Positions 1-36,928 of a DNA stretch of 36,928 nucleotides are shown here, piece by piece. This DNA is from a virus (lineage: Duplodnaviria > Heunggongvirae > Uroviricota > Caudoviricetes), in the IMG/VR virus record IMGVR_UViG_2778261565_000018, positions 1 to 36,928 of that record, one strand, 5' to 3'. The translations under genes and the position numbers were made by a program. Positions within the stretch are counted from its first letter, which is position 1, and every line of letters starts with the position of its first letter. The notes beneath the pieces were generated by a model. It was not told the origin of the DNA, did not search any database, and saw only the letters and a program-made list of their open reading frames with translations.

Positions 1-1284
1 TTACTTCTTCGCCTCTGCAACCACTTTGCTACCCACGCCGCGGTTATTGTATTCCCACATGCGGTTGTAGTTAGTGTCATTCAGATTGCGTTGTATTTCG
101 TCGCTATCGTCAACACTGCCGGTGTTACCTGCGAATGGACGATTGGAAATCACCGCATCGGCCCACGGTTTCGCCGTGTTAAAACCTTCGTTGATGGCGC
201 TATCACGGATCACCACCTGACCGTTGGTATTGGCATCAACATCCAGCGAGCGGCCCAGTTGCGCCACGCCATCACCGGAAGCATTGAAACGGCTGTTTAC
301 GGCGAGGAAACCGTAGTAAATGTTGGACAGCGTAGCCGGTGCAAACACATACGCTTCTTGCTGGGTACGGGAGTTCACCACGCGGAATTCGGTGTTATCG
401 AACACCACTGCGCCGCGACCAGAAACGATATCCACATCCCCTTCAATATAGCTGTTGGTCACCAGCGTACGCGGCTGACGATTCGTTTCCAGACGGTTCT
501 GCACACCGCTATTGGTGACAAAGAAGGTGTTCTGACGACCGAGAATGTTAACGTTGTTAATCTGTACCTGGTCACCATCAGTACGCAGTGCCACCGCCGG
601 ATGGTTACCCGCATCTACGCTATCACCCAGCGTGTTTTCGATGGTCAGGTTTTGCAGTTGCAGGCCATTGTTTTGTGACCAGAAGACCGCAGAGCAGAGA
701 ACACCGATACTGTCGCTGCGTTTGCTCTGGCAGCTATCGTACATATACCACGCTGGTTTACCTGGCATATATTTGCCGCGCGGGTTGACGTCGTGACGCC
801 AGTCGGCAGGGCTCATGCCCCCATCAAGGGAAAGCCCAATCTTCACATCAATCGGTTTTTCACCTGTACCGTACAGAGTAATTCCACCCGGAGCGGCAGG
901 GACATATACCGTTCCATGATACTCACCAGGCATCACGGCAATATACTGGCGCTTGTTGGTACGCTTGATAATTGCCGCATCTACCGCCGCCTGAATCGTG
1001 GTATGCGTTACACCTTGAGTACCCGCCGGGCCGACAACAAAGTCAGGTTGCGCAGGCAAGGTAATTGGGGAAGGATTCCACGCTGCCGCACCTGGTGTCA
1101 GGGATGCAAAATAGTGTTGAGCATCGAAATTCTGCGCTTCTTTTGCCGACAGAATCGGGCGTGAAGAGGTACCAGGCGCGGTTTGATCAGAAGGACGTTG
1201 ATCGGGCGGTGTTGAGCTACAGGCGGTCAGCGTCACGCCAAAAGCCAATGCCAGCGCCAGACGGGAAACTGAAAATGTGTTCAC
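1..1284 (-). CDS. ybhC: Host YbhC, pectinesterase-family acyl-CoA thioesterase lipoprotein (complete, 427 aa)
   Basis: Full ORF in track; N-terminal signal peptide with lipobox LTAC; recognised as the E. coli gene flanking attB-lambda. Confidence 0.8.
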   Translation of the reverse strand: MNTFSVSRLALALAFGVTLTACSSTPPDQRPSDQTAPGTSSRPILSAKEAQNFDAQHYFASLTPGAAAWNPSPITLPAQPDFVVGPAGTQGVTHTTIQAAVDAAIIKRTNKRQYIAVMPGEYHGTVYVPAAPGGITLYGTGEKPIDVKIGLSLDGGMSPADWRHDVNPRGKYMPGKPAWYMYDSCQSKRSDSIGVLCSAVFWSQNNGLQLQNLTIENTLGDSVDAGNHPAVALRTDGDQVQINNVNILGRQNTFFVTNSGVQNRLETNRQPRTLVTNSYIEGDVDIVSGRGAVVFDNTEFRVVNSRTQQEAYVFAPATLSNIYYGFLAVNSRFNASGDGVAQLGRSLDVDANTNGQVVIRDSAINEGFNTAKPWADAVISNRPFAGNTGSVDDSDEIQRNLNDTNYNRMWEYNNRGVGSKVVAEAKK

Positions 1285-1330
1285 AGGTTGCTCCGGGCTA
1301 TGAAATAGAAAAATGAATCCGTTGAAGCCT

Positions 1331-1418
1331 GCTTTTTTATACTAAGTTGGCATTATAAAAAAGCATTGCTTATCAATTTGTTGCAACGAACAGGTCACTA
1401 TCAGTCAAAATAAAATCA
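1331..1418 (+). other. attL: attL: lambda att core (1331-1345) plus P' arm with arm-type Int sites
   Basis: Exact 15-bp core GCTTTTTTATACTAA; downstream CAGGTCACTATCAGTCAAAATAAAATCATT matches lambda P' arm-type repeats; int follows. Confidence 0.9.
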
Positions 1419-2489
1419 TTATTTGATTTCAATTTTGTCCCACTCCCTGCCTCTGTCATCACGATACTGTGATGCCATGGTGTCCGACTTATGCCCGAGA
1501 AGATGTTGAGCAAACTTATCGCTTATCTGCTTCTCATAGAGTCTTGCAGACAAACTGCGCAACTCGTGAAAGGTAGGCGGATCCCCTTCGAAGGAAAGAC
1601 CTGATGCTTTTCGTGCGCGCATAAAATACCTTGATACTGTGCCGGATGAAAGCGGTTCGCGACGAGTAGATGCAATTATGGTTTCTCCGCCAAGAATCTC
1701 TTTGCATTTATCAAGTGTTTCCTTCATTGATATTCCGAGAGCATCAACATGCAATACTGTTGGGATGGCAATTTTTACGCCTGTTTTGCTTTGCTCGACA
1801 TAAAGATATCCATCTACGATATCAGACCACTTCATTTCGCATAAATCACCAACTCGTTGCCCGGTAACAACAGCCAGTTCCATTGCAAGTCTGAGCCAAC
1901 ATGGTGATGATTCTGCTGCTTGATAAATTTTCAGGTATTCGTCAGCCGTAAGTCTTGATCTCCTTACCTCTGATTTTGCTGCGCGAGTGGCAGCGACAGG
2001 GTTTGTTGTTATATGGCCTTCAGCTATTGCCTCTCGGAATGCATCGCTCAGTGTTGATCTGATTAACTTGGCTGACGCCGCCTTGCCCTCGTCTATGTAT
2101 CCATTGAGCATTGCCGCAATTTCTTTTGTGGTGATGTCTTCAAGTGGAGCATCAGGCAGACCCCTCCTTATTGCTTTAATTTTGCTCATGTAATTTATGA
2201 GTGTCTTCTGCTTGATTCCTCTGCTGGCCAGGATTTTTTCGTAGCGATCAAGCCATGAATGTAACGTAACGGAATTATCACTGTTGATTCTCGCTGTCAG
2301 AGGCTTGTGTTTGTGTCCTGAAAATAACTCAATGTTGGCCTGTATGGCTTCAGTGATTGCGATTCGCCTGTCTCTGCCTAATCCAAACTCTTTACCCGTC
2401 CTTGGGTCCCTGTAGCAGTAATATCCATTGTTTCTTATATAAAGGTTAGGGGGTAAATCCCGGCGCTCATGACTTCGCCTTCTTCCCAT
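1419..2489 (-). CDS. int: Integrase (tyrosine recombinase), lambda Int, 356 aa
   Basis: ORF track protein recognised as lambda Int; overlaps xis as in lambda. Confidence 0.97.
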   Translation of the reverse strand: MGRRRSHERRDLPPNLYIRNNGYYCYRDPRTGKEFGLGRDRRIAITEAIQANIELFSGHKHKPLTARINSDNSVTLHSWLDRYEKILASRGIKQKTLINYMSKIKAIRRGLPDAPLEDITTKEIAAMLNGYIDEGKAASAKLIRSTLSDAFREAIAEGHITTNPVAATRAAKSEVRRSRLTADEYLKIYQAAESSPCWLRLAMELAVVTGQRVGDLCEMKWSDIVDGYLYVEQSKTGVKIAIPTVLHVDALGISMKETLDKCKEILGGETIIASTRREPLSSGTVSRYFMRARKASGLSFEGDPPTFHELRSLSARLYEKQISDKFAQHLLGHKSDTMASQYRDDRGREWDKIEIK

Positions 2490-2685
2490 TTCTGATCCTC
2501 TTCAAAAGGCTACCTGTTACTGGTCGATTTAAGTCAACCTTTACCGCTGATTCGTGGAACAGATATTCTCTTCCATCCTTAACCGGAGGAGGGAATATCC
2601 TGCATTCGCGCACCCATCGACGAACTGTTTCAAGGCTTCTTGGGCGTCGCTGGCGAGCGTTCCACTCCTGAAGTGTCAAGTACAT
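2467..2685 (-). CDS. xis: Excisionase Xis, 72 aa
   Basis: 72-aa ORF MYLTLQEWNARQRRPRSLETVRRW matches lambda Xis; overlaps int start. Confidence 0.95.
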   Translation of the reverse strand: MYLTLQEWNARQRRPRSLETVRRWVRECRIFPPPVKDGREYLFHESAVKVDLNRPVTGSLLKRIRNGKKAKS

Positions 2686-2712
2686 CGCAAAGTCTCCGCA
2701 ATTACACGCAAG

Positions 2713-2732
2713 AAAAAACCGCCATCAGGCGG
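2713..2732 (-). terminator. Putative intrinsic terminator (CCGCC-tgat-GGCGG then T6 on minus strand)
   Basis: Hairpin plus T-run read on minus strand, overlapping stop of the small ORF upstream. Confidence 0.4.
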
Positions 2733-2892
2733 CTTGGTGTTCTTTCAGTTCTTCAATTCGAATATTGGTTATGTCTGCATGTGCTATCTGCGCCCATATC
2801 ATCCAGTGGTCGTAGCAGTCGTTGATGTTCTCCGCTTCGATAACTCTGTTGAATGGCTCTCCATTCCATTCTCCTGTGACTCGGAAGTGCAT
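2725..2892 (-). CDS. Small hypothetical protein (55 aa), lambda orf55-like
   Basis: Hand-translated minus-strand ORF MHFRVTGEWNGEPF...; below the ORF-track size cutoff; position between xis and ea8.5. Confidence 0.5.
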   Translation of the reverse strand: MHFRVTGEWNGEPFNRVIEAENINDCYDHWMIWAQIAHADITNIRIEELKEHQAA

Positions 2893-2980
2893 TTATCATC
2901 TCCATAAAACAAAACCCGCCGTAGCGAGTTCAGATAAAATAAATCCCCGCGAGTGCGAGGATTGTTATGTAATATTGGGT

Positions 2981-3262
2981 TTAATCATCTATATGTTTTG
3001 TACAGAGAGGGCAAGTATCGTTTCCACCGTACTCGTGATAATAATTTTGCACGGTATCAGTCATTTCTCGCACATTGCAGAATGGGGATTTGTCTTCATT
3101 AGACTTATAAACCTTCATGGAATATTTGTATGCCGACTTTATATCTATACCTTCATCTACATAAATACCTTCGTGATGTCTGCATGGAGACAAGACACCG
3201 GATCTGCACAACATTGATAACGCCCAATCTTTTTGCTCAGACTCTAACTCATTGATACTCAT
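2981..3262 (-). CDS. ea8.5: Ea8.5 b-region protein, 93 aa
   Basis: 93-aa cysteine-rich ORF at the lambda ea8.5 position and size. Confidence 0.8.
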   Translation of the reverse strand: MSINELESEQKDWALSMLCRSGVLSPCRHHEGIYVDEGIDIKSAYKYSMKVYKSNEDKSPFCNVREMTDTVQNYYHEYGGNDTCPLCTKHIDD

Positions 3263-3464
3263 TTATAAACTCCTTGCAATGTATGTCGTTTCAGCTAAAC
3301 GGTATCAGCAATGTTTATGTAAAGAAACAGTAAAATAATACTCAACCCGATGTTTGAGTACGGTCATCATCTGACACTACAGACTCTGGCATCGCTGTGA
3401 AGACGACGCGAAATTCAGCATTTTCACAAGCGTTATCTTTTACAAACCCGTATTCCTGCTCATA

Positions 3465-4016
3465 TCACTCTCCTTTGATGCGAATGCCTGTTGCAATGCT
3501 GTTTATGATGCTGTCAGTGCATGGGGTAGAAAGCTGGGCATCTCCAGCAATTCTCATGACCTCAACATCTGCATATCGAATACCGAGGTGTATCAGACCG
3601 GCTATACCTGACTTAAGCCGAGCATTTTCCATAAACAGATCCTTTGCCCGCTGTTTTTCTGCCTCAAGCTCAACGCGCAACTTCCCTACCGTTAACGCAA
3701 TCTCCTCGTTCTCCTGGTCGCGGCGTTTGATGTATTGCTGGTTTCTTTCCAGCTCATCCAGCAGCGCCAAGACGGTAGCGGGATTGGCTGCGGCGATGAA
3801 TTCAGCATTGGCCTGCTGTTCCATTTGGAAATCTTCATCGAAACCGCTTTCTGGATGCGCTCCTTCAATTCTGCAAATAGGAATATATCCAGCAACTTCA
3901 CGATGAATTAGCGCATCATCACCATCAAATCGGCTCTCTCCATATTCGAGCGACCACTCACCACACGTTGCTTTTTCTGCCTTGGCCCGCAGTGCCTGAG
4001 AGTTAATTTCGCTCAC
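3465..4016 (-). CDS. Ea22-like b-region protein, 183 aa
   Basis: N terminus MSEINSQALR and coiled-coil middle resemble lambda Ea22 from memory; correct position. Confidence 0.6.
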   Translation of the reverse strand: MSEINSQALRAKAEKATCGEWSLEYGESRFDGDDALIHREVAGYIPICRIEGAHPESGFDEDFQMEQQANAEFIAAANPATVLALLDELERNQQYIKRRDQENEEIALTVGKLRVELEAEKQRAKDLFMENARLKSGIAGLIHLGIRYADVEVMRIAGDAQLSTPCTDSIINSIATGIRIKGE

Positions 4017-4234
4017 TTCGAACCTCTCTGTTTACTGATAAGCTCCAGATCTTCCTGGCAACTTGCACAAGTCCGACAACCCTGAACGGCCAGGCGTCTT
4101 CGCTCATCTATGGGATCGCCACACTCACAACAATGAGTGGCAGATACAGCCTGGTGGTTCAGGCGGCGCATTTTTATTGCTGTGTTGCGCTGTAATTCTT
4201 CAATTTCTGATGCTGAATCAATGATGTCTGCCAT
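4013..4234 (-). CDS. TraR/DksA-family C4 zinc-finger protein (lambda Orf73-like)
   Basis: 73 aa with CxxC...CxxC motif (CCECGDPI...CRTCASC) typical of TraR/DksA-like proteins. Confidence 0.7.
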   Translation of the reverse strand: MADIIDSASEIEELQRNTAIKMRRLNHQAVSATHCCECGDPIDERRRLAVQGCRTCASCQEDLELISKQRGSK

Positions 4235-4332
4235 CTTCCATTAATCCCTGAATTGTTGGTTAATACGCTTGGGGGTAAATGCGAGCAATAAAAAAGGAGC
4301 CTGTAGCTCCCTGATAATTTTGCTTTTCATGT

Positions 4333-4548
4333 TCATCGTTCCTTAAAGACGCCGTTTAACATGCCGATTGCCAGGCTTAAATGAGTCGGTGTGAATCCCA
4401 TCAGCGTTACCGTTTCGCGGTGCTTCTTCAGTACGCTACGGCAAATGTCATCGACGTTTTTATCCGGAAACTGCTGTCTGGCTTTTTTGATTTCAGAATT
4501 AGCCTGACGGGCAATGCTGCGAAGGGCGTTTTCTTGCTGAGGTGTCAT
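4333..4548 (-). CDS. Hypothetical early protein (start ambiguous; alternative ATG at 4614)
   Basis: ORF track 4333-4614; in-frame Met at MTPQQENALR. Confidence 0.5.
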   Translation of the reverse strand: MTPQQENALRSIARQANSEIKKARQQFPDKNVDDICRSVLKKHRETVTLMGFTPTHLSLAIGMLNGVFKER

Positions 4549-4624
4549 TGAACAAGCCCCATGTCGGCAAGCATAAGCACACAGAATATGAAGCCCGCTG
4601 CCAGAAAAATGCATTCAGTGGTTG

Positions 4625-4972
4625 TCATACCTGGTCTCTCTCATCTGCTTCTGCTTTCGCCACCATCATTTCCAGCTTTTGTGAAAGGGATGCGGCTAAC
4701 GTATGAAATTCTTCGTCTGTTTCTACTGGTATTGGCACAAACCTGACTCCAATTTGAGCGAGGCTATGTGCCATCTCGATACACGTTCTTAACTCAACAG
4801 GAGATGCTTTGTGCATACAGCCCCCCCGTTTATTATTTATCTCCTCAGCCAGCCGCTGTGCTTTCAGGGGATTTCTGATAACAGAAAGGCCGGGAAATAC
4901 CCAGCCTCGCTTTGTAACGGAGTAGACGAAAGTGATCGCGCCTACCCGGATATTATCGTGAGGATGCGTCAT
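4625..4972 (-). CDS. Hypothetical early protein, about 115 aa
   Basis: ORF track; start chosen at ATGA overlap with exo stop. Confidence 0.5.
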
Positions 4973-5649
4973 CGCCATTGCTCCCCAAATACAAAACCAA
5001 TTTCAGCCAGTGCCTCGTCCATTTTTTCGATGAACTCCGGCACCATCTCGTCAAAACTCGCCATGTACTTTTCATTCCGCTCAATCACGACATAATGCAG
5101 GCCTTCACGCTTCATGCGCGGGTCATAGTTGGCAAAGTACCAGGCATCTTTTCGCGTCACCCACATGCTGTACTGCACCTGGGCCATGTAAGCCGATTTT
5201 ATTGCCTCGAAACCACCGAGCCGGAATTTCATGAAATCCCGGGAGGTAAACGGGCATTTCAGTTCAAGGCCGTTGCCGTCACTGCATAAACCATCGGGAG
5301 AGCAGGCGGTGCGCATACTTTCGTCGCGATAGATGATCGGGGATTCAGTAATATTCACGCCGGAAGTGAATTCAAACAGGGTTCTGGCGTCGTTCTCGTA
5401 CTGTTTTCCCCAGGCCAGCGCCTTAGCATTAACTTCCGGAGCCACACCGGTGCAAACCTCAGCCAGCAGGGTGTGGAAGTAGGACATTTTCATGTCAGGC
5501 CACTTCTTTCCTGAGCGGGGCTTTGCTATCACGTTGTGAACTTCTGAAGCGGTGATGACGCCGAGCCGTAATTTGTGCCATGCATCATCCCCCTGTTCGA
5601 CAGCTCTCACGTCGATCCCGGTACGCTGCAGGATAATGTCCGGTATCAT
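4969..5649 (-). CDS. exo: Lambda exonuclease (Red alpha), 226 aa
   Basis: Protein recognised as lambda Exo. Confidence 0.97.
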
Positions 5650-6431
5650 GCTGCCACCTTCTGCTCAGTGGCTTTCTGTTTCAGGAATCCAAGAGCTTTC
5701 ACTGCTTCGGCCTGTGTCAGTTCTGACGAGGCGCGAATGTCGCGGCGAAATATCTGGGAACAGAGCGGCAATAAGTCGTCATCCCATGTTTTATCCAGGG
5801 CAATCAGCAGAGTGTTAATCTCCTGCATGGTTTCATCGTTAACCGGAGTGATGTCGCGTTCCGGCTGACGTTCTGCAGTGTATGCGGTATTTTCGACAAT
5901 GCGCTCGGCTTCATCCTTGTCATAGATACCAGCAAATCCGAAGGCGAGACGGGCACACTGAATCATGGCTTTATGCCGTAACATCCGTTTGGGATGCGAC
6001 TGCCACGGCCCCGTGATTTCTCTGCCTTCGCGGGTTTTGAATGGTTCGCGGCGGCATTCATCCATCCACTCGGTAACGCAGATCGGATGATTGCGGTCTT
6101 TGCGGTAAATCCGGCATGTGCAGGATTCATTGTCCTGCTCAAAGTCCATGCCATCAAACTGCTGGTTTTCATTGATGATACGGGACCAGCCATCAACGCC
6201 CACCACCGGAACGATGCCGTTCTGCTTGTCAGGGAAGGCGTAAATTTCTTTCGTCCACGGATTAAGGCCGTACTGGTTGGCGACGATCAGCAATGCGATG
6301 AACTGCGCATCGCTGGCATCACCTTTAAATGCCGTCTGGCGAAGAGTGGTGATCAGTTCCTGTGGGTCGACAGAATCCATGCCGACACGTTCAGCCAGCT
6401 TCCCAGCCAGCGTTGCGAGTGCTGTACTCAT
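5646..6431 (-). CDS. bet: Bet single-strand annealing protein (Red beta), 261 aa
   Basis: Protein recognised as lambda Bet; ATGA overlap with exo. Confidence 0.97.
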
Positions 6432-6436
6432 CCGTT

Positions 6437-6853
6437 TTATACCTCTGAATCAATATCAACCTGATGGTGAGCAATGGTTTCAACCATGAACCGGATGTGT
6501 TCTGCCATGCGCTCCTGAAACTCAACATCGTCATCAAATGCACGGGTAATGGCTTTTTTGCTGGCCCCGCAGCGTTGTAAATGATCGATGCAGAGCGATT
6601 CAAACAAATGCTGGGGCAGGCCTTTTTCCATGTCGTCTGCCAGTTCTGCCTCTTTCTCTTCACGGGCGAGCTGCTGGTAGTGACGCGCCCAGCTCTGAGC
6701 CTCAAGACGATCCTGAATGTAATAAGCGTTCATGGCTGAACTCCTGAAATAGCTGTGAAAATATCGCCCGCGAAATGCCGGGCTGATTAGGAAAACAGGA
6801 AAGGGGGTTAGTGAATGCTTTTGCTTGATCTCAGTTTCAGTATTAATATCCAT
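6437..6853 (-). CDS. gam: Gam, RecBCD inhibitor, 138 aa
   Basis: [32 protein letters not shown] matches lambda Gam. Confidence 0.97.
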
Positions 6854-6951
6854 TTTTTATAAGCGTCGACGGCCTCACGAAACATCTTTTCATCGCCAAT
6901 AAAAGTGGCGATAGTGAATTTAGTCTGGATAGCCATAAGTGTTTGATCCAT
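6808..6951 (-). CDS. kil: Kil (FtsZ inhibitor), 47 aa
   Basis: [47 protein letters not shown] inside the longer track ORF; overlaps gam and cIII as in lambda. Confidence 0.85.
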
Positions 6952-7084
6952 TTTTTGGGACTCCTGGCTGATTAAGTATGTCGATAAGGCGTTTCCATCC
7001 GTCACGTAATTTACGGGTGATTCGTTCAAGTAAAGATTCGGAAGGGCAGCCAGCAACAGGCCACCCTGCAATGGCATATTGCAT
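6920..7084 (-). CDS. cIII: CIII (FtsH inhibitor), 54 aa
   Basis: Hand-translated [54 protein letters not shown]; overlaps kil 5' end by 32 nt. Confidence 0.85.
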   Translation of the reverse strand: MQYAIAGWPVAGCPSESLLERITRKLRDGWKRLIDILNQPGVPKNGSNTYGYPD

Positions 7085-7156
7085 GGTGTGCTCCTTATTT
7101 ATACATAACGAAAAACGCCTCGAGTGAAGCGTTATTGGTATGCGGTAACGCAGCGC

Positions 7157-7525
7157 TCAGGCGGCTTTGATAGTCATATCATCTGAATCAAATATTCCTG
7201 ATGTATCGATATCGGTAATTCTTATTCCTTCGCTACCATCCATTGGAGGCCATCCTTCCTGACCATTTCCATCATTCCAGTCGAACTCACACACAACACC
7301 ATATGCATTTAAGTCGCTTGAAATTGCTATAAGCAGAACATGTTGCGCCAGCATGATTAATACAGCATTTAATACAGAGCCGTGTTTATTGAGTCGGTAT
7401 TCAGAGTCTGACCAGAAATTATTAATCTGGTGAAGTTTTTCCTCTGTCATTACGTCATGGTCGATTTCAATTTCTATTGATGCTTTCCAGTCGTAATCAA
7501 TGATGTATTTTTTGATGTTTGACAT
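7157..7525 (-). CDS. ea10: Ea10 protein, 122 aa
   Basis: 122-aa ORF at the lambda ea10 position; N terminus MSNIKKYIIDYDWKASIEIE. Confidence 0.8.
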   Translation of the reverse strand: MSNIKKYIIDYDWKASIEIEIDHDVMTEEKLHQINNFWSDSEYRLNKHGSVLNAVLIMLAQHVLLIAISSDLNAYGVVCEFDWNDGNGQEGWPPMDGSEGIRITDIDTSGIFDSDDMTIKAA

Positions 7526-7544
7526 CTATTCATATCCTCATAGA

Positions 7545-7571
7545 TAAAAAATCGCCCTCACATCGGAGGGC
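7545..7571 (-). terminator. Putative intrinsic terminator (tL-type) upstream of ea10
   Basis: GCCCTC-6 nt loop-GAGGGC followed on minus strand by a T-run. Confidence 0.45.
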
Positions 7572-7689
7572 AAAGAAGATTTCCAATAATCAGAACAAGT
7601 CGGCTCCTGTTTAGTTACGAGCGACATTGCTCCGTGTATTCACTCGTTGGAATGAATACACAGTGCAGTGTTTATTCTGTTGTTTATGC

Positions 7690-7715
7690 CAAAAATAAAG
7701 GCCGACTATGCGGCC
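7690..7715 (-). terminator. Putative intrinsic terminator after the membrane-protein gene
   Basis: GGCCG-loop-CGGCC followed on minus strand by TTTATTTTT. Confidence 0.45.
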
Positions 7716-7720
7716 TGAAA

Positions 7721-8170
7721 TTACTTAACCAATGATGCTGCATATTCGATAAGGTAAAGCTTTGGGGCCAGCCAAATTTTTAACCAAGTCATATTGGTTA
7801 CTACACCAATAATAAAAATCCCCCACAGAGTCAAAACTCCAACCAATGGCATGATAAGAAGATTAATATCACCTTTGCTATCCCAAACCATTGTCGGCCT
7901 GTATTTGGGATTTCCTTTCTCCCATGAATATCCTTCATCACCGATTTTACCTGTCTCAACTCTTTGGCACTGCTTCTTCATAAACCAGAAAACCAGTGGG
8001 ATTGTTAGAATGGCCATTAATGTTTTAATCAGACTGTCAACCATATTCCATAGCAGCAACTGATGAACAACATCAGGAATCTGTGCCTGGCTAAATGAAA
8101 CAGCCGCGTCTATTCCATTACTGGCTTTTTGCAGTAGTTCTACGAGAATCTTGTTTGCTTGTTCTTCCAT
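7721..8170 (-). CDS. Hypothetical membrane protein at the ral/sieB position (possible superinfection exclusion)
   Basis: 149-aa ORF with hydrophobic helices (LMAILTIPLVFWFM, LLIMPLVGVLTLWGIFIIGVV); visibly AT-rich. Confidence 0.55.
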   Translation of the reverse strand: MEEQANKILVELLQKASNGIDAAVSFSQAQIPDVVHQLLLWNMVDSLIKTLMAILTIPLVFWFMKKQCQRVETGKIGDEGYSWEKGNPKYRPTMVWDSKGDINLLIMPLVGVLTLWGIFIIGVVTNMTWLKIWLAPKLYLIEYAASLVK

Positions 8171-8309
8171 ATATCACCTTGATTGTAATAAGCATGAAAT
8201 TATTTACGGACAAAAATAAAGGCCACCATCAGGCAGCCTTGTAGTTCTGTTTACCAAGTTCTCTGGCAATCATTGTCGTCGTTCGTATTGTCCACACCAT
8301 TGATTCTTA

Positions 8310-8396
8310 TCAATAGTCGTAGTCATACGGATAGTCCTGGTATTGTTCCATCACATCCTGAGGATGCTCTTCGAACTCTTCAAATTCTTCTTCCAT
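8310..8396 (-). CDS. Possible acidic micropeptide (28 aa, MEEEFEEFEEHPQD...YDYDY)
   Basis: Hand-found ORF with GAGGTGAG Shine-Dalgarno upstream of ATG; may be spurious. Confidence 0.25.
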   Translation of the reverse strand: MEEEFEEFEEHPQDVMEQYQDYPYDYDY

Positions 8397-8454
8397 ATCT
8401 CACCTCAAATAAGTGGTTTGCTGCCTAATTTCATTTTCTGGCGACCAACACAAG

Positions 8455-8727
8455 TCATCTTGCTGTCAGTTGTTTGGATTTCCGGTAGCCTGCCGCGTAA
8501 AGAGCTACGTTCGGAAGACAAGTTGAACCTTCATATTTTCTGGTCAACGTTGTCAGTGTTATTACTTCTGCTCTCATTGCTGGTTTGCGCTTGCATTGCA
8601 AGACCACTCGTGAAGGGGTTGGCCTGTGTAGCTTGTCGGAGCTGATCGCCTCCTGACTTTGCAGATTTGCGCGACGAGCTCTACGGCGAGAAGCTGCGGT
8701 GCCTTTAAATTCTGTTTTTCTGGACAT
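8455..8727 (-). CDS. N: N-like transcription antiterminator (P22 gene 24 type), 90 aa
   Basis: Arginine-rich motif GTAASRRRARRANL; C terminus VALYAAGYRKSKQLTAR resembles P22-type N; GGAGG RBS; sits downstream of nutL. Confidence 0.75.
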   Translation of the reverse strand: MSRKTEFKGTAASRRRARRANLQSQEAISSDKLHRPTPSRVVLQCKRKPAMRAEVITLTTLTRKYEGSTCLPNVALYAAGYRKSKQLTAR

Positions 8728-8752
8728 GGATTCCTCCCGAATAAACTTTGGC

Positions 8753-8800
8753 GATGCAATCTCGAAGCTCCTCCTGAGACGGTTGCTTCGGCATTGCATC
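8753..8800 (-). promoter_or_regulatory. Extended N-leader hairpin (candidate RNase III or translational control element)
   Basis: GATGCAAT..CGAAGC-16 nt loop-GCTTCG..ATTGCATC, about 14 bp of pairing between nutL and the N RBS. Confidence 0.35.
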
Positions 8801-8825
8801 CCACAGCTTATGTGGTTGGGTGATC

Positions 8826-8871
8826 TGGCTTTTCAGCCACGTAGTCGAGAGTCGACGTTGTTTAAAGAGCC
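8826..8871 (-). promoter_or_regulatory. nutL: nutL (boxA GGCTCTTTAA; boxB UGGCU-GAAA-AGCCA)
   Basis: Minus-strand read; near-identical architecture to nutR at 11505-11550. Confidence 0.6.
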
Positions 8872-8916
8872 TGCCAGTCTGTTCCATTTGGCTTCCAGCG
8901 TCCTGCTGACGGTTAA

Positions 8917-8995
8917 ATAGTACGATATGTACTTTACAAGATCAATACAATTTGTTGTAAGTTGGCGTGGTTTTTTATAACGCTTTGTATTTAAT
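8917..8995 (-). promoter_or_regulatory. pL promoter with OL operator region
   Basis: Minus-strand TTGATC (-35), 17 bp, TACTAT (-10); motifs ATATGTACTTTAC and ACGCTTTGTA shared with OR. Confidence 0.45.
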
Positions 8996-9130
8996 AGTGT
9001 TGTTTTTTAGCGTGGATGTATTGTCTCGGCGATGTAAGGAGAGATCAGAATTGCGTGGTTTAGTGGGTTGCATCTATTTATTTTTCAATAAATATAATTG
9101 GTTATGTGTTTTTAGGTGGGCGAACGTGAG

Positions 9131-9158
9131 GCAAAGAAAACCCGGCGCTGAGGCCGGG
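9131..9158 (-). terminator. Intrinsic terminator ending the cI-distal operon
   Basis: CCCGGC-6 nt loop-GCCGGG followed on minus strand by TTTTCTTTG, 5 nt after the 250-aa ORF stop. Confidence 0.6.
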
Positions 9159-9163
9159 TTGTA

Positions 9164-9916
9164 TTATGCTGCAAGTCTCTTAATCCAAGTCTCTCTTTTG
9201 GAGAATGGTAGAACTTGGCTTGATTCATGGAAGAGTAAGGAGAGTTGTTGCATTTGATCACCAATTGCTTCGCTGTCTATAACAACAAATCTGTTGTTAT
9301 ACTCCTCACTTGAAGCTTTAAGATCAATTAGTTTCCCAAGCAATGAGTAAGCACTATTCCAGCTTCCTCCGTGTTTCACGCTTGATGTAAAAACGTATTT
9401 AGGTATGTCGGTTTTTATTGTTACAGGGACGGTAATTTGATGTCCACTCAAGCCATATACGTTTTCACGAAGAGAAAGTGCGTCTCTAAGCTCTGTGTGA
9501 TATAGATAATCAATAACCATACTTTCAAACTTTTCAGCTTGAACTGGCTGATACCAGTCTAACGACAAAGTTGATGCGAGTATACCAGCTCTAATTATGT
9601 TCGATGTAATCGCACCGACATCCTTTTCTGTTGCCCAAGCAATGATTTCTCCTCGAGCATTGAGTTCTGCGCCTTCTTTAAGCAGTAATTGTCGTATCTC
9701 ATCAAGTCGTTTTTTGGTAAGCGAGATCCCTCTTGCCTCCATATTCATTAAGGCATCGCATCTGTCACTAACTAAATACCTACCATTGACTTCACGGATA
9801 AAGGCACCGACATGCTCTCCATCATCACAGTAAGTGAATGGACTGATAATTCTCAAGGTCTTGCCTATTGGATGGCATTCGAAACCTAGTTGTGAGATCA
9901 CTGTTGAGCACATCAT
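9164..9916 (-). CDS. Hypothetical protein B (250 aa), distal gene of rex-slot cassette
   Basis: ORF track; ATGATG start overlaps upstream ORF stop (ATGA); no family recognised; AT-rich. Confidence 0.6.
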   Translation of the reverse strand: MMCSTVISQLGFECHPIGKTLRIISPFTYCDDGEHVGAFIREVNGRYLVSDRCDALMNMEARGISLTKKRLDEIRQLLLKEGAELNARGEIIAWATEKDVGAITSNIIRAGILASTLSLDWYQPVQAEKFESMVIDYLYHTELRDALSLRENVYGLSGHQITVPVTIKTDIPKYVFTSSVKHGGSWNSAYSLLGKLIDLKASSEEYNNRFVVIDSEAIGDQMQQLSLLFHESSQVLPFSKRETWIKRLAA

Positions 9917-10470
9917 ATTCCAAACCCCATTTGCCCCGACTCATCTTCAAGCGGTAAAGGTATTCTCCCAGAGTAAGTTATGTTCAGATGTTTACAGAAG
10001 TAATTCCAATACCCTACCAGGTCATCTGGGTTTATGTCATCTTCGATTGGAAACGCTATTCTATCACTATAGTATCCAGCTTCTTCATAGTATACATGGT
10101 AGTGAGCACCGTAAATGATATCTTGGTACTTCGGATGATCGACCTTGTAACTATTCGTGTGTTTGTCAAAGTGATAGGTATCTACCGCGAAAACCCTCTT
10201 GTTATGATAGAAAGCAATAATATTTATTTTAGGGTAAGAAATCGGGTCATCAGGTTCTGAATCCTGATCTGGTTTCCATTTCAGTTCAAACTTTAGCCCT
10301 TGTATAGGTATACAATCCTCATCCAAGGGGATGATATGAGCTTGTAGCCACATATCAGAGCGACTTGGTTTCTGTTTCCATTTAACGCCAGAAAAGTTAA
10401 CTATTTTTTTACAATAAAGTACTTTATCAACTTCTACTTGGCTTGGCTGATAATCATCTATTTTTGCCAA
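9913..10470 (-). CDS. Hypothetical protein A (up to 185 aa), proximal gene of rex-slot cassette
   Basis: ORF track; co-directional with cI, 39 nt downstream; only a TTG start at 10470 or an internal ATG near 10353; no family recognised. Confidence 0.5.
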   Translation of the reverse strand: MAKIDDYQPSQVEVDKVLYCKKIVNFSGVKWKQKPSRSDMWLQAHIIPLDEDCIPIQGLKFELKWKPDQDSEPDDPISYPKINIIAFYHNKRVFAVDTYHFDKHTNSYKVDHPKYQDIIYGAHYHVYYEEAGYYSDRIAFPIEDDINPDDLVGYWNYFCKHLNITYSGRIPLPLEDESGQMGFGI

Positions 10471-10509
10471 TGTTTACCGCCCTGTAAATTGTAGATAAAA
10501 GTGGTTTCA

Positions 10510-11169
10510 TCACCCAAACGTCTCTTCAGGCCATTGGCTGGCGATAACTTTCCCCACAACGGAACAACTCTCATTGCATGGGATCATTGGGTATTGTGGG
10601 TTTAGTGGCTGTAGAAACACCTGACCGCTATCCCTGATCAGTTTCTTGAAGGTAAATTCATCACCACCAAGTCTGGCTATGCAGAAATCGCCGGGCTCAA
10701 CAGCTTGCTCAGGGTCAACCAGAATTAACATCCCGTCAGGAAAGCTGGGTTTGGAACCTGTTGGTGCGGTCATTGAGTTACCTTCAACCTCAAGCCAGAA
10801 TGCAGAGTCACTGGCTTTTTTGGTTGTGCTTACCAATCTCTCCGCATCGCCTTTGGTAAAGGTTCTGAGTTCTGGAGAGAACATCCCAGCCTGAACATGA
10901 GAAAAAACAGGGTACTCATATTGTTTTTTAACTGGGGCCGATGAGTATTCGCCAACAGGTGAAAATGTCCCGTCGTGGTTGAATGATATGTTATCAATAC
11001 CAAGGTATTTAAACACCACACCAATATCACTAAGAGATGGATGACGAGATCCGCGCAACCAGTGTCCAATCCCACCCTGCGTCATACCTAGCTCTTCGGC
11101 TAACTTCTCTTGAGTTATGCCGAGCTCTTTCATTCTGGATCTAGCCAGTTCATACCATTTCATTTTCAT
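10510..11169 (-). CDS. cI: CI-type repressor: XRE-family HTH N-domain plus lambda-cI-identical C-terminal S24 domain
   Basis: C-terminal about 135 aa ([21 protein letters not shown]...QWPEETFG) match lambda cI; N-terminal HTH differs; start taken at MKMKWYEL, alternatives upstream. Confidence 0.9.
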
Positions 11170-11278
11170 GTCCTTATTATTACGCTTTGTACTGGAACCA
11201 TCCATGCACAATGTGTATTTTTACTTGTATTCGTAAAGTACATATTGTATTTTTATTCGTGTTTACTATGGAGGGCAT
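11170..11278 (+). promoter_or_regulatory. OR operator region with divergent pR/pRM
   Basis: Between divergent cI and cro; TTGTAT-17 bp-TATTTT candidate pR; motifs GTAAAGTACATAT and ACGCTTTGTA shared with OL. Confidence 0.5.
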
Positions 11279-11494
11279 ATGAGCAACCTACGAAAATATC
11301 GAGAGTCACTGAATATCTCTCAAACAACACTTGCTAAGGCAGTTGGATGCACACAGGGAGCTATCGGACATTGGGAATCTGGTCGTCGCTTCCCAGACCT
11401 TAAAACATGCCGTGCTCTTGTTGCATGCCTAAACAAGTTAGGCGCAAAAGTCAGTCTTGATGACGTGTTCCCGCCGGAACACAAAGCCGCTTAA
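11279..11494 (+). CDS. cro: Cro-like repressor (HTH), 71 aa, non-lambda type
   Basis: HTH motif ISQTTLAKAVGCTQGAIGHWESG; first rightward gene from OR; GGAGGG RBS. Confidence 0.8.
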   Translation: MSNLRKYRESLNISQTTLAKAVGCTQGAIGHWESGRRFPDLKTCRALVACLNKLGAKVSLDDVFPPEHKAA

Positions 11495-11504
11495 TAAGCG
11501 GATC

Positions 11505-11550
11505 CGCTCTTTGTAACAACGGACATTCGTCCTACGTCGCTGAAAAGCGA
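11505..11550 (+). promoter_or_regulatory. nutR: nutR (boxA CGCTCTTT; boxB UCGCU-GAAA-AGCGA)
   Basis: boxA-like motif then GNRA-loop hairpin; mirrors nutL. Confidence 0.6.
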
Positions 11551-11579
11551 GTTCCAAGATATCTGACCAACTAAGGCCA

Positions 11580-11597
11580 TATGCGTTTCCACGCATA
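11580..11597 (+). terminator. Candidate tR1-region hairpin
   Basis: TATGCGT-ttcc-ACGCATA between nutR and cII; no strong T-run. Confidence 0.3.
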
Positions 11598-11635
11598 CCT
11601 TTCAACTAACTATTCACTATTGGAAATCTTAAGAA

Positions 11636-11932
11636 ATGGAAAGAACAAGTTACAGCAAACTATCACAGCGTGACGTTGATCGCGCAGAAACAGATTTACT
11701 TATCAATCTGTCAGCTATTACCCAGCGCGGTCTGGCAAAGATGATTGGCTGTCATGAATCGAAGATAAGCAGAACGGACTGGAGATTTATTGCTTCGGTC
11801 TTGTGTGCTTTCGGAATGGCATCAGACATAAGTCCGATTAGCAGGGCTTTTAAGTATGCGCTTGATGGATTCACCAATAAAAAACGCCCGGCGGCAACCG
11901 AGCGTTCTGAACAAATCCAGATGGAATTCTGA
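11636..11932 (+). CDS. cII: CII transcriptional activator (hybrid: lambda-identical C terminus)
   Basis: C-terminal NKKRPAATERSEQIQMEF matches lambda CII; N-terminal part differs. Confidence 0.85.
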   Translation: MERTSYSKLSQRDVDRAETDLLINLSAITQRGLAKMIGCHESKISRTDWRFIASVLCAFGMASDISPISRAFKYALDGFTNKKRPAATERSEQIQMEF

Positions 11933-11964
11933 GGTCATTACTGGATCAATCCACAGGAGTCATT

Positions 11965-12864
11965 ATGACAAATACAGCAAAAATACTCAACTTCTGCAGA
12001 GGTAACTTTGCCAAACAGGAGCGTAATGTGGCAGATCTCGATGATGGTTACGCCAGACTATCAAATATGCTGCTTGAGGCTTATTCGGGCGCAGATCTGA
12101 CCAAGCGACAGTTTAAAGTGCTGCTTGCCATTCTGCGTAAAACCTATGGGTGGAATAAACCAATGGACAGAATCACCGATTCTCAACTTAGCGAGATTAC
12201 AAAGTTACCTGTCAAACGGTGCAATGAAGCCAAGTTAGAACTCGTCAGAATGAATATTATCAAGCAGCAAGGCGGCATGTTTGGACCAAATAAAAACATC
12301 TCAGAATGGTGTATCCCTCAAAACGAGGGACAATCCCCTAAAACGAGGGATAAAACATCCCTCAAATTGGGGGATTGCTATCCCTCAAAACAGGGGGACA
12401 CAAAAGACACTATTACAAAAGAAAAAAGAAAAGATTATTCGTCAGAGAATTCTGGCGAATCCTCTGACCAGCCAGAAAACGATCTTTCTGTGGTTAAACC
12501 GGATGCTGCAATTCAGAGCGGCAGCAAGTGGGGGACAGCAGAAGACCTGACCGCCGCAGAGTGGATGTTTGACATGGTGAAGACTATCGCACCATCAGCC
12601 AGAAAACCGAATTTTGCTGGGTGGGCTAACGATATCCGCCTGATGCGTGAACGTGACGGACGTAACCACCGCGACATGTGCGTGCTGTTCCGCTGGGCAT
12701 GCCAGGACAACTTCTGGTCCGGTAACGTGCTGAGCCCGGCCAAACTCCGCGATAAGTGGACCCAACTCGAAATCAACCGTAACAAGCAACAGGCTGGCGT
12801 GACAGCCGGAAAACCAAAACTCGACCTGACAAACACTGACTGGATTTACGGGGTGGATCTATGA
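11965..12864 (+). CDS. O: Replication initiator O, 299 aa
   Basis: Protein recognised as lambda O; contains ori iterons. Confidence 0.95.
   Translation: MTNTAKILNFCRGNFAKQERNVADLDDGYARLSNMLLEAYSGADLTKRQFKVLLAILRKTYGWNKPMDRITDSQLSEITKLPVKRCNEAKLELVRMNIIKQQGGMFGPNKNISEWCIPQNEGQSPKTRDKTSLKLGDCYPSKQGDTKDTITKEKRKDYSSENSGESSDQPENDLSVVKPDAAIQSGSKWGTAEDLTAAEWMFDMVKTIAPSARKPNFAGWANDIRLMRERDGRNHRDMCVLFRWACQDNFWSGNVLSPAKLRDKWTQLEINRNKQQAGVTAGKPKLDLTNTDWIYGVDL
12312..12440 (+). repeat. ori-lambda: four about 19-bp iterons (ATCCCTCAAAACGAGGG-like) plus AT-rich region
   Basis: Four tandem iteron copies at about 12312-12399 followed by A-rich tract, inside O. Confidence 0.9.
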
Positions 12865-13562
12865 AAAACATCGCCGCACAGATGGTTAACTTTGACCGTG
12901 AGCAGATGCGTCGGATCGCCAACAACATGCCGGAACAGTACGACGAAAAGCCACAGGTACAGCAGGTAGCGCAGATCATCAACGGTGTGTTCAGCCAGTT
13001 ACTGGCAACTTTCCCGGCGAGTCTGGCTAACCGTGACCAGAACGAACTGAACGAAATCCGTCGCCAGTGGGTTCTGGCTTTTCGGGAAAACGGGATCACC
13101 ACGATGGAACAGGTTAACGCAGGAATGCGCGTAGCCCGTCGGCAGAATCGACCATTTCTGCCATCACCCGGGCAGTTTGTTGCATGGTGCCGGGAAGAAG
13201 CATCCGTTATCGCCGGACTGCCAAACGTCAGCGAGCTGGTTGATATGGTTTACGAGTATTGCCGGAAGCGAGGCCTGTATCCGGATGCGGAGTCTTATCC
13301 GTGGAAATCAAACGCGCACTACTGGCTGGTTACCAACCTGTATCAGAACATGCGGGCCAATGCGCTTACTGATGCGGAATTACGCCGTAAGGCCGCAGAT
13401 GAGCTTGTCCATATGACTGCGAGAATTAACCGTGGTGAGGCGATCCCTGAACCAGTAAAACAACTTCCTGTCATGGGCGGTAGACCTCTAAATCGTGCAC
13501 AGGCTCTGGCGAAGATCGCAGAAATCAAAGCTAAGTTCGGACTAAAAGGAGCAAGTGTATGA
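12861..13562 (+). CDS. P: Replication protein P (DnaB loader), 233 aa
   Basis: Protein recognised as lambda P. Confidence 0.95.
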   Translation: MKNIAAQMVNFDREQMRRIANNMPEQYDEKPQVQQVAQIINGVFSQLLATFPASLANRDQNELNEIRRQWVLAFRENGITTMEQVNAGMRVARRQNRPFLPSPGQFVAWCREEASVIAGLPNVSELVDMVYEYCRKRGLYPDAESYPWKSNAHYWLVTNLYQNMRANALTDAELRRKAADELVHMTARINRGEAIPEPVKQLPVMGGRPLNRAQALAKIAEIKAKFGLKGASV

Positions 13563-13849
13563 CGGGCAAAGAGGCAATTATTCATTACCTGGGGACGCAT
13601 AATAGCTTCTGTGCGCCGGACGTTGCCGCGCTAACAGGCGCAACAGTAACCAGCATAAATCAGGCCGCGGCTAAAATGGCACGGGCAGGTCTTCTGGTTA
13701 TCGAAGGTAAGGTCTGGCGAACGGTGTATTACCGGTTTGCTACTAGGGAAGAACGGGAAGGAAAGATGAGCACGAACCTGATTTTTAAGGAGTGTCGCCA
13801 GAGTGCCGCGATGAAACGGGTATTGGCGGTATATGGAGTTAAAAGATGA
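13559..13849 (+). CDS. ren: Ren, 96 aa
   Basis: Protein recognised as lambda Ren. Confidence 0.9.
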   Translation: MTGKEAIIHYLGTHNSFCAPDVAALTGATVTSINQAAAKMARAGLLVIEGKVWRTVYYRFATREEREGKMSTNLIFKECRQSAAMKRVLAVYGVKR

Positions 13850-13874
13850 CCATCTACATTACTGAGCTAATAAC

Positions 13875-13906
13875 AGGCCTGCTGGTAATCGCAGGCCTTT
13901 TTATTT
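13875..13906 (+). terminator. Intrinsic terminator (tR2-like) before nin region
   Basis: AGGCCTGC-8 nt loop-GCAGGCCT followed by TTTTTATTT. Confidence 0.75.
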
Positions 13907-13922
13907 GGGGGAGAGGGAAGTC

Positions 13923-14363
13923 ATGAAAAAACTAACCTTTGAAATTCGATCTCCAGCACATCAGCAAAACGCTATTCACGCAGTACAGCAAATCCTTCCA
14001 GACCCAACCAAACCAATCGTAGTAACCATTCAGGAACGCAACCGCAGCTTAGACCAAAACAGGAAGCTATGGGCCTGCTTAGGTGACGTCTCTCGTCAGG
14101 TTGAATGGCATGGTCGCTGGCTGGATGCAGAAAGCTGGAAGTGTGTGTTTACCGCAGCATTAAAGCAGCAGGATGTTGTTCCTAACCTTGCCGGGAATGG
14201 CTTTGTGGTAATAGGCCAGTCAACCAGCAGGATGCGTGTAGGCGAATTTGCGGAGCTATTAGAGCTTATACAGGCATTCGGTACAGAGCGTGGCGTTAAG
14301 TGGTCAGACGAAGCGAGACTGGCTCTGGAGTGGAAAGCGAGATGGGGAGATCGGGCTGCATGA
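13923..14363 (+). CDS. ninB: NinB (Orf family recombination protein), 146 aa
   Basis: MKKLTFEIRSPAHQQNAIHAVQQ matches lambda NinB. Confidence 0.9.
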   Translation: MKKLTFEIRSPAHQQNAIHAVQQILPDPTKPIVVTIQERNRSLDQNRKLWACLGDVSRQVEWHGRWLDAESWKCVFTAALKQQDVVPNLAGNGFVVIGQSTSRMRVGEFAELLELIQAFGTERGVKWSDEARLALEWKARWGDRAA

Positions 14364-14887
14364 CTATCAAATCAAATACGCCAGCACACGACAAGGACTG
14401 CTGGCAAACGCCGCTTTGGCTTTTTGATGCACTGGATATTGAGTTTGGATTCTGGCTGGATTCGGCAGCGAGCGACAAAAATGCTCTGTGTGCTCACTGG
14501 CTAACTGAGGCCGACGACGCGCTCAATTCTGAGTGGGTAAGCCACGGTGCAATCTGGAATAACCCACCGTACAGCAATATCAGGCCGTGGGTGGAAAAAG
14601 CCGCTGAGCAGTGCATACAACAGCGACAGACGGTAGTTATGCTTGTGCCAGAGGATATGTCAGTCGGATGGTTCAGCAAGGCTCTGGAGAGTATTGACGA
14701 AGTTCGCATCATCACTGATGGACGGATTAATTTTATCGAACCATCGACAGGGCTGGAGAAGAAGGGAAACAGCAAAGGTTCCATGCTGCTGATTTGGCGA
14801 CCGTTCATCAATCCTCGACGGATGTTTACTACCGTATCCAAAGCGGCATTGATGGCGATCGGGCAGGGCGTCAGGAGGGCAGCATGA
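14360..14887 (+). CDS. Phage-type DNA N6-adenine methyltransferase (Dam-like, orphan), 175 aa
   Basis: NPPY catalytic motif ([10 protein letters not shown]); occupies the lambda ninC/ninD slot; ATGA coupling with ninB. Confidence 0.8.
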
Positions 14888-15066
14888 GACGACAGCGACG
14901 AAGTATCACCGACATCATCTGCGAAAACTGCAAATACCTTCCAACGAAGCGCTCCAGAAATAAACGCAAGCCAATCCCAAAAGAATCTGACGTAAAAACC
15001 TTCAACTACACGGCTCACCTGTGGGATATCCGGTGGCTTAGAGAACGTGCGAGGAAAACAAGGTGA
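14884..15066 (+). CDS. ninE: NinE, 60 aa
   Basis: [30 protein letters not shown] matches lambda NinE. Confidence 0.85.
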
Positions 15067-15311
15067 TTGACCAAAATCGAAGTTACGAACAAGGAAGTGT
15101 CGAGCGAGCTTTAACGTGCGCTAACTGCGGTCAGAAGCTGCATGTGCTGGAAGTTCACGTGTGTGAGCACTGCTGCGCAGAACTGATGAGCGATCCGAAT
15201 AGCTCGATGCACGAGGAAGAAGACGATGTAAAAACGATGAATGTCGGGAATGGTTTCACCCTGCATTCGCCAATCAGTGGTGGTGCTCTCCAGAGTGTGG
15301 AACCAAGATAG
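15063..15311 (+). CDS. ninF: NinF variant (82 aa) with altered C terminus reading out of frame into the ninG region
   Basis: GTG start; first about 55 aa match lambda NinF, then continues across sequence that encodes Rap in another frame. Confidence 0.6.
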
Positions 15312-15814
15312 CACTCGAACGACGAAGCAAAGAACGCGAAAAAGCGGAAAAGGCAGCAGAGAAGAAACGACGACGAGAGGAGCAGAAACAGAAAGATAAA
15401 CTTAAGATTCGAAAACTCGCCTTAAAGCCCCGCAGTTACTGGATTAAACAAGCCCAACAAGCCGTAAACGCCTTCATCAGAGAAAGAGACCGCGACTTAC
15501 CATGTATCTCGTGCGGAACGCTCACGTCTGCTCAGTGGGATGCCGGGCATTACCGGACAACTGCTGCGGCGCCTCAACTCCGATTTGATGAACGCAATAT
15601 TCACAAGCAATGCGTGGTGTGCAACCAGCACAAAAGCGGAAATCTCGTTCCGTATCGCGTCGAACTGATTAACCGCATCGGGCAGGAAGCAGTAGACGAA
15701 ATCGAATCAAACCATAACTGCCATCGCTGGACTGTCGAAGAGTGCAGGGCCATCAAGGCGGAGTATCAACAGAAACTTAAAAAACTGCGAAACAGCAGAA
15801 GTGAGGCTGCATGA
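15203..15814 (+). pseudogene. ninG: ninG/rap homologous frame lacking a start codon (probable 5'-truncated pseudogene or unconventional expression)
   Basis: Frame encodes [28 protein letters not shown]...NSRSEAA (Rap-like) but opens directly after a TAG with no ATG/GTG/TTG until codon for V at 15614. Confidence 0.6.
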
Positions 15815-16482
15815 ATATCTACGAAAGAATTGATGGCAGCAAATACCGAAATATTTGGGTAGTTGGCGATCTGCACGGATGCTACACGAACCTGATGAAC
15901 AAACTGGATACGATTGGATTCGACAACAAAAAAGACCTGCTTATCTCGGTGGGCGATTTGGTTGATCGTGGTGCAGAGAACGTTGAATGCCTGGAATTAA
16001 TCACATTCCCCTGGTTCAGAGCTGTACGTGGAAACCATGAGCAAATGATGATTGATGGCTTATCAGAGCGTGGAAACGTTAATCACTGGCTGCTTAATGG
16101 CGGTGGCTGGTTCTTTAATCTCGATTACGACAAAGAAATTCTGGCTAAAGCTCTTGCCCATAAAGCAGAAGAACTTCCGTTAATCATCGAACTGGTGAGC
16201 AAAGGTAAAAAATATGTCATCTGCCACGCCGATTATCCTTGTGACGAATACGAATTTGGAAAGCCAGTTGATCATCAGCAGGTAATCTGGAACCGCGAAC
16301 GAATCAGCAACTCACAAGACGGGATCGTTAAAGAAATTAAAGGCGCGGACACGTTTATCTTTGGTCATACGCCAGCAGTGAAGCCACTCAAATTTGCCAA
16401 CCAGATGTATATCGATACTGGGGCAGTGTTCTGCGGAAATCTCACATTGATTCAGGTACAGGGAGAAGGCGCGTGGGCATAA
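15811..16482 (+). CDS. ninI: NinI Ser/Thr protein phosphatase (lambda PPase), 223 aa
   Basis: GDLHG and GNHE metallophosphatase motifs; recognised as lambda phosphatase. Confidence 0.9.
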
Positions 16483-16961
16483 GAGAACTAAACCTCACCA
16501 AAGAACAGCATGAGTGGCTGAATGGCTGGCTTGAACTGTGGGGCGCATGGGTTTATTCAGGTCGTCTGGAAAAGCGCATGAGCAGCGTAATAGCGACGTT
16601 CATGGAGAGCGTAGAGCCGGGAAGAGTTATGACAAGGCCAATGTGTAATGATGATGATGGAATGTTGATTTCTCAGGTCGTCGATTCCGTCATGTACATT
16701 GACAAGAAAGCCTTTGGAATCCTCCTCAGCTACTACGCTCATGGCTCTTCCAAGCACGCCATTGCATCTTACTATCATCGCGTCGCAAGACCTCGCAAGA
16801 TGTTATGCCGTGGCGGCGGGCGCATTCAAAAACCATCGCTCGCAACCTGTCGACGGGAAGTTGACGAAATCCTTAATGCCTCGTTGTTTATGATTTACCC
16901 GGTTCTGGATAGTGCGTTTAAAAATCGGAAACGTGTAGAGAAAATTAAACATGTAGCATAG
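16473..16961 (+). CDS. Q: Late-gene antiterminator Q (non-lambda type), about 162 aa
   Basis: Position between nin genes and lysis cassette; not lambda Q; GTG start overlapping ninI stop, start uncertain. Confidence 0.6.
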
Positions 16962-16966
16962 AACGT

Positions 16967-17048
16967 GTTGACATCATTGAGCAAATGAGCAACACTATTG
17001 GCATAAGCTGCCGTTAGTGACTCTTAAGTTGCAACGGTGGCTTTTTTT
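16967..17048 (+). promoter_or_regulatory. Putative late promoter PR' (TTGACA -35 at 16967-16972) and short-leader terminator (17007-17048)
   Basis: Consensus -35 just after Q; hairpin GCUGCCGUU-17 nt loop-AACGGUGGC followed by T7; -10 not cleanly defined. Confidence 0.45.
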
Positions 17049-17052
17049 ATTT

Positions 17053-17127
17053 GGGTCAGTCGTATAAAGGTCATTACGGAAGGCTGTTAACCTTCTTATC
17101 GTGGTTCGAGTCCACGCTGTCCCGCCA
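17053..17127 (+). tRNA. tRNA-like gene, anticodon GUU (Asn) by manual fold; one U-U mismatch in acceptor stem
   Basis: Hand-folded cloverleaf: 5-bp anticodon stem GAAGG/CCTTC, loop CTGTTAA, T-arm CGTGG-TTCGAGT-CCACG, 3' GCCA. Confidence 0.5.
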
Positions 17128-17132
17128 AATAT

Positions 17133-17208
17133 GCTGGTTTAGCTCCAATGGTAGAGCAGTCGCCTTGTAAGCGAATGGGTAGCGGTTCAAGTCCGTTAAC
17201 CAGCACCA
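17133..17208 (+). tRNA. tRNA, anticodon UGU (Thr) by manual fold, encoded CCA
   Basis: Perfect 7-bp acceptor stem GCTGGTT/AACCAGC, D-arm GCTC/GAGC, anticodon loop CTTGTAA, T-loop TTCAAGT, ACCA end. Confidence 0.65.
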
Positions 17209-17450
17209 TAACTGAGCCGTAGCCACTGGCTATCCTGAATTCATCAGTGATAGTTACGCTGCGGCATTCTACGCATGACCTTCGTGAAAGCGGGTGGCAA
17301 GAGGCTGCGCTAACAACCTCCTGCCGTTTTGCCCGTGCATATCGGTCACGAACAAATCTGATTACTAAACACAGTAGCCTGGATTTGTTCTATCAGTAAT
17401 CGACATTATTCCTAATTAAATAGAGCAAATCCCCTTATTGTGGGTAAGAC

Positions 17451-17774
17451 ATGAAGATGCCAGAAAAACATGACCTGTTAGCCGCCATTCTCGCGGCAAA
17501 GGAACAAGGCATCGGGGCAATCCTTGCGTTTGCAATGGCGTACCTTCGCGGCAGATATAATGGCGGTGCGTTTACAAAAACAGTAATCGACGCAACGATG
17601 TGCGCCATTATCGCCTGGTTCATTCGTGACCTTCTCGACTTCGCCGGACTAAGTAGCAATCTCGCTTATATAACGAGCGTGTTCATCGGCTACATCGGTA
17701 CTGACTCGATTGGTTCGCTTATCAAACGCTTCGCTGCTAAAAAAGCCGGAGTAGAAGATGGTGGAAATCAATAA
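17451..17774 (+). CDS. S: Holin/antiholin S (S107/S105 dual start), 107 aa
   Basis: [22 protein letters not shown] matches lambda S with Met1-Lys2-Met3 dual-start motif. Confidence 0.95.
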
Positions 17775-27697: not shown

Positions 27698-30600
27698 ATG
27701 AGTGTGGCGACATTACGTGAACTGATTATTAAAATCTCGGCAAATTCCCGGTCATTCCAGTCAGAGATCTCCCGGGCTTCGCGTATGGGGCAGGATTACT
27801 ACCGTACCATGCAGAACGGAGGCCGACAGTCCGCTGCTGCATCCCGTGAAATGCGGCGTGCACTGGCAGAAGTGACGGATCAGATAAATACAGCTAAATC
27901 TTCGGCACTGAACATGGCGGGGGCATTTGCCGGGGCTTTTGCTACCGGTCATCTTATTTCTCTCGTCGATGAGTGGAATTCAGTAAATGCCCGTCTGAAG
28001 CAGGCCTCACAGTCCAGTGATGATTTTCAGTCATCACAGCGTGAATTAATGGCGATCAGCCAGAGAACGGGGACGGCGTTTTCTGATAACGCCAGCCTTT
28101 TTGCCCGTTCTGCAGCTTCCATGCGGGAGTATGGTTACAGTTCTGAGGAGGTACTGAAAGTCACCGAGGCGATCTCCACGGGCCTGAAATTATCCGGTGC
28201 CAGTACAGCAGAAGCCAGTTCGGTGATCACGCAGTTCAGTCAGGCACTGGCGCAGGGAGTGCTGCGCGGTGAAGAGTTTAACTCGGTGAATGAGAACGGC
28301 GATCGTGTTATTCGTGCGCTGGCTGCGGGAATGGGGGTTGCCCGTAAGGATCTGAAGGCCATGGCGGATAACGGAAAACTGACCGCCGATAAGGTTGTTC
28401 CTGCACTGATTAGTCAGCTTGGGGCGTTGCGTGATGAATATGCAGCAATGCCTGATACGGTTTCATCCTCTGCAACCAAAGTTGAAAACGCCTTTATGGC
28501 CTGGGTTGGTGGTGCGAACGAGGCAAGCGGAGTGACGAAGACGCTCTCCGGTGTGCTGAATGGTATTGCAGGCAATATTGACACCGTGGCAACCGCTGCT
28601 GGTGCTCTGGTTGCCGTCGGGGTAGCCCGATATTTTGGCAATATGGCGTCGTCTGCTGGATCTGCAACTGCCGGATTAATTACTGCAGCCAGAAACGAAG
28701 TGGCTCTTGCTGAAGTGCAACTTCGGGGGACACAGATAGCAACCGCCAGGGCGCGTGCGGCGGTTTATCGTGCGCAACAGGCGGTTGTTGCTGCTCGCGG
28801 TACCGAAAGGCAGGCCGCAGCAGAAGCGAAGCTGACAGCTGCCCAGGTGTCACTTACCCGTAATATTGCGGCCAGAACAGCGGCACAGACAACGCTGAAT
28901 AATGTTACGTCAGTGGGGAGTCGTTTATTAAGTGGCGCGCTGGGGCTGGTTGGTGGTGTGCCGGGACTCGTCATGCTGGGGGCTGCGGCCTGGTACACGA
29001 TGTATCAGAATCAGGAGCAGGCCAGAGAATCTGCACGACAGTATGCCGCAACAATCGACGAAATTCGCCAGAAAACGTCGGCAATGTCGCTTCCTGAAGC
29101 GTCAGATAATGAGGAAAAGACGCGACAGGCACTGAAGGAGCAAAACAGGTTAATTGACGAGCAGAAAAGTAAGATTAAATCCTTACAGGAAAAAATTGCT
29201 GGCTATCAGTATGTGCTGGCAAACCCGGGCTGGACAACCGATAACGGTTTTATGATTAACCACATGACGTCGGTAAAAACTGTCACAGAAGGGCTTGCAG
29301 AAGCAACAAATCAACTGGCAGTTGAACAGTCTCGCCTCACTCAAATGCAGGGCAAAGCGCAATCCATTCAGGATGTGCTTGCCGGGCTGGAGGAGCGACG
29401 GGTGGCGTTGATCCGTCAACAGGCAGCGGAACAAAACAAAGCGTATCAGTCCCTGTTGATCATGAATGGGCAGCATACCGAGTTTAATCGCCTTCTCGGG
29501 CTCGGTAATGAATTACTTCAGCAGCGACAGGGGCTGGTGAATGTACCGTTACGGCTACCACAGGCAACCCTGGATGATAAACAGCAGACCGCACTGAATA
29601 ACAGCGAGCGCGAACTGGCTCTGTCCCGCCTGAAGGGGGAAGCTCGTGAGCGTGCCCGCCTGGGTTATGCTGCGGATGATCTCGGCTTTGTGGGAGAGGC
29701 GTATCAGACAGCAAGACTGAATTATATAAATAACTCACTGGATGCATGGCGAAATAACCAGGCAAATAAACCCAAAGCGCATAAAAAGACCGAAGCGGAA
29801 AAAATAGAAGATACTTATAAGCAACTGATTAAACAGCAAAAAGAGCAAATAGCACTGGCAGGGCAGAATACTGAACTGGCTAAGATGAAATATCAGGTCA
29901 GCCAGGGCGAATTATCAACCCTGTCAGAAGCGCAGAAAAAAACGCTTTTGCAGAATGCAGCACTCATCGACCAGAAAAAGATTCGTGAGCAGCTTGCTGC
30001 GTATGAGAGCAGTCTGGCGGACAGTAATGCCAGTGTCAGAGCATCAAATGAGGCTCAGTTACTGGGATATGGTGAAGGCTCACGGATGCGTGAACGACTT
30101 CAGGAAATGTGGAGCATCCGGCAGGAGTTTGAGCAGAAAAATAACGAGCTACTGAGACAGTATCAGGCCGGAGAAATTGAAGAAGCCCTGTGGAAACAGG
30201 AAAAATCTCTGAATGAAAAATATCTGGAAGAGCGTCTCAGCGATCAGCAGGATTATTATGCAAAGGCTGATGCTTTACGCAGTAACTGGAATGCCGGACT
30301 CCAGGAGGGACTGACGAACTGGGCAGACAGTGCCACCGATTATGCTTCGCAGGCGGCAGATGCTGTCGTTTCCACTATGGACGGGCTGGTATCAAATATT
30401 TCCGATGCACTGGCCGGAAATGTTGTGGACTGGAGAAACTGGGGGAGTTCAATTCTCCAGGAAGTTTCAAAAATTCTGATGAACGCTGCCATCGTTAACG
30501 GGCTGAAGTCACTTTCCAAAAGCATGTCCGGTGCCGGAGGATGGCTTGGTACAGTCGGCGACTGGCTTTCCGGTGCAGTGGCAAACGCAAAAGGTGGTGT

Positions 30601-30943
30601 TTATACATCGGCAAATCTGAGTGCTTACAGTAACACCATTGTGGATACCCCGACGTATTTTGCTTTTGCGAAAGGTGCCGGGCTGATGGGCGAGGCCGGG
30701 CCTGAAGCAATCATGCCACTGACACGGGCAGCGGACGGCTCTCTTGGGGTCAGGGCCATTGGAAATGTGAATGGTGGCGGTGGATTTGTTTATTCTCCCG
30801 TGTATCACATCAGCATTCAGAATCAAGGGAGCAATGGCGAGATAGATGCGCGCTCAGCCAGGGGACTGGTGGATCTGATCGACAGCAGGGTTGTGTCAAT
30901 TATGCAGTCATCACGTCGGGACGGAGGATTATGCAGTGCCTGA
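27698..30943 (+). CDS. Tail tape measure protein, 1081 aa
   Basis: Very long, Ala/Gln-rich coiled-coil ORF after G/GT. Confidence 0.9.
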   Translation: MSVATLRELIIKISANSRSFQSEISRASRMGQDYYRTMQNGGRQSAAASREMRRALAEVTDQINTAKSSALNMAGAFAGAFATGHLISLVDEWNSVNARLKQASQSSDDFQSSQRELMAISQRTGTAFSDNASLFARSAASMREYGYSSEEVLKVTEAISTGLKLSGASTAEASSVITQFSQALAQGVLRGEEFNSVNENGDRVIRALAAGMGVARKDLKAMADNGKLTADKVVPALISQLGALRDEYAAMPDTVSSSATKVENAFMAWVGGANEASGVTKTLSGVLNGIAGNIDTVATAAGALVAVGVARYFGNMASSAGSATAGLITAARNEVALAEVQLRGTQIATARARAAVYRAQQAVVAARGTERQAAAEAKLTAAQVSLTRNIAARTAAQTTLNNVTSVGSRLLSGALGLVGGVPGLVMLGAAAWYTMYQNQEQARESARQYAATIDEIRQKTSAMSLPEASDNEEKTRQALKEQNRLIDEQKSKIKSLQEKIAGYQYVLANPGWTTDNGFMINHMTSVKTVTEGLAEATNQLAVEQSRLTQMQGKAQSIQDVLAGLEERRVALIRQQAAEQNKAYQSLLIMNGQHTEFNRLLGLGNELLQQRQGLVNVPLRLPQATLDDKQQTALNNSERELALSRLKGEARERARLGYAADDLGFVGEAYQTARLNYINNSLDAWRNNQANKPKAHKKTEAEKIEDTYKQLIKQQKEQIALAGQNTELAKMKYQVSQGELSTLSEAQKKTLLQNAALIDQKKIREQLAAYESSLADSNASVRASNEAQLLGYGEGSRMRERLQEMWSIRQEFEQKNNELLRQYQAGEIEEALWKQEKSLNEKYLEERLSDQQDYYAKADALRSNWNAGLQEGLTNWADSATDYASQAADAVVSTMDGLVSNISDALAGNVVDWRNWGSSILQEVSKILMNAAIVNGLKSLSKSMSGAGGWLGTVGDWLSGAVANAKGGVYTSANLSAYSNTIVDTPTYFAFAKGAGLMGEAGPEAIMPLTRAADGSLGVRAIGNVNGGGGFVYSPVYHISIQNQGSNGEIDARSARGLVDLIDSRVVSIMQSSRRDGGLCSA

Positions 30944-31277
30944 GTCTGAAGTTTTTAACTGGATCCCCCGCGAGGGGATGGAGACGACACGAAAGCCATC
31001 TGTTATTACGGTAAAGTTCGGTGACGGATATGAACAGCGACGGGCTGGTGGTCTGAATGCAGATCTGAAAACGTTTAAACCGGTATTTCGTGTCACGGAT
31101 GAATATTCCCGTGCCGCGCTGGACAGTTTTTTATCCCGTCATGCCGGGGTTCGTGCTTTTTTGTGGCGTCCGCCAAAACACAACAGGACTGTCCGGGTTG
31201 TCTGCAGGGAGTGGAGCATTTCGGATAATGCCATGTATACCGATTTTAACTGTACCTTTGAAGAGGTCACTCACTGA
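30936..31277 (+). CDS. M: Minor tail protein M (start ambiguous: GTG 30936 preferred, ATG 30975 alternative)
   Basis: FGDGYEQR and FLWRPP motifs as in lambda M; GGAGG 8 nt before GTG. Confidence 0.8.
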   Translation: MPESEVFNWIPREGMETTRKPSVITVKFGDGYEQRRAGGLNADLKTFKPVFRVTDEYSRAALDSFLSRHAGVRAFLWRPPKHNRTVRVVCREWSISDNAMYTDFNCTFEEVTH

Positions 31278-31975
31278 TGCAGGATATACAGCAGGAAACA
31301 CTCAATGAGTGCACTAAAACGGAGCAATCCGCGCTGGTCGTGCTCTGGGAAATTGATCTGACAGAGGTCGGCGGAGATCGTTATTTCTTCTGTAATGAGC
31401 AGAACGAAAAAGGTGAACCAGTCACCTGGCAGGGGCGGCAGTATCAGGCCTATCCCATTCAGGGAAGTGGATTTGAGATGAACGGCAAAGGAGCCAGTGC
31501 AAGGCCAACGCTGAAAGTCTCTAATCTGCACGGCATGGTCACCGGGATGGCGGAAGACCTGCAGAGTCTGGTCGGCGGAACGGTGGTCAGGCGTAAGGTT
31601 TACGCCCGTTTTCTGGATGTGGTGAACTTCGTCAACGGAAACAGCGAAGCCGATCCAGAGCAGGAGGTGATCAGCCGCTGGCGCATCGAGCAGTGCAGCG
31701 AACTGAGCGCGGTGAGTGCCTCTTTTGTACTGTCCACGCCGACTGAAACGGATGGCGCTGTTTTTCCGGGACGTATCATGCTGGCCAACACCTGCACCTG
31801 GACCTATCGCGGCGATGAGTGCGGTTATAGCGGTCCGGCGGTCGCGGATGAATATGACCAGCCGACGTCCGATATCACGAAGGATAAATGCAGCAAATGC
31901 CTGAGCGGCTGTAAGTTTCGCAATAACGTCGGCAACTTTGGCGGCTTCCTTTCCATTAACAAACTTTCGCAGTAA
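31277..31975 (+). CDS. L: Minor tail protein L, 232 aa
   Basis: Recognised as lambda L; C-terminal Cys cluster. Confidence 0.9.
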   Translation: MQDIQQETLNECTKTEQSALVVLWEIDLTEVGGDRYFFCNEQNEKGEPVTWQGRQYQAYPIQGSGFEMNGKGASARPTLKVSNLHGMVTGMAEDLQSLVGGTVVRRKVYARFLDVVNFVNGNSEADPEQEVISRWRIEQCSELSAVSASFVLSTPTETDGAVFPGRIMLANTCTWTYRGDECGYSGPAVADEYDQPTSDITKDKCSKCLSGCKFRNNVGNFGGFLSINKLSQ

Positions 31976-31984
31976 TGGATTATG

Positions 31985-32006
31985 CCCACCATCAGGTGGG
32001 TTTTTT
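31985..32006 (+). terminator. Intrinsic terminator after L
   Basis: CCCACC-atca-GGTGGG followed by T6. Confidence 0.6.
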
Positions 32007-32366
32007 GTTGTCATCACCAAGATATTTCTGCTTATATTCCTCTGAAAGAGGAATTGATCTTTCAACCATGCTAATAAGTTTATCTACTTGTTTTTTCTGT
32101 TTTTCTATGATTTCTAAAAGTTGAGGTATAAGTTTTTCATGCTCGCTTTTATCATATTTTCTGTTTATCGCATCTAGTTGTTCTTTAAACTGCTGAACGA
32201 TAGGACCATCCTCCGGCCCAAAATCACGACAAACACGAATCGCCAACTCAAGCAGAGTGACAATCTCAGCATTCATAGAACGATTATTTTGTTTTGATGA
32301 CGCTTCAATTATTTTTTTTAATTCAACAGGAAGCCTAATCCGAAGTTGAGGGTCTTCTCTACTCAT
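31992..32366 (-). CDS. Mnt-like ribbon-helix-helix repressor with C-terminal extension, 124 aa
   Basis: N terminus MSREDPQLRIRLPVELKKIIEASSKQNNRSMNAEIVTLL resembles P22 Mnt RHH; divergent from the arc/ant operon. Confidence 0.65.
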   Translation of the reverse strand: MSREDPQLRIRLPVELKKIIEASSKQNNRSMNAEIVTLLELAIRVCRDFGPEDGPIVQQFKEQLDAINRKYDKSEHEKLIPQLLEIIEKQKKQVDKLISMVERSIPLSEEYKQKYLGDDNKKPT

Positions 32367-32409
32367 ACCATTAGTCCAAACAGGAAAAATTCACAATAAG
32401 TAAATTATG

Positions 32410-32472
32410 CCCCACGGTGGGGTTGACTTCAATGACGCACGGTGTGACAATTTTGATTGCCCCACAGTGAGG
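32410..32472 (+). promoter_or_regulatory. Divergent promoter/operator region: palindrome CCCCACGGTGGGG (32410-32422), TTGACT -35 (32423-32428), second half-palindrome GCCCCACAGTGAGG (32459-32472)
   Basis: Perfect 13-bp palindrome next to a -35 hexamer; related copy 50 bp downstream near the arc-like gene RBS. Confidence 0.55.
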
Positions 32473-32489
32473 CTATTTAAGGAGTGGAG

Positions 32490-32657
32490 ATGGAAAAAGC
32501 AAAAGACATGTATCAACGCAAGGTTCGTTTCCCAGAGGATGTAAGGAAGGCGATTGAAAGAAATGGAGAAAAAGAGTGTCGACAGTTCAACACGGAACTT
32601 ATTTATCAATTGAGAAAAGTGTACGGACTGATTGGAGAGAAGAATGCTAGGACATAA
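32490..32657 (+). CDS. Arc-like ribbon-helix-helix repressor, 55 aa
   Basis: Hand-translated MEKAKDMYQRKVRFPEDVRKAIERNGEKECRQFNTELIYQLRKVYG resembles P22 Arc; AAGGAG RBS 5 nt before ATG. Confidence 0.65.
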   Translation: MEKAKDMYQRKVRFPEDVRKAIERNGEKECRQFNTELIYQLRKVYGLIGEKNART

Positions 32658-32726
32658 AAATAGCGAAGCCCGACAGTGCGCGAACACAAATCGGGCTTCT
32701 ATGTCAGTAACTTCCAAGGAACTAAC
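32655..32726 (-). ncRNA. Predicted Sar-like antisense RNA covering the ant RBS
   Basis: Minus-strand promoter TTGATA-17 bp-TATACT (plus-strand 32733-32761) with -10 overlapping the ant start; minus-strand terminator is the perfect 9-bp hairpin at 32665-32699 plus T-rich tail. Confidence 0.5.
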
Positions 32727-32729
32727 GAA

Positions 32730-33650
32730 ATGAGTATAGCAACAGCGGTATCTACTATCAACGTGCCATTCCACGGCGCAGAGCTTTATGTCGTCAATCA
32801 CAACGGCGAACCGTACACCCCAATGAAACCTATCGTTGAGGGAATGGGTATGGATTGGGCTTCACAGTTTACAAAGTTAAAACAAAGATTTGCTAAAGGT
32901 ATTGTGGAAATCGCAATACCTTCAGTTGGCGGTATGCAGACCATGATTTGCCTTGCTTTGCGTAAACTGAATGGTTGGCTCCAAACCATCAGTCCTAACA
33001 AAGTCCGCCCTGAAATCCGCGAGAAGGTAATCCAGTATCAGGAAGAGTGTGACGATGTGCTCTACGAGTACTGGACTAAAGGCCATGTGATTAACCCGCG
33101 CAAAGCTAAAAAGGCGTTGCCGGGTAAAATCACCACTGAACAGCAGGAAGCCATTAAACAACTCGTCATGAGTCGCGGTCAGTCTCTGCCAAAAGAAAAA
33201 CAGGCTAAGGCGATGATCACCATGTGGTCGTCACTGAAATCCCATTTTGGATGTTCGTACAAAGAAATTAGTGAGGAGCAGTTTACCGAAGCACTGTCAC
33301 TTGCTGCTCGCGTTCCGCTTGAAGGTGAGTTCATTGGCAAACAAGAGAAGAAAACCAACGAGCTTTCCGCAAAAGAAGCAAACAGCCTTGTATGGCTGTG
33401 GGATTATGCTAACCGCTCACAGGCATTATTCCGCGAATTGTATCCAGCGCTAAAGCAAATTCAATCGAACTATTCCGGCAGATGTTACGACTACGGCCAT
33501 GAGTTCTCGTATGTTATTGGAATGGCGAGAGACGTTTTAATCAATCACACACGAGATGTTGATATTAATGAGCCAGATGGACCAACGAATCTTTCCGCAT
33601 GGGTAAGGCTTAAGAGCAAAGAGTTGCCGCCTTCACTGCATCACTACTAA
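32730..33650 (+). CDS. ant: Antirepressor Ant (P22 Ant-like N-terminal domain), 306 aa
   Basis: N-terminal region (LYVVNHNGEPYTPMKPIVEGMGMDW) resembles P22-type antirepressor; AAGGA RBS; downstream of arc-like gene. Confidence 0.7.
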   Translation: MSIATAVSTINVPFHGAELYVVNHNGEPYTPMKPIVEGMGMDWASQFTKLKQRFAKGIVEIAIPSVGGMQTMICLALRKLNGWLQTISPNKVRPEIREKVIQYQEECDDVLYEYWTKGHVINPRKAKKALPGKITTEQQEAIKQLVMSRGQSLPKEKQAKAMITMWSSLKSHFGCSYKEISEEQFTEALSLAARVPLEGEFIGKQEKKTNELSAKEANSLVWLWDYANRSQALFRELYPALKQIQSNYSGRCYDYGHEFSYVIGMARDVLINHTRDVDINEPDGPTNLSAWVRLKSKELPPSLHHY

Positions 33651-33668
33651 CAGATTACCAACGAAATG

Positions 33669-33692
33669 ACCCAGCCTCGGCTGGGTTTTTTA
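33669..33692 (+). terminator. Intrinsic terminator after ant
   Basis: ACCCAGC-ctcg-GCTGGGT followed by T5. Confidence 0.6.
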
Positions 33693-33704
33693 TCAGGAGT
33701 TCTC

Positions 33705-34442
33705 ATGCTCTATAGCAATATATTGGCACACGCCCGGCGGTGTGCGCCTGCGGAGTCGTGCGGCTTCGTGGTGAGAACGCCGGAGGGGGAGCGGTATATC
33801 CCTTGTGTGAATATCTCTGCAGAGCCGGAGGCGTATTTTCGTATTGCACCGGAAGACTGGCTGCGGGCAGAGATGCAGGGGGAGATTGTGGCGCTGGTCC
33901 ACAGCCACCCCGGTGGTCTGCCCTGGCTGAGTGAGGCTGACAGGCGGCTGCAGGTGCAGAGCGATTTGCCTTGGTGGCTGGTCTGCCGGGGTGAGATTCA
34001 TAAATTCCGCTGTGTGCCGCATCTTACCGGGCGGCGCTTTGAGCACGGGGTGACGGACTGTTACACGCTGTTCCGGGATGCTTATCATCTGGCGGGGATT
34101 GAGATGCCGGATTTTCATCGCGGGGATGACTGGTGGCGTCACGGTCAGAATCTCTATCTGGATAATCTGGAGGCCACAGGGCTGTATCAGGTGCCGTTGT
34201 CAGCGGCGCAGCCGGGCGATGTGCTGCTGTGCTGTTTTGGTTCATCGGTGCCGAATCATGCCGCCATTTACTGTGGTGATGGCGAGCTGCTGCACCATAT
34301 TCCTGAACAACTGAGCAAACGAGAGAGGTATACCGACAAATGGCAGCGACGCACACACTCCCTCTGGCGTCACCGGGCATGGCACGCATCTGCCTTTACG
34401 GGGATTTGCAACGATTTGGCCGCCGCATCGACCTTCGTGTGA
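33705..34442 (+). CDS. K: Tail assembly protein K (MPN/JAB plus NlpC/P60-like)
   Basis: Recognised lambda K motifs (HARRCAP..ESCGF, HSHPGG, DCYTLFRDAY); start after AGGAG; the track start at 33666 lies inside the terminator. Confidence 0.85.
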   Translation: MLYSNILAHARRCAPAESCGFVVRTPEGERYIPCVNISAEPEAYFRIAPEDWLRAEMQGEIVALVHSHPGGLPWLSEADRRLQVQSDLPWWLVCRGEIHKFRCVPHLTGRRFEHGVTDCYTLFRDAYHLAGIEMPDFHRGDDWWRHGQNLYLDNLEATGLYQVPLSAAQPGDVLLCCFGSSVPNHAAIYCGDGELLHHIPEQLSKRERYTDKWQRRTHSLWRHRAWHASAFTGICNDLAAASTFV

Positions 34443-34987
34443 AAACGGGGGCCGAAGCCATCCGGGCGCTGGCCACACAGCTCCCGGCGTTTCGTCAGAA
34501 ACTGAATGACGGCTGGTATCAGGTGCGCATTGCCGGGCGTGATGCAGGTGAAACCGAATTATCTGCCCGTCTTAATGAGCCGCTGGCAAATGGTGCCGTG
34601 ATCCATATCGTGCCGCGTCTGGCGGGAGCTAAAAGTGGCGGTGTGTTTCAGGTGGTGCTGGGGGCGGCGTTGATTGCGGTGGCATGGTGGAACCCTGTGG
34701 GCTGGCTGGGTGCCGCGGCTGTATCGGGCATGTATGCGGCAGGGGCCAGTATGATCCTGGGCGGTGTGGCGCAGATGCTGGCACCGAAAGCCAGGACGTC
34801 CACGGCAGCCAGTACAGATAACGGCAAACAGAACACCTATTTTTCCTCACTGGATAACATGGTTGCTCAGGGCAATGTTTTGCCTGTTCTGTACGGTGAA
34901 ATGCGTGTGGGGTCGCGGGTAGTTTCTCAGGAGATCAGCACGGCAGACGAAGGGGACGGTGGTCAGGTTGTGGTGATTGGTCGCTGA
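34340..34987 (+). CDS. I: Tail assembly protein I, 215 aa
   Basis: Recognised as lambda I; overlaps K 3' end. Confidence 0.85.
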   Translation: MAATHTLPLASPGMARICLYGDLQRFGRRIDLRVKTGAEAIRALATQLPAFRQKLNDGWYQVRIAGRDAGETELSARLNEPLANGAVIHIVPRLAGAKSGGVFQVVLGAALIAVAWWNPVGWLGAAAVSGMYAAGASMILGGVAQMLAPKARTSTAASTDNGKQNTYFSSLDNMVAQGNVLPVLYGEMRVGSRVVSQEISTADEGDGGQVVVIGR

Positions 34988-35047
34988 TGCAAAATGTTTT
35001 ATGTGAAACCGCCTCCGGGCGGTTTTGTCGTTTATGGAGCATGACGA

Positions 35048-36928
35048 ATGGGTAAAGGCAGCAGTAAGGGGCATACCCCGCGCGAAGCGAAGGACAACCT
35101 GAAATCTACGCAGTTGCTGAGTGTGATTGATGCCATCAGTGAAGGGCCGATTGAAGGTCCGGTGGATGGATTAAAAAGCGTGCTGCTGAACAGTACGCCG
35201 GTGCTGGACACTGAGGGGAATACCAACATCTCCGGTGTCACGGTGGTGTTCCGGGCAGGTGAGCAGGAGCAGACTCCGCCGGAGGGATTTGAATCCTCCG
35301 GCTCCGAGACGGTGCTGGGTACGGAAGTGAAATATGACACGCCGATCACCCGGGCCATCACGTCGGCAAACATTGACCGACTGCGTTTTACTTTCGGCGT
35401 GCAGGCACTGGTGGAAACCACCTCAAAGGGTGACAGGAATCCGTCGGAAGTCCGCCTGCTGGTTCAGATACAGCGTAACGGTGGCTGGGTGACGGAAAAA
35501 GACATCACCATTAAGGGCAAAACCACCTCGCAGTATCTGGCCTCGGTGGTGGTGGATAACCTGCCGCCGCGCCCGTTTAATATCCGGATGCGCAGGATGA
35601 CGCCGGACAGCACCACAGACCAGCTGCAGAACAAAACGCTCTGGTCGTCATACACCGAAATCATCGATGTGAAACAGTGCTACCCGAACACGGCACTGGT
35701 CGGCGTGCAGGTGGACTCGGAGCAGTTCGGCAGTCAGCAGGTGAGCCGTAATTATCATCTTCGCGGGCGCATTCTGCAGGTGCCGTCGAACTATAACCCG
35801 CAGACGCGGCAATACAGCGGTATCTGGGACGGAACGTTTAAGCCAGCATACAGCAACAACATGGCCTGGTGTCTGTGGGATATGCTGACCCATCCGCGCT
35901 ACGGCATGGGGAAACGTCTTGGTGCAGCAGATGTGGATAAATGGGCGCTGTATGTCATCGGCCAGAATTGCGACCAGTCGGTGCCGGACGGTTTTGGCGG
36001 CACGGAGCCGCGCATCACCTGTAACGCTTACCTGACCACGCAGCGTAAGGCGTGGGATGTGCTCAGTGATTTCTGCTCGGCGATGCGCTGTATGCCGGTA
36101 TGGAACGGGCAGACGCTGACGTTCGTGCAGGACCGACCGTCGGATAAGGTGTGGACCTATAACCGCAGTAATGTGGTGATGCCGGATGATGGCGCGCCGT
36201 TCCGCTACAGCTTCAGCGCCCTGAAGGACCGCCATAATGCCGTTGAGGTGAACTGGATTGACCCGGATAACGGCTGGGAGACGGCAACAGAGCTTGTGGA
36301 GGATACGCAGGCCATTCTCCGTTACGGTCGTAATGTCACGAAGATGGATGCCTTTGGCTGTACCAGCCGGGGGCAGGCACACCGCGCCGGGCTGTGGCTG
36401 ATTAAAACGGAGCTGCTGGAAACGCAGACCGTGGACTTCAGCGTGGGCGCAGAAGGGCTTCGCCATGTACCGGGCGATGTCATTGAAATCTGTGATGATG
36501 ACTATGCGGGGATCAGCATCGGCGGGCGTGTGCTGGCGGTGAACAGCCAGACCCGGACGCTGACGCTCGACCGTGAAATCACGCTGCCATCCTCCGGCAC
36601 CACGCTGATAAGCCTGGTTGACGGGCAGGGGAATCCGGTCAGCGTGGAGGTCCAGTCCGTCACCGACGGCGTGAAGGTGAAAGTGAGCCGGGTTCCTGAC
36701 GGCGTTGCCGGATACAGCGTGTGGGGGCTGAAGCTGCCGACGCTGCGCCAGCGCCTGTTCCGCTGTGTGAGTATCCGTGAGAATGACGACGGTGCGTATG
36801 CCATCACCGCCGTGCAGCATGTACCGGAAAAAGAGGCCATCGTGGATAACGGAGCGCACTTTGACGGCGACCAGAGCGGCACGGTGAATGGTGTCACGCC
36901 GCCAGCGGTGCAGCACCTGACCGCCGAA
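35048..36928 (+). CDS. J: Tail tip/host specificity protein J, 5' part (627 codons; continues beyond window)
   Basis: Hand-translated MGKGSSKGHTPREAKDNLKSTQLLSVIDAISEGPIEG... matches lambda J N terminus; open to window end. Confidence 0.9.
   Translation, partial: MGKGSSKGHTPREAKDNLKSTQLLSVIDAISEGPIEGPVDGLKSVLLNSTPVLDTEGNTNISGVTVVFRAGEQEQTPPEGFESSGSETVLGTEVKYDTPITRAITSANIDRLRFTFGVQALVETTSKGDRNPSEVRLLVQIQRNGGWVTEKDITIKGKTTSQYLASVVVDNLPPRPFNIRMRRMTPDSTTDQLQNKTLWSSYTEIIDVKQCYPNTALVGVQVDSEQFGSQQVSRNYHLRGRILQVPSNYNPQTRQYSGIWDGTFKPAYSNNMAWCLWDMLTHPRYGMGKRLGAADVDKWALYVIGQNCDQSVPDGFGGTEPRITCNAYLTTQRKAWDVLSDFCSAMRCMPVWNGQTLTFVQDRPSDKVWTYNRSNVVMPDDGAPFRYSFSALKDRHNAVEVNWIDPDNGWETATELVEDTQAILRYGRNVTKMDAFGCTSRGQAHRAGLWLIKTELLETQTVDFSVGAEGLRHVPGDVIEICDDDYAGISIGGRVLAVNSQTRTLTLDREITLPSSGTTLISLVDGQGNPVSVEVQSVTDGVKVKVSRVPDGVAGYSVWGLKLPTLRQRLFRCVSIRENDDGAYAITAVQHVPEKEAIVDNGAHFDGDQSGTVNGVTPPAVQHLTAE

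Follow-up and report, generated by a model that had tools for sequence, protein, structure and literature searches.

Three operator-like palindromes of one class within the predicted back-to-back promoters of an immI-type antirepressor module in an E. coli prophage

We analysed a 36,928-nucleotide stretch of viral DNA (IMG/VR record IMGVR_UViG_2778261565_000018; this whole stretch is called the window throughout), in which a mnt-like gene and an arc-like gene diverge from an intergenic region that carries three related palindromic sites. Judging from sequence comparison, we consider it likely that these sites are three operators of one class placed within two back-to-back promoters, and that a Mnt-like repressor uses them to control the antirepressor gene, ant. 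The repressor, probably together with its Arc-like partner, would keep ant silent through the three sites. Our verdict is that the cluster represents what should be genuine operators, belonging to an immI-type module whose architecture is not that of P22. The module as a whole, with the mnt-like gene, the arc-like gene, ant and a sar-like antisense unit, is best explained as an immI-type "ant moron" that an E. coli prophage carries between its lambda-type tail genes L and K. What is gained for this uncharacterised allele is a set of exact predicted operator coordinates and a three-site architecture unlike that of textbook P22; the module is a variant of a textbook phage switch and reveals no new kind of system.

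The cassette and its two ribbon-helix-helix proteins

The cassette lies between tail gene L (31277-31975; Pfam Phage_tail_L, 2e-99) and tail gene K (33666-34442; JAB and NlpC/P60 domains), and its left edge is formed by a terminator-like hairpin and T-run that follow gene L on the plus strand (31984..32011). The mnt-like gene (31992..32366, 124 aa) is read from the minus strand, and the arc-like gene (32490..32657, 55 aa) and the controlled cargo gene, ant (32730..33650), from the plus strand. The 306-aa product of ant is an antirepressor of the P22 type, with Pfam matches to P22_AR_N (8.8e-45) and P22_AR_C (5.9e-30). On the opposite strand, the sar-like antisense unit (32652..32761, minus) would span the ribosome-binding site of ant. 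Its putative promoter, TTGATA-17-TATACT (32761-32733), lies within the beginning of ant, matches the consensus at 10/12 positions and carries a TG extension; the unit also contains a hairpin (GAAGCCCGA/TCGGGCTTC, 32665-32699, inverted repeat I4), behind which the minus strand has a run of T. The whole unit aligns with the annotated sar gene of P22, TATACT and the hairpin arms included. An Rfam scan of 31900-33000 at a permissive E-value returned two chance-level matches and no sar family, so that the sar-like identity is based on how the unit aligns with annotated P22. The mnt-like gene takes its KKPT tail and stop codon from the reverse complement of the terminator-like hairpin at 31984-32011, and the end of mnt in P22 likewise lies within a terminator read in reverse complement.

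The region is 99.9% identical to prophages in 2 of 5,426 complete E. coli genomes. In many Shiga-toxin (Stx) phages this L/K slot holds a related module, another allele of the cassette, which has three repeats of a different motif, and the control module occurs with different cargo genes and different flanks. The cassette site differs from that of P22, where the cassette is found between gene 16/sieA and the tailspike gene. Among P22-like phages the "ant moron" has been described as an independently regulated mnt/arc/ant cassette in the late operon (Villafane et al. 2008, PMC2629481), with a content that is highly variable between otherwise syntenic phages (PMC2629481); that account deals with P22-like podoviruses, and the operators of non-P22 alleles are not defined in it (PMC2629481). 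The module described here, in contrast, resides in the tail module of a lambda-like siphovirus, in a slot that Stx phages also use for another allele. Antirepressor modules decide the induction of the resident prophage and act also in trans on other prophages of the same cell.

The initial annotation read the mnt-like and arc-like products as ribbon-helix-helix (RHH) proteins, and both assignments hold. Against Pfam Arc the Mnt-like protein gives 3e-7 (30.6 bits, cut-off 20.4), and among solved structures P22 Mnt itself (1mnt, E 1.5e-3) comes closest, with residues 3-43 aligned to 2-42. It consists of an N-terminal RHH domain (MSREDPQLRIRLP...RSMNAEI) and a helical C-terminal part. The N-terminal domain is unchanged in 47 distinct homologues; the sequence of the C-terminal part does not resemble P22 Mnt, in which this part is a tetramerisation domain, and relatives of the protein show at least six unrelated C-terminal classes. 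A single-sequence AF2 model of low confidence (pLDDT 55) contains only helices past residue 14 and places three of them at 55-69, 73-104 and 109-115. The residues of the β-strand that face the DNA are, presumably, Gln, Arg and Arg.

The Arc-like protein (MEKAKDMYQRKVRFP...) is a small RHH protein. As a single sequence it scores just under the curated cut-off of Pfam Arc (1.1e-3, 19.2 bits, cut-off 20.4) and matches phrog_228, "Arc-like repressor", at 1.3e-5. A single-sequence search of solved structures returned designed proteins only, and Arc was reached with a family profile of 17 sequences, which matches 1baz/1arq with residues 1-41 aligned to 1-41 at E-values from 2e-4 to 9e-4. From the alignment to Arc we take the DNA-facing residues to be Q9, K11 and R13. 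The resulting strand, Q-K-R, is nearly the same as the Q-R-R of the Mnt-like protein.

Three palindromic sites within two predicted promoters

A perfect palindrome next to a −35 hexamer had been noted between the two genes, and it is indeed present: CCCCACGGTGGGG occupies 32410-32422, its 6-bp arms read as exact reverse complements round one central G, and TTGACT directly adjoins it at 32423-32428. A related "half-palindrome" had been placed further downstream. Its distance of 50 bp, from the centre of CCCCACGGTGGGG at 32416 to its own at 32466, and its position upstream of the arc-like ribosome-binding site (RBS) are correct, but this second copy (CCCCACAGTGAGG; read as GCCCCACAGTGAGG, 32459-32472) is a whole palindrome, imperfect by a single mismatch between its arms (CCCCAC / GTGAGG), and most relatives have a near-perfect palindrome of 15-17 bp in its place. 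The end of GCCCCACAGTGAGG lies 6 nt upstream of the AAGGAG RBS (32479-32484), and the ATG of the arc-like gene is at 32490. Both of the copies that the initial annotation counted do exist, but a third was overlooked, so that the sites number three: TGACGCACGGTGTGACA, at 32433-32449, stands exactly halfway between the other two (spacing 25 and 25 bp). A repeat finder reports the middle copy as TGACGCACGGTGTGA at 32433-32447, in a family (D1) whose copy starts are exactly 25 bp apart.

The three copies can be written as three 17-bp sites, O1, O2 and O3, with centres 25 bp apart and the consensus TGnCnCAC-n-GTGnGnCA. O1 (32408-32424; TGCCCCAC-G-GTGGGGTT), which contains the 13-bp palindrome, has two mismatches to this consensus, O2 (32433-32449; TGACGCAC-G-GTGTGACA) has none, and O3 (32458-32474; TGCCCCAC-A-GTGAGGCT) has one. 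O2 is asymmetric and departs from O1 and O3 at positions ±4 and ±6.

A lone 13-bp palindrome is nothing unusual in the window, in which we found 14 palindromes of the 6+1+6 type against 8.7 ± 2.9 in shuffled sequences. The pattern CCCCACNGTGGGG with up to two mismatches has 2 sites in the window, with about 1 expected. The 17-bp consensus pattern TGNCNCACNGTGNGNCA has four matches in the window, three of them inside 67 bp, and three or more consensus sites inside 70 bp were observed in 0/300 shuffles, where the largest cluster was of two sites and was reached three times. The non-random part is the cluster of sites and not the single palindrome.

To relate the sites to transcription, we scanned both strands for promoters, which are predicted here as consensus matches. 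The predicted arc/ant promoter, Pant (32423..32451, plus), consists of TTGACT (32423-32428), a 17-bp spacer and a TG-extended GACAAT (32446-32451). The predicted mnt promoter, Pmnt (32404..32432, minus), consists of TTGAAG (32432-32427), a 17-bp spacer and CATAAT (32409-32404), and this TTGAAG-17-CATAAT match (32432-32404) is the sole promoter-like match on the minus strand of the intergenic interval. The two predicted promoters, both of the sigma-70 type, stand back to back, and their −35 hexamers share 2 bp. Overlapping divergent promoters had been proposed for this region, and divergent promoter-like sequences do hold the palindromes, but the overlap is confined to the −35 hexamers and is not the full overlap of P22. 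Pant is near-invariant across 67 distinct intergenic sequences from relatives, with the layout of the annotated P22 Pant, and the features of Pmnt recur in relatives as well, with CATAAT or CATACT as the −10 hexamer and TTGnnG as the −35.

Each site has a distinct place with respect to these predicted promoters. O1 fills the spacer of Pmnt, in agreement with the proposal that the first palindrome falls within the minus-strand promoter of the mnt-like gene, and it also abuts and overlaps the −35 hexamer of Pant. O2, which lies immediately upstream of the Pmnt −35, fills the spacer of Pant, and the TG-extended −10 region coincides with the right half of the site, GTGTGACA. O3 starts 6 nt past the −10 hexamer of Pant and so covers the predicted start point of this promoter. 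Read against the hexamers, the free positions (n) of the consensus hold promoter bases; the "CA" of CATAAT comes from the TG of O1, and on its right O1 ends with TT in place of CA, this TT being the beginning of TTGACT.

Conservation of the sites and the protein that would read them

To assess how the sites are kept among relatives, we scanned viral contigs with the Arc-like protein and obtained 80 loci at 79-100% identity, which together with the window give 81 sequences. All three sites are present in 81/81, with O1 and O2 always 25 bp apart and O2 and O3 separated by 24-27 bp, and they are also kept in the genome and metagenome loci of this allele that we examined. O2 is identical in 76/81 sequences. 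At the centre of O1, 57 of the 81 sequences have G and 24 have C, and T is found there in Proteus and Mixta; taking all sites together, G, C, A and T all occur at the centre (A at O3 of the window). In Xenorhabdus (L095) and Mixta (L101) a sequence of the O2 type is found in place of O3.

The 67 distinct intergenic sequences are almost invariant from the −10 hexamer of Pmnt through O2, and they are nearly random in the 8-10 bp between O2 and O3 and in the bases past O3. O1 and O2 are embedded in promoter elements, and their conservation is therefore inseparable from that of the promoters, so that O3 provides the only clean footprint. It forms an island of conservation between variable flanks, in which G−7, C−5, C−3, A−2 and C−1 and their mirror positions are kept and positions −6, −4 and the centre vary. 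This pattern is, as far as conservation can tell, the signature of a two-fold symmetric protein that reads alternate positions. Two-fold symmetry with an unread central base and with half-site centres spaced by roughly one turn of the helix, as looked for in an RHH operator read by the β-strands of a dimer of dimers, is accordingly what the 17-bp consensus displays, with G, C, A or T at its centre.

The N-terminal domain of the Mnt-like protein is invariant in the viral-contig set, and covariation between protein and operator is thus unavailable within that set. We turned to a wider set: an alignment of the Mnt-like proteins, run against genome and metagenome contigs, added 25 + 80 more diverse loci (the metagenome part being the best 80 of at least 269 relatives). 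Residue 8, in the numbering of P22 Mnt with the initiator Met left out, is the middle DNA-facing residue of the strand. Where residue 8 is Arg (12 distinct N-termini), position −5 of the half-site is C in 183/184 cases, and where it is Lys (10 distinct N-termini), position −5 is A in 66/68, both counts ignoring kinship among the loci. The rule is valid at O1, O2 and O3 alike. It can be seen in two close relatives, L164, with the Mnt-like N-terminus MSREYPQMRLRMS and the half-sites TGCCTCAC / TGCCCCAC / AGTCTCAC, and L173, with MSRDYPQMKLRMP and TGTACCAC / TAAACCAC / GGAACCAC: Mnt residue 8 and the operator base both switch between the two, and the Arc-like strand is Q-K-R in both. A switch against a constant Arc-like strand indicates that the operators follow the Mnt-like and not the Arc-like protein. 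In Serratia and Xenorhabdus, moreover, loci in which the gene at the arc position is not an RHH gene keep all three sites. The most probable reader of O1, O2 and O3 is, from these observations, the Mnt-like repressor. The proposal of the initial annotation that the palindromes are operators for RHH proteins is, for its Mnt-like part, borne out at the sequence level by their conservation in the 67 sequences and by their covariation with the Mnt-like strand residue. RHH repressors such as Arc, MetJ, CopG and ParG insert a two-stranded β-sheet into the major groove, with specificity residing in the strand residues, and at least two dimers bind adjacent half-sites (PMC3413123). The covariation of Arg/Lys with C/A fits this rule of strand specificity, at least as a sequence pattern.

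What the Arc-like protein does at these sites is a separate question. The simplest reading, which we put forward tentatively, is that it shares the operators of the Mnt-like protein, in an arrangement closer to that of CI and Cro than to that of P22. In several lineages (L147, L148, L152) the short protein is evidently a truncated paralogue of its Mnt-like neighbour, with the same N-terminal arm and strand, and we found no second conserved motif in the intergenic region across the 67 distinct sequences.

A different reading, in our estimation a rather unlikely one, is that the Mnt-like protein is the sole user of the sites and that the Arc-like protein has its target elsewhere, for example another DNA site, an RNA or a protein, and not at 32404-32474. 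In its favour, changes in the operators go with the strand of the Mnt-like protein and not with that of the Arc-like one, and a group of Serratia and Xenorhabdus loci (group B) keeps three sites, at 25/26-bp spacing, with a non-RHH gene of 57 aa in the arc position. As a clean test of the sites where Arc is missing, group B holds only in part: in L105 and L110 a 55-aa RHH paralogue with the same strand lies elsewhere in the locus, tail-to-tail with mnt, and in L103 no RHH paralogue was found within the 1.5-kb flanks. The near identity of the Q-K-R and Q-R-R strands, the truncated paralogues and the lack of another conserved motif in the intergenic region all argue against a Mnt-like protein acting alone here, as does the annotation of the P22 record, according to which Arc autoregulates at this promoter.

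We also considered a division of labour in the manner of P22, with the Mnt-like protein on O1 and O3 only and the Arc-like protein on O2 in the Pant spacer, and we regard it as improbable. O2 does occupy the same promoter spacer as the annotated arc operator of P22, and it is asymmetric, differs from O1 and O3 at ±4 and ±6 and is almost invariant (76/81). Three Rhizobiales loci (L104, L145, L149) have O1 and O3 only, and one of them, Rhizobium L104, which combines a P22 Arc-type strand with the lack of a middle site, at first backed the assignment of O2 to Arc. This assignment was rejected because L144, whose Arc-like strand is P-N-R, keeps Mnt-type sites at both the O2 and O3 positions, and because the three Rhizobiales loci share no alternative motif in the middle. 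In addition, O2 fits the common consensus without a mismatch, its deviations fall on positions that vary freely in O3 and its right side spells the extended −10, it obeys the covariation with Mnt residue 8 like the other sites, and O2-type sequences stand in for O3 in L095 and L101.

That the palindromes are not protein sites at all, but arise by chance or act at the RNA level through O1:O3 pairing in read-through late transcripts or as a terminator, is barely credible: although palindromes of this length are common in the window (14 against 8.7 expected) and O1 and O3 are 86% mutually complementary and are paired in the minimum-energy RNA fold, two similar palindromes pair automatically, the fold of 32400-32492 is no better than that of shuffled sequences (z = −1.43; 19/200 shuffles equal or better), for which the RNA-structure reading was dropped, and O1 lies upstream of the predicted Pant start. 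A terminator is excluded by geometry, a 6-bp stem with a 1-nt loop being unable to form and no T-run following it, and chance is excluded by the clustering, conservation and covariation of the sites. The symmetric conservation, the free central base, the third copy, the covariation with a protein residue and the match in position to the P22 mnt operator also argue against any such reading.

Comparison with P22 and lambda, and a proposed mechanism

The module shares with P22 immI its gene order and orientation, a homologous N-terminal RHH domain of Mnt, an Arc-like protein, a P22_AR antirepressor and a sar-like unit. The annotated Pant of P22 consists of TTGACA (14793-14798), 17 bp and TATATT (14816-14821); the arc operator, 21 bp in length, lies in its spacer (14798-14818), and the mnt operator, AGGTCCACGGTGGACCT, is a perfect 8+1+8 palindrome (AGGTCCAC-G-GTGGACCT, 14828-14844). 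Both the P22 mnt operator and O3 are 17 bp long and start 6 nt past the −10 hexamer of Pant (predicted in the window), and by its place in the sequence O3 is the positional counterpart of Omnt, as O2 is of Oarc. The mnt operator of P22 has a 9-bp core, CCACGGTGG, in common with O1 of the window and with O3 as found in most relatives; with O3 of the window, which has a central A and one arm mismatch, it shares only the 7-bp core CAC-n-GTG.

Against this common ground, the control region differs from that of P22 in several respects. Arc and Mnt of P22 each have an operator of their own, the 21-bp Oarc and the 17-bp Omnt, which are unrelated to each other, whereas three sites of a single class are found here. 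No separate arc operator of the other class (21 bp, with TAGA-type half-sites) was found in the Pant spacer, where O2 is located, and no TAGA-type motif is conserved among the 67 distinct intergenic sequences. In P22, Pmnt (14798-14826, minus) lies on top of Pant (14793-14821), each −10 being near the −35 of the other; here the predicted Pmnt is displaced by 25 bp, stands back to back with Pant and has an operator of its own, O1. A Pmnt superimposed on Pant as in P22 was looked for in the window, and the bases at the equivalent positions show no likeness to the hexamers. The outer bases of the half-site are TGCC here and AGGT in P22, the strand residues are Q,R,R here and H,N,R in P22 Mnt, and the two proteins have unrelated C-terminal domains. 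Arrays of sites in other RHH systems mostly consist of tandem short boxes, whereas the sites here are discrete 17-bp palindromes 24-27 bp apart.

A likeness to the lambda OR region exists as a functional analogy only. In both there are three related, two-fold symmetric sites between or within divergent promoters, of which one serves a maintenance repressor and the other a small repressor on the lytic side, and in both two proteins may plausibly share the sites. The lambda proteins are of the helix-turn-helix kind and those of the module ribbon-helix-helix, OR controls a lytic cascade and the module an antirepressor, and the sharing of sites by two proteins is, for the module, what we infer. 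A search of full-text literature with the operator sequences and the P22 Omnt core returned no match. The kind of system is well known, and the allele and its back-to-back layout with three sites of a single class appear to be undescribed in the literature searched.

The mechanism that these sequences suggest is as follows. At each half-site the β-sheet of the Mnt-like RHH repressor, with Gln, Arg and Arg, would enter the major groove, and the repressor could occupy all three operators. Occupation of O2 and O3 in a lysogen would keep arc and ant off, and occupation of O1 would limit the synthesis of the repressor itself. The leftward mnt promoter would be weak and the rightward arc/ant promoter strong. 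When Pant fires, the Arc-like protein, whose DNA-facing Q-K-R is almost the same as the strand of the Mnt-like protein, would most likely bind the same sites and shut the promoter again, and the sar-like antisense RNA would add translational control of ant.

An extended form of this proposal, which must be considered possible but doubtful, is a switch made entirely of RHH proteins, with two repressors and three operators, in which the long Mnt-like protein, a maintenance repressor with an exchangeable C-terminal domain, and the short, paralogue-like Arc-like protein would compete, with nearly identical DNA-facing residues, for O1-O2-O3 between the back-to-back promoters as CI and Cro do at lambda OR. 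If this were true, a large family that extends from the Enterobacterales to Acinetobacter and the Burkholderiales would have P22 as its exception, the two operators of P22 being unrelated, and there would be a simple, readable recognition rule, in which residue 8 recognises G at +5 if it is Arg and T at +5 if it is Lys. The Arg/Lys to C/A rule could be used to predict heteroimmune modules or to guide the design of orthogonal RHH repressor/operator pairs.

Two further observations concern the arrangement of the sites. O1 is the best palindrome of the three and yet lies in the promoter of the repressor's own gene, which is awkward for a model in which Pant would be filled first and autoregulation would follow later. 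The spacing of 25 bp corresponds to about 2.4 helical turns, which would place neighbouring tetramers off the same face of the DNA, and the variable O2-O3 spacing of 24-27 bp speaks against rigid cooperativity.

Domain composition and portability of the repressor genes

Among the relatives of the mnt-like gene (window 31992-32366, minus strand; loci L004-L191), the N-terminal ribbon-helix-helix (RHH) domain is invariant, while the proteins as a whole range from 86 to 151 aa and end in at least six unrelated C-terminal domains. The most frequent C-terminal class, found in proteins of about 143-151 aa, corresponds to phrog_1388, whose function is unknown. Because a single invariant RHH head carries unrelated C-terminal domains, these sequences suggest that the DNA-binding head has been kept and that different C-terminal domains have been shuffled onto it. 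Oligomerisation, sensing, and service as a target for other factors are candidate roles for the C-terminal domain.

Tail gene L is followed by a terminator, and the 3' end of the mnt-like gene falls inside this element, read on the opposite strand (window 31984-32011 and L084 14500-14530). The T-run and stem of the terminator thereby supply the codons for the final residues, KKPT, together with the stop codon. The same KKPT ending is found in many relatives whose C-terminal domains are unrelated; P22 Mnt has a comparable terminator-derived end, KKTT. Since this terminator-encoded end is common to proteins with unrelated C-terminal domains, it suggests that recombination has joined segments at two places, the 5' part of the gene that codes for the RHH domain and the terminator.

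The mnt-operator-arc control module as a unit is portable (L004-L083 and L087-L111). Its neighbours are lambda-type L and K genes in approximately 15 loci, whereas a few loci have P22-type genes on its flanks, and in many loci the downstream cargo is not a P22-type Ant.

Operators and DNA-facing residues

In Stx phages, the slot between L and K holds another allele of the cassette (L002 1355-1475, from Stx2a_WGPS8, corresponding to window 32367-32489). Unlike in the window, the RHH strands of both proteins read K-N-R, and the control region contains three repeats of a different motif, of the TCATGGTGCCA type, with 47 bp between the outer copies. The differences in both the strands and the repeat motif are consistent with control regions that are allele-specific, that is, heteroimmune.

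In three Rhizobiales-like loci (L104, L145 and L149) the strand residues are P-R-R, and the number of sites is reduced to two, of the form TGGTCCAC-n-GTGG.., which lie 48-49 bp apart. Their half-site is identical to that of the P22 mnt operator, GGTCCAC, yet the strand of P22 Mnt is H-N-R. Given that the same half-site occurs under both strands, the strand-to-base code is not one-to-one at the outer half-site positions.

Variant loci, damaged genes and the sar-like unit

In phage TL-2011b (NC_019445; L001 1560-1610, also L080), one extra nucleotide following codon 9 shifts the frame of the mnt-like gene, giving MSREDPQLRDQTSR and then a stop, and the predicted operator O1 has diverged as well, to CCTCACCGTGTGC; the gene is intact in the sister contigs L081-L083. 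In L043 it is cut to 20 aa. The broken genes of TL-2011b and L043 may represent maintenance repressors that have decayed, or else errors in sequencing.

The window also contains a sar-like antisense unit (32652-32761, minus strand). It starts from a predicted promoter, runs across the ant start codon on the opposite strand, and includes a hairpin with a T-run behind it. The unit had no match in Rfam, even at a permissive threshold, and can be aligned to the annotated P22 sar gene.

Phage CUS-3 (CP000711) is described as lacking arc in the epsilon34 paper (PMC2629481); an unannotated arc-like ORF of 46 aa, MKVKTLRMPEKLEK..., lies between its second mnt gene and ant (L085 1610-1750). The intergenic region of CUS-3 contains a direct repeat, ACTAT(C/G)(A/T)ATGCGTACC, with one copy in the promoter spacer and another after the -10.

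Five loci from Serratia and Xenorhabdus (L103, L105, L106, L109 and L110) share the three-site layout of the window, and the arc position is occupied by a 57-aa acidic non-RHH ORF (phrog_4587, of unknown function) that precedes an antirepressor-like gene. Two of them, L105 and L110, encode a further RHH paralogue of 55 aa, MSTRADPQLRARIP..., arranged tail-to-tail with mnt.

Follow-up and report, generated by a model that had tools for sequence, protein, structure and literature searches.

Very probably, the window (the whole 36,928-nt stretch of DNA analysed here, a lambda-like, long-tailed E. coli prophage) carries the gene of a cis-antisense RNA, roughly 70 nt long and homologous to P22 sar though diverged from it, that blocks translation of the antirepressor gene ant by pairing with its ribosome-binding site. 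The evidence for this reading consists of a promoter, two hairpins, a U-run and complementarity to the ribosome-binding site, together with homology and synteny with the immI region of P22; comparison with relatives adds covariation, strand-specific folding and a constraint on the promoter that acts at the level of nucleotides. Such an RNA is what one would expect in this well-known regulatory module and represents no novel type of element, the sar family having been known since 1987. What is new here, judged by sequence, is a diverged member of that family in a lambda-like long-tailed E. coli prophage, with its module inserted in the tail operon.

The insert comprises three genes, mnt-like, arc-like and ant, and sits between the lambda-like tail genes L and K (Table 1); by homology, it is an immI-type module like that of P22. 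The Ant protein contains the Pfam domains P22_AR_N (E 9e-45) and P22_AR_C (E 6e-30) and is 57% identical to P22 Ant in BLASTP. The mnt-like protein carries a Pfam Arc domain (E 3e-7) and shares 33% identity with the N-terminal domain of P22 Mnt, and the arc-like protein, which is 33% identical to P22 Arc over 40 aa (both BLASTP), scores 19.1 bits against Pfam Arc, slightly below the cut-off of 20.4. The module is 98.6% identical to that of an E. coli prophage in RefSeq NZ_CP062871, in which no RNA gene is annotated at the sar-like site. A figure of 98.6% over the module also holds for E. coli Res13-Lact-PEA14-20, and E. coli CFSAN018748 matches 32600-32770 at 100%. A search for an stx gene near the tRNAs found none.

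Table 1. Features of the immI-type module and its surroundings, in window coordinates
Feature	Position	Strand	Remarks
Tail gene L	31277-31975		
mnt-like ribbon-helix-helix repressor gene, 124 aa	31992-32366	-	divergent from arc-ant
Control region between mnt and arc	32404-32472		face-to-face promoter-like sites and operator-like repeats
Pmnt-like promoter	32432-32404	-	in control region
Pant-like promoter, TTGACT-17-GACAAT	32423-32451	+	in control region
Operator-like repeats, TGCCCCACGGTGGGG	within 32404-32472		three, 15 bp each, 25 bp spacing
arc-like ribbon-helix-helix gene, 55 aa	32490-32657	+	ATG as in RefSeq NZ_CP062871
arc-like stop codon, TAA	32655-32657	+	overlapped by minus-strand U-run
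U-run, UUUUU	32656-32660	-	3' of terminator hairpin; overlaps arc-like stop codon
Predicted sar-like antisense RNA, ~70 nt	32657-32726	-	5' end by analogy with P22 sar; 3' end in U-run
Terminator hairpin (predicted)	32665-32699	-	GC-rich; ~60 nt downstream of promoter
5' hairpin (predicted), arms GUUAGU (32726-32721) and ACUGAC (32708-32703)	32703-32726	-	6 bp
ant Shine-Dalgarno, AAGGA	32716-32720	+	9 nt upstream of ATG at 32730; predicted target of antisense RNA
ant, antirepressor gene, 306 aa	32730-33650	+	ATG 32730-32732
Extended -10 (predicted), TGcTATACT	32733-32741	-	reverse complement of AGTATAGCA; ant codons 2-4, Ser-Ile-Ala
Psar-like -35 (predicted), TTGATA	32756-32761	-	5/6 match; ant codons 9-11
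Tail gene K	starts ~33705		

The putative Psar-like promoter lies inside the coding sequence that its product is expected to regulate. Read from the minus strand, positions 32733-32741 give its extended -10, TGCTATACT, with the hexamer TATACT at 32738-32733 and the TG two bases 5' of it; the hexamer corresponds to ant codons 2-3 (AGT ATA), the TG falls in codon 4 (GCA), and a spacer of 17 nt leads back to the -35, which coincides with the codons of a Thr-Ile-Asn motif of ant. An earlier note on this DNA had described a near-consensus minus-strand promoter, TTGATA-17-TATACT, with a -10 overlapping the first codons of ant, and both points are borne out. The full element, TTGATA-17-TGcTATACT, scores 10/12, ranks first among six promoter-like sites in a 3-kb scan, and has no rival scoring 10/12 or more on either strand anywhere in the window. 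A promoter of at least 10/12 followed 40-100 nt on by a hairpin and a T-run occurs 0.03 times per dinucleotide-shuffled window, and the combination of promoter, hairpin and T-run appeared anywhere in 2 of 100 dinucleotide shuffles of the window.

The predicted 5' end of the RNA, 32726, was placed by the annotated 5' end of P22 sar, 7 nt past the -10. The 72-nt stretch from 32726 to 32655 folds into two hairpins with an energy of -28.3 kcal/mol, compared with -14.7 +/- 2.9 kcal/mol for its dinucleotide shuffles (z = -4.7), none of which was as stable among 200. The 5' hairpin has a 12-nt loop, UCCUUGGAAGUU, that holds an anti-Shine-Dalgarno sequence. The terminator hairpin contains nine perfect base pairs, GAAGCCCGA (32665-32673) with TCGGGCTTC (32691-32699), which on the minus strand read as GAAGCCCGA (32699-32691) with UCGGGCUUC (32673-32665); in the minus-strand RNA the outer stem extends to 10 bp (GAAGCCCGAU with GUCGGGCUUC), including one G.U pair, and is joined by a 4-bp inner helix, and the tail that follows is GCUAUUUUUA. 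A simple terminator scan did not call this hairpin, because the U-run begins 4 nt past the stem and the outer loop is longer than 8 nt; the 4-nt gap is a family trait, found also in the experimentally defined terminator of P22 sar. The perfect 9-bp stem followed by a T-rich tract, reported in the earlier note, is present (U-run 32660-32656), and the RNA size of about 70 nt and start near 32726 given there agree with the homology-based prediction, 32726 being the counterpart of the 5' end of P22 sar. That note also had the transcript cross both the ribosome-binding site and the start codon of ant: the first part stands, as the Shine-Dalgarno sequence (32716-32720) and the spacer both lie within the span of the predicted RNA, but the second does not, the RNA probably stopping 4 nt before the AUG.

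The comparison with P22 draws on GenBank annotation, Rfam and later open-access papers. In the P22 record NC_002371, sar spans 15021-15090(-) with its terminator at 15021-15058, Psar spans 15097-15125(-), and the ATG of ant is at 15091; the four elements occupy equivalent relative positions in the window, which supports the match to the P22 Sar layout suggested earlier. In both, the known or predicted RNA measures about 70 nt, starts shortly upstream of the ant AUG (1 nt from it in P22, 4 nt in the window) and runs antisense across the arc-ant intercistronic region, covering the ribosome-binding site of ant; its promoter is embedded in the opening codons of ant, and the extended -10 9-mer, TGCTATACT, is the same. 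The distance from the -10 to the 5' end is equal (the RNA begins with GUUGGU in P22 and GUUAGU in the window), the 6-bp 5' stem (GUUNGU with ACUGAC) bears an anti-Shine-Dalgarno loop in both, the terminator core GAAGCCC...GGGCUUC is shared, and the U-tract lies over the arc stop codon. Homologues of Arc, Mnt and Ant flank the element in each case, and the overlapping arrangement of Pant, Pmnt and operator recurs. The two RNAs, both 70 nt, have 51 identical positions in a 78-column alignment, and the predicted window fold with its UUUUU matches the consensus architecture of Rfam family RF00262; sar RNAs are about 68-70 nt long and have two stem-loops, of which the second is a Rho-independent terminator. 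The differences are those of a diverged relative: the 5' loop measures 16 nt in P22 and 12 nt in the window, where the spacer is 3 nt; and the P22 terminator is one 14-bp stem with a 4-nt loop, whereas in that of the window an internal loop separates a 10-bp outer stem from a 4-bp inner helix. The window has the better -35 (TTGATA against GTGTTA in P22 Psar) and the better U-run (UUUUU against CUUU). The setting differs as well, as P22 immI adjoins the tailspike gene of a P22-like podovirus, whereas the window module lies between tail genes. P22 sar has been detected by small-RNA sequencing of infected cells, and the same paper remarks that sar has been described in several phage genomes (PMC13397905); the open-access literature that was searched treats it in P22 and mentions a predicted sar gene in the P22-like phage epsilon34.

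Homology at the level of sequence and structure was assessed with two covariance models. The first, R1, was built from seven homologues, six from bacterial genera (Erwinia, Klebsiella, Yersinia, Lonsdalea, Rosenbergiella and Providencia) and one from the Stx2a phage WGPS8, with the window and P22 excluded. It gave a single match on the window, at 32657-32726(-), of full length (57 bits, E ~1e-10), and also matched P22 sar over its full length at 45.6 bits. The Rfam sar model RF00262 produced no match on the window at its gathering threshold of 43 bits, which the window element does not reach, and nothing in 32300-33000 even at E <= 10. With the same Rfam model P22 sar scores 97.8 bits, and TL-2011b, the window's nearest phage relative in the sar region, scores 44.8 bits and so barely clears the threshold of 43 bits; both models find intermediates, TL-2011b among them. 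RF00262 is too narrow, recognising close P22 relatives only: it detects 5 of 20 representative relatives. Annotation pipelines therefore miss sar in many enterobacterial prophages, and a broader model such as R1 would annotate these missed RNAs. Weak Rfam matches to symR, CRISPR-DR28 and the hairpin ribozyme (14-17 bits, E 2-7) were rejected as chance matches that latch onto the GC hairpin.

A search with the Ant protein, covering viral contigs and one genome per species, returned 152 loci with 95 distinct upstream regions. An extended -10 in codons 2-4 of ant was accompanied by a long, GC-rich upstream hairpin in 61 of these; neither occurred in 28, and one only in 6 (Fisher p 2e-17, a statistic that ignores kinship). 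Terminators were scored for this tally by a stem-based criterion instead of a T-count; the first criterion, at least four T in six, had missed the experimentally defined terminator of P22 sar, whose tail is AACTTTAC. When 53 sequences were aligned by fitting them to the model, 94% of the cells in paired columns were base-paired, against 34-48% when the partners were slid by 1-3 columns. Compensatory changes on both sides were seen in 16 of 20 pairs (5/6 in the 5' helix and 11/14 in the terminator), values that none of 500 shuffles reached, the sequences being related and the shuffle statistics taking no account of kinship. A plain MAFFT alignment of 32 RNAs analysed with RNAalifold recovered the terminator helix independently, with 9 of 12 pairs compensated, and that helix only; the 5' hairpin was scrambled there because loop and spacer lengths vary, and the model-based alignment, seeded from a length-consistent subset, took its place. 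For the 5' helix, only the family-wide compensatory pattern carries weight; the shuffle test on single sequences is weak (p 0.01-0.3 across sequences, ~0.11 for the 6-bp helix of the window).

These regularities bear on what the promoter is for. Convergent promoters can interfere in general, and the Psar-like and Pant-like promoters converge at a distance of about 270 bp; polymerases leaving Psar might collide with those transcribing arc-ant, or occlude them, with the released RNA a mere by-product. This explanation is compatible with a conserved promoter, yet it is unlikely to account for the locus, as interference alone needs neither a conserved two-hairpin RNA with compensated helices, nor the anti-Shine-Dalgarno-like motif found in the 5' hairpin loop of all 49 unique RNAs, nor a predicted start-to-terminator length held at 68-79 nt in the same 49. 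Furthermore, P22 sar is entered in a published list as a trans-acting RNA that pairs with ant mRNA (PMC12197685). Interference could nevertheless add to the effect of the RNA.

The strand on which the element acts can be judged from the same family. It might be a plus-strand element of the arc-ant mRNA (a processing site, stabiliser or attenuator), with the promoter match a by-product of the conserved Ant N-terminus, and the hairpin does partly form on the plus strand (mean -19.5 kcal/mol); in all 49 unique RNAs, however, the minus-strand fold is the more stable one (mean -28.9 kcal/mol), because G.U pairs turn into A.C mismatches on the plus strand. Tails are T-rich on the minus-strand side in most relatives and T-poor on the plus strand, and in the window the plus-strand tail, TATGTCAGTA, contains no T-run. 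A plus-strand terminator or attenuator was rejected on this absence and on the weaker plus-strand fold, in line with the earlier note, which had denied that the hairpin is a plus-strand terminator. The overlap of the -35 with a conserved protein motif does fit a coding constraint, and conservation of the -35 (among the 61 sar-positive relatives, 40 have TTGATA or TTGATT with the 17-nt spacing) says little because of that coincidence with Thr-Ile-Asn. The -10 behaves differently: TGnTAnnnT (AnTnTAnCA on the plus strand) is kept in 61/61 sar-positive relatives, whereas the 9-mer occurs in 13 nucleotide variants that encode 12 tripeptides at ant codons 2-4 (SIA, SLA, SVA, SVS, IIA, ILA, TIA, NLA, TIS, SIP, SLP and SIS). 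Across the sar-positive relatives, then, the promoter bases are fixed while the amino acids drift, and promoter and hairpin occur together, all of which makes a plus-strand element highly improbable. Taken together, the covarying pairs, the asymmetry between the strands and the base-by-base conservation of the promoter within ant point to a minus-strand RNA gene. Least probable of all is that the hairpin and U-run, although a plausible minus-strand intrinsic terminator, only insulate arc and mnt from leftward tail-gene transcription and are unrelated to the promoter, given that promoter spacing is fixed across the family, that the intervening 5' hairpin covaries, and that the homologous P22 element is sar's own terminator.

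For the sar-like antisense RNA, we infer production, the 3' end, pairing with ant mRNA and translational repression from the paradigm of P22, the one phage for which they are known. A sigma-70 promoter with an extended -10, contained within the first 11 codons of ant, would fire leftward and constitutively; the transcript would begin some 4 nt 5' of the ant AUG (~32726), cross the arc-ant intercistronic region and end near 32657 at the intrinsic terminator, with its U-tract over the arc stop codon. The RNA is predicted to fold so that the 5' hairpin displays the anti-Shine-Dalgarno sequence in its loop, followed by the terminator hairpin. Being fully complementary to the ant mRNA leader, it would probably begin to pair at the 5' loop, and the paired RNA would occlude the ribosome-binding site and thereby block Ant translation. 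Repression of the arc-ant promoter by the Mnt-like and Arc-like proteins would in this way be supplemented at a post-transcriptional level. Whether a prophage remains silent is decided by antirepressors, which can also induce further prophages of the cell, and knowledge of the full immI-type circuit, including its RNA layer, helps to predict the induction behaviour of this E. coli prophage. The immI region of P22 itself tunes lysogeny frequency (PMC11016777).

Two other phage RNAs offer instructive parallels. The c4 RNA of phages P1 and P7 is made from the same strand as its target, upstream in the same operon, and is processed from the transcript; it differs from the window RNA in not being a convergent cis-antisense RNA and in having no sequence or structural similarity to it, and no Rfam match of the c4 kind was found in the window. 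The likeness is functional, c4 being a small RNA that blocks antirepressor synthesis by pairing near the ant ribosome-binding region (PMC12197685). OOP RNA of lambda and other lambdoid phages is, like the predicted window RNA, cis-antisense and short (77 nt), with its own constitutive promoter and an intrinsic terminator, and it controls a lysis-lysogeny regulator (PMC12197685). OOP belongs to another locus, is without homology to the window RNA and is reported to act on the 3' end of cII by mRNA decay that depends on RNase III, not by occlusion of a ribosome-binding site.

The arrangement extends beyond genes of the P22 ant type. A sar-like cassette, including the M-x-S/T-I/L/V-A leader codons with the -10, also precedes Rha+KilAC and Bro-N genes in Xenorhabdus, Morganella, Yersinia and Brenneria. 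A tentative generalisation, somewhat doubtful as it stands, is that sar is a portable cassette broader than RF00262, found in Enterobacterales prophages with look-alikes in Moraxellaceae, that serves at least three antirepressor architectures (P22_AR_N/C, Rha+KilAC and Bro-N), and whose alleles of 5' hairpin and leader form RNA specificity classes. If this were true, the promoter would be written into the first four codons (M-x-S/T-I/L/V-A) of whichever gene the cassette controls, and the sar of a resident prophage would silence the ant of incoming or co-resident phages that share its leader allele but not of others, a situation akin to the c4-based heteroimmunity of P1 and P7. As an example of a promoter that lies within coding sequence, the locus is of textbook clarity. 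Within E. coli the sar allele of the window is rare, being found in 6 of 5,426 complete genomes at an identity of at least 95%.

Matches to R1, the covariance model of the sar-like RNA built from seven homologues with the window and P22 excluded, are also located immediately upstream of gene architectures that are not of the P22 type (L101, L115, L112, L132, L134 and L138, loci from the Ant protein search). In Xenorhabdus and Morganella the gene downstream of the match encodes Phage_pRha together with KilAC (ANT); in Yersinia and Brenneria it encodes Bro-N. The M-x-(S/I/N)-(I/L/V)-A leader, which bears the extended -10 of the sar-like promoter, also opens these Phage_pRha/KilAC and Bro-N genes.

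Positions of sar-like matches and of features of the window
Feature	Location	Strand	Remark
R1 sar-like match	L101 448-518		
R1 sar-like match	L115 422-492		
R1 sar-like match	L112 657-727		
R1 sar-like match	L132 1286-1358		
R1 sar-like match	L134 1223-1292		
R1 sar-like match	L138 1357-1428		
Pant-like promoter	window 32423-32451	+	
Pmnt-like promoter	window 32432-32404	-	
Terminator-like hairpin and T-run	window 31984-32001		directly past tail gene L
Terminator-like hairpin and T-run	window 33668-33687		between ant and tail gene K
Neighbouring tRNA genes, Asn-GTT and Thr-TGT	window 17053-17208	+	

Other Ant homologues are preceded by different structures. At the Acinetobacter/Psychrobacter loci L114, L119, L124, L126 and L127, the upstream sequence contains a hairpin that looks unrelated and is accompanied by a strong T-run on the minus strand, and the first codons hold a -10 (TAAACT or TATACT) whose TG extension is present in L126 and absent from the other four. 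These elements may be distant functional analogues, or strongly diverged sar relatives that score under the R1 threshold. Another conserved structure, a 12-bp stem stronger on the plus than on the minus strand, occurs upstream of Ant homologues in Xenorhabdus (L107, L110, L113, L125, L128 and L152), where no sar-like promoter or terminator was found with it.

The loci show mosaicism: one sar/leader allele is paired with differing Ant N-termini, and one Ant N-terminus with three different sar alleles, as seen in L077 and L083 versus L003, in L051, L052 and L065 versus L009, and in L006, L008 and L009. Given these mixed combinations, recombination apparently has its junctions in or close to the conserved AGTATAGCA promoter block.

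In the mnt-arc control region of the window, three operator-like 15-bp repeats (32408-32472; TGCCCCACGGTGGGG, TGACGCACGGTGTGA and TGCCCCACAGTGAGG), spaced by exactly 25 bp, overlap the Pant-like and Pmnt-like promoters, which face each other. Their core CACGGTG is similar to the P22 mnt operator (CCACGGTGG). Terminator-like hairpins with T-runs stand on both sides of the mnt-arc-ant insert, which fits a self-contained 'moron' placed in the late tail operon.

The tRNA pair lies downstream of ORF 16473-16961, possibly a late-gene regulator, and just upstream of ORFs 17451-18698, which by their sequences look like lysis genes; stx genes were sought after the pair and not found. The lambda cIII thermoregulator RNA element (RF01804) is also matched over its full length in the window (7039-7097, minus strand, 88.5 bits). 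In L097, sok antitoxin RNA (RF01794), a component of a hok/sok-type toxin-antitoxin system, is matched at 411-556 on the plus strand (98.7 bits), with the Photorhabdus ant module about 1 kb downstream.
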